From positions 1-64,000 of the forward strand of contig CBFGKC010000007.1 in the NCBI GenBank assembly GCA_965649265.1: 64,000 nucleotides of DNA. The letters are read 5' to 3'. Numbering within the stretch: position 1 is the first letter of the stretch; every line of letters starts with the position of its first letter. Source of the DNA: a candidate division WOR-3 bacterium (GTDB taxonomy: Bacteria > Hydrothermota > Tepidihabitantia > B3-TA06). A program made the translations under genes and the position numbers. A model generated the notes under the pieces. It was not told the DNA's origin and did no database searches. It saw nothing but the letters and a program-made list of their open reading frames with translations. Below are positions 1 to 64,000 of this stretch, one piece after another.

Positions 1-1
1 G

Positions 2-550
2 TTATATCTCGTTGAAGGACCCGTGATCTTGTTTGAGACCTCCTCCCCCGTGAACCAGCTTATGCGTATAAGACGCGACACCACTGACATTTACTATCCG
101 GAGGATAACAAGCTTTTCGTAATAATCTCAAAAAGCAATATCCCCGGCAAAAACACCTCTATTTCAGGCGTTCTTGAACTGAACATGGAAAAGGAACTCC
201 ACGACGCAGGTTTCAGGATCGAGCGGCCGTACAAAAAGGGTGATACCACGCTCCTGCGCTGGCAAGCGCCGGACCAGCCTGAGATAATAACCGGAAGTAT
301 AGGTGAGGATCTGGTCGTATTCAGAACAAGAGGAAAGGCGTGGGCGATGGAACTCCAGTTCAGGGATTACAGGCAGATAGACGGCAAGAGATACCCGCTG
401 CACCTGCGCTCAATTGTAACGAAACCGGGCATCAAAAAGATGGAGGAACTCAGACTCGAGAATCCTCTTCTTGACACCACCTTACCTTATGGATACAGGG
501 AAGACTGGACAAAGCGCGAAGGGGTTGAGATAAAAACAGTCGAGTGGTAA
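2..550 (+). CDS. Hypothetical protein, 5' partial (possibly periplasmic beta-rich)
   Basis: Frame is open from the window edge to TAA at 548-550; no recognised motif. Confidence 0.6.
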   Translation, partial: LYLVEGPVILFETSSPVNQLMRIRRDTTDIYYPEDNKLFVIISKSNIPGKNTSISGVLELNMEKELHDAGFRIERPYKKGDTTLLRWQAPDQPEIITGSIGEDLVVFRTRGKAWAMELQFRDYRQIDGKRYPLHLRSIVTKPGIKKMEELRLENPLLDTTLPYGYREDWTKREGVEIKTVEW

Positions 551-578
551 ATCACCGTGGTGCGATTCATGTGGAACG

Positions 579-606
579 TTGACATTCAATTAACTCTGGA
601 TAATCT
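579..606 (+). promoter_or_regulatory. sigma70-like promoter, probably leaderless
   Basis: TTGACA-16bp-TAATCT; ATG at 613 lies 6 nt downstream with no SD. Confidence 0.55.
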
Positions 607-609
607 TAG

Positions 610-1533
610 ATGATGGCATCAAGAAAGCTTCTTAATGTATCCGGTATACTTATTGTCTTGTTCATTTTCACTTCATGTCCGCCGCCGTCAAAACCCAAGA
701 TTGAAATTGGCACTTACGACATACTGCTCGACTACGATCAGGAACATAAAACCAACATCGCTCAGGTCTACAAAAATACAATGGATCGTTTTTACGACTG
801 GAATCCCACAAAGGATGAGATAACGGAAATCACCGATACGGTCAACGGTTATGTCTTTCACGTCTTCGGAATCCGCCACCAGTCAAGGCTGACAATCATA
901 AGGTTTTTAAGAAGCGTGCTTCCGTTCATAAACAATCCTCGCGAGTGGGTTTTTTTCGTGGAAGGAGCGACGGGAGACACCGTTATTTTGCCTGAGGTCT
1001 ATTTTTTAAAAGGTGTGGCCAAAGAACTGGATATCCCGACCTTCGACCCCATAGTACCTACCCTGGGGAAAGAAGTTACCGAAAAACTCCTTCTGGGCAC
1101 CCCGCCCATGGTCACTATCAAGGATATACACTTCGCTTTGTTCAACGATCTGTTTCCTACACCCGAAGCCCTGCACTCGTTATCTCCCGTAACCAGAGAG
1201 AACTATATCAAGATGATTACCTCCTACAGCCTCTTCCCCCACGATTCAATAAAGAACCTTCTGGAGGAATACGACACGGAATACCTCGCTCACCCGATAA
1301 AGCTCACCCTTGCGCAGAAAGTTTTCTCGCAGATTCGCAGCGACATGATAGATACGTCAAACGTTCTCAGTCGTGAAAGATTTTCAGAACAACTAGCCGG
1401 GCTCAAGAATAGAAAACATATATTCATATGCGTCGGCAGCTACCATCTCCCGGCATTTAAAAACATCAACGACGTCGTAGAAAGAATTTACCAAATCCAC
1501 ATGTCAGCAGAGGAGGAACCATCAACGAAATAG
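610..1533 (+). CDS. Lipoprotein, possible TraB/GumN/Tiki (EreA/ChaN superfamily) metalloenzyme fold
   Basis: Lipobox FTSC; motifs VFGIRH, FFVEG, ICVGSYH. Confidence 0.6.
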   Translation: MMASRKLLNVSGILIVLFIFTSCPPPSKPKIEIGTYDILLDYDQEHKTNIAQVYKNTMDRFYDWNPTKDEITEITDTVNGYVFHVFGIRHQSRLTIIRFLRSVLPFINNPREWVFFVEGATGDTVILPEVYFLKGVAKELDIPTFDPIVPTLGKEVTEKLLLGTPPMVTIKDIHFALFNDLFPTPEALHSLSPVTRENYIKMITSYSLFPHDSIKNLLEEYDTEYLAHPIKLTLAQKVFSQIRSDMIDTSNVLSRERFSEQLAGLKNRKHIFICVGSYHLPAFKNINDVVERIYQIHMSAEEEPSTK

Positions 1534-1577
1534 CTCCCCTTTCCGCCACCGACTGGACTCGCCTCAGCGCCGATGAG

Positions 1578-4109
1578 GTGGCAGCGTTGCTCAAGACCGA
1601 TCTCAAAAACGGACTTTCAAAGGAAGATGCAAAAAGAAGACTCCTGGAGGACGGCCCTAACCGCTGGGCCGACGAAAAGAAGGCAAATCCTGTACTCATG
1701 TTCCTCGGTCAGTTCCTTGACCCTATCGTGATAATTCTTCTTGCGGCCCTTATCGTTTCGGGATTTGTGCTCGGTGAATGGCTGGATGCCGGAGCAATAG
1801 GAGTGATACTGATCTTGAACGCGATACTCGGCTTTGTCCAGGAGTACAGGGCTGAAAAGGCGATGGCCGCCTTGAAAAAGCTTTCCGCTCCACGCACCAA
1901 CGTAATCCGCGACGGCCAGATAATCGAGATAAATACGGAGGACCTGGTCCGGGGGGACCTGGTGCTTCTTTCAGCGGGCGATAAGGTTCCCGCAGACGGC
2001 CGTCTATTCGACGCCAAGCACATCCTGGTTGATGAGTCCAGTCTGACCGGCGAATCGGTGGCCGTGGATAAACAAATAGACCCCCTCATGCACGAGACGC
2101 GCCTGGTGGCGGAGAAAAGGAACATGGCGTTCCTGGGAACCAACGTCGTCAAGGGACGCGGCGCGCTGGTCGTTACGGCCACGGCGAAGGCGACCGAACT
2201 CGGCAAGGTCGCCGAGGCGCTCTCGGAGAAAGAGGAGCAAACGCCGCTCGAAAAGGATTTAAAAAAACTTGGCGGGAAGATACTTTTCATTTGCCTGGGT
2301 GCAAGCGCCGTCGTGTTCCTGGTGGGGCTTTTCAACCAGATTAACTGGCTCGAGATATTACTCGTGGCCATCAGCCTTGCCGTCGCCGCGATACCGGAGG
2401 GGCTTCCTGCCGCGGTCACCATCGCGCTCGCGATGGGTGTGCGCAGAATGGCTGAACGACGCTCAATAGTACGCAAGCTTCACGCCGTGGAAACGCTCGG
2501 TGCCACCACTTTCATATGTACCGACAAGACGGGCACTCTCACCGAAAACCGCATGCAGGTCGAAAAGGTCATACCCTTCCACCAGAAGGACGAAGGCATG
2601 CTGGTTCGCTCCATGCTGCTCTGCAACGACACGCGCAAAACCGCAAGCGAGTTTGCAGGCGACCCGACAGAGACCGCGCTCGTGAGATACGCGGAAAACG
2701 AAGGGTTCGATTACGAGGAGATGAAAAAGTCGCACCCGAGGGTGGACGAACTTGCGTTCGATTCGGACAGGAAGATGATGACGACCCTGCACCGCTGGAA
2801 CAAAGGACTCATATCGATGACGAAGGGCGCGCCGGAACAGATAATCCTGCGCTCGGCCAATCTCGATTCCAAAGCCCGGGAGACGTGGCTCGGACGCTGC
2901 GACGAACTCTCCCGCGAGGGTTTCAGGCTCCTCGGGTTCGCAGAAAAGGAGGTCAACATCTCCTCTGTCGATTCTTCGCTCGAGGAAGACATGCGGTTTC
3001 TGGGAATAGTCGCGGAGAGCGACCCGCCGCGCAAAGAGGTTCCCGCCGCCCTTGCGGAATGCGCGAAGGCCGGAATAGGAGTCGCAATGATAACGGGCGA
3101 CCACGCGTCAACTGCCCGCGCCATCGGAGCAAGGATAGGACTCAGCGGCGGGGTGATGTCGGGCGAGGAACTCGCCGAGATCTCCGACGCGGAACTCCAC
3201 GACCGCGTTGAAGGTATAAGCGTTTATGCGAGGGTCTCCCCCCTTCAAAAAGCGAAGATTCTCGAAGCCCTCAAGTACCGGGGCCACGTCGTGGCGATGA
3301 CAGGGGACGGCGTCAACGACGCGCCTGCGATAAAGCGAGCCGACATCGGCATATCCATGGGCATCACGGGCACTGACGTAGCAGTCGAGGCCTCACAGAT
3401 GGTTTTGACCGATGACAATTTCGCGACGATAGTTTCCGCCGTAAGAGAGGGACGGCTCATCTTTTCAAACATAAAGAAGTTCGTCCACTTCTTGCTTTCC
3501 TGCAACGTCAGCGAGGTTCTCTCGGTGCTTCTGGCCTCGATCATAGGAATGCCTTTCCCCCTCTTCCCCATCCAGATACTATGGGTGAACCTGATAACCG
3601 ACGGACTGCCGGCGCTTGCCCTGGGTACGGACAAGCCGTCCTCAGGCCTTATGGCCAGGCCGCCCAGAAAAACATCCGAGGGCATAATAAGCCAGATGGG
3701 GCTCGTGGGAATCTTTATTCAGGGCGTGATCCTGACTGCCGGCGTTCTCGGCGCTTATGCCGCCGAGTTATACCTCCTGCCTTCATGGCTCGGATACAAG
3801 TCCGATATCGGCACAGCCCGAACGGTCGCTTTTTCGACCCTCGTTCTTAGCCAGCTTTTGCATGCTTACAACTTCAGGGTAGAAAAGAAATTCCTCTTCT
3901 CCCGCGAGACTCTTAAGAATCTGTTTCTCAACCTTGCATTCCTTTTCTCTCTCGTCCTCCAGGCACTTGTTATTTTCCTTGCACCCTTGCAGCTCATCTT
4001 CAAAACATCGCCCTTGAACTGGATCCATCTCATCGTCGTTCTCGTGGCCTCGCTGATACCGGTCATTGGAATAAACATCTTCCGCCGACATGCCGGAAGA
4101 CTGGTGTGA
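1578..4109 (+). CDS. P-type IIA cation (Ca2+)-transporting ATPase; true start probably upstream (~1521)
   Basis: LTGES, PEGL, DKTGTLT, KGAPE, MITGD, TGDGVND motifs. Confidence 0.95.
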   Translation: MAALLKTDLKNGLSKEDAKRRLLEDGPNRWADEKKANPVLMFLGQFLDPIVIILLAALIVSGFVLGEWLDAGAIGVILILNAILGFVQEYRAEKAMAALKKLSAPRTNVIRDGQIIEINTEDLVRGDLVLLSAGDKVPADGRLFDAKHILVDESSLTGESVAVDKQIDPLMHETRLVAEKRNMAFLGTNVVKGRGALVVTATAKATELGKVAEALSEKEEQTPLEKDLKKLGGKILFICLGASAVVFLVGLFNQINWLEILLVAISLAVAAIPEGLPAAVTIALAMGVRRMAERRSIVRKLHAVETLGATTFICTDKTGTLTENRMQVEKVIPFHQKDEGMLVRSMLLCNDTRKTASEFAGDPTETALVRYAENEGFDYEEMKKSHPRVDELAFDSDRKMMTTLHRWNKGLISMTKGAPEQIILRSANLDSKARETWLGRCDELSREGFRLLGFAEKEVNISSVDSSLEEDMRFLGIVAESDPPRKEVPAALAECAKAGIGVAMITGDHASTARAIGARIGLSGGVMSGEELAEISDAELHDRVEGISVYARVSPLQKAKILEALKYRGHVVAMTGDGVNDAPAIKRADIGISMGITGTDVAVEASQMVLTDDNFATIVSAVREGRLIFSNIKKFVHFLLSCNVSEVLSVLLASIIGMPFPLFPIQILWVNLITDGLPALALGTDKPSSGLMARPPRKTSEGIISQMGLVGIFIQGVILTAGVLGAYAAELYLLPSWLGYKSDIGTARTVAFSTLVLSQLLHAYNFRVEKKFLFSRETLKNLFLNLAFLFSLVLQALVIFLAPLQLIFKTSPLNWIHLIVVLVASLIPVIGINIFRRHAGRLV

Positions 4110-4759
4110 AGACCGGTGATTTACCGGACGTTTTAAGAATACTCCGCACTGAAGCGAATAAATACGCCTCCCCCGTATCCGAACGCCAGCACGCACATGC
4201 CGACGCCTTCAGGGTCCTCGTATCGGTACTGCTTTCCGCAAGAACCAAAGATTCGACCACGGATAAAGTTGTGGACAGGCTTTTCGCCTGCATTTCATCT
4301 CCCCGCGATCTCGAGGCGATACCTGCGATCAAGCTCGAGAAAATGCTTATGCCTATAGGTTTCTACCGCACCAAGGCAAAACACCTTAAAGAGACTTCAC
4401 GGATGATTATCGAGGAATTCGGGGGAAAGGTGCCGGAAACGATGGAAGACCTGCTGAAACTCCCTGGCATAGGCCGCAAGTCGGCCAATCTTATACTGGG
4501 CCTCGTGTTCGGCAAACCCGCAATTTGTGTAGACACGCACGTTCACCGCATCACCAACAGGTGGGGGTATGTGAAGACTTCGACGCCTTTCGAGACCGAG
4601 ATGGCGCTCCGAAGGAAGCTGCCCGAAGAATACTGGATAGAGATAAACCGGCTGCTCGTAATATACGGGCAGAACGTGTGCACTCCTCAGTCACCTCACT
4701 GCTCAGTGTGCAAAATCGAAAAGTACTGCAGCAAAGCCGGTGTTACGAGAACCCGTTAG
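4106..4759 (+). CDS. nth: Endonuclease III
   Basis: HhH LPGIGRKSA, VDTHV, C-X6-C-X2-C-X5-C cluster. Confidence 0.95.
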   Translation: MKTGDLPDVLRILRTEANKYASPVSERQHAHADAFRVLVSVLLSARTKDSTTDKVVDRLFACISSPRDLEAIPAIKLEKMLMPIGFYRTKAKHLKETSRMIIEEFGGKVPETMEDLLKLPGIGRKSANLILGLVFGKPAICVDTHVHRITNRWGYVKTSTPFETEMALRRKLPEEYWIEINRLLVIYGQNVCTPQSPHCSVCKIEKYCSKAGVTRTR

Positions 4760-4795
4760 GGTAAATGGCTTTTCGGTGAGAACCGGGAGGACGCT

Positions 4796-5290
4796 TCAGG
4801 GAGCGTCTATTACGTCGAGGGTGACGTAGAGAATGCCTTCGCCTTCGCAGCAGCCCACTCCGGCCTCATCGTAGTCCGCGTCGAGCATTATCTGCCTGTG
4901 ACCTTCTGAGGCCAGCCAGGCATCTACAACTGCCGCCCCCAGAGAGTCCACGGAAATCTCGGATATCTGTGGATTCATTCTCATGTAAATATTCTCACCC
5001 GCCTTGAGAAATTCTATACCGGCGTTTTCGATGCGCTCATCGAAAGTAACACCACCAGGTGTTGTGTGTGAAAAGTAGTCTCTCGAATACATGTCTTCTG
5101 AATGATCCCGTGCGACATCTGAAAGGGCTTCATCATTTGCGAGCGCGCCTGCTCCGTTTTCGATCCTTGAATCGTTGATCCTTGAAAGTATGCATTCCTC
5201 GAGTTCAGAGATCCGCTCCGACTCGGGGCTCTGGCAGAACAAAGAAAAAAGAACGGGGATAATAATTACGGCTCCGCGGATTATCTTCAA
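4796..5290 (-). CDS. CAP/SCP domain lipoprotein
   Basis: ARDHSEDM..YFSH, AGENI, WLASEGHR. Confidence 0.9.
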   Translation of the reverse strand: MKIIRGAVIIIPVLFSLFCQSPESERISELEECILSRINDSRIENGAGALANDEALSDVARDHSEDMYSRDYFSHTTPGGVTFDERIENAGIEFLKAGENIYMRMNPQISEISVDSLGAAVVDAWLASEGHRQIMLDADYDEAGVGCCEGEGILYVTLDVIDAP

Positions 5291-5295
5291 CAGCT

Positions 5296-7260
5296 CTATC
5301 CTCCGTTGCCTGCGAGAACCAGTTTGTTTCGCCCGCTTTCCTTCGCCTTGTACAGCGCGGAATCGGCGGAACGGACTAGCTCCTCGCGTGTTCTGGCGTC
5401 GCGTGGATAAAAAGCGCCTCCCACGCTCGCCGTCACCTGTATCGTTCCTTCGCGAATTCTTATCATCGCCCTGCGAATGGCCGCCAGCACCTCCTCCCCC
5501 CTGCCGTGCATCTCCTTCTGTGCGACTCCCGAAATTATGAGCGCGAACTCCTCGCCGCCGTAACGTGCGGCAATCCCCTTGTCCTTGATCACTTCTGCGA
5601 TCTTCTTGAGAACCATGTCTCCCACGGGATGGCCGTACGTGTCGTTTATCTTCTTGAAGAAATCAATGTCGATGATGAATAAACCGAGGGACGGTGATTT
5701 CGTGATTGCGGTCGCGAGTTCTTCCTGAAAGGCCCTGTGATTGAGAAGACCGGTGAGTCCGTCCACGCGCGCCAGTCGCGCAAGCTCTTCCTGGTAACGA
5801 ACCCTGAGGAAAGCTGCTCCCAGAAGAGTCGCGGCAAAACCGAGAATCTTGCCGTCGCGCTCGCTGTAGGCATCCGCTTCATTTTTTTCGAGCCAGAGAA
5901 CCCCCCTGGTGCCTTCCTTTTCCTCGAAACTGATGCCGAGAAACGTTCGATTGGCCGGCGATTTCTCTCCCGGACCTATCCTGTATAAACCGGGTTTGGT
6001 CATATCGCGGTGAACAAGGAAACCGTTGTGTTTTGCGGTCATCGCGACGAGACTCTGTGCCGGTTCAAAACGGAACCCCTTCTCGAAATCTTTTGAGCCG
6101 TCGTACCTCGAGACCTTGATTCCCTGCTTCTCACCGAGAGTCGCGAACCCGAGTGCGTCTGGAGAAAAAAGCTCGCGTGCCAGTTCAAAGCTCTTTTCGA
6201 TCAGTTCTTCCTCGGAAAGACCCGTGAGGAGATTGCCGGCCATCTCGTAAAGGCCTGAGAACCGAAGGGCCTCCCTGTGACGCTCCTCGTATTCCCGTGC
6301 GATCTCTATGTCGCGCGCCAGAAGAAAGGCAAGTTCGGAGAGGAAATTCTGATCGTATTCGGTAAACGGTCTCGCTGCATCGGCAACGAGAATCCCGAAG
6401 TTGCGGCCGGCTATTTGCACAGGAGTGGTCGCAAGAGAAAGGACATCCACCGGACCGGAGTAGTACCCCAGTCTCGAAACGTCTTCGCCGAGATCGTTTA
6501 ACACACGCGACTTTCCCTCACGCGCGAGAAAACCAATAAGTCCTTCGCCGAGTTCGAAACTCGCGTCATGACTCATCAACGCGGAATCCGAGCGCGCGGC
6601 GACAAGTTGAAGCTTGCCCGAGTTTATGATGAATAAAGAAACGGTGTGAACCCTTAAAGTATCGTACGCAAGCTCGACAAACCCCCGCCAGAGCGCGTCG
6701 GCATCTATAGAGTATTTTTCGTCCTTGAGTGCCGCGAGACGCTCGGAGCGCGGACTGGCAAGAGGATCGAGCCAGTGGTACTTGGCTCTCTCGCGCTCGA
6801 GGCTTTGCTCGAGATTTTTCGAAAATCTCTTTTCCTTTCTCAAGAAGAGAAACGCGAGAACGGCAAATCCGGCGAATGCCGCCAGCTGGCCGTAGGGAAA
6901 CGAAACTGAGGAAAGATGGAAAATTGCCGAACCCGACTCCAGAACAAGAACCGACGCGGCGGCGATGATGTATCGCAATGAGCTTGCCCGGAGACCTTCG
7001 ACGAAAAGCAAGAGAAAGTAGAAAAAAAAGAGCTGCGAGGTGGCGCCTCCGGTAAGCTGGACGGCGAGATTGGTTGCGGCTATTGCCGCAAAGAAAAACC
7101 AGAAGTGAGAGGAAAAGATGAGCAGTACTGCAGCCGCCACAGGCAGAGCCAGAAGATAAAGCGAGTTGACGCCGGAGTAAAGCTTTCCCGTAAAGCTGAA
7201 AAAGGCGTACGCCAGAAAAGGCAGATACAATGTGAGACCCAGAGCGTCCCTCCTCTTCAT
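5296..7260 (-). CDS. Membrane-bound GAF-GAF-GGDEF diguanylate cyclase
   Basis: N-terminal TM helices, two GAF-like segments, DGLTGLLN, DIDFFK.IND.YGH, YGGEEF. Confidence 0.92.
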   Translation of the reverse strand: MKRRDALGLTLYLPFLAYAFFSFTGKLYSGVNSLYLLALPVAAAVLLIFSSHFWFFFAAIAATNLAVQLTGGATSQLFFFYFLLLFVEGLRASSLRYIIAAASVLVLESGSAIFHLSSVSFPYGQLAAFAGFAVLAFLFLRKEKRFSKNLEQSLERERAKYHWLDPLASPRSERLAALKDEKYSIDADALWRGFVELAYDTLRVHTVSLFIINSGKLQLVAARSDSALMSHDASFELGEGLIGFLAREGKSRVLNDLGEDVSRLGYYSGPVDVLSLATTPVQIAGRNFGILVADAARPFTEYDQNFLSELAFLLARDIEIAREYEERHREALRFSGLYEMAGNLLTGLSEEELIEKSFELARELFSPDALGFATLGEKQGIKVSRYDGSKDFEKGFRFEPAQSLVAMTAKHNGFLVHRDMTKPGLYRIGPGEKSPANRTFLGISFEEKEGTRGVLWLEKNEADAYSERDGKILGFAATLLGAAFLRVRYQEELARLARVDGLTGLLNHRAFQEELATAITKSPSLGLFIIDIDFFKKINDTYGHPVGDMVLKKIAEVIKDKGIAARYGGEEFALIISGVAQKEMHGRGEEVLAAIRRAMIRIREGTIQVTASVGGAFYPRDARTREELVRSADSALYKAKESGRNKLVLAGNGG

Positions 7261-7318
7261 TGCCTGACTCTCAATTCCAGGGTGGATCGAACAAGGCTGA
7301 AGCCGCTCACACGAGAGA

Positions 7319-8815
7319 CTACCAGTGCGCGAAATGCCTGACGCCAGTGAATACCATAGCGATAGATTCCTTGTCTGCTGCAGCTATGACTTCATCGTCG
7401 CGCAAGGAACCACCGGGCTGAATTACCGCGGTCACACCCGAACCATAGATAGATTCGATAGAGTCGGCGAACGGAAAGAGTCCGTCCGACGCACATACGC
7501 GAACGCCTTCATATTTCTGCTCGCCTGCAAGCCTCAATGCCCTGCGAGCCGAATCGACGCGGTTCGGCAGGCCGCCGCCAATTCCCAGGCTCGTATTTTT
7601 ACCTGTAATGACAACGGAGTTGGAACGCGTGTGTTTGCAGAGCTTCCATGCGAAAAACATCGCATCGAGTTCTTCGCCCGTGGGCGCTCTCTTCGTCACG
7701 GCCTTCCAGGTTGAAGGGGGTTCGATTGAATTGTCGCGGTCCTGAAGCAGAAGACCGCCGAGGGTCGAGCGGATAGTCATGCCGGGCATTTCTCCCGAGT
7801 ACTGCACGAGCCTGAGCTTCTTCTTTTTTGCGAAAAGGTCGAGAAGGTCTTGCGAAGGCAACTCGGGAACGAGCAGAACCTCGACGAACTTCCCGGAAAG
7901 AAACTCGATGATTCCGCCGGTAAGCGGCCTGTTAAGCGCAATGACACCTCCGTATGCGGAACGCGCGTCCGCATTGTAGGCTCTTGCGAACACCTCCGCA
8001 TAATCCGCTGACCCTTCGCTCGCTGCGACGCCGCAAGGATTTGCGTGTTTCACTACGGCGACCGCGGGACGCTCGTACTCGCGGGCAAGAAGGATCGCGG
8101 CCTCCATGTCCATCAGATTGTTGTATGAAAGCTCCGGTCCCAGAAGCTCCTTGAATTCGAAACCCGCTCCGGCAAAGCGGTAGTAACTGCCCTTCTGGTG
8201 GGGGTTCTCGCCGTAACGAAGCGTCACTGGAGCCTCGGCACACACACGGAGAGTCTTGTCGTCGTAGCAAATACCGGACGCGGCCGAACCGCCGAGATAG
8301 GAACTTATTGCCGTATCGTATGCGGCGGTGCGTTGGAAAGCGGCGCGGGCAAAGCGTTCTCGCAGCTCGGGTGAGGGTTCGCCCTTTTCCTTGAGTTCCT
8401 TTACGAGTTCGTCGTACTGGTCAGGCGAGGAAACGACGGTCACATATTCGAAATTCTTGGCCGCTCCACGCAAGAGCGTCACTCCTCCGATATCTATGAA
8501 CTCGACCATTTCTTTAAGCGTGAGGGATTCCCTAAGTTTCTGCTCGAACGGGTAGAGATTGACTACGACTATCTGAATGCCTGCAGGCCTGCCGAGGATG
8601 TCGGTGTAGAGCTTAGTGTGAAGTGTCTTGACACGCCCGTCCGATGTCTCGGTGAAGCCCGTGTAGTTTGAAATTTCTATGACGCCGATGCCCGAACGCT
8701 CCAGATGCGCGGCTGTTCCTGACGTGGAAAGAATCTCGTAACCCGAATCCACAAGAGCCTTGCCTAAATCATCAAGCCCTTGCTTATCCCATACCGAAAT
8801 AATAGCCTTTTTCAT
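7319..8815 (-). CDS. purH: Bifunctional AICAR transformylase/IMP cyclohydrolase
   Basis: Start MKKAIISVWDK at 8815; GRVKTLH, IDIGG, LRYGENPHQ, GVRHFAH. Confidence 0.95.
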   Translation of the reverse strand: MKKAIISVWDKQGLDDLGKALVDSGYEILSTSGTAAHLERSGIGVIEISNYTGFTETSDGRVKTLHTKLYTDILGRPAGIQIVVVNLYPFEQKLRESLTLKEMVEFIDIGGVTLLRGAAKNFEYVTVVSSPDQYDELVKELKEKGEPSPELRERFARAAFQRTAAYDTAISSYLGGSAASGICYDDKTLRVCAEAPVTLRYGENPHQKGSYYRFAGAGFEFKELLGPELSYNNLMDMEAAILLAREYERPAVAVVKHANPCGVAASEGSADYAEVFARAYNADARSAYGGVIALNRPLTGGIIEFLSGKFVEVLLVPELPSQDLLDLFAKKKKLRLVQYSGEMPGMTIRSTLGGLLLQDRDNSIEPPSTWKAVTKRAPTGEELDAMFFAWKLCKHTRSNSVVITGKNTSLGIGGGLPNRVDSARRALRLAGEQKYEGVRVCASDGLFPFADSIESIYGSGVTAVIQPGGSLRDDEVIAAADKESIAMVFTGVRHFAHW

Positions 8816-8817
8816 TT

Positions 8818-10014
8818 CTACGCTCCGTATTTCTTTAAACGCTTTGCGTGAGCCATGAGAAGCGGCATCGCGTCCAGACTGTTCATGTGGCCCAAAAGGC
8901 CACGGGAGCAAATACGCTCGCTGAAACCCTCGACTCTCTCCATCCTCGCCGTACCGGGTGCGTAAAGAAGGAACGGGTTCGGATGCCACGAGTGACCGGA
9001 AAGAACGGCGGGAGTCGAATGGTCGCTCGTGATTGCGACGACTCCGAAACCCTCACCGAGTATCCTGGGAACAAGCTTGTCGAACTCCTCTATCAACTCG
9101 ACTTTCCTTTCGAAGTTACCGTCCTCGCCTGCCGCGTCGATCTCCTTGAAGTGAAGGTAGAAGAAATCAAAAGAATCATAGTTCGTCTCGAGTGTCACGA
9201 GTTCCTCTTCCCAGCCGGAACCTGTATCCAGCACCTGCATGCCGACCAGCCGGGCAAGACCGCGGTACATGGGATAAGTCGCAATGGCCGCCGCTTTGAG
9301 CCCGTACTGCTCCGGGAAGGGGATGAGGTCAGGCAGCGACGCGAACCCGCGTAAAAGTAATGTATTCGCTTCCTTTTCGGACGAGAGTATCTCTTGGGCC
9401 TGGAGCACGAACCTGTTTACGATGCGCGCCGTCTTTCCTGCATCCTCGGCGAGAGGTCTTATAATCGCCGGGGGGAACCCCTCCTTTTGCGGATCGGACT
9501 CGGTAAGTTCATGGCTGAGCCCACCGCCGTCAAAAACGACCACAAAACGGTGGCTCTTGCCCGGTCTGATTTGAATTCTGACATCCTCTATCTGGTCTAT
9601 TCTTTCGCTCAATTTCCTGCAAAGCCTTTCATTCTCCTCGGTAGCAATCCTTCCTGCCCTGCGGTCGGTTATGACTCCATTTTTCATGGTGGCGAAATTC
9701 GCGCGGGCGGCAACATCGCCGCGTTTTAAGGGATAATCCACTCCAAGCGCCTCAAGAACCCCCCTCCCTATCTCGTACTCCAGGGGATCGTAGCCGAAAA
9801 GGGCAAGATGTGCAGGGCCGGAACCGGGGGTGACACCGGCATCCACAGGTGTCGTGAGACCGAGCGAACTTTCCGCTGCAAGCGCGTCAAGATTCGGTGT
9901 CTTTGCTGTTTCGAGTTCTGTTTTACCATTGCGTTCCAGTCCGCCAAGTCCGTCAACTACAATTAAAAGTATCTTCGCCTTTGAAGGGACAATAAGATCG
10001 TTCAAAAAATCCAT
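8818..10014 (-). CDS. apgM: 2,3-bisphosphoglycerate-independent phosphoglycerate mutase (ApgM type)
   Basis: DGLGG, TPGSGPAHLALFGYDP, DHSTP; GGAGG before ATG 10014. Confidence 0.92.
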   Translation of the reverse strand: MDFLNDLIVPSKAKILLIVVDGLGGLERNGKTELETAKTPNLDALAAESSLGLTTPVDAGVTPGSGPAHLALFGYDPLEYEIGRGVLEALGVDYPLKRGDVAARANFATMKNGVITDRRAGRIATEENERLCRKLSERIDQIEDVRIQIRPGKSHRFVVVFDGGGLSHELTESDPQKEGFPPAIIRPLAEDAGKTARIVNRFVLQAQEILSSEKEANTLLLRGFASLPDLIPFPEQYGLKAAAIATYPMYRGLARLVGMQVLDTGSGWEEELVTLETNYDSFDFFYLHFKEIDAAGEDGNFERKVELIEEFDKLVPRILGEGFGVVAITSDHSTPAVLSGHSWHPNPFLLYAPGTARMERVEGFSERICSRGLLGHMNSLDAMPLLMAHAKRLKKYGA

Positions 10015-10052
10015 CGGGCCTCCATTTAGAGCTTCACTGTCAAGGAGCATGT

Positions 10053-10080
10053 ATTATAGATGAAAACGCGTTGACGTCAA
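10053..10080 (-). promoter_or_regulatory. sigma70-like promoter for the apgM-purH operon
   Basis: TTGACG-16bp-TATAAT on the minus strand. Confidence 0.65.
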
Positions 10081-10087
10081 CTTATGT

Positions 10088-10116
10088 TTGACATTCACGC
10101 TTGCCGGGGATATAAT
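10088..10116 (+). promoter_or_regulatory. sigma70-like promoter, probably leaderless
   Basis: TTGACA-17bp-TATAAT, ATG 5 nt downstream. Confidence 0.7.
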
Positions 10117-10121
10117 TTTTG

Positions 10122-10829
10122 ATGAAACGCATCTTACTTGTTTTAGTGACATTGAGCGCTCCCTTCATGCTGAGGGCTCAAGGGAAAACCCTTTTCTTTG
10201 AATGGACGTCCATTCCCGCCTACACTAACTTCGCATCCTCGGAGATGCTTGCTCCAGGCAAGGGTGAGATAGGCTTCGGTACGAGTAATTTCTACATCTG
10301 GGGTGACGATTCCGCAAGCTATGACACGAGAACAAACGACCTTTTGTTCAGAATCGGCGTCATCCCGCACATGGAGGTGGGTATAAAATACTCCTCTCCA
10401 CGCGCGATCGTTCTTGACCTGCGGGGCGGGTTCGAGCTCGGACGTTTCGAGTTCACGGGATCGGCAGGCTTCGGTTACATGAAGGCCACCAAGTTCGTCC
10501 AACCGGGTAACGTGACCCTCTGGCTCTATGACGGCTACCCGACTCTTTCAGTCGGATACGAGTTCTTCCCGTGGCTGCGGCTTGCACTTTCGGGCAAGGG
10601 CATCATCTCATTCTACAAAAGGGAACGGGTCGAGGAGCCTGAGAATTTCTTCACCGTGCACACCGGGGGGACCATACTCCTCGACGTCGGAACCGAGGAA
10701 TGGCGCATAAGACCCGAATACAACCGCTACTGGGGCGTCACTCACTACACCCAGGCCCAGGACCCCATTCACTTCAAGGCAGGCAGCCTTGGAATAAGCG
10801 CCGTTTACAGACCAAAGGGAAAACAGTAA
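10122..10829 (+). CDS. Exported protein, probable outer-membrane beta-barrel
   Basis: Signal peptide; amphipathic Gly/aromatic beta strands. Confidence 0.65.
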   Translation: MKRILLVLVTLSAPFMLRAQGKTLFFEWTSIPAYTNFASSEMLAPGKGEIGFGTSNFYIWGDDSASYDTRTNDLLFRIGVIPHMEVGIKYSSPRAIVLDLRGGFELGRFEFTGSAGFGYMKATKFVQPGNVTLWLYDGYPTLSVGYEFFPWLRLALSGKGIISFYKRERVEEPENFFTVHTGGTILLDVGTEEWRIRPEYNRYWGVTHYTQAQDPIHFKAGSLGISAVYRPKGKQ

Positions 10830-10853
10830 GTTTCAGAAGAGATTCATCAAAAC

Positions 10854-10886
10854 AAAAAGGCGGGGTCATGCCCCGCCTTGACTTTT
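10854..10886. terminator. Bidirectional intrinsic terminator
   Basis: AAGGCGGGG-tcatg-CCCCGCCTT with A/T flanks between convergent genes. Confidence 0.75.
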
Positions 10887-10897
10887 GAAAAGAAATT

Positions 10898-11758
10898 TCA
10901 GTCGCCCTTGTTAAGGGTGATGTCTCCGGTCTCGGTAACCGCGTTAAGGATAGACTTTGTCGTGCCGGTGCCGATGGTTCCCACCTTGTGCGTGTTGCCC
11001 CAGGGTGAGCCCTGAGTGGGCACGAACCCGTTGATGCGAACCTCGCCCGAGGTCACGGACATGTCGAACGAAAGCTGGACCGTTGAGGGAAGCGTTATGT
11101 CAACGCTGCCCGACTTGCCGGTCACGCCGATGGTGTTGGTCGTGTCCATTGCCAGAACCTTGAGCGTGGTCGTACCCGTTGTGGTTGCGAGCTTTACCGA
11201 CTTGTTTGCCGGAAGACTCACTATCTCGCAGTCCACGTTGCCTGTCGTGGCCTTCGCGTCAACGCCGCAGTTGAATCCCTTGACGGTTATGTTGCCTGAG
11301 GTAGTCTCAAGCCTTGTGGGCTGGCGTGAAAGACCGTTAATGTCCACGTTGCCTGTCGTGTTCACGATATCGAGATCCATCGTGTCAGGAACCCAGAGGG
11401 TAAACGTTACCTGGAAGTTGCGGGTGTCCACGTCAGGGAAATCGGTCGAGATCGTGATGGTGCTGTCGTTCTGGTTGCCTGAAAGAATAATTGTGATGTC
11501 GTTGAGATGCTCCTTTGCTTCCTCAACGGTAGTGCCCATGCAGCTCTTGGTGTAGGTGACATGTATCGAGTCATCCTCCGTGGTGACGATGGCGATGTTG
11601 CCGGCCTTGTTATCCATGTTGATGAGATTGTAGCCGTCGGCAATGGCGTATGACTCGGAGTAGTCCTCTGTGGCCTTTTCGCCGTAGATTACCGTGCAAT
11701 TCGACACTAAAAGGGCGACCGCCGCAAGAGGCAGCGCCAGAAAAAGCAAGCGTTTCAT
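10898..11758 (-). CDS. DUF4097-like beta-strand repeat lipoprotein
   Basis: Lipobox VSNC; repeated T(T/S)GNV/I turns. Confidence 0.8.
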   Translation of the reverse strand: MKRLLFLALPLAAVALLVSNCTVIYGEKATEDYSESYAIADGYNLINMDNKAGNIAIVTTEDDSIHVTYTKSCMGTTVEEAKEHLNDITIILSGNQNDSTITISTDFPDVDTRNFQVTFTLWVPDTMDLDIVNTTGNVDINGLSRQPTRLETTSGNITVKGFNCGVDAKATTGNVDCEIVSLPANKSVKLATTTGTTTLKVLAMDTTNTIGVTGKSGSVDITLPSTVQLSFDMSVTSGEVRINGFVPTQGSPWGNTHKVGTIGTGTTKSILNAVTETGDITLNKGD

Positions 11759-11879
11759 TCATCCTCCTTAGCTTGATTCGGTTATTATGCCCAGTTGCCG
11801 GGGGATTGTCAACTCCCCTTGCGCCTCGGTCAACACCTTGATACGAATATATGTAAAGACGCAGACGGATGATGGAAGT

Positions 11880-12002
11880 TGCCACCCCCCTCAGAACCAC
11901 CTCTGCCCTGTTTAGAATAATATTTCCCCCTCCTTGATGGACAGCGTGCCCCTTGGGGTGCCTGCGCCCCATAGGGTAGGGGGGAGGGGGCGGTGAGACT
12001 CC
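11880..12002. repeat. Cluster of C/G-tract REP-like palindromes
   Basis: AGGGGGGAGGGGG is the inverse of CCCCCTCCCCCCT at ~13224. Confidence 0.5.
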
Positions 12003-12065
12003 AAAAAAAGAATTATATACCTCTTGATTTTTTACACCCACAGCGTAACATAATCCCCAGGAGGA

Positions 12066-13214
12066 ATGAAAATGAGCGACGAAAAGAACGAAGAGAAGAT
12101 GCAAATAAACCCACCGGATCGTGCGACGGACATGCCCCGGTTTATTGAAGAAATTGCCAATGCACTTACGCGTAAATCCTCAGCATTAAGAACAATATTT
12201 GATGGCCTCTTGGAGGAATTGGACGAATTCAGTTCAGATTTCTCTTTGTCGTATTTCACTCCTCGGGGAACGACTTGGGTAGATGGTCCATATGTAACAC
12301 AACTAGAACAAAACATAAATGAAGGAATGAAAAAGGTTGCATCTAAACTAATTAACCTTAACTATGCAGAAAGTTTCATAGATAGATGGATTGAATACTA
12401 CTCTGAAAAACGTAGGAACTATGATGTTGATATGTGGGTGCTTGATTTTATCGAAGACTTAGTAGAAGATAATTTTCTGGAATTAAAAGAACGCGGTCTT
12501 ACACAGGAAAAGGCCAATTTTATAAACAAAGTGAAGAAGGGTGCATTAGCTGGAAGTAATTATGAAAACCCTTCGATTTTAGACGAAGTGGCTCGTATTC
12601 TACTAAACATACCATTTTACATGGAAGATGGTCAAGATATTAAGGTCCGCGCTACCGCAATTAGAGTATACTCTCAACGTTTTACAGAAATTGAAAAATC
12701 TCTCAGTGAACTTAAAGAATTGAAAAAGAATATGGAGAATTTAAGAGGGAAAACGTCTGTAGAACTTAGCAGGCTAAAACGTAATAGCGAGATTTTAACC
12801 CGAAGAGTAGAGCAGACCTCTCAAGAAATAGAACGACGTTTTCTCAGGAATTCTGTGCAAATCATCGGCATATTTGCTGCGATAATTGCGTTTGTCGTTG
12901 CAGTTGTCCCTGCTGCAATTCGACTAGGCGGATCGAGCATACCGATTATTGGTTCTGGTTTGGCGATTGTACTTGCTGGGTTTCTATTCCTGATCGCTGT
13001 CGTGTTTGGTGATGAAAATCGCATCAAGCGCTTTCGCGGGTGGCTAATTGGTTCCGGTATTGCCCTAACAATTTGGCTTCTTGTCTCGATTGGTGCAAGC
13101 GTCTTATGGCGTGACATTGTTGCCCCGCCACCTGATGCGGCAAGGGTGGATACGGTCTACAAGTTCCAGTCAAGGGTTGACACCCTTTACATCGACACAA
13201 CAACGAGCGAGTAA
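12066..13214 (+). CDS. Low-GC hypothetical protein with coiled coil and three C-terminal TM helices
   Basis: 382-aa ORF with GGAGG SD; AT-rich codons; SVQIIGIFAAIIAF TM block. Confidence 0.75.
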   Translation: MKMSDEKNEEKMQINPPDRATDMPRFIEEIANALTRKSSALRTIFDGLLEELDEFSSDFSLSYFTPRGTTWVDGPYVTQLEQNINEGMKKVASKLINLNYAESFIDRWIEYYSEKRRNYDVDMWVLDFIEDLVEDNFLELKERGLTQEKANFINKVKKGALAGSNYENPSILDEVARILLNIPFYMEDGQDIKVRATAIRVYSQRFTEIEKSLSELKELKKNMENLRGKTSVELSRLKRNSEILTRRVEQTSQEIERRFLRNSVQIIGIFAAIIAFVVAVVPAAIRLGGSSIPIIGSGLAIVLAGFLFLIAVVFGDENRIKRFRGWLIGSGIALTIWLLVSIGASVLWRDIVAPPPDAARVDTVYKFQSRVDTLYIDTTTSE

Positions 13215-13215
13215 A

Positions 13216-13253
13216 GTCCCCCTCCCCCTCCCCCCTCCACCAGGGAGGGGGAC
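13216..13253. repeat. REP-like palindrome (family also at 56242-56277, inverted)
   Basis: CCCCCTCCACCAGGGAGGGGGAC nearly matches the reverse complement of 56242-56277. Confidence 0.7.
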
Positions 13254-13407
13254 TATTCCTTCTCCCTTCGGGACGAAGTGCCCTTGAGGGTAGAAGGTTA
13301 GGATGAGGGTAGATCAGCCGGGGCCCCTGCGGCGGTACGCAGGTAGTAACGAGGCGGGGTGGGAAAAATGTCAAACTCCGGAGACAGTTGAATTTACTCA
13401 CTGCAAC

Positions 13408-13435
13408 TTGACGAGGCGGTTCGGTCTCCTATAAT
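13408..13435 (+). promoter_or_regulatory. sigma70-like promoter upstream of candidate ncRNA
   Basis: TTGACG-16bp-TATAAT. Confidence 0.7.
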
Positions 13436-13441
13436 AATTAT

Positions 13442-13631
13442 AGGAAAACCTCCTTGGTTTAGATGGTTCCTTCCCGCGTGCGAGGGAAACGCGCATCTAG
13501 TGTCAGGCAACTCACTAGAAGCAGCCGGTTGACACGCCTCCTTTTCATCCCTCCAAGATTAGAAGGGAGTTCCCCCGCACGCGGGATAATTAAATAAAAG
13601 AAAAACCGGTACAGGTGCCGGTTTTTCTTTT
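13442..13631 (+). ncRNA. Candidate structured ncRNA (~190 nt; 6S-sized, identity unresolved)
   Basis: Between promoter and terminator, no ORF; long stem CCCGCGTGCGAGGGAA/TTCCCCCGCACGCGGG plus internal hairpins. Confidence 0.4.
13596..13631 (+). terminator. Intrinsic terminator (possibly bidirectional)
   Basis: AAAAGAAAAACCGGTAC-AG-GTGCCGGTTTTTCTTTT. Confidence 0.75.
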
Positions 13632-13654
13632 GAACAGATTTATTGGGCTTGTTC

Positions 13655-13737
13655 GGGGCCCCCGCAAAAACACGGAGTGTTTTCGTGGGGTTTTTTCTTT
13701 GGGTCCCCATTGGAAACGCCCCGCGTTTTTATGGGGT
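13655..13737 (+). repeat. Two tandem GGGG(T/C)CCCC...GGGGT hairpin elements
   Basis: 13655-13691 and 13701-13737, 37 nt each. Confidence 0.7.
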
Positions 13738-13745
13738 TTATCGTC

Positions 13746-13773
13746 TTGACATTTTGCTTTAGCTGATTATAAT
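13746..13773 (+). promoter_or_regulatory. rRNA promoter P1
   Basis: Perfect TTGACA-16bp-TATAAT. Confidence 0.85.
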
Positions 13774-13861
13774 CACACTTGCAGGGAACGGCAGGTGGTT
13801 CTTTTTTCAAGTGAGAGTGTCTCTTGAGTGACGGTCGGGTAACTATCCAGAGGAAAAGTAC

Positions 13862-13889
13862 TTGACAAAGCCTGAAAAGTGGATATAAT
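13862..13889 (+). promoter_or_regulatory. rRNA promoter P2, followed by boxA-like TGTTCTTTGGGAA
   Basis: Perfect TTGACA-16bp-TATAAT. Confidence 0.85.
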
Positions 13890-13969
13890 TCTCATCTTGT
13901 TCTTTGGGAAATTTGGAAAGTAAGTCCAGCCCCCTTGAGTTTTAAGTCCAGTTTAACCTTCAAGATTTT

Positions 13970-15537
<1,568 letters not shown>

Positions 15538-15591
15538 TACGGATTTACGACTGCGACTTGAATTTTAGGGCCAGCTGGACTGACTTTCCTT

Positions 15592-15624
15592 AAGCCCCCT
15601 CCCGCGTGGAGGGGGCTTTTTTTT
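15592..15624 (+). terminator. Intrinsic terminator of the 16S transcript
   Basis: AAGCCCCCTCC-cgcgt-GGAGGGGGCTT plus T8. Confidence 0.9.
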
Positions 15625-15640
15625 ACCCTCTCCCCCCTCC

Positions 15641-15678
15641 GTCATTGCGAGCAAGGCTTTGCCTTGCGTGGCAATCTC
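15641..15678. repeat. GTCATTGCGAG...GCAATCTC REP-like element
   Basis: Same family as 54594-54633 and 56159-56235. Confidence 0.7.
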
Positions 15679-15708
15679 ATAGCACAATAAATAGAATTCA
15701 CCACTACA

Positions 15709-15736
15709 TTGACTTCAAAGCTTATCCTTATATAGT
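15709..15736 (+). promoter_or_regulatory. sigma70-like promoter, probably leaderless
   Basis: TTGACT-16bp-TATAGT, ATG 6 nt downstream. Confidence 0.6.
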
Positions 15737-15742
15737 TAAATT

Positions 15743-16396
15743 ATGGCTTGGGCTATCATCGGTGAATGGCTTTATGCATACATTCCTTTGATAGGTGGAA
15801 TCGGCGGAATCGTGGGCTGCATAACAGCAATTGTCGCCTCCGTGCTGCTCTGGAAAACCTTGAAGGAAACCCGCAAACAAACCCAGCTCGGATACAAAGG
15901 CGTGTTGGGGGTTTCACCCGGAACTGATGTAAATTTTCAATTGGAATTCGAATCGAAGGAAAAATTAAAACAAATAACAGTTACCTATAAATTCATTCAA
16001 AACAATAGTGCGATACTGCTATTAAGAGTCAGGGAATGGTTATTTGATGAAAGAGAAAAAATCGATGTCGACAGTTGGTACGAGCAATTAAAGCCTAAAC
16101 TCAAAGAAAAAATCCTGACACCGGTCATTCCTAATCAAGAATTTGGTTTTTTTAAGGAAGCCCTTGAAAGCACTAAGAAATTCTACTCTCTATTTTCTGA
16201 GGGTAATAGAAATGCAAATAACAGGTTTTATGTTCATGGTATTTTTGCTTACGAAGATCTCACTCATGATATTTATTGGATATATATTCGTTGGAGTTTG
16301 AATTTGTCGGTAATAGGACATCCGGGGCAAGAAGATTTGAAAATAAATTCCTTCAGTAATCAAGAAGAGTACCGATTCCTTACACCGTTTCGATAA
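15743..16396 (+). CDS. Low-GC hypothetical protein with N-terminal TM anchor
   Basis: 217-aa ORF, AT-rich, with its own promoter. Confidence 0.7.
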   Translation: MAWAIIGEWLYAYIPLIGGIGGIVGCITAIVASVLLWKTLKETRKQTQLGYKGVLGVSPGTDVNFQLEFESKEKLKQITVTYKFIQNNSAILLLRVREWLFDEREKIDVDSWYEQLKPKLKEKILTPVIPNQEFGFFKEALESTKKFYSLFSEGNRNANNRFYVHGIFAYEDLTHDIYWIYIRWSLNLSVIGHPGQEDLKINSFSNQEEYRFLTPFR

Positions 16397-16435
16397 ACAA
16401 AGGTTCGTAAGAGTCCCACCCACAACACCTTCTGC

Positions 16436-16772
16436 GTCATTCTGAGGACACGTAGCCTCCGGGGGAGGCATGGGCTTAAGCTTCGCTTAAGCATACTACT
16501 GTAAATTAAAGGTAGCGTCCGTGAGTCCGAAGGCCGACGCTTACGGAGCAATCGCCTGAGTATAGGCAATTGCTTCATACCGCCCAAGGCGGCTTTCCGA
16601 AGGTGAGCGCTTCGAGCGACTAGTTCGGCCCATGCGCCTTACAGGCGCTAAATCCCCCCTACCCCCCTTAATAAAGGGGGCCTTCACCCTCACCCTACCC
16701 TCTCCCGATGGGAGAGGACAAACAATTCCCCTCCCCCTCCGGGGGAGGGTGGCGAAGCCGGGTGAGGGCAGG
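16436..16772. repeat. Mosaic cluster of REP-like palindromes
   Basis: GAGCAATCGCCT..AGGCAATTGCTTC, CCTCTCCCGATGGGAGAGG and GGGTGAGGGCAG, shared with 56159-56620 and 27602-27632. Confidence 0.75.
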
Positions 16773-16871
16773 TAAGGAAATCCACCCATCATTTATTTCA
16801 GTCGTCAAACCTCCCCTGAAGTTCTCATTTTTTTGCTCGAGAACGCCAACAATCACTTTTCGAATCTATGC

Positions 16872-17003
16872 GGGGTCCCCAAAAGAATGATTCCAGCATT
16901 CTTTTGGGGTAGGAAAAACCCCTGTTTTGACCATCTTTTGACCATCTTCTGACCATCTTTTGTCCAGCTTTTTTTTGCCCGAAATGTCCAACTTTTGTCC
17001 ATA
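16872..17003 (+). repeat. GGGGTCCCC hairpin plus 11-bp tandem array TTTTG(A/T)CCATC
   Basis: Hairpin 16872-16910; four units 16925-16968 and degenerate units to 17003. Confidence 0.8.
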
Positions 17004-17050
17004 AAATGGGGCTTGATAGGATTAAACCAGCCCTGGGTAGAGCTATTTCG

Positions 17051-17078
17051 TTGACAAGGCGCTTTCTGACACTATAAT
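17051..17078 (+). promoter_or_regulatory. sigma70-like promoter
   Basis: TTGACA-16bp-TATAAT; GGAGG SD before 17102. Confidence 0.8.
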
Positions 17079-17101
17079 TAGCCATAAATGGAGGACTTAG
17101 G

Positions 17102-18004
17102 ATGCTGAAAAGGATCTTGATAGCGACTCTCGTGATGGGGGGGTGGATGGTGTTACGGGCGGCGCAAAAGGCGGTGTTACGGGTGGATGAGAACGGAAGC
17201 TTCGAATTCCAGGGACTTAAGAGGACGTACATCGTCCATACCCCGCCAAAGTACGACGGACGGGAGCGCCTGCCTTTGATAATCAACTTGCACGGCTGGG
17301 CAGCTGACGCAAAAGCGCATGTTAGGATGTCACAGATGAATCCGAAGGCGGATTCCGAAGGCTTCATCGTCGTCTACCCGAACGGCACCGGCTGGCCTAA
17401 GAGCTGGAATGCCGGCTACTTACGAATCTGGGATAAAAGGAAAAAGGTGGACGATGTGGCCTTTATCGATGCTTTGATTGACACCATGATCGCAACCTAC
17501 GCAATTGATACGCTTAGAATCTATGCGGCAGGCTTCTCGAACGGCGGCCAGATGGCGCACCGGCTCGCCTGCGAGCTGTCGCAGAGAATTGCGGCCGTAG
17601 CCAGCGTATCCGGTGAACTTATGATTAAGGATTGTTTGCCGACAAGACCGGTGTCGGTCATTCACATTCACCCAAGGCTCGATCCCGTGCTCCCTTACTA
17701 CGGCGACAAAAAAAGATACCCCCTCCCCCCTGCCGATTCGGTCGTCTGGCGCTGGGCAAGAATCGACTCGTGCGATACCGGGCCGGATTCTTTAAGAATC
17801 GCATCAGGGGCGCTTAGGCAAGTGTGGACGAATTCGAGGACGGGGGTCGAGGTCGTGTTCTGGACTGTCGAGACTGGCAACCACGCCTGGCCGGGCGGCA
17901 AGGGCATTTGCATGCCCACAGTCAACAGACCGTCAAAGGAGATCGACGCCAACGATTTAATATGGGAGTTTTTTCTCAGGCATCCACGAAATCTAGAGGA
18001 TTGA
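17102..18004 (+). CDS. Secreted PHB-depolymerase/LpqC-family esterase
   Basis: LHG, VVYPNG, DDVAFI, GFSNGG nucleophile elbow, HAWPGG. Confidence 0.9.
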   Translation: MLKRILIATLVMGGWMVLRAAQKAVLRVDENGSFEFQGLKRTYIVHTPPKYDGRERLPLIINLHGWAADAKAHVRMSQMNPKADSEGFIVVYPNGTGWPKSWNAGYLRIWDKRKKVDDVAFIDALIDTMIATYAIDTLRIYAAGFSNGGQMAHRLACELSQRIAAVASVSGELMIKDCLPTRPVSVIHIHPRLDPVLPYYGDKKRYPLPPADSVVWRWARIDSCDTGPDSLRIASGALRQVWTNSRTGVEVVFWTVETGNHAWPGGKGICMPTVNRPSKEIDANDLIWEFFLRHPRNLED

Positions 18005-18009
18005 AGGAG

Positions 18010-18942
18010 TTATGGATGGGGCCGTCTCTTCGGCGGCAGGATGGAATCCGTAAGGGTGTCCTTGAAGATATAACGCCTGGTATCGGTGACCGTTTTTGAA
18101 CCGAACACACCCCACGCGCCCGGAATGTGCATAAACTCTTCCTTGTTTGTATCCGGATTCCAGTAAACTGCGTGCCTGTAAGCAATGTAATCATAGACAT
18201 TTACGTCAAGTGCTTCGACACATACCTCCAGCGAATCGCAAAGGTAAAGTAAAGACAATGCCTTAAGCGCGGCCCCTCCTACCTGTGAACCAAATAGGAA
18301 ATAACTCCTTAACTGAAGAGTGTCATACCTCATAACGATTATGTATGAATCTCCTTCAGGCACCCATTCCCTTTCATATCTCCATCCCCACTCCGTTACA
18401 ACAATATTGTATTCCTTTGCGCCCTCAGATTCGGACCATGTCAGTAAATCATCATCCGTGACCGTATCCGTCAAAGGCGAGACTATCTCAAAAGCTCCGG
18501 GTATTCTCGTCTCGGCCTCGATTGTTTTGCCGTCAGGGTATTTCGCCTTAAGCTTCCAGAGACTGCCGGGTTCAAAAGAGAGACCCGTATCCGTCACGTA
18601 ATAGCCTCTGGATACCGAAGATTCCCTGGTTTTATAGGATGTAGCGGAGTGTTCAAGGCTTACTTCTGCGCCGCTTACACCGTTCCACAGAAAAACTTCG
18701 TGATATATAACCGTGAATGTATCCTCATACCAGATTGTATCAACGATTAGATCTCTTTCTAGGGTATCATTTATGCTTGCCGTCTTGCCGATCATGAGAA
18801 CTGCGGAATCGAGGTCGGTGGAAAGCACTGCGTAGATATTGGGCTCGCCCTCGTAGTTCTCGGGAGTATTGCAGGAAATGGAAAGGAGCGCCGCGAGTGA
18901 TAATATAGTGAAGATTCCCCGCCTCATCTTCCCCCTCCTCAA
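18010..18942 (-). CDS. DUF4249-like lipoprotein (paralog 2)
   Basis: Lipobox SISC; C-terminal HIPGAWGVFGS; downstream of TonB receptor. Confidence 0.8.
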   Translation of the reverse strand: MRRGKMRRGIFTILSLAALLSISCNTPENYEGEPNIYAVLSTDLDSAVLMIGKTASINDTLERDLIVDTIWYEDTFTVIYHEVFLWNGVSGAEVSLEHSATSYKTRESSVSRGYYVTDTGLSFEPGSLWKLKAKYPDGKTIEAETRIPGAFEIVSPLTDTVTDDDLLTWSESEGAKEYNIVVTEWGWRYEREWVPEGDSYIIVMRYDTLQLRSYFLFGSQVGGAALKALSLLYLCDSLEVCVEALDVNVYDYIAYRHAVYWNPDTNKEEFMHIPGAWGVFGSKTVTDTRRYIFKDTLTDSILPPKRRPHP

Positions 18943-19024
18943 AAACCTATATCGCTCTTAAAGAGACTTAACGCAAACTCGTAATGTCTGAACCAAACTG
19001 GACGTAAAAATAGCATACGGCGAT

Positions 19025-19918
19025 TTAAGGACATCTTGCGGGTATTGGAAAGCTCGTTGTATCTCCCCAGATGTAGCTCATCTTCGGGGTCAGGGATAAT
19101 GAGCCGAACGTCCCCCACGCACCCTTGATGTGCATGTAGTCGTCCTTGTTTGTAGTCGGGTCCTGCCATATCTTGTAATCGTAAATGGCGTAGTCGAAGG
19201 CATTCGAATCGAGAGCGGCCACCTGAAACGTGACAGAATCTATGGTTATACCATAATAGGGATATATCATCTCATCCACGGGGATCGTCTTCTTGTCAAC
19301 CTCGTACAAACCCTCGGAACTCTGCAGCAACATTTCGACAGTATCTTCCTTGAAGCGGCCCCAGGCCTCGACCCTGTATTTGTAGCCGCGCGCATCGCCG
19401 GAACTGGCCCATTTAAAGGTATCGGTCATGTGCAGGGTTTCTGAAAGAGGCGAGGTAATTTCGATGCTCGAAACTATCCTCGTCCGGGCCTCGAACTTCT
19501 GACCGTCCGGGTAGCGGACATTCAGTTTCCAGATTTCACCCGGCGAGAAAACGAGTCCCGAGTCCGACACATAATACCCGGCAGAGTCGGATAACTCAGT
19601 CAGATTGTAGGTATCATTCACATGTTCCAGGGTAGCCTCGGCACCGCTAGCGCCGTTCCACGGAAAGACTATCATGGGGTACACTGCAAAGGTATCCAGA
19701 TACCAGAACGTATCCATGACTGTGTCGGGCTTGAGAGTATCTTCTATCGAGGCCGTGTAACCCAGCATGACTGTAGCCCTGGGAAGCTCCGTTGACAGCA
19801 TCGCGTAGATGTTCGGCTCGCCCTCGTAGTTCTCCGGGGTGTTGCAGGAAACGGCGAATAGAGTCAATACAGAAAGAAGGAAAGCGGTCGGCAGAGTAAA
19901 AGGTTTGTTTGCCTTCAT
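19025..19918 (-). CDS. DUF4249-like lipoprotein (paralog 1)
   Basis: Lipobox AVSC; C-terminal HIKGAWGTFGS. Confidence 0.8.
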   Translation of the reverse strand: MKANKPFTLPTAFLLSVLTLFAVSCNTPENYEGEPNIYAMLSTELPRATVMLGYTASIEDTLKPDTVMDTFWYLDTFAVYPMIVFPWNGASGAEATLEHVNDTYNLTELSDSAGYYVSDSGLVFSPGEIWKLNVRYPDGQKFEARTRIVSSIEITSPLSETLHMTDTFKWASSGDARGYKYRVEAWGRFKEDTVEMLLQSSEGLYEVDKKTIPVDEMIYPYYGITIDSVTFQVAALDSNAFDYAIYDYKIWQDPTTNKDDYMHIKGAWGTFGSLSLTPKMSYIWGDTTSFPIPARCP

Positions 19919-19960
19919 GTGATAAGGGTCGATCTTCCCGCCGGGGGGAGGAGGGCAGGT

Positions 19961-19995
19961 GTGTTACGGGTGGTGTTTCGGGTGGTGTTACGGGT
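19961..19995 (+). repeat. 3 x 12-bp tandem repeat GTGTT(A/T)CGGGTG
   Basis: Units at 19961, 19973 and 19985. Confidence 0.8.
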
Positions 19996-22268
19996 CAGAA
20001 GGTCCCCCTTATGCCGAAGCTGGGGACAGGGAAGGGCAGCATGTAGAAGGGGTCCCTGTGAGTTATTCCCGTCTGGTAGTCGAAATAGTAGTCATAGTAG
20101 AGGACATTCTTTGCAGCGTAGACATTGAGGACCTGCAGGTAGAACTGGCAATCGAATTTCTTGAAGAGCTTGAAGCTCTTGGCGAACCCGGCGTCGAGCC
20201 GGTGGTAGGGCGGGTAGCGGACGCCGCCGCGCCTGCCCGTTATGGGCTCCCAGCGAATGTTGCCGTTGGGATCGACGTACTGGTACCATCCGATCTGACC
20301 CGTGAACGGAAACCCGGACGAGAAGACCCAGGCGGATGTAATATCCCAGCCCTTGCCCAGGGGAAGCGAGAAGGAGAGGTTAAGGTTGTGCCGGCTGTCG
20401 TGCACGGGATAGAACCAGTCGGAGTCGCCGAACTTGTATTTCGTGACGGAGTAGCTGTAGCCTATCCACGAGGAGCGGTATTTCACGAGAAGTTCGGCGC
20501 CGTAGGAGTACCCTCTGCCCGTGTCCATGCCGCTCGTGTCGGCGAAGGGTCCAATATCGGAGAACATATCGGCCTCGCGTATGTTTCTCATATCTTTGTA
20601 GTAACCTTCGATGGAGATGTCAACGTTCTTCGGAAACTTGTACTCGGCTCCCAGCGTGAAGAGCGTGGAATGAAGCGGAGGGTGCCATTCATCGGACGGA
20701 ATCCACTGCTGGAAGAACTGCAAGGGGAGCTTGAGCATCATCTCGTCGCGCGGGTACGGCACGTAGAGATACTGGTCGTAAAGACCCGCGCCCGCCTTCA
20801 GGGCAAGGTCGGCAAGCGGCCGGTACTTGACGCCCAGGCGCGGATTGACGCGTAAGTAGTTGCCGTTGGAGAAATACTCACCCCGCAGTCCTGCCTCGAA
20901 AACCCACCACGGCAGGGGCTCCCACTTATCCTGGATGTAGATTGCCGATAAAAGAAAGGTATCACGTTTGTTGACCCAGGTTGTATCCTGGTCCTCGAGC
21001 AAGTTGGCCGTTTCCACGGCTTTGGTTTCTATTCCGAACTCGAGCGAGTGCTCGGGAGCGGGAAACCATTCGAGCCCCCAGCGTCCGCCGATCTCTCCTA
21101 TAGACGTGTTGAGAATGAAGGAATAAGTGGTATCCTCGACCATCGTGGTCTTTACCCGGTAGCGGCTCGCGTTGAACGAAAGCACGGAGAATAGCTGTGG
21201 CGTGAAAACGTAGCGCCAGCGCAGACCCAGCACGCCGTTGCCCCAGCGGAAGTCTATGTCTTGGGATGTCATCTCCTCGAGGTTCAGCACGTCGTCGCCG
21301 AAAAAGCCGGAAATAGTGAAGCGCGAACGATCACTCGCGTCCCAGTTGAGCTTGGCCTGAAGGTCATAGAAGTGGTAGGGTACGTATATATGCATGTAGG
21401 ACGTTTCGGGTATGAACATCTTGTCGAGTGTCCATGTGACTGCGTCGATGTACGTCCTGCGCCCTGCAACCAGCCAGGAGCCCTTTAACCCGAAGGGGAG
21501 GGGGCCCTCTACGACTGCCTTCGACGTGAGGAGGCCAACGTCGGCGTAGCCCGTTATCTTCTCGCTGTTGCCCGCTTTCATCTCGACGTCGAGGACTGAG
21601 GATATGGCGCCGCCGTATCGCGCTGGATAACCGCCCGTGTAAAGCTCCGCGCCCTTCAGGGCCTCGAGGATAAAGGTTGAGTAGAAACCGAGCAGGTGAT
21701 AGGGGTTGTACACGGTGACGCCGTCGAGAAGTATGAGGTTCTGATCCATGGTTCCGCCTCGTATATAAAGAGCGGATGAATAGTCTGAGATAGATACTAC
21801 ACCCGGAAGCATGGTAAGCGAACGGAACAGATCCTGCTCAACGAAACCGGGCACCTGCTTGATCCTTTCCATATCCATTCTTTTCACCCCTATATCGACC
21901 TCGTGTTCGAACCGCTCACGCTCGGCCGTTATCTCGACGGTGCCGAGTTTAAGGGCTTCCTCTTCGAGAAAGAAATCGTGCCTCAGCTTTTTGCCGGCCT
22001 CTATTTCGATCTCGAAACGCTCCTCCTTGAAACCGATCATGGAACAGACGAGCGTGTACTTTCCGGGAGGAATCGCGGATATTACGTAGTAACCGTCCTT
22101 GCTGGTGGACGAACCGAGAGGCTGGTTCTCGATGTAGACGCTCACATAGCTCATGAATTCGCCTGATGATTTCTCGCGCACGAAGCCGGAAACGATTCCG
22201 TAGGATACGGCCTCAAGCCCCCCCGCCGCAAATAACACCGCCGTAAAGACCACCTTTAATCGCAACAT
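19995..22268 (-). CDS. TonB-dependent receptor with N-terminal carboxypeptidase-regulatory-like domain
   Basis: Plug motifs LPGV, IRGG..DQNLILLDG, PARYGG; barrel ending in F. Confidence 0.92.
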   Translation of the reverse strand: MLRLKVVFTAVLFAAGGLEAVSYGIVSGFVREKSSGEFMSYVSVYIENQPLGSSTSKDGYYVISAIPPGKYTLVCSMIGFKEERFEIEIEAGKKLRHDFFLEEEALKLGTVEITAERERFEHEVDIGVKRMDMERIKQVPGFVEQDLFRSLTMLPGVVSISDYSSALYIRGGTMDQNLILLDGVTVYNPYHLLGFYSTFILEALKGAELYTGGYPARYGGAISSVLDVEMKAGNSEKITGYADVGLLTSKAVVEGPLPFGLKGSWLVAGRRTYIDAVTWTLDKMFIPETSYMHIYVPYHFYDLQAKLNWDASDRSRFTISGFFGDDVLNLEEMTSQDIDFRWGNGVLGLRWRYVFTPQLFSVLSFNASRYRVKTTMVEDTTYSFILNTSIGEIGGRWGLEWFPAPEHSLEFGIETKAVETANLLEDQDTTWVNKRDTFLLSAIYIQDKWEPLPWWVFEAGLRGEYFSNGNYLRVNPRLGVKYRPLADLALKAGAGLYDQYLYVPYPRDEMMLKLPLQFFQQWIPSDEWHPPLHSTLFTLGAEYKFPKNVDISIEGYYKDMRNIREADMFSDIGPFADTSGMDTGRGYSYGAELLVKYRSSWIGYSYSVTKYKFGDSDWFYPVHDSRHNLNLSFSLPLGKGWDITSAWVFSSGFPFTGQIGWYQYVDPNGNIRWEPITGRRGGVRYPPYHRLDAGFAKSFKLFKKFDCQFYLQVLNVYAAKNVLYYDYYFDYQTGITHRDPFYMLPFPVPSFGIRGTF

Positions 22269-22274
22269 GCGGTG

Positions 22275-22302
22275 AGTGTACTCAATGCCTATCGTTTGTC
22301 AA
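22275..22302 (-). promoter_or_regulatory. sigma70-like promoter, probably leaderless
   Basis: TTGACA-16bp-TACACT, ATG 6 nt downstream. Confidence 0.65.
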
Positions 22303-22342
22303 ACGTTATCCTCATAAGTACTGGGGAGTGGAATTATTCAAA

Positions 22343-22380
22343 AAATTAAAGAGCCGCTTTTAGAAGCGGCTCTTTAATTT
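22343..22380. terminator. Intrinsic terminator after the M16 operon
   Basis: AAATTAAAGAGCCGCTT..AAGCGGCTCTTTAATTT. Confidence 0.8.
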
Positions 22381-22393
22381 CTTTAAGGAATTT

Positions 22394-23821
22394 CTAGTAA
22401 ACCTCGGGATCTATCACGGTAACCTTGCCGAACTTCGACAGCGAACCGTCAAAAGCGGTGGTGTCACCCATTATAAGGATAACCAGGCTGTCCGAATTCA
22501 TGAAACGCGCGGCAAAACGGTTCACGTCTTCAACCTTCACCGGGGCGATCTTATCAGGCATCTTGTCCCAGAAATCAAGAGGGTAGCCGTTCGAAGCATA
22601 CGACATGCGGTCGGCGAGAACGGAGTTAGGGTCCTCGTAGTACGCAGGGAATGAAGCAAACCAGCTGTCCCTGGCGCTCTTGAGTTCCTCATCCGTTATG
22701 CCTTTATCTTTCAGGTCACTTACTATACCAACCATTACGTCACAGGCTTCAACCGTGGATTGAGACTTTGTCATACATATCGCACCTATTCTGCCGTCGT
22801 TTTCAAAACCGCCGGATATGTAACCGAAAACGAGGTATGCCAGACCGCGTTTGTCTCTTACCTCGCGGTTAAGCCTGGAAAAGTCCTTACCGCCGTAAAT
22901 CAGGGAAAGCAGCCTCGACGCCGGGTATTCTGGATCATCGCGGTTTATGCCCTGGTACCCCATGAAAATCTGACTCTGCACCGAACCCGGCCACTGCACC
23001 AGATACACGCCGGGCGTCGCGCAGGCGGCGACCAGCGGCTCGCTTTCCCACGGCTCGGCCTTCGGCTCCTGCCAGACACCGAAACATTTTTCGAGAAGTA
23101 CGAGCATCTCATCCGCGTCAAAATCGCCCGATACGCCGATCATGGTCAGCGAAGGCCGGTAGTTTGCGGCGTGGAAGTCCTCGATGAGCTTCCTCGAGAT
23201 TTGTTTCAGGGTCGCCGGAGTTATCTCTCTCGCGGCAGGGCTGGCCGGTCCAGAGACAAGTTTCGAGAATATTCTGCTCGCAACATCGTCGGATTCAAGG
23301 TTACGGGAGTTATAAGCGGTTTTGTACTGCTCCTTGTTCAACTCCAGCCTGTCCTGGGGAAGGGACGGTCTGATTATCGCTTCTGAAACGAGCGGTAACA
23401 GGTTCTCAAGATGCTCCGACAAAAGACGCAGCCTGAAAGACGCATTATTAGCTCCCGCTCCGCCGCCGAACGACGCACCCAGTTTCTGCAGGCTGTCGGC
23501 AAAAAGCCTGCTGCCGACAGTCTTGCTCCCGCCTTCTACGATCACGTCGGCGAGCAGTTCCGCGGTGCCCGATTTTTCATAAGGCACCCTGCGTTCCCCC
23601 GCCTCAATAGATATGGTCACATCAACTAAAGGGAGCTCGTGGTCCTCGACAAAAAAGACTTCTATGCCGTTTGAAAGCTTGTGACGCTCTACCGACTGGG
23701 GAGTAAAGTCCAATCTTGCCGGGAAGCTCAACTGGCGAGGGTCCTTAACGCTCACGGCCGGCAAGAAGGATGCCGAAATCAAAACGGCGGGAATTATTTT
23801 CAAAAGGATTCGACTAATCAT
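22394..23821 (-). CDS. M16 (pitrilysin) family peptidase, non-catalytic subunit
   Basis: LSNGIEV, SRLNREVRDKRGLAY; lacks HXXEH. Confidence 0.88.
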   Translation of the reverse strand: MISRILLKIIPAVLISASFLPAVSVKDPRQLSFPARLDFTPQSVERHKLSNGIEVFFVEDHELPLVDVTISIEAGERRVPYEKSGTAELLADVIVEGGSKTVGSRLFADSLQKLGASFGGGAGANNASFRLRLLSEHLENLLPLVSEAIIRPSLPQDRLELNKEQYKTAYNSRNLESDDVASRIFSKLVSGPASPAAREITPATLKQISRKLIEDFHAANYRPSLTMIGVSGDFDADEMLVLLEKCFGVWQEPKAEPWESEPLVAACATPGVYLVQWPGSVQSQIFMGYQGINRDDPEYPASRLLSLIYGGKDFSRLNREVRDKRGLAYLVFGYISGGFENDGRIGAICMTKSQSTVEACDVMVGIVSDLKDKGITDEELKSARDSWFASFPAYYEDPNSVLADRMSYASNGYPLDFWDKMPDKIAPVKVEDVNRFAARFMNSDSLVILIMGDTTAFDGSLSKFGKVTVIDPEVY

Positions 23822-25301
23822 TGTTTACCTCCATGCTCCCGACCGTCCGGCAATCCGGTTTAAAATACTCTGAAGCCGCACGTGCGAGGTCATCCGTCGT
23901 GATCTCAGACAATGCGGTTTTGAGGCGAAATCTGGCACGCCATCCCCCGGGTTCCTGGTCGCCGATGGCAAGTGTGTAGGCCATTCCCATGTTCGAGGAA
24001 AACCGCGAAAACTGACCAACCTGCCAGCGTGCGCGGGCGGCATCCAGTTCGTCCTGCGTAACTGGTTTTTCCGAGAGTTTACCGAGTTCTTCCAGAATCG
24101 CCTTCTCGAGCTCCGCGGCCGTAACCCCATCGAGGCCGCCTGCCCGAACCGAAAAGCTTCCCACGTATTTGAACGAGCTGTTTGAAGCTCCTACGTAAGA
24201 AGCGAGCTTGCGTTCTTCAACGAGTGACCTGTAAAGCCTTGAGGTGCGGCCGTCACCCAGCACTCTTCCCAGCAGATCAAGAACAAGCTCGTCCTTGTCC
24301 GCCTTGGACACCGTCTGAAACTCGACGTACACGTAAGTGGAAACGTTTGGAAGCTTCATCTCCAGCCGCCTTACGTCCTTTTGCTCAGGCTCCCTCGATA
24401 TAACCACAGGCGAATCGTGTTTTGCCGGAATCCTCGAGAAGTACGCGTCAATGACCGGTATGATATCCCCGGCGTTCACGTCCCCGACTATGGCGGCGGT
24501 CATCTCTTGCGGAACGTAGTATTTGTTGTAAAAATCCTGCACGTCGGCTCTTTCAAGATGCGCGATATCCGAGGCATGCCCCACTATCGGCTGTCCGTAG
24601 GGAACTGTCTTATATTGAACGCTGTTGAGATCTTCGTAGAAAAGACCGCTCGGTGTGTTGTCTACCCGCATGCGGCGCTCCTCCTTTATCACGTCGCGCT
24701 CCTCGTAGAAATCCCTGAAAATCGGGTTGGTGAGACGCTCGGACTCCATTGCCGCCCACAGCTCGAACCTGTTGGAAGGAAGCGTAACGATGTAGGTCGT
24801 ATGGTCGTACGAGGTGCCCGCGTTGAGACCGGTTCCGCCGTTGCGCTCGTAAATCTCGGAGAATTCGCCGCCGCGAGAGTAGGAGGATGCCTTCTTGAGG
24901 TCCGCCCTGAAAACGGCATACAGCGGTGCAAGTGCCGAAGAATCGGCCCCCCGGTCCTTTGCCTTGATGTATGCTTCGTATGAGGCGTCGAGTTCGGCCA
25001 ATGCCTTAGATTCGGCATTATAGTCGGTCGTTCCTATCTTTTTAGTTCCCTTGAAAGCCAGATGCTCCAGAAGATGGGCTATGCCGGTCTTGTTCGTGAC
25101 CTCGTTCACCGAACCCGCGTTTACCGAGATGACGAAGCTCACAAGAGGTGCCTCGTGCCGCTCCAAAATGAGGAAACGCATCCCGTTGGGGAGTTCGTGT
25201 TCTACAACTCGCGATTCGAGATCGCTCCACGTATCCGCACCGGCGAGGGTTGGCGCGATCACCGCGGCAAGAATCGCAAGAATTCTCCTAATATCAATCA
25301 T
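23814..25301 (-). CDS. M16 family zinc peptidase, catalytic subunit
   Basis: GIAHLLEHLAFKGT (HXXEH), NAGTSYD, signal peptide. Confidence 0.92.
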   Translation of the reverse strand: MIDIRRILAILAAVIAPTLAGADTWSDLESRVVEHELPNGMRFLILERHEAPLVSFVISVNAGSVNEVTNKTGIAHLLEHLAFKGTKKIGTTDYNAESKALAELDASYEAYIKAKDRGADSSALAPLYAVFRADLKKASSYSRGGEFSEIYERNGGTGLNAGTSYDHTTYIVTLPSNRFELWAAMESERLTNPIFRDFYEERDVIKEERRMRVDNTPSGLFYEDLNSVQYKTVPYGQPIVGHASDIAHLERADVQDFYNKYYVPQEMTAAIVGDVNAGDIIPVIDAYFSRIPAKHDSPVVISREPEQKDVRRLEMKLPNVSTYVYVEFQTVSKADKDELVLDLLGRVLGDGRTSRLYRSLVEERKLASYVGASNSSFKYVGSFSVRAGGLDGVTAAELEKAILEELGKLSEKPVTQDELDAARARWQVGQFSRFSSNMGMAYTLAIGDQEPGGWRARFRLKTALSEITTDDLARAASEYFKPDCRTVGSMEVNND

Positions 25302-25580
25302 TAGCTGCTCCTTTGAGATATTTATGTTATGATATCCGAACGGTGGTGAAAGTAAAGCTCTCGAGGAAGTGGTTGTCCGATGGCGGTCGGCGGCATCAAA
25401 TAACAGGGATTATGGAACGTTTCGAGGGTCGGAGAGAGGCTAAAAAGGGGTTCCGAGCCGGACCGAGGGGGCAGCAAAGAAAATAAGGTATCTTTGATTT
25501 CATTCCAACTTTAAAGACTGTAATGAATGATTCGTCTCATGGTTCCCATACAAATGCCTTGCCTTTTCATAAGAAATAGA

Positions 25581-25602
25581 TAGCCCCCCTGACGGGGGGC
25601 TA
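25581..25602 (-). terminator. Hairpin downstream of tRNA-Met
   Basis: TAGCCCCCC-tgac-GGGGGGCTA. Confidence 0.65.
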
Positions 25603-25613
25603 AAGGGGTTAAG

Positions 25614-25687
25614 TAGCGGGGGCTGGATTTGAACCAGCGACCTTGAGGTTATGAGCCTCACGAGCTGCCAGACTGCTCCACCCCGCA
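25614..25687 (-). tRNA. tRNA-Met(CAT), initiator type; CCA not encoded
   Basis: GCGGGGTGGAGCAG 5' arm, 1:72 mismatch, anticodon arm TGAGG-CTCATAA-CCTCA, GGTTCAAATCC. Confidence 0.95.
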
Positions 25688-25696
25688 GTATACGGT

Positions 25697-25724
25697 ATTG
25701 TAGCCGTAAAAGAAAGGATGTCAA
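25697..25724 (-). promoter_or_regulatory. tRNA promoter
   Basis: TTGACA-16bp-TACAAT. Confidence 0.75.
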
Positions 25725-25842
25725 GTTTTATCTGTAACGCACGCCGCGCCCCCACGCGCGAGGGATGTTGTCCTGAACGGCGTAGCTCCTGTCGACGGTG
25801 AATACAGAAGAGGGAGAGGGAGGAAGTTCCAAATACTTTCAC

Positions 25843-25870
25843 TTGACAGTAGAAGATTACGGTCTATTCT
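25843..25870 (+). promoter_or_regulatory. sigma70-like promoter
   Basis: TTGACA-16bp-TATTCT; GAGGAGG SD before 25896. Confidence 0.65.
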
Positions 25871-25895
25871 TTAGTAATCTTAAGAGGAGGTTTTA

Positions 25896-27500
25896 ATGTT
25901 TCACTTGTGTCTTTTGACAATGACGATTTTCTCAGGCGTTCTTGCCGGACCCATCAAGTTAGGCGACGCCGCGCCCGGCCATCACCAGGCTTCACTGCAG
26001 GTCGCGGTGGCCGCTGACGGCCGTTTTGTCGTGCTCTGGCTGGATAGCTTATTTCACGAAGACCAATTCGTGCCGCCGCTTGATTTGTACATCCGTTTCT
26101 TTGACAAGGACGGCAACCCCATGACCGATGCGTACAAGATACCCAAGTTAGTCGATACGGCATGGGTTAATCTTCAATCAATGGACATGGACTCGGCAGG
26201 CAACACCGTAGTCGCCTGGGTTGAGAACAAGACATTGAGCGCCGAGCTTTTATCCAAGATACGCTTCATGAGCTTTGCGCCGGACGGTTCGCCTCTAACG
26301 CCTTCAAAGACGCTTTATTCCGACATAGACATGGGTTTTCCGGTTTCGGTCAGCCTTTCGAACAAGGGCGCGTTTGCATTGTGCTTTAAGACTATATTAA
26401 GAGACAGCAGCGGCGCCTGGATTCAGAGATTCGACCTTTCAGGCAACCCGCTTGATTCGGCTTTTCTGGCATACGACACCTTGCCAGATACTTTCGAGGG
26501 TAGTTATAGACTTGTAAAGAACTCGCTGAACGATGAAGGCGATATAGTTGTTACCTGGCTTCATAAAATAGAGACTTCCCGCATGTACCCGTTTTATCAG
26601 GTGTTCGACTCCCTGGATAAGCCCGTGAACTGGGCGCCCTTGGGGCACCGTCTTGACAAAGGCGACAGTAGATGCGGCTCCTGCAGCCCGCATCCTTACT
26701 GGGTAGACAATGACCGCTTCGCGGCGTTCTGGTCCGATTACTGCCATCCTAACGGACCGGGCGGATCATTACCGATTCTTGGACGTGTTTTTTCTGACCG
26801 AGGTCTTACACCGCATGAGATATGCACCGTGGCCTGGGGAGACAGCCTTCACGTGGCGCCAGATACTAGAGATCCATTTACAACCTCTTTATCTTCATCC
26901 GGCAAGTTCGCCTACACGCACGAGCGAATGTACTCGTTTCTGGATTCGATAACCGATCCCCATCAGTGGAAATCCCACTCCTGGTCGCATGATGCAGGTT
27001 TTCTGGGCGAGATTGTTGACGACGAACCACATCGAAGAACTAATCTCTTTGAGTATACGCCCCCATGGGGAGAGGATACGGTCTGGTGCGTATCACGTTG
27101 GGCCGCTCCAGCCCGGCTGCAAAAGCCGGCGGTCGCCTGCAACGATGACCGCATCGTGTGGGTGTATTCACGGCTTAACACCGACACCATTTTCGAGGCC
27201 TATGCCCTCGTCACCGACTGGAACATGGGCGTCGGCGTACAAGATAAGCCCACAATCACCACACCTTCTAATTTTACCCTCCTCTCCCCCATCGGCTCCG
27301 AGATAGTGCTGAGATACGAAGGTATGCCCGGAGGTTTCCGGGCGATCGTTTACGACGCGTCGGGAAGACAGGTGGACGAAATCAAATCGACCGCGGCCTC
27401 AGGCACAATCGAATGGGGGAAATGTTACGGGCCTGGCGTCTACTTCATTGTGCCGGACGCTGGCTCGAAGCAAGTGGCAAAGGTCGTGCTTGTAAAATGA
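25896..27500 (+). CDS. Secreted beta-propeller-like protein with T9SS-type C-terminal sorting-like domain
   Basis: Signal peptide; repeated G.FVV.W / IRFFD..G.P; C-terminal VYDASGRQV..PGVYFI..KVVLVK. Confidence 0.8.
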   Translation: MFHLCLLTMTIFSGVLAGPIKLGDAAPGHHQASLQVAVAADGRFVVLWLDSLFHEDQFVPPLDLYIRFFDKDGNPMTDAYKIPKLVDTAWVNLQSMDMDSAGNTVVAWVENKTLSAELLSKIRFMSFAPDGSPLTPSKTLYSDIDMGFPVSVSLSNKGAFALCFKTILRDSSGAWIQRFDLSGNPLDSAFLAYDTLPDTFEGSYRLVKNSLNDEGDIVVTWLHKIETSRMYPFYQVFDSLDKPVNWAPLGHRLDKGDSRCGSCSPHPYWVDNDRFAAFWSDYCHPNGPGGSLPILGRVFSDRGLTPHEICTVAWGDSLHVAPDTRDPFTTSLSSSGKFAYTHERMYSFLDSITDPHQWKSHSWSHDAGFLGEIVDDEPHRRTNLFEYTPPWGEDTVWCVSRWAAPARLQKPAVACNDDRIVWVYSRLNTDTIFEAYALVTDWNMGVGVQDKPTITTPSNFTLLSPIGSEIVLRYEGMPGGFRAIVYDASGRQVDEIKSTAASGTIEWGKCYGPGVYFIVPDAGSKQVAKVVLVK

Positions 27501-27562
27501 AGTTTGCCCTTAACCTTTACGACTTGTCGGCAAACTTCAAAGCGAAGCTTCCAGCTGCGCCA

Positions 27563-27980
27563 GGGGTCCCCGCAAGCATACGGAGTAGGCTTGTGGGGTG
27601 GAATCCCCCCTCCCCCCCTTAATAAGGGAGGCGCTGACGCGTCCATTAATCCAGCCCGACCGCCCAGAGGACGGTTTGAAGTTTTCCCTTACCTTTTTGA
27701 TTTGAAGGAAAACTTCTGAACGACTTTCCCGGAAAGTCGTCGGGGTCCCCAAAGGAGTGCCTCCGGCAATCCTTTGGGGTGATCTTTTACCCTATAATCA
27801 CCCGAAAAAGGCCGAAAATGACTAAAAATCGTCTTTCATGTTTTTTGGCTCCTAACTGACCAATATGTGCAATTTACCTGCGATTTACCCCTCTTTTTGG
27901 CCATTTTTTTGTCCATCTTTTGTCCCACTTTTGTCCAGCTTTTTTTTAAGCCCCGGAGAGCCTCCGGCATTCTTTCGGGA
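27563..27980 (+). repeat. Composite repeat module: two GGGGTCCCC hairpins, C-tract palindrome and 11-bp array
   Basis: Hairpins 27563-27599 and 27742-27780; 27602-27632 matches 16651-16681; 11-mers 27895-27939. Confidence 0.8.
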
Positions 27981-27990
27981 ATAATCTAAC

Positions 27991-28018
27991 TTGACATAAT
28001 TCAAGCTTGCACTAGACT
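27991..28018 (+). promoter_or_regulatory. sigma70-like promoter, probably leaderless
   Basis: TTGACA-16bp-TAGACT, ATG 6 nt downstream. Confidence 0.7.
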
Positions 28019-28024
28019 TACATT

Positions 28025-30724
28025 ATGAAAGCTATATTGATTGCATTTTTGTTCGCGGCCTCCGGCGTATTTGGAGAAAATTTTTTCAACATCTCGCCGA
28101 TGCCGCTTAGCCCCGAGTTTGTGGAAGAACTTCGCGCAAAAGGAGAATTGGATTCTGTAATCAGTATCTGGAGATCCTTCAATCAGAACAATTACCTTTC
28201 TTCGAAATCTTTGCCCGCAGAACCGCTTAAATCTGGTGGAGCCGTTGCAATACTTGTGGATTTTAGCGATAACAAAGCCGATACCTCAAATCATCCGCCT
28301 GCCAAGTACGATACTCTACTTTTCAGTGTCGGGAAAATGAAAACCGGCAGCATGAAAGATTTTTACATTGAGAACTCTTACAATTTATTCAACGTGACAG
28401 GAAAAGTAGCACCACCTGTGGCAAAGAGCAAAAAATGGTACAGACTTTCCGGAAGTTACGATTATTGGTCTGAAAATTACGGATTTTCTCATTCGGGAGA
28501 ACTCGCCCTTGCCGCAGTACAGGCAGCTGATGCGGATATTGATTTCTCTCAATTCGACAACGACGGTCCTGACGGGAAACCTAATTCAGGCGACGATGAC
28601 GGTATCGTAGATGCGGTTTTCGTCATTCACGCCGGACCCGGATACGAAGATAACCACTGCGGGAAAATATGGTCTCACGCTTCAGGAACCAGTTACGAAA
28701 CTAACGATAACGCCAAGGGTGGAGGAAAAATCAGAATTGAGCGTTATTCCATACAGCCTGAAGAAAGATGCAACGGAGAATTAATCGATATGGGGGTATT
28801 CGCCCACGAATACGGTCATATTCTGGGATTACCAGATCTTTATGACTATGACTACGATGCTTCAGGCGCCGGACGCTGGACATTAATGGCTTCAGGTTCC
28901 TGGAACGCAGGAGGCGTTTCGCCAGCACACTTCGATGCATGGTGTAAATCCCAACTCGGATGGGTTCAACCGACTATAGTTACTGATTACAAAATTAGAG
29001 CCAAACTTCCTGCTGTCGAGTACACACCAACCGTATATCGCCTTTGGACGGACGGAGACACAACCCCCATGCAGTATTTTCTAATCGAAAACAGGCAGAA
29101 AACCGGCTTGTTTGACTCATATCTACCCGGCGAAGGTTTGCTGATCTACCATGTGGATGATCTGAGATGGAGCAACAACGACCAGTACATACCTGAAGAA
29201 AACCCTTCTTACTTGCACTATCACGTTGCCGTAGAACAGGCTGACGGGAAATTCGATCTCGAACACTACACTAATAACGGCGATAATAATGATCCTTTCC
29301 CTGGCATGCTTAATCGCTATGAGTTTGCCGGATTCCTACCATACCCGACAACCAGAGATTACTCTGAAGAAGATACTAAGGTTGCTGTTTTATCCATTTC
29401 CGCTTCAGACAGTATCATGTACGCAGACCTCGATGCAGGCCGTCATCTTCCTTACCTCCGTTTAATTTCGGTAAAACAGCAAAGCTCCGGCAAGCAACGC
29501 ATTGAACCCGGTGGAAGCGGCTATATTTTCGTAACACTCGAAAATAAGTGGGGTACCGGAAACAATGTCGAACTGGAACTCGCGATAGACAACAGTTATG
29601 TAATTCTGACGAAATCCAAAGTAACCCTGGGAAAAGTACCGGAAAACGACACCGTTTCCAACATCTCAAACCCTTTTGAGCTTACGATTGCTGAAAATGC
29701 TCCAGGCTACCTCAAGATTGACGCCGAACTTGTTATAAGAGAAACCACAACCGGTTATGAGCAGCGTTTCACGTTTCCTTTGACTTTCGGCTGGCCAGGC
29801 GTATTGATTGTTAACGATTCTGAGGATGATAACCTTTCTCAAATCTATGAGAAGAACCTTGAGGCGCTTGGAATTCCTTATGAGGCGCTAACTTCAAATG
29901 ATCTTTTGCTTCTCGATGATGTTCTTTTATCAGAAGAAAACAGAGATTCTATCTTAATCTGGTTCACCGGTAAAAAGACTGCAACCTTGACCCAAGAGGA
30001 ACAGGTTTTAATTGAGGAATTCACCCAACATGCCGGAAAACTTATCCTGTCAAGTGAAAATCTGGGTGAAGATTTAGGTAACTCACCCTTTTATAGTAAC
30101 GTAATGCATGCCCACTTCGAGAACGCGACGGAGACGGAAAATATATTCACAGGCACTTCAGACAATCCACTATTCAAAAGCAACGAAAAGGTTTCAGTGC
30201 TGGTTGCATACTCCCTCTCCAAAGACGGCATATCCGCCCTGGATGGAGCCCAAGAAATCCTATCCTACCCGACCGACGGAAATGCAGCAGCTTTAACTGT
30301 TAACAATGACACCACGCAGATAGTTTACCTGGCCTTCCCTCTGGAAGGAGTAGGGGGCAACCCCACAATGGTTCTCACTCAGGAGGAACTATTTCGCCGT
30401 TTCTTCGACTGGTTCGGATACCAAATAGGCATCCGCGAAGATTTTCAGCCTGCACCGCTAAAAACCACCATGACTCTTCTCACACCTTTTATAGCTAAAG
30501 ACAACATTGCCTTAATGGATATTTCTCTAACTTCCAGGGATAGAGTAAAACTGAACATCTACGATGCTCGAGGAAGCCGAATATCAACACACTCTCTTGG
30601 ACTATTGGACAATGGAATACACAGAATAGAGATTCCCGTTTCTGGCATTCCCGCAGGCGTATACTTTGTGACCTTAGAAACAAGTAAAGGAATCAACACC
30701 ACACGCATGGTGGTTCTCAAATAA
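28025..30724 (+). CDS. M6 family (immune inhibitor A-like) metalloprotease with T9SS-type C-terminal domain
   Basis: AHEYGHILGLPDLYD, LMASGSW, YFLIENRQ; C-terminal IYDARG..AGVYFV..RMVVLK. Confidence 0.92.
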   Translation: MKAILIAFLFAASGVFGENFFNISPMPLSPEFVEELRAKGELDSVISIWRSFNQNNYLSSKSLPAEPLKSGGAVAILVDFSDNKADTSNHPPAKYDTLLFSVGKMKTGSMKDFYIENSYNLFNVTGKVAPPVAKSKKWYRLSGSYDYWSENYGFSHSGELALAAVQAADADIDFSQFDNDGPDGKPNSGDDDGIVDAVFVIHAGPGYEDNHCGKIWSHASGTSYETNDNAKGGGKIRIERYSIQPEERCNGELIDMGVFAHEYGHILGLPDLYDYDYDASGAGRWTLMASGSWNAGGVSPAHFDAWCKSQLGWVQPTIVTDYKIRAKLPAVEYTPTVYRLWTDGDTTPMQYFLIENRQKTGLFDSYLPGEGLLIYHVDDLRWSNNDQYIPEENPSYLHYHVAVEQADGKFDLEHYTNNGDNNDPFPGMLNRYEFAGFLPYPTTRDYSEEDTKVAVLSISASDSIMYADLDAGRHLPYLRLISVKQQSSGKQRIEPGGSGYIFVTLENKWGTGNNVELELAIDNSYVILTKSKVTLGKVPENDTVSNISNPFELTIAENAPGYLKIDAELVIRETTTGYEQRFTFPLTFGWPGVLIVNDSEDDNLSQIYEKNLEALGIPYEALTSNDLLLLDDVLLSEENRDSILIWFTGKKTATLTQEEQVLIEEFTQHAGKLILSSENLGEDLGNSPFYSNVMHAHFENATETENIFTGTSDNPLFKSNEKVSVLVAYSLSKDGISALDGAQEILSYPTDGNAAALTVNNDTTQIVYLAFPLEGVGGNPTMVLTQEELFRRFFDWFGYQIGIREDFQPAPLKTTMTLLTPFIAKDNIALMDISLTSRDRVKLNIYDARGSRISTHSLGLLDNGIHRIEIPVSGIPAGVYFVTLETSKGINTTRMVVLK

Positions 30725-30777
30725 AAGAATCGGATCTGTTATTTCCGCTCCTTTTCGTTTCGCTGAGCTAATGGTTT

Positions 30778-31818
30778 TCAGGAATCTAATTGCAGCGAAG
30801 ATACATATTCGTAAAGAAAAAGGGATGGCGTCGGGTTAAGGATAAGACGAGAGAACATTTTTTGCGTCAAAATGATGTTGTGAACAAGCGACGGCCTTGA
30901 GATTCGTGAAGCAAGCTTCTTTACCACGGAGGAAAGCCTTTTCCAGCTAGGCAAACGACCTGTTTTGTATTTAAGAATCCACTGGAAAACTATAGAAAAG
31001 GAGGAAAAAAGCACATCGAGTCCTGGCTTATAGCTAACTTTTTCCACAAAACGCAGCTTTTCCAGAATAGAACATGAACCTTCAAGAAAGTCGAATATCT
31101 CTTCACTGATAATGTTGGTGTGATCTTTAAGAAAAAGATATGCCCTCTTAAGACTGCCAAAAGCAAGGTCAGATGCAATTTCAACATCGTCAGCATTGTA
31201 CCCATTATTACGAAGTTCTGAGCCGATGACTTCATCGGAAAGAGCGTTGAAGCGTACGAGCATGCAGCGGGAACGTATTGTCGGTGGCAGCGAAAAAAGC
31301 CTCGAAGATGTTAGAATTATAATGCTCTCCGCTTGAGGCTCTTCCAATGTCTTAAGGAATGCATTCGCACCCTCTTCGCGAATCCTGTCGAAATCGAAAG
31401 CGAGAACGACTCTGCGGGTAAGTATCCTTGGGGGATAAGACATCTCCCTGCGAAGATCACGCAGACGTTCAATAGAAATTACCCACGAAGGGCTAGGATC
31501 GGGCGAGAGTTTCCCAAGGATGTAGTTGCCCCTTTCTTGGATGTACTCCTCAAGCCATGCTTCCTTGCCGGTTCCAGGCTCTGCCCTGAATGGAAAGAGT
31601 GTTACAATATCAGGATGCGAAAGAGAAAAAATCTCCTGTGCCATGGACGGAGAATTTACTGCCGCGGCAAAAAGGATGGCGGCGGTCCGCTTACCTGAAC
31701 CGTCGGGACCGTAGAAAATGTATCCACCCTTTGGCGAATCGACGGCCTTTTGAAGAAAAGAAAGGGCTTTATCCTGTCCTTTCAAAATATTCAATGCTTG
31801 AAGATTCGTGGAAGACAT
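30778..31818 (-). CDS. holB: DNA polymerase III delta' subunit
   Basis: GPDGSGK, HPD, ANAFLKTLEEP, TIRSRC. Confidence 0.9.
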   Translation of the reverse strand: MSSTNLQALNILKGQDKALSFLQKAVDSPKGGYIFYGPDGSGKRTAAILFAAAVNSPSMAQEIFSLSHPDIVTLFPFRAEPGTGKEAWLEEYIQERGNYILGKLSPDPSPSWVISIERLRDLRREMSYPPRILTRRVVLAFDFDRIREEGANAFLKTLEEPQAESIIILTSSRLFSLPPTIRSRCMLVRFNALSDEVIGSELRNNGYNADDVEIASDLAFGSLKRAYLFLKDHTNIISEEIFDFLEGSCSILEKLRFVEKVSYKPGLDVLFSSFSIVFQWILKYKTGRLPSWKRLSSVVKKLASRISRPSLVHNIILTQKMFSRLILNPTPSLFLYEYVSSLQLDS

Positions 31819-32942
31819 TACTTTAGATAATCGATAGGATTGCGTGAAGAGGTTCCCTGCCTTATCTCAAAATGCAGGTAATCTGAAGCACTTCCCAGGC
31901 TCTGGCCCTGCGTCACCGCCTGACCGTTTTTCACGCTTATCTTGTCCAGGTTTCCATATATTGTGTAATAGCCGTCCTGGTGATCGATGACGACCAGAAG
32001 TCCATATCCTGTTAGATTTTCCGCGTAAACCACCTTGCCCTTGTTTATGGCTTTCACGGTCTGCCCCCCGGAACAATCTATGTCTACACCGTCGTTTCGG
32101 GTTTTTGTGTTATATCTCGGATGCACGTTGATTCCATAGCTCGAAATGATCTTGTGACCGGAAACGGGCCAGGGAAGGGTCCCCCTCCCCTTCTCAATGA
32201 CGGTTCCTTGTGGCTTGCGATCGGGTGAGGTGGAGCTTTGCTGATCCATTGTCGAAAGCAGTTTTTCGAGCTGTCGTCTGCGTTCTTCGAGTTCCTTGAC
32301 AAGCTTTTCCTTCGATTCCTTTGAACCTTGTATCTCATTGAGCCTGCCCTCCTTGCTGCGCCTTGCGGAAACAAGGGAGTCCTCAGCAGATTTCTTTTCG
32401 CCAAGAAGCGCTGAAAGCTCGTTACTGTAAGAAACCAATGTCGATTTCCTCGAATCCAACTCGTCCTTGGTCGCAAGTAATCTCTCAAACAGTCGCTCCT
32501 CAGCTCTTGCCGCATACCGTGTGAAATAGATTCTATCATAAACCTCAGCCGCCGAGCGTGCGCCAAAAATAAGTTCCAGATCGTAATACTGACCGCGTTT
32601 GTAAATGGATAAAAGGCGCTTTTTCAGATTATCCTTGCTCCCTTCTATCTCTCTTTCAAGACGAGATACCTCCACTTCAAGGGAATCTATCTCCTTTTGT
32701 GTTGCCCTTGCCGAGCTTTCAAGTTCGCTTATCAGCCGACGCGAAAGGGTAACCTGCTCATTCAAAAGATCAATCTCCACCTTGACGTTCTTTTCCTGGC
32801 TCTGAAGCGTGGTTATCTCTTTTTTTACTGCGGTAAGTCTTGACCGAATATTATCGAGTTCTTTCTGTCTGTCGGCCTTCGACTGAGGCATTACAAGAAA
32901 TGGGAAGAGTAAAATGAGGGTCCAGATGAAAAACCGTTTCAC
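31818..32942 (-). CDS. envC: EnvC-like murein hydrolase activator (coiled coil + degenerate M23)
   Basis: Downstream of ftsEX; LPWPV, LHFEIR. Confidence 0.85.
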   Translation of the reverse strand: MKRFFIWTLILLFPFLVMPQSKADRQKELDNIRSRLTAVKKEITTLQSQEKNVKVEIDLLNEQVTLSRRLISELESSARATQKEIDSLEVEVSRLEREIEGSKDNLKKRLLSIYKRGQYYDLELIFGARSAAEVYDRIYFTRYAARAEERLFERLLATKDELDSRKSTLVSYSNELSALLGEKKSAEDSLVSARRSKEGRLNEIQGSKESKEKLVKELEERRRQLEKLLSTMDQQSSTSPDRKPQGTVIEKGRGTLPWPVSGHKIISSYGINVHPRYNTKTRNDGVDIDCSGGQTVKAINKGKVVYAENLTGYGLLVVIDHQDGYYTIYGNLDKISVKNGQAVTQGQSLGSASDYLHFEIRQGTSSRNPIDYLK

Positions 32943-33796
32943 GAACGTTTCAATTTAAATGCGTCAATCGCCAATCCCGATCCGAGCCAGCCGAAAAGCA
33001 CACCTAATCCACCGAGGATCGCGGCAAGCTGCCACGCCGGGAACTCGACTCCCAAAGGAAGTCTGGATACAAGTACGTGCATGACGAAAACGATTGCGTA
33101 TGAAATTGCACCTCCGAATAATCCCTCAAGAATACCCTCTATGACATAAGGAGCCCGCAGGGTTCGAGGAGATACACCCATAAGCCAGTAGATGTCTATT
33201 ACCCTGCGTCTGTCGAGAATGGCAAACCTTGTGGCAAGCATTGTCACAAGAATCCCCGAGAACCCCACGAGAAGAAGAACAAAGAAATCTGCTCCCAGTA
33301 TTGCATAAAGGAAATTGTTGAGCCTTGACAAAAGATATCTGTCAATCCACACCTCCTCCACCCCTTTAAAAAGATTCAGTTTCTGCTCAAGAGCATCGAG
33401 CTTTGCACGCGAACGGTATTCAGGGGTAAGTTTCAGGCGTATGGAGGGAGGAAGTGGATTTGAATCGAGAATCTCAAGAAGCCTTGCATCTTTGCCCAAT
33501 TCACGTTTGAATTCTGAAAGCGCTTCTTCGCTCGACACGGAAGAACCTGACGCAACTCCTTCAATTGTGGATAGCTCAGTCAGCAACTCAGCAGGTTTCG
33601 CATCATTTGCAAGAAACAAGACGACTTCGAGCCTTTCTTCGACTGCCTTTTTGAAATCAATGATGTAAAAGGTTCCGAGCGCGAATACTCCAACGATGGA
33701 AAGAACCACGGCAAAAATCGCGGCTGCAGCAAAGGATATCCTTCTGCCTTTGAAAAAAAGAGTTGAACCTTCCTTAAGTACAAACCCGGGATTCAC
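32939..33796 (-). CDS. ftsX: Cell division permease FtsX
   Basis: NPLP, PYVIEG, four TM helices. Confidence 0.88.
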   Translation of the reverse strand: MNPGFVLKEGSTLFFKGRRISFAAAAIFAVVLSIVGVFALGTFYIIDFKKAVEERLEVVLFLANDAKPAELLTELSTIEGVASGSSVSSEEALSEFKRELGKDARLLEILDSNPLPPSIRLKLTPEYRSRAKLDALEQKLNLFKGVEEVWIDRYLLSRLNNFLYAILGADFFVLLLVGFSGILVTMLATRFAILDRRRVIDIYWLMGVSPRTLRAPYVIEGILEGLFGGAISYAIVFVMHVLVSRLPLGVEFPAWQLAAILGGLGVLFGWLGSGLAIDAFKLKRS

Positions 33797-34443
33797 GCGA
33801 GCCCCTCTTTAGAAAGAGCGAGCACTCTTCCGGGAAGAAAGTTCAAGACCTCATGTACGTGGCTTGCCGCAAGTATCGTCATCCCTTTATGATTAACTTC
33901 GCCGAGAAGCTTGAGCATCTCACGCTCCTCCCTTTCATCCAGAGCCGAGAATGGCTCATCCATTATCAAGATATCTGGTTCCTTGGCTAGCGCTCGCGCA
34001 AGAGCAATCTTTTGTCGCTGGCCGACGGACAGTTCATATGGACAACGATATCTTGAATCAAGCATTCCAACATGCCCCAGCCATTGTTCGGCCCTGAGGA
34101 GCGAATCTTTTCTCGAAAAACCAAGAGCCCTTAATATTAAAGCGATGTTATCGAGTGCCGGGCGGTCGTCAAAAAGACGTATATCCTGAAAAACCAACCC
34201 TAGTCTCTGCCTCAAGTTTGAAAGGCCTTTTTCTTTGAGTTTATGGACGTCCTCATCGAAAACGTGAACCTTGCCCTCCGTAGGCTTCTCCGCCCCCCAT
34301 ATAATTCTGAGAAGAACGCTCTTACCTATTCCGGTCGCGCCTATTATCCAGACCCATTCACCTTTTTGAACGGTAAGATTCAAATTTCCCAACACGACTT
34401 GATCCGGTGGAAATAGTTTTGTTAAGCCTTCAACCTTTATCAT
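33793..34443 (-). CDS. ftsE: Cell division ATP-binding protein FtsE
   Basis: GATGIGKS, VFQD, LSVGQRQ, DEP; adjacent to ftsX. Confidence 0.88.
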   Translation of the reverse strand: MIKVEGLTKLFPPDQVVLGNLNLTVQKGEWVWIIGATGIGKSVLLRIIWGAEKPTEGKVHVFDEDVHKLKEKGLSNLRQRLGLVFQDIRLFDDRPALDNIALILRALGFSRKDSLLRAEQWLGHVGMLDSRYRCPYELSVGQRQKIALARALAKEPDILIMDEPFSALDEREEREMLKLLGEVNHKGMTILAASHVHEVLNFLPGRVLALSKEGLA

Positions 34444-34459
34444 ATCAGTGCCACATCCT

Positions 34460-35419
34460 TTAGCCTTTACTCAAGTGTTCCCTGATTTTTGCGGCAACAC
34501 CTTGCGGAGTAAAGCCGAAGTAATCCACAAGATCGTTACATGAGCCCGATTCTCCGAATCTGTCCATTACACCAATCTTCAAAAGCCTCGCGGGAATTTT
34601 TTCGGACAAGAGCGAAGCAACGGCGTCGCCCAGTCCGCCTATAACGGAATGTTCCTCGGCCGTTACAATGAAGCCATTTTTCGATGCCGCTTGCAGCACC
34701 GGTTCCTCATCCAGCGGCTTGACCGTATGCATGTCAATGACACCGAGGTATATTCCTTCTTCGTCGAGTAATCGTGAAGCCTCAAGAGCAGGCCAAACGA
34801 GGGAGCCCGTAGCGACTATTGTTCCCATTGTCCCTTCGCGGAGAACTTTGGCCTTACCGATCTGAAAGGTCTCCCCCTCCTTGTAAATGCGCGGAAGATT
34901 GGGTCTCGTGAGTCTCATGTACGTGAGACCTTTATGATCGGCAAGTGTCATTACGAGCGCATACGTGGCAATGTCGTCCGCAGGTGCAATAACGGTTGTT
35001 CTGGGTATTATTCTCAAAAGCGCCATGTCTTCTATCGCCTGGTGCGATGCGCCGTCCTCACCAACCGTTATCCCGGAGTGAGTGGCAACGATGTTCATGG
35101 TAACGCCGGAATACGCGGCGGAGTTGCGAACCTGTTCCCAAGGCTTTCCCACGGCAAACATCGCAAAGGTCGAAACGAAAACGAGCTTACCTGTAGTGGC
35201 CAGACCGACGCCGGTATCTATCATGTCGGCCTCTGCAATCCCCATGTTAAAGAAGCGATCCGGGAAAGCCTTGCGGAATCTTGCCGTTTGCGTCGAAGAG
35301 GAAAGATCCGCATCAAGAACCACAAGATCCTTACGCTTTCTTCCAAGTTCCAGAAGCGCGTCGGAGTACGCCTTGCGAAGAGAGAACTTCTCTACCGTTC
35401 CAGTTCCGCCAGAGCCCAT
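34460..35419 (-). CDS. Transketolase C-terminal subunit
   Basis: LDADL, GIAE, GEDGASHQ, EEHS. Confidence 0.92.
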   Translation of the reverse strand: MGSGGTGTVEKFSLRKAYSDALLELGRKRKDLVVLDADLSSSTQTARFRKAFPDRFFNMGIAEADMIDTGVGLATTGKLVFVSTFAMFAVGKPWEQVRNSAAYSGVTMNIVATHSGITVGEDGASHQAIEDMALLRIIPRTTVIAPADDIATYALVMTLADHKGLTYMRLTRPNLPRIYKEGETFQIGKAKVLREGTMGTIVATGSLVWPALEASRLLDEEGIYLGVIDMHTVKPLDEEPVLQAASKNGFIVTAEEHSVIGGLGDAVASLLSEKIPARLLKIGVMDRFGESGSCNDLVDYFGFTPQGVAAKIREHLSKG

Positions 35420-36246
35420 TTCAACTCCTCTTCGGTAGGAGCTCTACCGTGAAATTCAAGATTGTTTTCCATGAACGAAACACCCTTTCCTTTAACCGTC
35501 CTGGCGATTATTGCCGTGGGGCAGCATCTCTCCTCGGATGCGAACCTGAATGCCGAAAGCAGCTGGCTGAAGTCGTGCCCGTCTATCACGAGAACCTGCC
35601 AGCCGAATGCCCTGAATTTTTCGTCGATTGGATCGATATTCATTATTTCTGAGGTCGATCCGTCGATCTGCAGACCGTTCTTGTCCACGATGGCCGTGAG
35701 ATTGGAAAGTTTGTAATGCGAAGCACTCATCGCTGCTTCCCATATCTGGCCTTCCTGGCATTCGCCGTCGCCCATCAACGCGTAAACGCGAGAGGCGAAA
35801 CCGTCGATCCTTAACCCAAGGGCCATGCCGTTAGCAAGCGAAAGTCCGTGCCCGAGAGAACCGGTGCATATCTCTATCCCAGGAGTATTAAAGCACGGAT
35901 GTCCCTGAAGGGGAGAGCCAAGCTGGCGAAGGTTTCCAAGATATTCCTTAGGAAAGTATCCGCAATCCGCAAGAACCGCATAAAGAGCAGGTGCACCGTG
36001 CCCTTTGGAAAGCACGAAGCGATCCCTCTCCGGCCATGAGGGTTCCGCAGGACGATGTTTCATCACATGATAGTAAAGAACGGTAAGAATATCTATTGCG
36101 GAAAGTGAACCACCCGTGTGTCCTGACTGGGCTTTTGCCAGCATCTTAAGGATATCCATGCGCAGCTTTCTGGATTTCGATTTGAGTTCCTCGATGAGTT
36201 CAGCGGGTGGCATATCGTGTGGGAAGTTTAAAGAGTTTTCGTTCAT
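35392..36246 (-). CDS. Transketolase N-terminal (TPP-binding) subunit
   Basis: SGHTGGSLS, SKGH, GDGE..EG. Confidence 0.92.
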   Translation of the reverse strand: MNENSLNFPHDMPPAELIEELKSKSRKLRMDILKMLAKAQSGHTGGSLSAIDILTVLYYHVMKHRPAEPSWPERDRFVLSKGHGAPALYAVLADCGYFPKEYLGNLRQLGSPLQGHPCFNTPGIEICTGSLGHGLSLANGMALGLRIDGFASRVYALMGDGECQEGQIWEAAMSASHYKLSNLTAIVDKNGLQIDGSTSEIMNIDPIDEKFRAFGWQVLVIDGHDFSQLLSAFRFASEERCCPTAIIARTVKGKGVSFMENNLEFHGRAPTEEELKWALAELER

Positions 36247-37158
36247 CTAGTTCCTCACAAGCCTTTCGGCCATTCTGATTGCTGCAATAAGACTTGAAGG
36301 GTCAGCCTTGTCCTTGCCTGCTATGTCGAATGCGGTGCCGTGGAGGGGCGAGGTCCGGACGAAAGGCAGCCCCCACGTTATGTTTACCCCCTCCCCCCTC
36401 GCCAAGAGCTTTGCCGCGACCATACCCTGATCGTGATACTGGCAGAGAAAGCCGTCCACATCTTCCATGTGCAAGTGCATTGTATCGGCTGGAAAGGGTC
36501 CGTCGGCATCAATTCCTTCCTCCCTTGCCTTGGCGATCGCGTCCGCAATCAACCCGTCCTCACCCCTTGAAAACTCGGCTGCATGAGGATTGAGAGCAAG
36601 TACCGCGATCCGTGCGGGCCTTGAGTGGAACTTCGAAAGAAAGTCTTCGTAGAGCCTGAGCTTCGACAATACAATATCTGTGCTTATTGTTTCGGAAACG
36701 GTAGCAAGCGGTTGATGCGTTGTCACGAAAGCAAACGAAGCGTAGGGCGAATGCGCAATCATCAACACTTTCTCTACGCCTGAAGCCTCTGCTAAAAACT
36801 CTGTGTGTCCCGTAAATGACGGATGCGAAAATTGAACAGCTCGTTTGTTAATGGGGCTTGTAACCAGAGCGTCAATTACTCCCTCCGTGATCAATTTGAC
36901 GCCGTGTTCGAGGGCGGTTATTGCCGCTTCGCCTGACGAGCGCTGCACCTTGCCGAACTCGAACTCAAAGTTGCCTGTATCTACAACTCTCGGTAATGTG
37001 AAATTTCGGGACAGCATCATCTGCGTTGCCCTAAGAATACTCAAGGGCCCGATGATTGTCAAGCCGTTAAGCTCCCGGGGCATCTTTTCCAAAGCCTTGA
37101 TGACAATCTCAGGACCTATACCTGCCACATCGCCGAGGGTTATCCCTATACGCGCCAC
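36247..37158 (-). CDS. pdxA: 4-hydroxythreonine-4-phosphate dehydrogenase family
   Basis: GDVAGIGPE, GHTEFL, LNPH, YHDQG, RTSPLHGTAFDIAG. Confidence 0.9.
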   Translation of the reverse strand: MARIGITLGDVAGIGPEIVIKALEKMPRELNGLTIIGPLSILRATQMMLSRNFTLPRVVDTGNFEFEFGKVQRSSGEAAITALEHGVKLITEGVIDALVTSPINKRAVQFSHPSFTGHTEFLAEASGVEKVLMIAHSPYASFAFVTTHQPLATVSETISTDIVLSKLRLYEDFLSKFHSRPARIAVLALNPHAAEFSRGEDGLIADAIAKAREEGIDADGPFPADTMHLHMEDVDGFLCQYHDQGMVAAKLLARGEGVNITWGLPFVRTSPLHGTAFDIAGKDKADPSSLIAAIRMAERLVRN

Positions 37159-37164
37159 GCCTGT

Positions 37165-37226
37165 ATTTTATTCAATTTGGGAAAAAGGGCAAGCCCAGTT
37201 GACGTAACTAGTTCCACGTTTATAAT
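37165..37226. promoter_or_regulatory. Back-to-back divergent promoters (pdxA / ogt), both probably leaderless
   Basis: Minus TTGCCC-16-TAAAAT (37192-37165); plus TTGACG-16-TATAAT (37199-37226); each 6 nt before a start codon. Confidence 0.65.
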
Positions 37227-37232
37227 AAAATG

Positions 37233-37697
37233 ATGAGAAGTTACTATTACGATGCGAAATTATTCCAGGTAGAGGTGAAATGGGAAGTGGACAAAGCCGT
37301 GAGTATCGATATTAACCCTTCTAAACCAGCCAGTTCTTATGATACTCCTCCCGGAGAGGTGAGAAAATTCTTTGAAGATTTGAAGGCATATGTCAATGGT
37401 CACAAAGTCGAATTCACCTTGCCGTTGGACTGGTCAAGACTGTCAGATTTTGCGGAAAAGGTTTCAAGAAAACTTTCCCAGACCCGACCCGGCGAAGTAC
37501 TCTCTTACGGTGAACTTGCGAAGAGAGTTGAAAACGAAAAGGCATCACGCGCGGTCGGTAGGGTAATGGCCTCAAATCCTTTTCCGATTGTCATCCCCTG
37601 TCATCGAGTTGTTGGAAGGAACGGGGCCCTGACAGGCTACGGCCCTGGTCTGGAATTAAAGAAACTCCTCTTGAACCTGGAGAGAAGAAGCCGATGA
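37233..37697 (+). CDS. ogt: Methylated-DNA-protein-cysteine methyltransferase
   Basis: SYGELA, RAVG, IPCHRV. Confidence 0.93.
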   Translation: MRSYYYDAKLFQVEVKWEVDKAVSIDINPSKPASSYDTPPGEVRKFFEDLKAYVNGHKVEFTLPLDWSRLSDFAEKVSRKLSQTRPGEVLSYGELAKRVENEKASRAVGRVMASNPFPIVIPCHRVVGRNGALTGYGPGLELKKLLLNLERRSR

Positions 37698-37873
37698 ATC
37701 ACCAGGCTGATGCTCCACAAAAAGGCATATTGAAGAAAACCACCTTTGCTATAGTTTCCTTATCCCTATTGCTTTTGTCAATCCTGGCTTTACGAATAGC
37801 GGACACGGTTCTATACATCCATCTCGGAGTTCTCCTGAAAGCCATAGTGAAACTATGGCCGATCTCTGGTTGA
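37694..37873 (+). CDS. Small membrane protein (59 aa), below the ORF-track cutoff
   Basis: ATGA overlap with the ogt stop; hydrophobic MNHQADAPQKGILKKTTFAIVSLSLLLLSILALRIAD.. Confidence 0.45.
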   Translation: MNHQADAPQKGILKKTTFAIVSLSLLLLSILALRIADTVLYIHLGVLLKAIVKLWPISG

Positions 37874-37933
37874 CGTTACTTATCAATCACCCGTCAAATA
37901 ATGTAGCGAATTCATAATCCAAGGAGGTTTCTT

Positions 37934-38596
37934 ATGAAAAGAATCTTTCTAGGGTTCCTAATACTGTTAGGAATCGGTCTCTCCGGATGTGCTTCCCCTA
38001 AAACCATTAAAAACCGTACATGTTTAGAAAAGTCGACCGTAATTGTTATCAAAAGCGACGGTGACAGTGTGCTGTATAACGGAGACCTCGTCAAGGGCGA
38101 TACCTGCCTTGCAATGTTACTTACCCCCCTCCCCCATGACCTTGCATCGCTTACCATGATTGACGGATGTAACGGTATCTTCTTTCTTAAAGGCGGGCTC
38201 GATTCAGCAACCCGCAAGTATACTATAATTATCCAGGGCGACACAATAGTCATACCGGAAACCGACAGTCTCCGTAAAAGTATACTTGAGAATGGAAGGA
38301 TCATCGTTGGTAACGACACTATATTACTTTCCAGCCCTCTTATTTCAGGAGACAAAGATCTTCCAAAGTGCATAATAGAAGGAGATAAGTACGTAATAGG
38401 GAAAGACACGTTTTATATGCCTAAGTGCGAGAATGGCGTGATCATAATGAACGGAGACACGATCAAGATCGACGAATTAGAGCTCAAGAACAAAGGCCAT
38501 ATAAAGATCATACGGATTATTGAAAACGACTCATACAAAGTCAAGGTTGAACAAAACGTTCAGGGATCAACCGATCCTCAAAAAGAGGAACTATAG
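37934..38596 (+). CDS. Lipoprotein with repeated I-x-G-(N/K)-D-T beta-hairpin motifs
   Basis: AGGAGG SD; lipobox LSGC. Confidence 0.75.
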   Translation: MKRIFLGFLILLGIGLSGCASPKTIKNRTCLEKSTVIVIKSDGDSVLYNGDLVKGDTCLAMLLTPLPHDLASLTMIDGCNGIFFLKGGLDSATRKYTIIIQGDTIVIPETDSLRKSILENGRIIVGNDTILLSSPLISGDKDLPKCIIEGDKYVIGKDTFYMPKCENGVIIMNGDTIKIDELELKNKGHIKIIRIIENDSYKVKVEQNVQGSTDPQKEEL

Positions 38597-38615
38597 AACT
38601 CCGACCTTAGCAACC

Positions 38616-38645
38616 AAAAGCTGGTCACAATGACCGGCTTTTTTT
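38616..38645 (+). terminator. Intrinsic terminator
   Basis: AAGCTGGTCA-caa-TGACCGGCTT plus T tract. Confidence 0.75.
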
Positions 38646-38646
38646 C

Positions 38647-38674
38647 TTGACAGGTTTAATTTGGTGAGTAAACT
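38647..38674 (+). promoter_or_regulatory. sigma70-like promoter
   Basis: TTGACA-16bp-TAAACT. Confidence 0.65.
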
Positions 38675-38697
38675 TTTTCAAAACCAAAGGAGGCACT

Positions 38698-39057
38698 ATG
38701 AAAAAACTCTTATTTCTCTTGATAGCAGGCCTGGGACTAGCCGGAATAGCTTGCTCGAGTGCGAAATACGCGGTCGTAAAAATCACGAATCCCGACAACC
38801 AACCTGTTGCCTTTACTGGATACTACAAAAGCGATATGGTTGACAGCTCCGGAGTTAACGGGACTACACCTGCGACTTATGAAGTCGAAGTTAATCCTGA
38901 CGGTGACCATGTGTACGTTGGTTTCACTAAATCTACTATTACCGACACCGAAAACGAACTCAAGGTCGAGCTTTACTATAGAGGCGACCTGAAGGAAGCA
39001 AAGACCGTCACGATTCCTCTTATTGACTGGGCATTTGTAGATGCCGAGATACCGTGA
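38698..39057 (+). CDS. Small lipoprotein, hypothetical
   Basis: AGGAGG SD; lipobox GIAC. Confidence 0.78.
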   Translation: MKKLLFLLIAGLGLAGIACSSAKYAVVKITNPDNQPVAFTGYYKSDMVDSSGVNGTTPATYEVEVNPDGDHVYVGFTKSTITDTENELKVELYYRGDLKEAKTVTIPLIDWAFVDAEIP

Positions 39058-39092
39058 ACGATAATAGAATAGAGTTCTAAGTTAAATACTAC

Positions 39093-39134
39093 TTATTCCC
39101 TCTTCCGGCAAGCCGGAAGAGGGAATAATCTTTT
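39093..39134 (+). terminator. Intrinsic terminator
   Basis: TTATTCCCTCTTCCGGC-aa-GCCGGAAGAGGGAATAA. Confidence 0.75.
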
Positions 39135-39182
39135 ATACGGGCTGTATTTAGTGTTATAATATAAACCTTCAAGGAGGATGTA

Positions 39183-40097
39183 ATGAAGAGATTGTTACCC
39201 CTTGTTTTGATCCTTGCGACTCTGGTCGGCACCTTCGGCTGCAAGGGCAAAACCCAAAAACAAGTCAACGAAGTAACCAGCGGACAAAGAAGCGACGAAC
39301 GCTACTATTCGTACGGAGGAACCGCCGAGGAGGCAAAACCTGTGGCCGCTAGCCGCGGAGAAATATCGGATATAAATCGAACGGTCATCGGAACAAGCGA
39401 AGTATCTGACCTCAAATTGCCTGTAAGCAGAATGGTTATCAAAACAGGAAGCCTGGGTATAAGGGTCAAAGACGTTGACAAAGCATATTCACAGGCCTTG
39501 ATGCTCGTCGAAGCTAAAGGCGGATACGTGCAGAGCGGCACGCTTTCGGAGTCAGGGGGAGCCAGGGCTGATTTAACCATAAAGGTTAATCCAGAAGGTT
39601 TCATCTCGCTTGTCTCAGCGCTAGAGGAACTTGGAACCGTCGAAAACAAGACCATCTCGGGACAGGATGTAACAGAGGAGTATTACGATCTTGCCGCGGA
39701 ACTCGAGACGCAACTCGAAATGAAGACTCGCTTTTTTGAACTTCTCAAACAAGCAAGAAATGTTGACGAAGCTATCACGGTCGAACAGCAGCTTGAACGC
39801 ATAGGCTACAACGTTAACCGGATAAAAGGGCGAATGAAGTATCTCGAGACAATGGTCGGCGAATCGACCATCACCCTCTCCCTCTACAGCCAGGCCAAGG
39901 CTGTATCAGAACCCTTCTTCAACTGGAACCAGGTCGGGCACGGCTTCGTAGTTGCGGGGCAGGTTCTTGTATCAATATTCGTAGGAATCCTTTACGCCTT
40001 GGTGGTAATCATCCCTCTTGGAGGTATCGCTTATCTGATTTTCCTGCTCATAAGAGGCATCGTTCGAAAGCAGAAGGCCAAAAAGGCAAAAGGTTGA
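39183..40097 (+). CDS. DUF4349 domain lipoprotein
   Basis: RMVIKTG, GGYV, QDVTEEYYD, C-terminal TM. Confidence 0.88.
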   Translation: MKRLLPLVLILATLVGTFGCKGKTQKQVNEVTSGQRSDERYYSYGGTAEEAKPVAASRGEISDINRTVIGTSEVSDLKLPVSRMVIKTGSLGIRVKDVDKAYSQALMLVEAKGGYVQSGTLSESGGARADLTIKVNPEGFISLVSALEELGTVENKTISGQDVTEEYYDLAAELETQLEMKTRFFELLKQARNVDEAITVEQQLERIGYNVNRIKGRMKYLETMVGESTITLSLYSQAKAVSEPFFNWNQVGHGFVVAGQVLVSIFVGILYALVVIIPLGGIAYLIFLLIRGIVRKQKAKKAKG

Positions 40098-40126
40098 TTA
40101 GGCTATAAGTCAAGGATTATTAAATG

Positions 40127-40183
40127 AAGGCTCCCGGCAATCCGGGAGCCTTTCTTTAAAAAAGAGGCCGGTATCCCGGCCTC
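40127..40183. terminator. Two adjacent terminators for convergent genes
   Basis: AAGGCTCCCGG/CCGGGAGCCTT and GAGGCCGG/CCGGCCTC separated by T and A tracts. Confidence 0.75.
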
Positions 40184-40200
40184 AATAATCTTTCTTGGGA

Positions 40201-40809
40201 TTATTCCTTTCCGTTGAAAGGAGGGTACTTGTCGGTCATGTAGCCCATGTAGGCGCCGACGCGAAGCATCCAGCGGTTGTAGTTCACTACAAAGTTGAAC
40301 ATACCCTGTGGATACTTGCCCGTAAAAAGGATTGCCCACCACGCGATGAAGCTGACGAAGCCTACCGCTATCGCGAGGAACATGAGGATGAAATAATGAG
40401 GCAACGCGCAATAGAATGCGCCGAAGAAAAGTCTGAGGATAAGGATACCGCGGGAAAGCTTCTCGGGATAGTCTATATTGTAGTGGACAGTGTCGCCTTC
40501 AACCTCTTTGGAAGAGAAGGGCGGATATTTGTCGGTCATGTAGCCCATATAGGCCATAACCCGCTGCATCCAGCGCTGATAGCCCACCACAAAATTGAAC
40601 ATGCCCTGAGGATATTTGCCTGTGAAAAGGATTGCCCACCACGCGATGAAGCTAATAAACCCTACGGCTATGCCAAGAATACCCAAAATGAGAAAGTGGG
40701 GTATTCCTACGTAGAGCCAGCCGAAGAATAGCCTCAGGATTAGAACCCCGCGCGATAGCTTCTCCGGGTAGTCTATATTGAAGTGAAGGGGATACTCAGT
40801 GTTACTCAA
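40201..40809 (-). CDS. DUF4389 tandem-domain membrane protein
   Basis: Two copies of IDYPEKLSR..PH..W.AILFTGKYP..TDKYPPF; GGAGG then TTG at 40809. Confidence 0.88.
   Translation of the reverse strand: MSNTEYPLHFNIDYPEKLSRGVLILRLFFGWLYVGIPHFLILGILGIAVGFISFIAWWAILFTGKYPQGMFNFVVGYQRWMQRVMAYMGYMTDKYPPFSSKEVEGDTVHYNIDYPEKLSRGILILRLFFGAFYCALPHYFILMFLAIAVGFVSFIAWWAILFTGKYPQGMFNFVVNYNRWMLRVGAYMGYMTDKYPPFNGKE
40217..40780. repeat. Intragenic 300-bp tandem duplication
   Basis: ~40217-40480 vs ~40517-40780, highly similar. Confidence 0.85.
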
Positions 40810-40974
40810 AGTAACCTCCATTTGGTTTAGCTGTTAAGGTTATTTTATCGGAAATAAGACATCTGTCAATAATCCCTCCCCAAGATTTAAATATCATATT
40901 ATCTATGGGTGATGCGAAGATTTCTGCAACTTGTGATTCCATACAGGATCTACCTGACTAAATCAAATTTAAAT

Positions 40975-41217
40975 TTAAAGGATTCCTCCCCCAAGAAACA
41001 ACCGAATCACCGCCATAATAATTACTAGAATCGAGATAATGAATCCAGCAATGGCCACTCCTGACTTTTTCTTCTGAACTATGGGAACGATTCCGAATAC
41101 GAGTCCAAGTACTCCCAGAACCAAGGCGATCCAGTTTAGCATACCCAATAAAGGGACAAGCCCTATAACGGCAAGCAAAAGCGCCAAGATAGAGAGAATC
41201 AAACTCGCAATACCCAT
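40975..41217 (-). CDS. Small membrane protein (DUF4190-like)
   Basis: MGIASLILSI..GVAIAG; AGGAGG SD. Confidence 0.78.
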   Translation of the reverse strand: MGIASLILSILALLLAVIGLVPLLGMLNWIALVLGVLGLVFGIVPIVQKKKSGVAIAGFIISILVIIMAVIRLFLGGGIL

Positions 41218-41406
41218 TATTCCTCCTTGTAGTCGTTATTTTTCGTTCTATCGTACTCGCAAAAAGAAGACACGACTTGATTTATCCGCCGGATTATAGG
41301 AAAAGGGAATAGTGTTGTCAACTATTTTAAGCATTTGCGCATAAAGATTTTATAGTCTCCACCATCATCAAGAATCCCACCCTTCCCCCTTCACCCGTGA
41401 GACCTT

Positions 41407-43095
41407 TCAGACGAAGGTTCCCAGAAATGGATCGTAATCCTTACGGTGCTTCTTTAAGAGTTCGGGGTTGCGGTACTCAGGGATTAGGATTGGAGCATGA
41501 GAAGTCTCAGGGATGCCTGCCTGCTCGAGTTCCTTGCGGAAAGCACGAACGTGATCAAGGTGAAGCTTGGCCGGAGGTCGAACAAGAAGCGCTTTGGCTC
41601 GCTCAACGGCTGCAATTCCGGAGCGGCGTCCAAAAACGTTATAGTCGAGTACCGAGTTACCCATGAGGCGGTTGCGTCCGTGGAGCCCGCCTGTAACTTC
41701 GCCCGCCGCATAAAGACCGGCGATGGTTGATTCGGTCTTTGCATTAATCTCAATACCGCCGTTCTGATAATGAAGGGTCGGATATACAAGCATGGGCTCG
41801 GAGTTGATGTCTATGCCGAAACGCTTGTACTGACGCATCATGGCTGGGAGCAAGGCTTCGATAGCTCCCGGACCATTCAGCAAGTTGACGATGGGAGAAT
41901 CGAGCCAGACACCGGCCTTGCCGGTGGGAGTTTCGACACCAAAGCAGCGCTCGGTGGCCTCTCGGATGAATGCGGATGCTTCCACGTCTCGGGGTTCGAG
42001 CGGGAAAACGAATAACTCACCCTCGCTGTTCACGGGTTGACCGCCCAGGCCGCGAACCTTCTCAGTAATAAGGAAACCAAGTATCTGCTCGGGGTATACC
42101 GCACCGGTGGGATGGTACTGGACCGAATCCATGTAAAGGAGCTTTGCACCGGCGTGATAGGCCATCACGAGTCCGTCGGCAGTCGCACCGTAGTGATTGG
42201 TAGTAGCGAATCCTTTAATGTGAAGTCGGCCGTAACCGCCGGTGGACATGATGACCGCTCGTGCACGCACGACCTGGTATTCCTCGGTCTCCATGTTGTA
42301 GAGAAGCGCTCCGGCGGCCTCGCCCTTCTCATCCAGAAGGAGTTCGACGGCAGGCGAGTATTCGACTATCGTGATTTTATCGGGATGGTTCTTGACCTCA
42401 TCACGAAGAACGCGCTGAATCTCTGCGCCTGTGTAGTCCCTGCATGAAAGCATCCGGCAGCGAGATGTTCCCCCGCCTGATTCGGATTTGAGTCTACCGT
42501 CATGTTCCTTGTCCCACATAACGCCGAGTTCTTCGAGATAAGAGGCGATCATTGGGCCATCCATGGTAAGAACTTCTGCCAGTTCCGGCTTATTGTCGAA
42601 ATGTCCGCCGCCAAGGACATCGAGATAGTGAATGGCAGGGTTGTCGTGTGGATTCACCGCGGCCTGCATACCGCCCTGCGACATCATGGAGTTGGAGTCG
42701 CCGACACGAAGCTTTGTAACGAGCACAGACCTCAGCCCTGCGTTTGCGACCTGTATGGCCGCCATGCACCCTCCCCCTCCTGCGCCGATGATTAAAACAT
42801 CGGTGTCGTAATCGGGGTTTGAAAGATCGAACGCGTCGGGATTGATACGCGGATAGGATTCGAGGAGATCTACTACCCTGGAGGTCATCTGCTCGCTTTT
42901 GTTTGGACCGATGCGTATGGGCTTGCGTGCATCTGTCGCGTAGTCGGGATGAAACTTTGAAAGAACTTCATCGCGCTCGGCAAGAGTCATTGCCTTGACT
43001 ACCTCGCGGCCAGCTTTGGCTTTTTCAAGCCTTGCCTGCCGTGTCGCCTTGACCTTTTCGAGCGAGGGACGCATGTACTCAGGATATCCGCTCAT
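41407..43095 (-). CDS. Succinate dehydrogenase/fumarate reductase/NadB-family flavoprotein
   Basis: IIGAGGGG, QYHPT, TEKVRG, PRD, HYQNGG, LHGRNRLMGNS. Confidence 0.9.
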   Translation of the reverse strand: MSGYPEYMRPSLEKVKATRQARLEKAKAGREVVKAMTLAERDEVLSKFHPDYATDARKPIRIGPNKSEQMTSRVVDLLESYPRINPDAFDLSNPDYDTDVLIIGAGGGGCMAAIQVANAGLRSVLVTKLRVGDSNSMMSQGGMQAAVNPHDNPAIHYLDVLGGGHFDNKPELAEVLTMDGPMIASYLEELGVMWDKEHDGRLKSESGGGTSRCRMLSCRDYTGAEIQRVLRDEVKNHPDKITIVEYSPAVELLLDEKGEAAGALLYNMETEEYQVVRARAVIMSTGGYGRLHIKGFATTNHYGATADGLVMAYHAGAKLLYMDSVQYHPTGAVYPEQILGFLITEKVRGLGGQPVNSEGELFVFPLEPRDVEASAFIREATERCFGVETPTGKAGVWLDSPIVNLLNGPGAIEALLPAMMRQYKRFGIDINSEPMLVYPTLHYQNGGIEINAKTESTIAGLYAAGEVTGGLHGRNRLMGNSVLDYNVFGRRSGIAAVERAKALLVRPPAKLHLDHVRAFRKELEQAGIPETSHAPILIPEYRNPELLKKHRKDYDPFLGTFV

Positions 43096-43103
43096 CAGTC
43101 CTC

Positions 43104-43862
43104 CTAGAAAACCTTGAAGTCAAGGTCGCGCGCCGAGTAGCGCTTTTTTAGTTCTTCTCGTGACATATTCTTCATCTCATCAATCTCTTTCTGGAATTTC
43201 CCTTCCTTGAGTTCTGCGAGACGGTCCTCCAGATGCCGGGACCGTGGTAAAAGATAACGCCCCGTAAGCCTGCGCGCGAGAAGCGCGATGTTGTACTGAA
43301 CCATCTCGGCAGGGCAGCGCACGGCGCAGAGCCCGCACATGATGCAGTCGAAAGAAAGGTCTGCGGCCCGTGCAAGATCGCCGCGCTTGACGGCCTGGAT
43401 GTACTCCATGACCTCTATCTCCTGCGGACACGCCTTGGTACAGGTATTGCAGGCGACGCAGCGAAAGACCTCTGGGTAGTAGCGCTGGATGGACGTGATA
43501 TCGGGCTTAAGCTTCGCGATGTCGTAGACGGCCTTGACCGCAGGCGAGAAAGGTATCTGCACGAGATACATATTCGGCTGAACTACGGTCTGACACCCAA
43601 GACCTGTCTTGAGCTTGTAGTCACCCTCAAGGCGATAGATAGTGGCGCATGCGCCGCAAAAACCCTCGCGGCAGCCGATGGCCTTCTTGAACTGGAATCC
43701 AACATATTCCATCGCGGTGACGATGGTCATTGAAGAGGGCACAAAGAACCTCTTCCCGTAGATGTATACGGGGATTAAATCATCCTTTGGTTTATCGTCG
43801 GGACAGGATGGACCCTGTACCTGAACGTTCTCTTTCTTCACATCTTTTGCTTTCTTAGCCAT
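43104..43862 (-). CDS. Fe-S subunit (2Fe-2S plus two 4Fe-4S)
   Basis: CREGFCGAC..C, CVACNTCTKACP, CIMCGLCAVRCP. Confidence 0.88.
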   Translation of the reverse strand: MAKKAKDVKKENVQVQGPSCPDDKPKDDLIPVYIYGKRFFVPSSMTIVTAMEYVGFQFKKAIGCREGFCGACATIYRLEGDYKLKTGLGCQTVVQPNMYLVQIPFSPAVKAVYDIAKLKPDITSIQRYYPEVFRCVACNTCTKACPQEIEVMEYIQAVKRGDLARAADLSFDCIMCGLCAVRCPAEMVQYNIALLARRLTGRYLLPRSRHLEDRLAELKEGKFQKEIDEMKNMSREELKKRYSARDLDFKVF

Positions 43863-43869
43863 AGCTGTA

Positions 43870-43897
43870 ATGATAAGCTGCACCTAAGGAAAGTCAA
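43870..43897 (-). promoter_or_regulatory. sigma70-like promoter, probably leaderless
   Basis: TTGACT-16bp-TATCAT, ATG 7 nt downstream. Confidence 0.6.
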
Positions 43898-44173
43898 GAT
43901 ATAGTGATATATGATGAAGAGAGCCCCTTCTCTTATATAATCAGGATGTTCAACAGAACAAAAGAAACTGTAAACGGATCTTATAATTCTAAACGCCAGA
44001 GAGTCGATCCCGGGATTTATCACCAAACACAAATGGTGACAAATAACAAATCAAAGATAGACAAACCTATAGTCCTTGCTGGGAAAGTGATTCGAAACTA
44101 GGTCCTGCTAAATTTAAATATTTATTAGCTCTTTAGTTATGGGATTTCCAAAAGGGAACAATGTATTATTAAT

Positions 44174-44551
44174 CTATCCTTCTTTCCCTTCCTTTAGCCA
44201 GGAAAGGGCTTCATCTTCGGTTTTGAAAAACCTTGAGATATCGCCCTTACCGGCAACCGATATTCCTATCTTCGCTATCATCCTTGTCATTGGTCTTACA
44301 CCAATAACCGCAATTTTTTCGTAACTTGCATCTGAGGCGAGATCTCTTAGCGCCTGTCTTGCGTCCTTATCGAGAATACCGTCCACGGTTTTTTGTTCGG
44401 AAAGATCACCTAGAAGGTAACGATGAGGTTTGCCCTCCAGATTGATTTTTATCTCAGGTATAATTGTTTCGATGTCATTCTTGGTCAGGGTTCGCAAGAC
44501 CTGTACATAGAGTACTCCGTGCTTCTCATTGAACCATAACTTGTAGTTCAT
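44174..44551 (-). CDS. STAS/SEC14 (SpoIIAA-like) domain protein
   Basis: LLGDLS, KIAVIG, FFKTEDEALSWL. Confidence 0.82.
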   Translation of the reverse strand: MNYKLWFNEKHGVLYVQVLRTLTKNDIETIIPEIKINLEGKPHRYLLGDLSEQKTVDGILDKDARQALRDLASDASYEKIAVIGVRPMTRMIAKIGISVAGKGDISRFFKTEDEALSWLKEGKEG

Positions 44552-44813
44552 TATCTCCAGCCTTTCAGCCCTCGAATGTTGTATTTACCTGCGCCTCCAC
44601 CCTTGTTTCTGAAAGGAGCTTCCATATCCTGTTCTAAAGCACGATATTTTACTTTGGTTTTTAGGGTTGTCAAGAATGGTTTTTATTGTTTTTTTCTGAA
44701 CTTGGATTTGACCGGCAATCCGAGAAAAGAAATGGGCATCTTTTGAGAGAAGCCTGGGAAATTCTGGTAAGAGCTGAAAAGTAGGAGAAAGAATCAGGAA
44801 TAAAAAGAGGACT

Positions 44814-44901
44814 AGCGCCGGAGGCGCATGAGCAGAATCTTAAGAGATTCTGCTATCTTATTATTTCTGATTCAGGACAGCGCCGGAGGCGCATGAGCAG
44901 A
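44814..44901. repeat. Two 23-bp direct repeats AGCGCCGGAGGCGCATGAGCAGA inside nested inverted repeats
   Basis: Copies at 44814-44836 and 44879-44901. Confidence 0.8.
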
Positions 44902-45010
44902 GCTCTCATGACTTCTCCGACCTAATACATCAGATACACTGTTCTCAACTTAGTTTGGCTATTAAGTAGGATTAACTCGATAGAAGGTTTTTAGTAGAAC
45001 AGGGAAAAAC

Positions 45011-46210
45011 TCAAGGGGTTAGCCTGGCAAAGCGCAGTTTGCCGACCTTGAGCACGGATGGTTCTGACAGATTGAGGACGTGGTCGAGACTCGTGATTTT
45101 TGCACCGTCAAGGCTTACCGCGCCCTGTTCTACAAGGCGCCGCGCCTCGGACTTAGAAGAAGCCAGATTGTTCGCGACGATTATATCGATAAGTCTTGTG
45201 CCATGGGAGACTTTGATAGCGGGCATATCCTCGGGTATCCCCTTTTCGGAAAACACCTTGCGGAACGATTCATCGGCTTCTTGAGCAGCTTGCATTGAGT
45301 GGTATATGGCAACGACCGCGCGAGCCATCTCCGCTTTCACGTCACGAGGATTTTCGCCCGATGCAAGACGGCTGCGCACCTCGGTGAGTTTAGTCTCGTC
45401 TGTGAGCGCGGCAAGAAGGAAGTATTGCTCGATCAGATTATCGGGAATGGACATGAGCTTTCCGAACATGTCGGAGGGGGAATCCTCTATTCCGACGTAG
45501 TTGTTATAGGACTTTGACATTTTTGCCCCACCCGACAAACCTTCAAGCAAAGGCATCATCATAATTATTTGCGAAGGCATGCCGAATTCACGTTCGAGGT
45601 CACGCCCCACAAGGAGATTGAGCCGCTGATCATAGCCTCCGAGTTCGACGTCAGCCTTAACCGCAACAGAGTCGTAGCCCTGAAAGACGGGATAGAGAAG
45701 CTCGTGCATGAAAACAGGGTCCCCCGCTTCCAATCGTTTTTGGAAATCCTCACGCTGCATAATCTGTGCAACCGTGTACTTGCCGAGGAGCTTGATCACT
45801 CCGGACGCACCAAGCGGCTCACTCCATTCGGAGTTGTAGCGAATCTCGGTACGTGAAGGATCGAGTATACGGTAAAGCTGTTTCTCGAAGCGCTTGATGT
45901 TATTTTGGACCTCCTCATGCGTGAGTTGAGGTCTCGTCTTTGAACGACCTGACGGATCACCTATCATGGCGGTGAAATCTCCGACTATAAGAACTGCGGT
46001 GTGCCCCTCATCCTGGAAATCGCGAAGTTTGCGCAAAGGCACGGCGAATCCGAGGTGGATGTCAGGTCCGGTGGGATCAATACCAAGTTTGACTCGAAGA
46101 GGTCTCTTTTCCTTTTCTGCCAGAAGAAGACGCTCTTTTAACTCCTCCTCAGAAAGGCACTCCTGTACCCCGCGCATCAGTCTGGAGAGAATTTTCGACA
46201 AATCCGCCAT
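45011..46210 (-). CDS. tyrS: Tyrosine--tRNA ligase
   Basis: GIDPTGPDIHLG, QGYD, KMSKS, C-terminal S4 domain. Confidence 0.97.
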   Translation of the reverse strand: MADLSKILSRLMRGVQECLSEEELKERLLLAEKEKRPLRVKLGIDPTGPDIHLGFAVPLRKLRDFQDEGHTAVLIVGDFTAMIGDPSGRSKTRPQLTHEEVQNNIKRFEKQLYRILDPSRTEIRYNSEWSEPLGASGVIKLLGKYTVAQIMQREDFQKRLEAGDPVFMHELLYPVFQGYDSVAVKADVELGGYDQRLNLLVGRDLEREFGMPSQIIMMMPLLEGLSGGAKMSKSYNNYVGIEDSPSDMFGKLMSIPDNLIEQYFLLAALTDETKLTEVRSRLASGENPRDVKAEMARAVVAIYHSMQAAQEADESFRKVFSEKGIPEDMPAIKVSHGTRLIDIIVANNLASSKSEARRLVEQGAVSLDGAKITSLDHVLNLSEPSVLKVGKLRFARLTP

Positions 46211-46211
46211 A

Positions 46212-46691
46212 TCAGAGTCTGAAATCCCCGAAATCCTCAGGGTCTGTACCGCGAAGTTGATCCTTCAAATCCTCAAGCTTTGAGTGATCGTCTTCGGATA
46301 TTTCCTTTCCCTGCGTATTCATCAGATCATCGTCGACAAAAATAGGTGCCCTCATGTGGACGGCTATTGCCACCGAGTCAGACGGTCGGGCGTCGACCGA
46401 GATCATTTCATCGTTGCGTGAGAGCAGGAGAGTCGCGTAGTACGTGTTATCCCTGAGTTTCGTAATAATCACGCGCTCTACCTTTGCTCCAAGGACTTCC
46501 ACAATGCGTTTTATCACGTCAAGCGTCAGAGGTCTTTCAAAAGGTTCCCTGCGAACCGCGTACGTTATCGCAGAAGCCTCTACCGGACCAACCCATATAG
46601 GCAGCACTCTCGAGCCGTCTCTCTCTTTGAGGAGCAGCACCGGCGTATTGTTGAGATCCAGAGATATCCCCTGCACCTCCACCTCTATCAC
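46212..46691 (-). CDS. Bifunctional nuclease family protein (DUF151)
   Basis: LPIWVG..EA, RPLT, DARPSD. Confidence 0.9.
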   Translation of the reverse strand: MIEVEVQGISLDLNNTPVLLLKERDGSRVLPIWVGPVEASAITYAVRREPFERPLTLDVIKRIVEVLGAKVERVIITKLRDNTYYATLLLSRNDEMISVDARPSDSVAIAVHMRAPIFVDDDLMNTQGKEISEDDHSKLEDLKDQLRGTDPEDFGDFRL

Positions 46692-47282
46692 TTATTCCCC
46701 CTCTGGCTTGGGCTCCGTAGATTCAGGATTATCCTCTGGAGTTCCGTCTACCTCAGTCGAATCTCCGCCATCTGTCGACGTTGAATCTGAGGAGGACTCG
46801 GAGGAAGGGGAGGAGGGTTCTGAGGAGGAGGGCTGCTCGCCTTCGGGTACAATCCAGACCTTGACTGTGGCAATAACGTCACCGAAGATACGTATCGCAA
46901 CGTCGTGAGCGCCAGCTTCCTTCAGAGGGTGATCCATCACCACCTGGTGGTGGTCAAAATAGAGTCCCTTCTCACGGAAAGCGACAGATATCTCCTTTGC
47001 CGTTATGGAACCGTAGGACTTTCCAGTTTCACCGAAAGCAAGGGTAAGCTTGATGTGCTCGCCATCCAGTTTGGCTCTAAGCTCTTCGGCCGAGGATCTC
47101 TGTTTCTCCATTCTTGCCCGGGTCTGACGCATAACTTCAGTAAAGTGTCGTTTGTTGGATTCGGAAGCAAGAAGTGCAAGATTTCTCGGAAAAAGAAAAT
47201 TGCGGGCATACCCGTCTTTGACCTTTACTACGTCACCGCGCTTGCCCAGTTTAATTACGTCCTGAGTCAAAATAACTTCCAT
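46692..47282 (-). CDS. rplI: 50S ribosomal protein L9 with acidic Ser-rich C-terminal extension
   Basis: MEVIL..LGKRGDVVKVKDGYARNFL. Confidence 0.95.
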   Translation of the reverse strand: MEVILTQDVIKLGKRGDVVKVKDGYARNFLFPRNLALLASESNKRHFTEVMRQTRARMEKQRSSAEELRAKLDGEHIKLTLAFGETGKSYGSITAKEISVAFREKGLYFDHHQVVMDHPLKEAGAHDVAIRIFGDVIATVKVWIVPEGEQPSSSEPSSPSSESSSDSTSTDGGDSTEVDGTPEDNPESTEPKPEGE

Positions 47283-47291
47283 AAGTACTCC

Positions 47292-47501
47292 CTAGCGCTC
47301 GACGTACGGCAGGATTCCAAGATTGCGCGCCTGCTTGATTGCGTTGGTCAGCTTTCGCTGATGCCGGGCGCATAAACCGGTCGTGCGGCGGCTTACTATC
47401 TTACCTTTTTCGGTAAGAAAGCCCATAAGGAAATTCGCGAATGGCGAAATACTTTCGTCATGTTCCGCACAGAAACGGCATTCCTTACGTCTTCTCATCA
47501 T
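47292..47501 (-). CDS. rpsR: 30S ribosomal protein S18 (Zn-binding C+ form)
   Basis: CRFC, GKIVSRR.TGLCARHQR, AIKQAR. Confidence 0.95.
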   Translation of the reverse strand: MMRRRKECRFCAEHDESISPFANFLMGFLTEKGKIVSRRTTGLCARHQRKLTNAIKQARNLGILPYVER

Positions 47502-47557
47502 ACTATTTTAGCTCCTTTTTCGCGTAAACTATTAGTTTACGTTTATTTGCTTTAATG

Positions 47558-47983
47558 TCAACTCTCGAAGGGATCTTCATAATCGCCGGCCATACCCGGG
47601 CCCTCTTCTGGAGCTTGGCCCTGGCCTGCTCCAGGCATGCTTTCAAGGAACTGCAGTCTCTTTGAGAGTATCTCTACAACATAGCGCCGTCCCCCATCCT
47701 GGGCTTCGTACGATCGCGACCGGAGCGAGCCTTCAAGAAGAACCGCGGAACCCTTGCGGAGTCTTTCTCCGGCCAGCTCGGCCATACGGTCCCAGACGAC
47801 AACGTTGAAGAAGTCCGATTCTTTCTTGAACTCGCCAGAATCACGATCTCTGTAAAAGCGTGAACAGGCTATGCGAAACGAACAGACGGCGGTACCTTTG
47901 GGTGTATAGCGCAGCTCAGGATCAGCCACAAGCCGGCCCGAGATAAGCACCATGTTTAAATTCGGCAACCGCAAGTCTGACAT
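47558..47983 (-). CDS. ssb: Single-stranded DNA-binding protein
   Basis: GRLVADPELRYTP, KGS.VL.EG.L. Confidence 0.95.
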   Translation of the reverse strand: MSDLRLPNLNMVLISGRLVADPELRYTPKGTAVCSFRIACSRFYRDRDSGEFKKESDFFNVVVWDRMAELAGERLRKGSAVLLEGSLRSRSYEAQDGGRRYVVEILSKRLQFLESMPGAGQGQAPEEGPGMAGDYEDPFES

Positions 47984-47985
47984 GA

Positions 47986-48297
47986 TTAACCTTCTTGCGG
48001 TATCTCTTTGCCCGTTTCCGCCGAAAGATACATCTGCCTCAGCATTCTTTCATCGTGACGTATCTCACTGCGAAGCATCGCCACAGCTTTTGAATCGGCT
48101 TCGAAAGCCACTCTCCAAAAGCGGGCCCTGGGGCGTTTCTTGATGGAATGTGCTAAATCGCGCACATCGTTTTCGACTTCCTGGATATTTTCAGCCTTGG
48201 CTTCCTTAAGGAGTTTGCGGAATGTCTCGCGAAAATCCTCAGTCGCCTTCTCTTCAATATCCGGGTCAAGTATCAATACTGCCTGGTAACGTTTCAA
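47986..48297 (-). CDS. rpsF: 30S ribosomal protein S6
   Basis: GGAGG then TTG; KRYQAVLILDP, RDLAHSIKK; synteny with ssb-rpsR. Confidence 0.88.
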   Translation of the reverse strand: MKRYQAVLILDPDIEEKATEDFRETFRKLLKEAKAENIQEVENDVRDLAHSIKKRPRARFWRVAFEADSKAVAMLRSEIRHDERMLRQMYLSAETGKEIPQEG

Positions 48298-48305
48298 CGT
48301 TCCTC

Positions 48306-49337
48306 CTATCTGAATTTGATTAACAGAACGTCTCCGTTCTGAACTGTATAATCTTTTCCTTTTATTTTGAGCCTGCCTGATGCGGACGCATCGTGCCACG
48401 AGCCGATCTCCAAAAGCTCTTCGGCAGACATAACCTCCGCCTTGACAAAACCACTTGCAATATCAGAGTGAATCTTTTCCGCCGCCTCGATTGCCTTTGA
48501 ACCACTGGTAAGGGTCCAGGCCCTGACCTCCGTACCCTTTATTGTGTAAAACCGGATGAGCCCAAGTTTATTGAGGGCCTCATCCAGTAAACCCTCAGGA
48601 CCGGCTTGGGCAAGACCTGCTTGCCTACGAAGCTCCTCTCTTTCTCTTGAAGAAAATTCCGAAAGCCCTTCCTCCAGTTTGACGGAAAGCCTGTAGGCGT
48701 CCTCCAACGAAACGGGAGCATTCTCTTCGGGAAGATTGAGCACATCCATTCTGGGTCTTGGGATAAGAAGACCCATGGATTTGAGAATGTCGTGTTCATC
48801 CGGTTTGTATGAGCCGTTAAGGCTGTAAGCTCCCTTCGAGATTCTATCCCGGTAGCGTTCAAGAAGTTCCATTTCGTTACGCGCTTCAACTCGTTTGCTG
48901 TCGTAATGAAGCCTTCGTTCCACTATCTCGAGATCGGCAAGGGCGAGTTCTGCAAGTACCACTTCCCTGTCACGCAAGGGGTCTATCGTTTCGAATACAT
49001 GCGGAGCATCGTCATCCTTGAACCCTCTGATAACGTGAAAGATGAGATCCACGTCGCGGATATGACCGAGAAATTTGTTTCCGAGCCCCTCCCCCTTGTG
49101 AGCATCCTTAATGAGCCCGGCAATGTCTATGATCTCTATGAGGGCATGAGTAAGCTTTTCTGGCTTGAGGAGTGCACCAAGCCGTTCAAGCGTCGGGTCA
49201 GGCAAAACTGCCATTCCATGGTTGGCATCTATCGTCGTAAATGGGTATGATTCAACAACAGCTGTCGACGACGTCGTAAGGTAATTGAACAGTGACGACT
49301 TACCTACGTTAGGAAGTCCAACAATGCCTATTCTCAT
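48306..49337 (-). CDS. ychF: Redox-regulated ATPase YchF
   Basis: GLPNVGKS, YPFTT, DIAGL, GEGLGNKFL, TGS domain. Confidence 0.93.
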   Translation of the reverse strand: MRIGIVGLPNVGKSSLFNYLTTSSTAVVESYPFTTIDANHGMAVLPDPTLERLGALLKPEKLTHALIEIIDIAGLIKDAHKGEGLGNKFLGHIRDVDLIFHVIRGFKDDDAPHVFETIDPLRDREVVLAELALADLEIVERRLHYDSKRVEARNEMELLERYRDRISKGAYSLNGSYKPDEHDILKSMGLLIPRPRMDVLNLPEENAPVSLEDAYRLSVKLEEGLSEFSSREREELRRQAGLAQAGPEGLLDEALNKLGLIRFYTIKGTEVRAWTLTSGSKAIEAAEKIHSDIASGFVKAEVMSAEELLEIGSWHDASASGRLKIKGKDYTVQNGDVLLIKFR

Positions 49338-49339
49338 CT

Positions 49340-49906
49340 TTAGTCGAGTCCCGTGTCTCTTGAGGCGTTTATCTCGTTCATAGCCATTTGGACCCCTTCG
49401 TTGATTGTAAGGAGAACCGCGTCACCGGAACGTTCGACGAGAAACGGAAGATTCTTCATCTCGTCCCTGGAAAAAGGTGCCAGGACGTAATCGGAAAGAT
49501 CTGTACCGGCCGGTCTTGGACCGATTCCTATGCGCAGACGAGCAAACTCCTCGGTGTCGAGATAGTCTATGATGGAGGCAAGCCCGTTGTGCCCGCCGTC
49601 GCCACCCTTGGTCCTCAATCGAAGCGTACCGAAAGGCAAGTCCACATCGTCGACCACGACAAAGAAATCGTCCCTGTGCCTTTTCAAGTAATCTCTTACT
49701 ACGACGCCTGAAAGATTCATGTACGAGAGCGGCTTGACCAGAACGAAATCGTGCCCCTTGCTCGAACCCTTCGCCGCCAGGGCCTGCCCTGAGGCGCGGA
49801 ATTTCAACTTGAGCTTAAGGGCTACCGAATCGAGCACCATAAATCCCATGTTGTGCCTCGAGAAGAGATACTGGGAACCAGGGTTTCCAAGACCAAAAAC
49901 TATCAC
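49340..49906 (-). CDS. pth: Peptidyl-tRNA hydrolase
   Basis: GLGNPG..RHN.GF, YMNLSG, GGHNGL. Confidence 0.95.
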   Translation of the reverse strand: MIVFGLGNPGSQYLFSRHNMGFMVLDSVALKLKLKFRASGQALAAKGSSKGHDFVLVKPLSYMNLSGVVVRDYLKRHRDDFFVVVDDVDLPFGTLRLRTKGGDGGHNGLASIIDYLDTEEFARLRIGIGPRPAGTDLSDYVLAPFSRDEMKNLPFLVERSGDAVLLTINEGVQMAMNEINASRDTGLD

Positions 49907-50550
49907 TCCTCCTTTTTTTCCTCCGCTGCTTCGGCCTCGGCACCTTCGCCGGCTTCACCCTCAACTGGAGCTGCGGTCTCAATGACCTTCTCCTTACGCG
50001 GTGTGACAACGGCTACAATGATGCTTTCCGGAGAACTCTGAACTTCAACCCCCTCCTGGAAGGTAAGATCACGCACCCTGATTGCGTCGCCGACGTTCAT
50101 ATTAGTGATATCGAGTTCCATGTGAAGGGGAAGCTTATTGAGTGGACCTTTGACGTCAACTTCGTAGCGCACGTGTTCAAGGATACCGCCCATTTTAAGA
50201 CCCGCTGGCGTGCCGTGAATAAGGATAGGCACGCTTACGTGCAATATCTCGCCGGGGTGTATCTTCTGGAAATCAACGTTGAGAAACTTTTCAGTCAACG
50301 GATGACGCTGTATTTCCTTTATGGCTGCGTTGAATTTGGTTCCATCCTTGGATTCGAGTTCGGTAATCAGGAGTTTGCCGCGCAGTTTAGCTATGACGTT
50401 GCGAAACTCCTCTTCCTCTATCGTTATCGAAAAGGATTCCTCTCCATGTCCGTAGACGACTGCGGGAATCTTCCCAGATGCGCGTAATTTACGGGTTACC
50501 GACTTTCCCGTACCTTCACGCAGAGCATAGGTAATTAAGTTCTTTGACAT
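49903..50550 (-). CDS. rplY: 50S ribosomal protein L25/Ctc
   Basis: RKLR..GKIPAVVYG, QRHP, VDF. Confidence 0.93.
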   Translation of the reverse strand: MSKNLITYALREGTGKSVTRKLRASGKIPAVVYGHGEESFSITIEEEEFRNVIAKLRGKLLITELESKDGTKFNAAIKEIQRHPLTEKFLNVDFQKIHPGEILHVSVPILIHGTPAGLKMGGILEHVRYEVDVKGPLNKLPLHMELDITNMNVGDAIRVRDLTFQEGVEVQSSPESIIVAVVTPRKEKVIETAAPVEGEAGEGAEAEAAEEKKEE

Positions 50551-50577
50551 TTTTCTCCTTCGATTTCTCTAAAAGAC

Positions 50578-51519
50578 TTAAACAAACAATGCGCTTACCG
50601 ATTCACCGTTGTGAATCCTGCGAATGGCTTCCGCAAGCAAACCGGCCACGGAAAGCAGTTTGAACTTTTCGCCCGTTAAACGTTCGTTGAGCGGCAGCGA
50701 ATCGGTAACGACTACTTCCTTTATTGAAGAGGTCGAAAGTTTTTCGATCGCCTCTCCGGCAAACACACCGTGGGTAGCGGCAACCCTTACTTCTTTTGCC
50801 CCGCGTTTGAGTAAAAGACCCGTCGACTCAAGAAGTGTAGTACCTGTGCTTACAATGTCGTCGAATAAAAGACACGTCTTTCCTTCAACATCACCGACGA
50901 GGTTCAGGGCCTCAGGTCGGTCCTTCTCCTCCCTTCGTTTGTCGACGATGGCCATGGGCAACCCGCCAAGCCTGCGGGCATAGCCCCGAGCCCTTCTTGC
51001 GCCTCCGGCATCAGGGGCAACGACGACGTATGAGGAGAGATCACGCTTCTTGAAGAACTCCGCAAAGACAGGCGTCGCGTAAAGATGATCCACCGGGATT
51101 GAAAAAAAACCCTGTATTTGCTCCGCGTGAAGCTCGAGTGCAAGAACCCTGTTCGCGCCGGCCTTCATTATGAGATCGGCCACAAGCTTGGCCGTTATAG
51201 GAACACGCGGCTCATCTTTCTTGTCCTGTCTGGCGTAACCGTAATAAGGTATGACTGCCGTAATCCTCGAGGCAGACGCTCTCATGGCTGCGTCAAGCAT
51301 TAAAAGAAGTTCCATGAGGTTATCGGAAGGAGGCTGAGTGGACTGAATGATAAATACATCCACCCCGCGTACGTTCTCTTCAATCTTGACGCGTATCTCT
51401 CCATCCTTGAAACGGTCTACCGTTGCATGCCCGAGATCGATTTCCATCTCGTCACATATCGCTCTGGCAAGGTGTGGAACCGAGTTTCCACAAAATACCT
51501 TCATTTCATCTCTTATCAC
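50578..51519 (-). CDS. prs: Ribose-phosphate pyrophosphokinase
   Basis: AGGAG then GTG at 51519; FKDGE, PYYGYARQD, DDIVSTGTT. Confidence 0.95.
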   Translation of the reverse strand: MIRDEMKVFCGNSVPHLARAICDEMEIDLGHATVDRFKDGEIRVKIEENVRGVDVFIIQSTQPPSDNLMELLLMLDAAMRASASRITAVIPYYGYARQDKKDEPRVPITAKLVADLIMKAGANRVLALELHAEQIQGFFSIPVDHLYATPVFAEFFKKRDLSSYVVVAPDAGGARRARGYARRLGGLPMAIVDKRREEKDRPEALNLVGDVEGKTCLLFDDIVSTGTTLLESTGLLLKRGAKEVRVAATHGVFAGEAIEKLSTSSIKEVVVTDSLPLNERLTGEKFKLLSVAGLLAEAIRRIHNGESVSALFV

Positions 51520-51536
51520 GATTCTCCTTTTAAGAG

Positions 51537-51607
51537 CTGGGGCGCAGGGATTCGAACCCCGATAATGGGAACCAAAATCCCATGTCCTGCCATTAGACGA
51601 CGCCCCA
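51537..51607 (-). tRNA. tRNA-Gln(TTG); CCA not encoded
   Basis: TGGGGCG..CGCCCCA acceptor; TGGGA-TTTTGGT-TCCCA; GGTTCGAATCC. Confidence 0.95.
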
Positions 51608-52438
51608 TCTTTCAAGCGTACTCACTCTAACCAAACGTCCCTCATAAGCCTCAGGAAGTACTATGTTCCTTTCTGGTGGAACTGCCGCGAAAAGAGCCGA
51701 GCCGCTTCCTGAAAGCCCGGCAAACCAAGCATCCTCTTTAAGGAAACACTCAATTATTTTTGAAAGCTCCGGATGTTTTTTGTATACTACGTCCTCAAAT
51801 GAGTTATGTAGCCAGAGCCTGGCTTCCTTGTATTGTCGCTCAAGTAGTGCCTTAAGCAGAAGTTTACACGCTTCTTCGCCGTTTGTCAACCGCTCAAGAT
51901 TCTTGTAAGCCCACGGAGTCGAGATTCCAAAGCCCGGTAAATAAAGAAAAAGATCCAATGGAGAAACCTCTATGGGAAAAAGCTCATCACCGCGGCCAAG
52001 GGCCAAAGATGGTTTCGGTGAAAGAAAAAAGGGACAATCCATGCCTATTTCAAGAGCAAGTGAACGTAATTCGTCGACCGTAAGATGTGTAGAAAATAAT
52101 TTATTCAATCCCAGAAGTGTTGCAGCCGCATCAGATGACCCTCCTCCCAGACCGTGCCCCACAGGGATCTGTTTCTCAAGCTTTATGATCACTCCGGAAC
52201 GAACACCTGTATAGGTAAAATAAAGATCGGCTGCCTTCCAAACGAGATTGCCTGTATCACGCGGCACGTGCGGTTCGTCGCAAAGAAGCTCTATTCCACT
52301 GGATCTTATGCTGAAGCTAAGTTGATCGAAGAGGCTGACCGGAAAGAAAAGAGAGCGCAGATCGTGATACCCGTCCGCCCTTAAACGTTCTACCCAGAGA
52401 CCGATATTGATCTTAGCAGGTGTTTTTAATGTAAGCAC
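51593..52438 (-). CDS. ispE: 4-diphosphocytidyl-2-C-methyl-D-erythritol kinase
   Basis: PAKINIGL, IPVGHGLGGGSSDAA, SGSGS. Confidence 0.93.
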   Translation of the reverse strand: MLTLKTPAKINIGLWVERLRADGYHDLRSLFFPVSLFDQLSFSIRSSGIELLCDEPHVPRDTGNLVWKAADLYFTYTGVRSGVIIKLEKQIPVGHGLGGGSSDAAATLLGLNKLFSTHLTVDELRSLALEIGMDCPFFLSPKPSLALGRGDELFPIEVSPLDLFLYLPGFGISTPWAYKNLERLTNGEEACKLLLKALLERQYKEARLWLHNSFEDVVYKKHPELSKIIECFLKEDAWFAGLSGSGSALFAAVPPERNIVLPEAYEGRLVRVSTLERWGVV

Positions 52439-53255
52439 TCAACGCCTCCTGCCACGAACGCAGAGGTTTACCTGAAAGCTTTTCATATCTCGAGCACGAA
52501 AGAACAGACTGCCTTGGTCGCACCGCTACGAAACCTATATCCTCCGACGTGGCTTTTTGAGGAACAATATCTTCCCCGAGCAAACGAATGATCTCCCGAC
52601 CCATCTCATACCTGGTACACGAGCCGCTGTTCGAAAGATGGAATACACTTTTTTCGCGTGAAAAGGCGATAAGATCAATAGCCGCTAGCAGATCGGGAAT
52701 ATAAGAAGGTGAACCCACGTGATCGGTGGCGAGTTTAAGAGTAATTTCACCTCTTACTCCCTTTTTCACGAAAGTGACGAAATCGCCAGGTGCGCCGAAA
52801 AGCCACGATACCCTTATAATTACGTGATTTGAGAGACGCGTTTCAACAACCTTTTCGCCTTCAAGTTTGGTCCTGCCGTAAGTGCTGATAGGAGAAGGTT
52901 CGTCCAACTCCGAGTACGGACTTTGCTTACGTCCATCGAATACATAATCGGTGCTGAAGTAGATAAACCTCGAATCCAACTCACCGGCTAGAGAGACTAA
53001 GTTACGAGTTGCCTCCACGTTATCTTGCCACGCCTTCTCTGGCTCCAGTTCGCATCTGTCAACATTAGTCATTGCGGCAGGATGACAGATAATCTCCGGT
53101 TTAAAATTGTCTACAATCCTTTTTAATTTGACCTTATCAAGGAGGTCTACTTCCTCACGTGATATACCCAGGGTATTGCAGCCCTTTGAGGATAAGAATC
53201 CAAAAAGGGCGCCGCCCAACCTGCCCCCCGCTCCGGTCACCAAAACTCTAATCAT
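52413..53255 (-). CDS. rfbD: dTDP-4-dehydrorhamnose reductase
   Basis: GAGGRLG, STDYVFDG, YGRTKLEGE. Confidence 0.9.
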   Translation of the reverse strand: MIRVLVTGAGGRLGGALFGFLSSKGCNTLGISREEVDLLDKVKLKRIVDNFKPEIICHPAAMTNVDRCELEPEKAWQDNVEATRNLVSLAGELDSRFIYFSTDYVFDGRKQSPYSELDEPSPISTYGRTKLEGEKVVETRLSNHVIIRVSWLFGAPGDFVTFVKKGVRGEITLKLATDHVGSPSYIPDLLAAIDLIAFSREKSVFHLSNSGSCTRYEMGREIIRLLGEDIVPQKATSEDIGFVAVRPRQSVLSCSRYEKLSGKPLRSWQEALSAYIKNTC

Positions 53256-53261
53256 AACTGA

Positions 53262-53335
53262 AGTCTAACATTAAAACATCTTGTGTCAAGAATCCCTACT
53301 AGAGGACTTGACAAAACAATCCATACCGTTATAAT
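53262..53335. promoter_or_regulatory. Divergent promoters (rfbD cluster / rrf2 operon), both probably leaderless
   Basis: Minus TTGACA-16-TAGACT (53289-53262); plus TTGACA-16-TATAAT (53308-53335). Confidence 0.72.
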
Positions 53336-53342
53336 AAGAATT

Positions 53343-53744
53343 GTGAACAGGTTGAATACTACTGTACGTTATGCTGTGAGGGCTACTCTGGCGCTCGCTG
53401 ATAATGACGAGAAACCTTTATCAATAAAAGCTATATCCGAGATGGAAGGGCTTTCCGTAAAATATCTTGAACAGCTTTTCCTGAAGCTGCGCAAGGCCGG
53501 GCTCGTACGCAGCCTGAGGGGCATGCATGGCGGATACTTCCTGGCCAGACCCGCAGAAAAAATCAGCCTCGGTGACATAATAAAAGCCGTTCAGAACGAA
53601 GGAGTTTTCGTTTCACCATGCACACGTCGTAAGGGCCACTGCGAGCGTCAGAAAGAATGCAGGGCCAGAAATTACTGGTGCAAACTCCAGGACATCCTGG
53701 ACGATTTTTTCAACAACACCTCGCTTTCATCATTGCAGGGATGA
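53343..53744 (+). CDS. Rrf2 family transcriptional regulator (Fe-S binding Cys)
   Basis: RYAVRA, YLEQLF..LRKAGLV.S.RG..GGY; C-X6-C-X5-C; GTG start. Confidence 0.9.
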   Translation: MNRLNTTVRYAVRATLALADNDEKPLSIKAISEMEGLSVKYLEQLFLKLRKAGLVRSLRGMHGGYFLARPAEKISLGDIIKAVQNEGVFVSPCTRRKGHCERQKECRARNYWCKLQDILDDFFNNTSLSSLQG

Positions 53745-54061
53745 GCTTTCTGGAAGTGCAGACCAGCTTTAAACTTGCAGAGGATGCAAAAAGAATTTCA
53801 CGCAAAATCGTTGAAGAACACCTCGCCGCATGCGCTAACGTTGTGCGTGGAGATTCTATCTACCACTGGAAAGGTGAGTTAGAAGAAGAGGAAGAGGTAT
53901 TCGTCTACTTCAAGACCGACGAAAAACATTACAAGGCTTTGGAGGCAAGGCTAAAGGAACTTCACCCATATGAGGTTCCAATGATCGTCGCCTTGCCGAT
54001 CAAGGATGGCCTAAGTCACTATTTAAGTTGGATTAGAGAGAACCTTTCGAAGGAGAAATAA
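53741..54061 (+). CDS. cutA: Divalent-cation tolerance protein CutA
   Basis: LAACAN, SIYHWKG, HPYEVP. Confidence 0.92.
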   Translation: MSFLEVQTSFKLAEDAKRISRKIVEEHLAACANVVRGDSIYHWKGELEEEEEVFVYFKTDEKHYKALEARLKELHPYEVPMIVALPIKDGLSHYLSWIRENLSKEK

Positions 54062-54366
54062 TGGTCACAAAGCTGCAGGTAAGGGAAGCGTTAAAAAAAG
54101 TTATCGATCCTGAAATCGGGCTCAACATCGTAGACCTCGGGCTCATTTACGACGTTCAGGTCGAAGATGACGTAGCTCACGTCCGTATGACACTTACAGT
54201 GCCGGGCTGCCCACTGAGCGGTATGCTCACGAGTCAGGCCGAAAAGGTCGTGAGCGAAATTGAAGGCATAAAGGGCGTAAAAATTGAACTTACGTGGGAT
54301 CCGCCATGGAATCCCCAGATGATGTCCGACGACGCCAAGCGCAAGCTCGGCTGGGGCGGGCAGTAA
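54061..54366 (+). CDS. DUF59/SufT-like Fe-S assembly factor
   Basis: DPEIGLNIVDLGLIY, TLTVPGCP, WDPPW. Confidence 0.92.
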   Translation: MVTKLQVREALKKVIDPEIGLNIVDLGLIYDVQVEDDVAHVRMTLTVPGCPLSGMLTSQAEKVVSEIEGIKGVKIELTWDPPWNPQMMSDDAKRKLGWGGQ

Positions 54367-54418
54367 TCGCATAAGTTTTAGCTAAACAATTAGTTAAGAG
54401 TAAAACGACTCCGGTTTT

Positions 54419-54498
54419 GGGGTCCCCGTAAGAGCGCGCAGCGATCTTGTGGGGTGTAAAATTAAGTAGGACAAAAGATGGTCAAAAGATGGACAAAA
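54419..54498 (+). repeat. GGGGTCCCC hairpin plus inverted 11-bp array
   Basis: Hairpin 54419-54455; three GATGG(A/T)CAAAA-type units 54467-54498. Confidence 0.75.
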
Positions 54499-54642
54499 CG
54501 GCAAATTTGCCCTCCAAAATGACTGAAATTCAGGGCAGATTTCAAAGCGCCGCCATGAGCGGCGGTAGGTTTTCTGGGGGGTAAAACCGAAATTGTCTTT
54601 GCGAGAGTCGCTGCTAGCGACCGAAGCAATCGCCTAAATCCT

Positions 54643-56100
54643 TTATGGAAGCTTTTCCTTGATGGCTGAGATTATTCTGTTTCCATCTTCTTCATTCAGA
54701 CTTGTTTTACACCATTCTTCCGCAAGTATTTCCCAAACGGCTTGTTTACTCTTCACAATTTTATTTCCTAAAGATTCTGTCCATTTGTGATGATTTGGTT
54801 GGAGTATACATTCATCGAGATCTTGGAATAAAGTTCCAGCCCCTATACCAAAACGTTCATTAAGAGATGACCAATTCTGCTGTTTTAAGCTCTCAAAAAC
54901 AACCCTCTCTGGAGCTTTATTGCCAGGCAAAGAAACTAACCCTTCATGAGGTGTATCACCATCAGTGATTGCCATTGAATTGTAAGGCAATCTGTTTTTT
55001 GAAGCTAACTCACCCATGGTGTTAACTACATTCGCCCCACCAATAGGCACGATGTCTATCCTTGGGAGCAAGGTTTGTCCTTGTTCGTTGTTTGCGAGAA
55101 TCGCTCTCAGAAGAATTTTTGATTCTAAATCTTCCACAAAAACATGTAACTCTGGATAGGTTGCTGAGTCTAATCTGCTTAACGCGAATTCAGAACTTGC
55201 CCCGTATACTATATTCATCTTGTCTTTACCTGGTTCTCTTCCTGGCAAAAGTAGAACTTTAGCTTCCTCAGGCAATTCTTCGAAAACATAAGAGCTATGT
55301 GTGGAAATAATGAATTGAACTTTATTTATTCTGCTGAACCAAAGCAGAAATTGAACAAGTCGCCTTTGTGCCTTAGGGTGTAAGGAAGCTTCAAGTTCGT
55401 CAATAATAACAAGAGAAGTAGGTGGAATAAGTTGAAGGCTTCGTATTAGATCTAAAGTCGAATCTTCGCCTGCACCTTGATGGAACTGCGAGATTTCGCC
55501 GAACCCCCTCGTGAGTAAACCTACTTCCTTTTTTTTGTCTAAATCTGTGGTCGCGAATCGTGCATTCAAATACTCCCGTCCTAATATACTTGAAAGTCGC
55601 TTTCTGAACTCAGGTAATATTTCTGTCGTTGAGGTTTCCTTAGACGCATAGTAAGCTATTTTCGGATAACCTACAGTTGCATCAAGCGGTAACGTACGGG
55701 CAACATCGAAAAAAAATACCGCGCGTTTGACTCGGCTTTCCGGAAATGCCCAACGCTCAGTATGTTTTTTTATTTCAAAGCTCCTTACATCCTGACCTTG
55801 ACGGACCCGATATTCCAAAGACAATTTTGAAATGTCATCCCATTGTGTTTTGATGAAAAATTTCGCTGGATAAAATGTTTTCCGTGATTTTTCATCTTGT
55901 TCATAAGCACATGCGGCTACTTTTAGTAATGTACTTTTGCCAGTTCCATTTTCACCAACAATTGCCGTAACGGGAAAGCGGAAATTAACAGTTTCACCTA
56001 ACCATCCTCTTAACCCATTTATTGATATTGATTCAAGAAACTTCGGCCACTGGCCTGCTAAGTGTTGTTTGTGTATCTTGTCTATTTCTTCGTAATCCAT
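54643..56100 (-). CDS. OLD-family-like ATP-dependent nuclease (ABC ATPase + TOPRIM)
   Basis: GENGTGKST, QGAGE, IIDELEASLHP, ISTHS, VFVED, TDGD; AGGAGG before ATG 56100. Confidence 0.85.
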   Translation of the reverse strand: MDYEEIDKIHKQHLAGQWPKFLESISINGLRGWLGETVNFRFPVTAIVGENGTGKSTLLKVAACAYEQDEKSRKTFYPAKFFIKTQWDDISKLSLEYRVRQGQDVRSFEIKKHTERWAFPESRVKRAVFFFDVARTLPLDATVGYPKIAYYASKETSTTEILPEFRKRLSSILGREYLNARFATTDLDKKKEVGLLTRGFGEISQFHQGAGEDSTLDLIRSLQLIPPTSLVIIDELEASLHPKAQRRLVQFLLWFSRINKVQFIISTHSSYVFEELPEEAKVLLLPGREPGKDKMNIVYGASSEFALSRLDSATYPELHVFVEDLESKILLRAILANNEQGQTLLPRIDIVPIGGANVVNTMGELASKNRLPYNSMAITDGDTPHEGLVSLPGNKAPERVVFESLKQQNWSSLNERFGIGAGTLFQDLDECILQPNHHKWTESLGNKIVKSKQAVWEILAEEWCKTSLNEEDGNRIISAIKEKLP

Positions 56101-56122
56101 CAGATACCTCCTATAAGAATGA

Positions 56123-56150
56123 ATCATAAGCCTTTTATTAGGAATGTCAA
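56123..56150 (-). promoter_or_regulatory. sigma70-like promoter of the ATPase-TOPRIM gene
   Basis: TTGACA-16bp-TATGAT. Confidence 0.7.
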
Positions 56151-56241
56151 TGGTATTTGCGATTGCTTCGGTCACTCGGCGCTCTTGCGGAAGGTACTTC
56201 CGCCCATGCGCCCCTGGCGCTCCCTCGCAATGACAGTAAAG

Positions 56242-56656
56242 GTCCCCCTCCCTAGTGGAGGGGGAAGGGGGCGGGGAGCAAGTTAGCGACCAAGGGGTCG
56301 CATTGGTCGAACTCACGTTCGACAGATAGCTGCAGAATCTGAGGGAGCGCCCCCCGGGGGGCCAACAAGCTCTCAGCAATTTTGTTAGAGATCTCTTTTG
56401 CCCCGCCTCCCTTATGAAGGGAGGTGACCGGAGGTCGGAGGGATCTTCGATTTCTGATCCCCCTCCCCCATCGAGGGGGAGGAATCCCTCACCTCTAACT
56501 CCTCTCCCGAAGGGCGAGGAGAACTATATACCCTCCTCCGCTCCGGGATGAGGATGTGTTACGGGACCTCTCCCATCGGGAGAGGGTGACGATCTAGAAG
56601 ATCGTCGGGTGAGGGCAGCGGGGTCCCCAAGCGGGCGCTTTGCGATCGCCTGGAGT
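56242..56656. repeat. Mosaic cluster of REP-like palindromes ending in a GGGGTCCCC hairpin
   Basis: CCTCCCTTATGAAGGGAGG, CCTCTCCCATCGGGAGAGG, GGGTGAGGGCAG, hairpin 56620-56656. Confidence 0.75.
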
Positions 56657-56688
56657 GGTCTCTGAGGGTGGCTGAGGAGGGCTTTATC

Positions 56689-56716
56689 TTGACTTTTAGC
56701 GAGAGATGAATATAGT
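56689..56716 (+). promoter_or_regulatory. tRNA-Val promoter
   Basis: TTGACT-16bp-TATAGT. Confidence 0.7.
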
Positions 56717-56730
56717 TAAGAATGTCAATC

Positions 56731-56806
56731 GGGCGATTAGCTCAGCTTTGGTTAGAGTACTTGCTTGACATGCAAGGGGTCAAAGGTTCGAATCCTTTAT
56801 CGCCCA
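56731..56806 (+). tRNA. tRNA-Val(GAC); CCA not encoded
   Basis: GGGCGAT..ATCGCCC-A; CTTGC-TTGACAT-GCAAG; GGTTCGAATCC. Confidence 0.95.
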
Positions 56807-56830
56807 TTATGAGAAAACGGGGAAGGCTAA

Positions 56831-57532
56831 GTGCCTGAAGAAAAGCGACTCCTGAAGCAGCTACAATCTTCGGATACAAAATTACACGAATTACAAACCC
56901 AGCACGACGCAATTCCAAAAAAAATCAAAGCCCTTGAAGCGGAGATCGAAGCGCTCCGTCACGGAATTGAGGAGTTGAAGGCCTCGCGCATAACCGCGCA
57001 AAAGGAGCTCAAAACGGCTGAGCTAAACCTGGGCACGCAGGAGGAGGCGGTGGGCAAGTACAACTCCCAGCTCTTCAGCGCAAGGACGAACGAGGAGTAC
57101 AAGGCCTTTCTCAAGGAAATCGAGACCGCGGAGAAGAACAAGAAGGCGTTTGAGGACAAGATAATCGAGTGGATGGAGACCATCGAGCGCATTGACAAGG
57201 AGATTGTCGCGAAAGAGGCCGAACTCAAGAGCGAGGAGGCCGTCAAGCGTATCGAGATTGAGTCGGAAAAGGCGAAAGGGGCAGGGCTCGAGCAGGAGAT
57301 AAAAGAGGAGAAGGAAAAGAGGGGGAATTTCCGCAAAGCGGTTCCTGCGAACATCCTGGCCATATACGACCGGATTCAAAAGAACAAGGGCGTGCTTGCC
57401 GCCGCGCTCATACTCGAGGGCAACCGGTGCTCAGGCTGCTTCAACCTTGTGCCCGCCCAGAAGGCAATAGAGGCCGAGCACTCGAGCGAACTCTCCTTCT
57501 GCGAATACTGCGGCAGAATCCTTATTAAATAA
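56831..57532 (+). CDS. Coiled-coil C4 zinc-ribbon protein (DUF164/CT398-like)
   Basis: TNEEYKA..EI, YDRI, CSGC..CEYCGRIL. Confidence 0.9.
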   Translation: MPEEKRLLKQLQSSDTKLHELQTQHDAIPKKIKALEAEIEALRHGIEELKASRITAQKELKTAELNLGTQEEAVGKYNSQLFSARTNEEYKAFLKEIETAEKNKKAFEDKIIEWMETIERIDKEIVAKEAELKSEEAVKRIEIESEKAKGAGLEQEIKEEKEKRGNFRKAVPANILAIYDRIQKNKGVLAAALILEGNRCSGCFNLVPAQKAIEAEHSSELSFCEYCGRILIK

Positions 57533-57567
57533 CCACCGATGATCTGCGGGAACGCGGAGAACAAAAA

Positions 57568-57996
57568 GTGACGGTTCAAAAGAAAATTTTTCCTGACGAC
57601 GCTGACACTGCCCAGGCCTGGATAGACGGCGCCTCCAGCGGTAACCCCGGCCCTGCGGGCGCGGGCGGGATCATCAAGAGGGAAGGAAAGGTCGTGGGAA
57701 GCTTCAGCGTGTTTCTTGGCGAGCAAACCAACAACTTTGCCGAATACTCTGCGCTCATACTCGTTCTCGAAAAGGCGGAAGAGCTCGGAATCCGTTCTCT
57801 GGAGGTGCGCACGGACTCGGAGCTTCTCTTCAGGCAGATGACCGGCCGCTACAAGGTTCGCAACCCGGGGATACTCGAATTGTACGAGAAGGCGATTTCG
57901 ATAAAGAGGAAATTCAAAATGGTGCGCATACTGCACGTTCCGCGCGAGGAGAACAAGGAAGCCGACAAGCTCGCGCGCGCCGCTCGCGGAGGATGA
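57568..57996 (+). CDS. rnhA: Ribonuclease HI family protein
   Basis: DGASSGNPG, TNNFAEY, DSEL, REENKEADKLA. Confidence 0.9.
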   Translation: MTVQKKIFPDDADTAQAWIDGASSGNPGPAGAGGIIKREGKVVGSFSVFLGEQTNNFAEYSALILVLEKAEELGIRSLEVRTDSELLFRQMTGRYKVRNPGILELYEKAISIKRKFKMVRILHVPREENKEADKLARAARGG

Positions 57997-57999
57997 GAG

Positions 58000-58860
58000 T
58001 TGAGCGCGTTCGCGCGCCTTATCCCCTACCTCTCGCTGGTTGAACGGGCGCTGCCCGGCAGAGTGGTTGACCATGCGGCAAAGGATCTGGGAAGGATGCT
58101 GTCAAAAATTCAAAGGAGCAGGCGGCTGGCAGCCCGCAAGAACGCGCGGATGCTGGGACTGCACGATGTTGAAGGGATCGCGGAGCGCACGATATTCAAC
58201 TGGACGCTTTCGCTCTCCGATCAATTGAAGTCTTTGTGGATGGCCAGGGAGCGGCTCCTGGGGATGGTGCAGGACCACGCGAGCGCGAACCTGAACAATG
58301 CCCTTGTCGAGGGCCGCGGAGTCGTGCTCGTGACCGCCCATCTCGGGAATTACGAGCTGGCAGGCTCCTGGCTTGCGGCACTCGGCTTCCCGGTACATGC
58401 GGTGGTCGAGGAGATCGGGGGCGGCCACAGCAATGAAATGGAAAGGATCCGCAGGAGGTTCGGCATGGGGATAATATTGGAAAGTGACGTGGACGGGATG
58501 CTCAATGTTCTCCGCAAAGGCGGGATTCTGGTTCTGCTCGCCGACAGAGCCCTGGGCAGGGGCGGCATGACGATGCGTTTCGGCGAAGGATGGAGGAGGA
58601 TACCTGCGGGTCCTGCGCTGCTTTCCTTAAGAACCGGCGCGGTGGTTCAGACAGGCTACTTCGTAATGACTGGGAAAACCGGATATTACAGGTGTGTCAT
58701 AAATCCCCACTTCGAAATCCCGACCAGGGGAAGTCTCAGGGAAAAAATGCTTGCCTTGACCGAAGGAGTCGTGGAAGAGTTGGTGAGGGCGGTTACCCTT
58801 TATCCCGACCAGTGGTTCGCGTTCCAGGATGAGTGGGAAAAACTTGACGAAACGCGGTAG
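58000..58860 (+). CDS. Lysophospholipid/lipid A-type acyltransferase (LpxL/PatA family)
   Basis: HLGNYE, LADR, PAGPA, PDQWF. Confidence 0.85.
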   Translation: MSAFARLIPYLSLVERALPGRVVDHAAKDLGRMLSKIQRSRRLAARKNARMLGLHDVEGIAERTIFNWTLSLSDQLKSLWMARERLLGMVQDHASANLNNALVEGRGVVLVTAHLGNYELAGSWLAALGFPVHAVVEEIGGGHSNEMERIRRRFGMGIILESDVDGMLNVLRKGGILVLLADRALGRGGMTMRFGEGWRRIPAGPALLSLRTGAVVQTGYFVMTGKTGYYRCVINPHFEIPTRGSLREKMLALTEGVVEELVRAVTLYPDQWFAFQDEWEKLDETR

Positions 58861-58871
58861 TTGAGTATGCT
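58844..58871 (+). promoter_or_regulatory. Internal promoter for purN, probably leaderless
   Basis: TTGACG-16bp-TATGCT, ATG 7 nt downstream. Confidence 0.55.
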
Positions 58872-58878
58872 AACGCCG

Positions 58879-59511
58879 ATGAAGAAAGCGCGTCTCGCAA
58901 TACTGGCCTCGGGCAGAGGCTCCAATGCGGCATCCATCATCGAGAAAACTAAGGATGAGGACTTCAGTGCCGAGGTCGTGCTGCTCGTGTCGGATAAAAG
59001 GGATGCACCGGTATTGGAAAAAGCGAGGGCGCTGGGAGTGAATGCAATCTATCTCGACCCGGGCCCCAAAAAAACCTTTTTGCTTCCTGAATTCGAGCAG
59101 CGCTGGGTTGACGTATTAAAGGAACATGATGTGGATTACGTGCTTCTGGCCGGTTTCATGCGGGTGTTGAAAAAGACATTTCTGGATGCATTCAAGGGGC
59201 GCGTCGTCAACATTCACCCCTCTCTTCTGCCCGCGTTTCCTGGGCTTGCTGCGCAGCGGCAGGCACTCGATTACGGGGTGAAGTACTCGGGCGCGACCGT
59301 GCATTTCGTGGACGACACGCTGGACGCGGGTCCCATAATTCTTCAGGAACCGGTCATGGTTCTGGACACGGATACGCCGGAAACGCTCGAGGCGCGAATA
59401 TTGGAAACGGAGCACCGCATTTATCCCGAAGCGGTAAAACTCCTTGTAGAGCAGCGATTAAAAATTGAAGGACGCAGAGTTCAAGTCCTGAAGGAGGAGC
59501 ATGGCGGATAA
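58879..59511 (+). CDS. purN: Phosphoribosylglycinamide formyltransferase
   Basis: SGRGSN, LAGFMR, NIHPSLLP, DAGPII. Confidence 0.95.
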   Translation: MKKARLAILASGRGSNAASIIEKTKDEDFSAEVVLLVSDKRDAPVLEKARALGVNAIYLDPGPKKTFLLPEFEQRWVDVLKEHDVDYVLLAGFMRVLKKTFLDAFKGRVVNIHPSLLPAFPGLAAQRQALDYGVKYSGATVHFVDDTLDAGPIILQEPVMVLDTDTPETLEARILETEHRIYPEAVKLLVEQRLKIEGRRVQVLKEEHGG

Positions 59512-60529
59512 GCTCAATGTGGCCGTGATCGGCTGCGGCTCCCGCGCCCAGACCGCGCACCTGCCTTATTTAAAGAAAAACGAGAAAGTTGTCCTTCGCG
59601 CGCTTTGCGATCCCGACGAGGCCAAGCTTGTCGGCCTCGGCGACCGCTATCGCCCGGAGAAGATCACTACAGACTACAACGAGATTCTCAACGATTCCGA
59701 AATCGATGCCGTCGTTATCTCGACGCCCAACTACCTGCATCATCCGATGGCCATGGCCGGGCTGGACTACGGCAAGCATGTTCTCGTGGAACTGCCTATG
59801 GCGCTCGACGAATCGAAGGCAAAGGAACTCATCTCTCATTCCAGGGCGAAGAAAAAGGTGCTGGCGGTCGCTCACACCGAGCACTTCAGACCGGACGCCA
59901 TATTGATGAGGCAGCTTGTGGAACGCAAGGAAATAGGCCAGGTAACATATGCCAAAACAGGCTGGCTGCGCTCGGCGCAGAAGTGGAATCTCGTCGGCTG
60001 GCGCCGCGACAAGCTTTCATCGGGCGGAGGCGCGTTCTTCACGCTCGGCGTCCCGCTGATTGACCTCGCGCTCTTCATACTCGGAGACCGTGAGCCGGTA
60101 ACGATATCGGGCATGGCCTTCAAGAGGGACGCGGAGATGGAAGTTGAAGATTCCGCCGTAGCCCAGATGCGGTTTTCGGATAACACGATCCTTACAATCG
60201 AGGTAAGCTGGATTCTTCACGAACAGCGCGACGTCCTGTACTTAAACATCTACGGCACAAGGGGCGCGGCGCTTCTTACGCCTTTCGAGATACACAAGGA
60301 GATGTTCAACCGTCTCGTCAACGTTGCCCCGGCGGTCAACAAGAAAGGCTCCTACCAGTCCTCATACCAGGCCCAGACCAACGCGTTCGTGTCGGCATCC
60401 CTGAAGAACACGAAATATCCCATCCCCCTGGAGGACGCACTGCTTTTGAACAAGCTTACGGACGCCTTTTACCGCTCCGTCAAGGAACAAAGGGAAGTAT
60501 CATTAAGCACAGGCTCGAAGAAACGCTAG
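59501..60529 (+). CDS. Gfo/Idh/MocA family oxidoreductase
   Basis: IGCG, STPNYLH, GKHVLVELP, SGGG, VEDSA. Confidence 0.9.
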   Translation: MADKLNVAVIGCGSRAQTAHLPYLKKNEKVVLRALCDPDEAKLVGLGDRYRPEKITTDYNEILNDSEIDAVVISTPNYLHHPMAMAGLDYGKHVLVELPMALDESKAKELISHSRAKKKVLAVAHTEHFRPDAILMRQLVERKEIGQVTYAKTGWLRSAQKWNLVGWRRDKLSSGGGAFFTLGVPLIDLALFILGDREPVTISGMAFKRDAEMEVEDSAVAQMRFSDNTILTIEVSWILHEQRDVLYLNIYGTRGAALLTPFEIHKEMFNRLVNVAPAVNKKGSYQSSYQAQTNAFVSASLKNTKYPIPLEDALLLNKLTDAFYRSVKEQREVSLSTGSKKR

Positions 60530-60615
60530 GCCGCTTCAGCTGGCTCCTGGCACTTCTCTCAGGATTCCTTCTATCATTTTCTTTTGCCCCTTACCCGACG
60601 AGGTTCATCGCATTT

Positions 60616-62079
60616 GTGGCCTTCATCGGTCTTTTCTGGATTATTGAAAAAAAACCCAAAGCCTTTCTCCACGGCTGGCTCTTCGGTGTAGGCCTTGCCG
60701 CAGGCCAGATGTGGTGGATCATGTCGCAGACATTTCCCCTGAGGCCGTTCATAAGATTTCTGTTGATTGCGGGAGTGATTCTGCTCGTCGGCTTTCTGGG
60801 GCTCTTCCAGGGGCTCGCAGCCTCGATTATCAAGAGAACCGGACTCTGGACGGCTCCCCTTGTGTGGCCCGCCGTCGAGATGCTGCGGGAGCTTACCGAT
60901 CTTGCCTTTCCGTGGGAACTGCTCGGCTACAGCGTTACACCCTGGCCCATACTCACTCAAACGGCGTCTATCTGGGGGGTGTACGGACTTGGTTCAATAA
61001 TAATCCTCGTCAATCTCGGCATATACAAAATAATCACGAACTGGAAGGACCGCGTTCCGAGGACGCGCTGGGCTCTCGTTCTTGCAGGAACGCTTCTTTT
61101 CGTAGTCGGGTTCGGCGCGATAAGACTCGCGACCGCGCGGAAAACTCCGGAGATCAAGGTGGCGCTTCTGCAGCCTAATGTCCCGACAGTAATCAAGGGC
61201 TCGCTTGCCGAACGCGACTCGCTCGTCGGCGCGATGCTCGAGATGACCAGGGAGGCCGCTCGCAAGAAGCCGGACTTGATTCTTTATCCTGAAACCTCTA
61301 CCCTCGCCGATATCACGAGAAAAGGCAAATACACGGACGCCTACCTGCAGCTTGCGGACAGCATTGATATTCCTGTCGCGACCGGTATCTTCTACTGGGT
61401 TCAGCAAGGCCAGCGAATGCGTTTCGCCAACGCCGCCACGGTGATTGATTCGAGTGGAAGGATCGGGGACGTTTACATAAAGATAAGGCTCGCGCCGTTC
61501 GGCGAGACCATACCGTTCGAGAACCTGCTGCCGTTTCTTGCAAAGATCGACGTTCAGGGCGGACACCATTACAGGGGGAGGGAGTATGTCGTCTACAAAG
61601 ACGCGCCCGTGCCGATTTCATTCCTCATATGCTACGAATCCATATTTCCACTGCTCACGCGAAATTTCGTTCACAAGGGAGCAAAGATGCTCTGCAACGT
61701 GACCAACGACGTCTGGTTCGGAGAGATGCAGGGTCCCAAACAGCACGCGGAGATGGCTCCGATGCGCGCGGTCGAGAACGGCGTCCCTCTGATAAGGGCC
61801 GCGAACAACGGGATATCGATGATCGTTGACCCCTACGGCCGAGTATTGAAAGAAAGTCCGCTGATGGTCAAGACTATCGTGGAAGGCGATGTGCCGACTG
61901 CCATAGGCCCGACGATCTTCACGCAAGCCGGATTTCTTTACCCTTACCTTGCCGCCGCGTTCGTGATAGCGATGCTCGTCACTAGGTTAGTTTCAAAAGG
62001 TGGGCGGCCCAGGCAATCAACTGGGACAGAACAAGGTTCCCCTCGACAATCGTCTCGAAAAAAACATCCGAGTAGTTAG
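60616..62079 (+). CDS. lnt: Apolipoprotein N-acyltransferase; true start probably upstream (~60499)
   Basis: FPW..LGY, QPN, YPET, K..LAPFGE, ICYES, TNDVWF, RAVEN. Confidence 0.92.
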   Translation: MAFIGLFWIIEKKPKAFLHGWLFGVGLAAGQMWWIMSQTFPLRPFIRFLLIAGVILLVGFLGLFQGLAASIIKRTGLWTAPLVWPAVEMLRELTDLAFPWELLGYSVTPWPILTQTASIWGVYGLGSIIILVNLGIYKIITNWKDRVPRTRWALVLAGTLLFVVGFGAIRLATARKTPEIKVALLQPNVPTVIKGSLAERDSLVGAMLEMTREAARKKPDLILYPETSTLADITRKGKYTDAYLQLADSIDIPVATGIFYWVQQGQRMRFANAATVIDSSGRIGDVYIKIRLAPFGETIPFENLLPFLAKIDVQGGHHYRGREYVVYKDAPVPISFLICYESIFPLLTRNFVHKGAKMLCNVTNDVWFGEMQGPKQHAEMAPMRAVENGVPLIRAANNGISMIVDPYGRVLKESPLMVKTIVEGDVPTAIGPTIFTQAGFLYPYLAAAFVIAMLVTRLVSKGGRPRQSTGTEQGSPRQSSRKKHPSS

Positions 62080-63721
62080 ACTCGCTGCGGGTGAGCCAGA
62101 GGGTGACGAAAGCGTAAGCGAGATTTACAAGAAGCAGGAGTGCCAGCGCGGAAGACCATCTGAGCACGAAGGCCGCGACCAGCATGAGGGCGGCAATGAA
62201 AAGAATCAAGGCGCCAAGCCTTCGCGTTTTGCTTTCACCTATAAGAACCGGTATCGTCTCGCGGCCCACCATGCGGTCACCCTGAACGTCGCGAATGCTG
62301 TAAACAAGGGAACGCGTAAAGGCGAGACTGAAAACAAAAAAAGCGGAAACGCCAGTCGCGAGAGTAAAGCCCGTACCGCTGGCCGGCACGACGAGAACGG
62401 CGATGATGACAGTCCAGGCCATACCGAGGAACATATCCTTGGAACCCGGGATATCCATGAGCCTTCTCGCGGATTCCTTGCCCAGCTTGAAGAGTTCCAT
62501 CCTGTAGATGAGCCCAAGAAGCGACATTGCCAGTATGAAGATGAACGTCAAAGGCCCGAGGAAATATGACAAGACCAGAGACGATGCCGTACCGGTGATT
62601 CCCAGGGTAAGGAGCAACCTTCTGAAACGGTCGTAGAAATCGACCCTCGCGGGATAGTTGATCTCGGTCACGAAACGATCGGTAAAGTGATTCAAGAGAT
62701 GCATCCCGAAGATGTAGGCGGCGACTATGATCTGGAACGAAAGGCTGGGTTCTATTCCCTGAAGTCTCGATGCGGCGTAGAGAAGCTGAGCGGCTGCGAA
62801 GGCAACAAGGATATTGCTGCGCACGATAAACCGCCAGAATTCGAGCAGCATGGTGCGGACGCTGAACCTGCTCCCCGACGAACGTTCAAGGGAATGAAGA
62901 ATACGTCTTATCATCCACGACGGCGTCGATGCTCCAGCCGCGACACCGACGGTGTTGTAGCCCTTGAGTTTCTCAACCGGGAGATCCGCCTCAGTCTCAA
63001 CCTGGATGGCGGGGACATGCTCCTCAGCGGCTATCTCGACCAGCCTTCTGGTATTGGCGCTTTGAAATCCACCAACAACGATAAGTGCCTGGACCTCCTT
63101 CGCGAGTCTGCGAACCTCAAGCTGGCGTTCGTCCGTGGCCTCGCATATCGTTTCGTAAATCTCTGCATCGGGACGAAGCCTCTGGAGTTCGGCGGAAAGC
63201 GCTCTCCACAGGACAAGATTCTGCGTGGTCTGGGCCATGAAGTAAATCTTCTGGCTTCGAGGGATTTTCTCCAGGACCGCCCTCAGCCCCTCTGCGTCCT
63301 TGATAATACTTGCTTTTCCGCCGGCGTGAGCGGCTATCGCTTTTACCTCGGAATGTTCGGCGTCGCCGAACAATACGACTCGCGCACCTTCTTTTTCCGC
63401 CCGCCCGGCAAGCTGCTGGACGCGGGCTACTTTCGGACAAGTTGCATCTATTACCCGGAAGTTCCTCTTCTCGAGTTCAGCTTTTATCTCCGGTTTTACG
63501 CCGTGTGAACGGATTATTACCGAAGCACCGTCAGGTATCGCGTCCATGCTTCCGGCTACGCGTACACCCCTTTGTTTGAGTATTTCGAGAACCTGGGGGT
63601 TGTGAATCAATTCGCCGAGCGTGAAAAGATTGTCGCTGTGGAGTGCCGCCTCAAAGGCGAGATTGACCGCACGCCGAACCCCGTAGCAAAAGCCTGAGAT
63701 TCGCGCGAGCTTTATTCTCAC
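61982..63721 (-). CDS. ispH: IspH (HMBPP reductase) fused to a UbiA-family prenyltransferase domain
   Basis: GFCYGV, IHN, DATCP, AQTT, TICEAT, SANT, GASTP; then TMs with NHFTD and RDVQGD; GTG start overlaps the purF stop. Confidence 0.92.
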   Translation of the reverse strand: MRIKLARISGFCYGVRRAVNLAFEAALHSDNLFTLGELIHNPQVLEILKQRGVRVAGSMDAIPDGASVIIRSHGVKPEIKAELEKRNFRVIDATCPKVARVQQLAGRAEKEGARVVLFGDAEHSEVKAIAAHAGGKASIIKDAEGLRAVLEKIPRSQKIYFMAQTTQNLVLWRALSAELQRLRPDAEIYETICEATDERQLEVRRLAKEVQALIVVGGFQSANTRRLVEIAAEEHVPAIQVETEADLPVEKLKGYNTVGVAAGASTPSWMIRRILHSLERSSGSRFSVRTMLLEFWRFIVRSNILVAFAAAQLLYAASRLQGIEPSLSFQIIVAAYIFGMHLLNHFTDRFVTEINYPARVDFYDRFRRLLLTLGITGTASSLVLSYFLGPLTFIFILAMSLLGLIYRMELFKLGKESARRLMDIPGSKDMFLGMAWTVIIAVLVVPASGTGFTLATGVSAFFVFSLAFTRSLVYSIRDVQGDRMVGRETIPVLIGESKTRRLGALILFIAALMLVAAFVLRWSSALALLLLVNLAYAFVTLWLTRSESNYSDVFFETIVEGNLVLSQLIAWAAHLLKLT

Positions 63722-64000
63722 GTTTTGGAAGAAGAGGAAGACGGTGATGAAGGCGAGGGGGACGAAGATGACGAGGAGGGCGAGGAGGGCGGCCTGGCTG
63801 AATTCCTTTCGGCGGCAATTTGATGGAGATCGTTTTCGGAAACTGGTGTCGGATAATCTCCCGAGAAACATGCAGTGCAGAATTTCATATCGCGCTCTCC
63901 CCTGACCGCATTGACCATGTCGTCGTAGTTCTGGTAAATCAATCTATCCGCGCCTATAAGACGTTCAATATCCTTTTCAGAATGATCCTTGGCAATGAAT
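63718..64000 (-). CDS. purF: Amidophosphoribosyltransferase, C-terminal part (5' partial)
   Basis: IGADRLIYQ, FCTACFSGDYP; Ser/Pro tail. Confidence 0.85.
   Translation of the reverse strand, partial: FIAKDHSEKDIERLIGADRLIYQNYDDMVNAVRGERDMKFCTACFSGDYPTPVSENDLHQIAAERNSARPPSSPSSSSSSPSPSSPSSSSSKT

Follow-up and report, generated by a model that had tools for sequence, protein, structure and literature searches.

How does a gene with the marks of foreign DNA come to lie, together with its own promoter, between two inverted copies of a short palindrome? This question is raised by a locus in the 64-kb window (the whole stretch of DNA that was analysed, 64,000 nucleotides), where a gene for a predicted ABC-ATPase-TOPRIM protein is enclosed in this way. 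A sequence-only reading of the window had taken the locus for a defence-like cassette bounded by REPs, with an empty-site counterpart near 16.5 kb. It had proposed that such repeat pairs are ends or insertion sites for exchangeable cargo genes mobilised in trans. Papers given here by a PMC number are cited for the parts of their text that were accessible.

The gene and its enclosing repeat pair

The coordinates of the locus and of related sites are collected in Table 1. The arms at 54619-54633 and 56159-56173 form a perfect 15-bp inverted repeat, exactly where the sequence-only reading had placed it. No other perfect inverted repeat of at least 15 bp in the window has its arms at a distance of 100-2000 bp, and 10 dinucleotide-type shuffles of the window yielded none. 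The outer inverted repeat was reproduced as well, with an 11/12 match between 54594-54605 and 56224-56235. The 15-mer common to both units is absent from every other repeat copy in the window. The units are not identical (40 and 77 bp), and the ATPase-TOPRIM gene with its own promoter is the sole content between them. A gap of 9 nt separates the stop codon from the left inverted repeat, and one of 58 nt the start codon from the right one. The predicted promoter (56150-56123) is situated 8 nt interior to the right repeat, i.e. between the pair. With margins of this size, the tight enclosure of a low-GC gene and its promoter by one palindrome family, as it had been described, is borne out.

On both flanks of the pair, at least three other repeat families form mosaics. 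The elements of the left array recur at about 16.9 kb and 27.9 kb, and similar mosaics flank the 16S rRNA gene and other genes in the window. A terminator-like hairpin (56265-56243) lies on the strand of the ATPase gene, upstream of the right unit. The neighbours of the gene are DUF59 on one side and tRNA-Val and a CT398-like gene on the other. A tRNA-integrated island was rejected, as no duplicated (att-like) end of tRNA-Val was found. An 11-bp-period tandem repeat (TTTTGACCATC-like) was observed at 16925-17000, 27890-27947 and 54469-54498, each time near a GGGGTCCCC hairpin. Such arrays presumably resemble recombinase arm-type binding arrays; the 64-kb window contains no integrase.

Table 1. 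Positions of the gene, the repeat units and related features in the window.
Feature	Position	Strand	Remarks
Stand-alone low-GC3 gene 12066-13214 with its bounding inverted repeats	11978..13236	+	other, G/C-run repeat family
Canonical single unit of the repeat family enclosing the ATPase gene	15640..15676	+	upstream of the promoter of gene 15743-16396
Degenerate paralogous dimer, 6-nt spacer	16435..16649		right half homologous to 56159-56235, outer head lost
Left mosaic array beyond the pair	54419..54498		GGGGTCCCC-type hairpin 54419-54454 and 11-bp tandem repeats 54469-54498
Left repeat unit	54594..54633	+	TGTC tag and TTTGCGAG head outside; internal hairpin; tail GAAGCAATCGC faces the 3' end of the ATPase-TOPRIM gene
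Predicted ABC-ATPase-TOPRIM gene, 485 aa	54643..56100	-	HEC-04-like sister subfamily
Ribosome-binding site AGGAGG	56107..56112	-	
Sigma-70-type promoter-like site TTGACA-16-TATGAT	56123..56150	-	consensus match only, 11/12
Right repeat unit, long-loop variant	56159..56235	-	nested hairpins; tag outside, tail towards promoter
Right mosaic array beyond the pair	56243..56640		several CCCTCCC/CCCTCTCCC hairpins and GGGGTCCCC motif
tRNA-Val(GAC)	56731..56806	+	downstream of the right array

HEC-04 likeness and foreign character of the gene

The sequence-only reading had pointed to a search with defence-system models. When PADLOC was run on the protein, the top model was HEC-04 (E 1e-59, residues 6-408), and the runner-up model stood at 3e-21. 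The score against the HEC-04 model was 200 bits over profile positions 11-407 of 494, whereas core members from plasmids reach 626-716 bits. The identity to a core HEC-04 protein is about 30%, with the acidic TOPRIM motifs aligned and the alignment reaching residue 419. These values point to a sister subfamily of HEC-04. The motifs recognised are Walker A (K55), the signature QGAGE (208-212), Walker B (D234/E235), H268 and the TOPRIM residues E323/D380/D382. Of these, K55, E323, D380 and D382 are invariant in 27/27 aligned sequences. They correspond to K62, E319, D375 and D377, the Walker A lysine and the metal-binding residues of the tested HEC-04 protein (bioRxiv 10.1101/2024.01.29.577857). 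Judged by its sequence, the protein is a member of this sister subfamily with its catalytic residues intact.

The predicted structure of the 485-aa protein has a pLDDT of 80.9, and its top Foldseek match is the OLD nuclease 6p74 (range 21-485, Z 16.0, rmsd 7.6, 319 aligned), with both domains covered. The model also aligns across both domains with the retron Eco8 effector and GajA. An ABC ATPase fused to a C-terminal TOPRIM in one gene is thus indicated by the motifs and by the two-domain structural alignment. Pfam gave no TOPRIM match in the 485-aa protein, and the C-terminal domain folded alone from the single sequence reached a pLDDT of 37.7 and was unusable. Gabija consists of GajA next to GajB, a UvrD-like helicase. 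Since no helicase is present among the neighbours, Gabija was rejected; the GajA models match only the Walker B stretch.

HEC-04 is a validated single-gene defence system (bioRxiv 10.1101/2024.01.29.577857). The single gene, the size, the domain order, the Walker A lysine and the E..DxD motif are all shared with it. In contrast to HEC-04, the gene here is stand-alone and not inside a Hma system. Anti-phage activity may be expected from kinship with a family that is about 30% identical. By analogy with the proposal for HEC-04, the ABC ATPase would sense a phage product or a nucleotide change and would then activate the fused TOPRIM nuclease.

The GC content of the gene is 0.398 against 0.508 for the window, and its GC3 of 0.315 is the lowest among the 57 protein genes of the window. 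Together with the HEC-04 match, the lowest GC3 supports the earlier description of a foreign-looking, defence-like ATPase-TOPRIM gene. The search for relatives returned 797 matches among 8000 scored candidates. The best 119 of the 797 are 53-62% identical and come from cyanobacteria, myxobacteria, proteobacteria, Bacillota and others. The closest relatives are 60-62% identical; the named ones among the matches listed are from Nostoc and Cylindrospermum, followed by Myxococcus, Variovorax and Cohnella. Among the matches listed, the range between 62% and 100% identity is empty. For the adjacent CT398-like protein, the best named match is from a WOR-3 bacterium (51%), and a 95% relative was seen on 14 contigs. 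Gene 12066-13214, too, has its named relatives in TA06 and WOR-3, so that a host from this lineage is likely; the contig is 182,906 bp long. The lack of a 62-100% relative of the ATPase, against the 95% one of its neighbour, is weak and indirect evidence that the ATPase gene is absent from close relatives. The gene is foreign-looking and was probably acquired horizontally.

On plasmids, tblastn gave only 23-30% identical relatives among the best 30 of 271 records, and blastn with the whole repeat-bounded segment gave only short Walker A matches among the best 20 of 443 records. A split relative of the ATPase, annotated as two ATPase genes, was observed in the P2-like Burkholderia phage phiE094 (locus L120, 2328-5677). 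The integrase gene is its neighbour and a deaminase gene comes after it, a placement like that of accessory genes. Flanking inverted repeats were found around none of six distant relatives (five plasmid loci and the phage locus), which speaks against repeat ends as a property of the ATPase gene family.

The repeat family, the 16.5-kb dimer and other genomes

A repeat unit consists of a TGTC or CGTC tag, a ATTGCGAG-type head, a variable hairpin and a GCAATC tail. The end tag, the palindromic stem, the short unpaired tail and the prevalence of inverted dimers are those of the CGTC class. The repeats flanking the ATPase gene are thus CGTC/TGTC-tagged palindromes and not the GTAG REPs of RAYT genes. 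The single palindrome family that had been recognised around the gene is real, and elsewhere it is tied to a GIY-YIG nuclease. The RAYT/GTAG-REP framing was given up, with tags of TGTC/CGTC and no Y1 transposase.

CGTC-tagged repeats occur mainly as inverted dimers, and DNA inserted between the two members of a dimer has been described; the accessible part of the same source found no CGTC units flanking a tyrosine transposase (PMC3733652). The loops are 4-5 nt there, with exceptions noted, whereas the units here have loops of 17 and 54 nt with nested hairpins. The locus resembles these CGTC dimers and the dRS3-NIME arrays (PMC1797815) in its CGTC/TGTC tag, in dimers as the main form and in mosaic arrays beside variable genes. 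It differs from them in that a 1.5-kb spacer holds a whole gene and its promoter. Gene insertion mediated by neisserial dRS3 arrays has been hypothesised (PMC1797815). CGTC-tagged repeats have been tied to small GIY-YIG nucleases, SsnA, whose cut in single-stranded DNA falls a few bases 5' of the repeat tag; in the accessible text, cutting is demonstrated and joining is not (PMC11893778). The degenerate SRM pattern in that text gives 0 matches on either strand of the window. Formal SRM membership therefore fails, because the pattern has no match to the long-loop units. The NTS/SRM-ssnA-NTS/SRM units (PMC11893778) are similar in that inverted tagged palindromes enclose one gene. The head/tail subfamily of the present pair also adjoins GIY-YIG genes in three GTDB loci (L058, L077 and L020). 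On the other hand, the enclosed gene here codes for a 485-aa defence-like nuclease and there for a GIY-YIG protein of about 100 aa.

Neither a mobiliser gene nor a Y1 tyrosine transposase was found among the 60 ORFs and 79 intergenic frames of the window. A GIY-YIG (ssnA) gene is absent from the 64-kb window and no integrase Pfam match occurs in it. The RAYT or GIY-YIG gene to which the sequence-only reading had looked is thus missing from the 64 kb. The REPtron (RAYT/TnpA-REP with GTAG REPs; PMC3333891) is alike in having one gene between palindromic repeats; it was rejected, as there is neither a GTAG tag nor a Y1 tyrosine transposase. IMU-type MITE-bounded elements (PMC3184786) likewise carry non-autonomous repeats on either side of passenger genes. 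In contrast to them, the two units of the present locus differ from each other, with lengths of 40 and 77 bp, and no target-site duplication abuts both outer ends; a MITE-bounded composite transposon was set aside on the latter point. The longest words shared at the outer ends are 5 nt, and GTAAA abuts the right end and lies 8 nt from the left one. The accessible parts of PMC3390384 and PMC3337134 contain nothing on REP-bounded cargo.

At 16.5 kb, a gap of 6 nt separates inner ends that point towards each other (16546-16576), as had been noticed. The unit 16564-16649 aligns with the right unit of the pair at a score of 36, which was reached by 1 of 1000 shuffles. Therefore, the relationship seen by the sequence-only reading is real. 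The two ends of the pair match the two halves of this dimer type. The head of the left half is another one, CGTCATTCTGAG at 16435, and this half resembles the left unit of the pair only weakly, at a score that 21 of 1000 shuffles also reach; the right inner end differs at 3 of 13 positions from that of the pair. The shared tail is partly upheld: the right unit is homologous, but the GCCCATGCGCC..GGCGCT module is also present at about 44833 and 44898 without tagged ends. At 44815-44900, two direct copies of a GC[CT]CATGCGCC-N-GGCGCT hairpin module were observed between a SpoIIAA-like gene and tyrS. The genes adjoining the 16.5-kb dimer are unrelated to the neighbours of the ATPase gene. An empty allele was rejected on these other neighbours, the different left head and the lost right outer head, and because short dimers are the usual state of the repeat (63 of 65 in the survey below). 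What lies there is a short dimer of the usual kind, decayed and from the same subfamily, which is paralogous to the pair and not its empty counterpart.

A head-and-tail pattern scan of GTDB gave at least 119 loci, 80 of them with flanks and from many phyla. The other 39 of the 119 have 300-bp flanks only and were excluded from the counts of dimer spacers and of ORFs bounded by inverted repeats. No locus titled WOR-3 or TA06 is among the GTDB matches listed. The 80 flanked loci contain 179 units, against 1 in shuffled DNA. In these loci, 63 of 65 adjacent tags-out pairs have spacers of at most 120 bp; because L023 and L024 overlap, the 63 include two short dimers twice, and the duplicate interval was dropped from the interval-GC analysis. 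The two long pairs hold a GIY-YIG gene (L058) and lemA/TPM genes at host GC (L054), and close to the anchor unit of L054 lies a degenerate partner. None of the 80 loci has defence-like cargo between tags-out pairs, which speaks against exchangeable cargo as a property of the repeat family.

A full GIY-YIG gene lies beside the repeat in the same three loci, 3 of the 80 with flanks, and partial GIY-YIG matches were obtained in 2 of the 39 short-flank loci. In L058, from Mucilaginibacter, a unit, the GIY-YIG gene and an inverted unit follow one another with the tags outside. The margins are 48 nt upstream and 17 nt downstream of the gene, against 58 and 9 at the ATPase locus, i.e. the same geometry. 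In the Nostocales loci L077 (4145-7400) and L020 (4453-5045), a low-GC GIY-YIG gene was observed between repeat dimers; in L077, a 747-aa ATPase gene between further units comes after it. The intervals between other successive units have host-level GC, except two GIY-YIG intervals and one of higher GC. PADLOC models are matched at 1e-10 by 4 of 65 ORFs between successive units. Inverted repeats of at least 13 bp bound 3 of 540 ORFs in the GTDB loci and 0 of the 18 low-GC ones. The plasmid copies of the repeat (6 of 7 examined) are short dimers or singles, and no gene-containing tags-out pair is present among these 6 copies. In L071 (95-247, Omnitrophota), three head-to-tail units with a TCTTTGCGAG head and a CCGAAGCAATCGC tail were observed; they are tandem, not inverted, and very like the left unit of the pair. 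Nostoc is a frequent carrier of the subfamily (L001, L020, L031, L032, L048 and others) and also the source of the closest named ATPase relatives among the matches listed. No ATPase relative is found inside any of the at least 119 GTDB repeat loci.

Entry of the gene into the repeat pair

The composition of other genes in the window bears on how regular the arrangement is. Two of the 16 stand-alone genes in the window have a perfect inverted flank match of at least 13 bp within 150-bp flanks, and the others have 6-9 bp. These two, 54643-56100 and 12066-13214, rank 1 and 2 for low GC3, an outcome of 1 in 120 for ranks 1 and 2 of 16 that was calculated post hoc. In a stricter BLAST test, repeats were counted on both sides of the ATPase gene only (p about 0.05-0.06, n=1). 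The inverted repeat of gene 12066-13214 is a 13-bp perfect match between 11978-11990 and 13224-13236, with 25-nt arms that are 80% complementary. The 13-mer is a low-complexity G run of a family distinct from that at the ATPase locus. The inverted pair that bounds this gene is of CCCCTCCCC type and starts 4 nt past its stop. By eye, its 382-aa product has a coiled-coil-like middle and C-terminal hydrophobic helices. It has 17 relatives, the named ones from TA06/WOR-3, and no Pfam or PADLOC match; it is a lineage-type membrane protein. Gene 15743-16396 has the third-lowest GC3, with a repeat unit upstream and the 16.5-kb cluster downstream.

The account that we consider the most probable, with modest confidence, is that the HEC-04-like gene was captured once in the spacer of a CGTC/TGTC dimer, within the mosaic array upstream of tRNA-Val. 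The nuclease gene and its promoter would either have inserted into the spacer between the halves of a dimer that forms hairpins and is prone to breaks, or have replaced the GIY-YIG gene in a repeat-ssnA-repeat unit. Surplus DNA would have been trimmed away afterwards. The repeats would then mark a recombination-prone landing site rather than demonstrated reusable cassette ends. Against a single capture, the exact fit, with gene and promoter only, and the second low-GC3 gene between inverted repeats look more regular than an accident. Such regularity would be natural if the repeat pairs, cut in trans by an SsnA-like GIY-YIG nuclease, were reusable and served single exchangeable genes as ends or as landing pads. 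Since SsnA is reported to cut a few bases 5' of the tag (PMC11893778), a tags-out pair would receive its nicks beyond the two ends and on opposite strands, and the geometry of the locus is identical to that of the repeat-GIY-YIG-repeat unit in L058. The GC3 ranks of the two bounded genes, and the position of gene 15743-16396 between a unit and the 16.5-kb cluster, agree with this. There are also precedents: 7 E. coli strains have precisely lost the tnpA-REP that lay between REPs (PMC3333891), and gene insertion by dRS3 arrays was suggested in the hypothesis cited above. With the hicAB replacement in E. coli, the BIMEs on the flanks disappeared as well (PMC3333891). We nevertheless regard reusable cassettes as unlikely. 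The survey gave no defence-like cargo in tags-out pairs of 80 loci, few bounded ORFs and none of low GC, and the six distant ATPase relatives have no flanking inverted repeats. The stricter BLAST test counts the ATPase gene alone, and the second gene is bounded by a G run of another family, with WOR-3/TA06 relatives and no defence match. SsnA cuts DNA and is not demonstrated to join it, and the analysis revealed neither a mobiliser in the window nor an empty allele nor a further cargo of this repeat. A broader version, in which palindrome pairs of several families serve as ends for single accessory genes, defence nucleases among them, in a WOR-3-type lineage and a domesticated SsnA-like GIY-YIG nuclease moves or swaps these genes in trans, is similarly doubtful; because the GTDB sample is small and comes from other lineages, it leaves room for such a lineage-specific habit.

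It is possible, if not probable, that the order of events was the reverse, i.e. that the gene arrived by an unrelated route and the repeats settled later in insertion-tolerant DNA beside a dispensable gene. The mosaic flanks, with similar mosaics at the 16S rRNA gene and other genes, would fit such an accumulation. REPs commonly occur near the 3' ends of the genes upstream of them (PMC3733652), and elsewhere the genes between successive units are mostly at host GC, with 4 of 65 matching PADLOC. However, the two units share a perfect 15-mer that is unique in the window, and they face inward like the halves of a dimer, the common form of the repeat. Moreover, the GC3 of the ATPase gene is unameliorated, and therefore little time would have been left for two independent single insertions. 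A role in expression is very improbable. The downstream unit would serve as a 3' hairpin of the mRNA, and the upstream array would insulate a toxic gene from read-through. HEC-04 is indeed toxic when induced in E. coli (bioRxiv 10.1101/2024.01.29.577857), the left unit begins just past the stop codon, and the terminator-like hairpin lies upstream of the right unit. On the other hand, the folding of the left and right units is only marginally better than that of shuffles (z -1.7 and -1.8), and the origin of the repeat pair is left unexplained.

Every component of the locus has a known relative. What appears to be new is a defence-like gene inside a CGTC-type dimer; the idea of repeat-mediated insertion itself is older (PMC1797815). 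No report of a REP-bounded defence cassette or of a defence gene inside a CGTC-type dimer was found in the open-access literature. The function of CGTC-type repeats and their GIY-YIG partners is open outside Neisseria (PMC11893778). Repeat-mediated insertion could be tested cleanly on this locus, as a defence-like gene occupies the place that the nuclease gene has in repeat-ssnA-repeat units. The protein marks a large, cross-phylum sister subfamily of HEC-04. If palindrome pairs were generic ends, they would make up a cassette system that works without an integrase, and CGTC repeats would have a definite task. If the cassette idea fails, what remains is a defence gene of the ordinary kind that stands alone in intergenic DNA rich in repeats.

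Gene 15743-16396 lies directly after the 16S rRNA gene, and its 217-aa product has an N-terminal hydrophobic stretch. It has 21 relatives, none named, and no family was assigned. Atlas searches with this gene and with gene 12066-13214 gave only unnamed or low-share clusters. The Rfam scan of the window returned only the 16S rRNA and tRNAs, and no tRNA or 23S gene follows the 16S rRNA gene in the window. The 16S rRNA gene itself (13970-15536) stands alone, with repeat arrays and low-GC genes on both sides.
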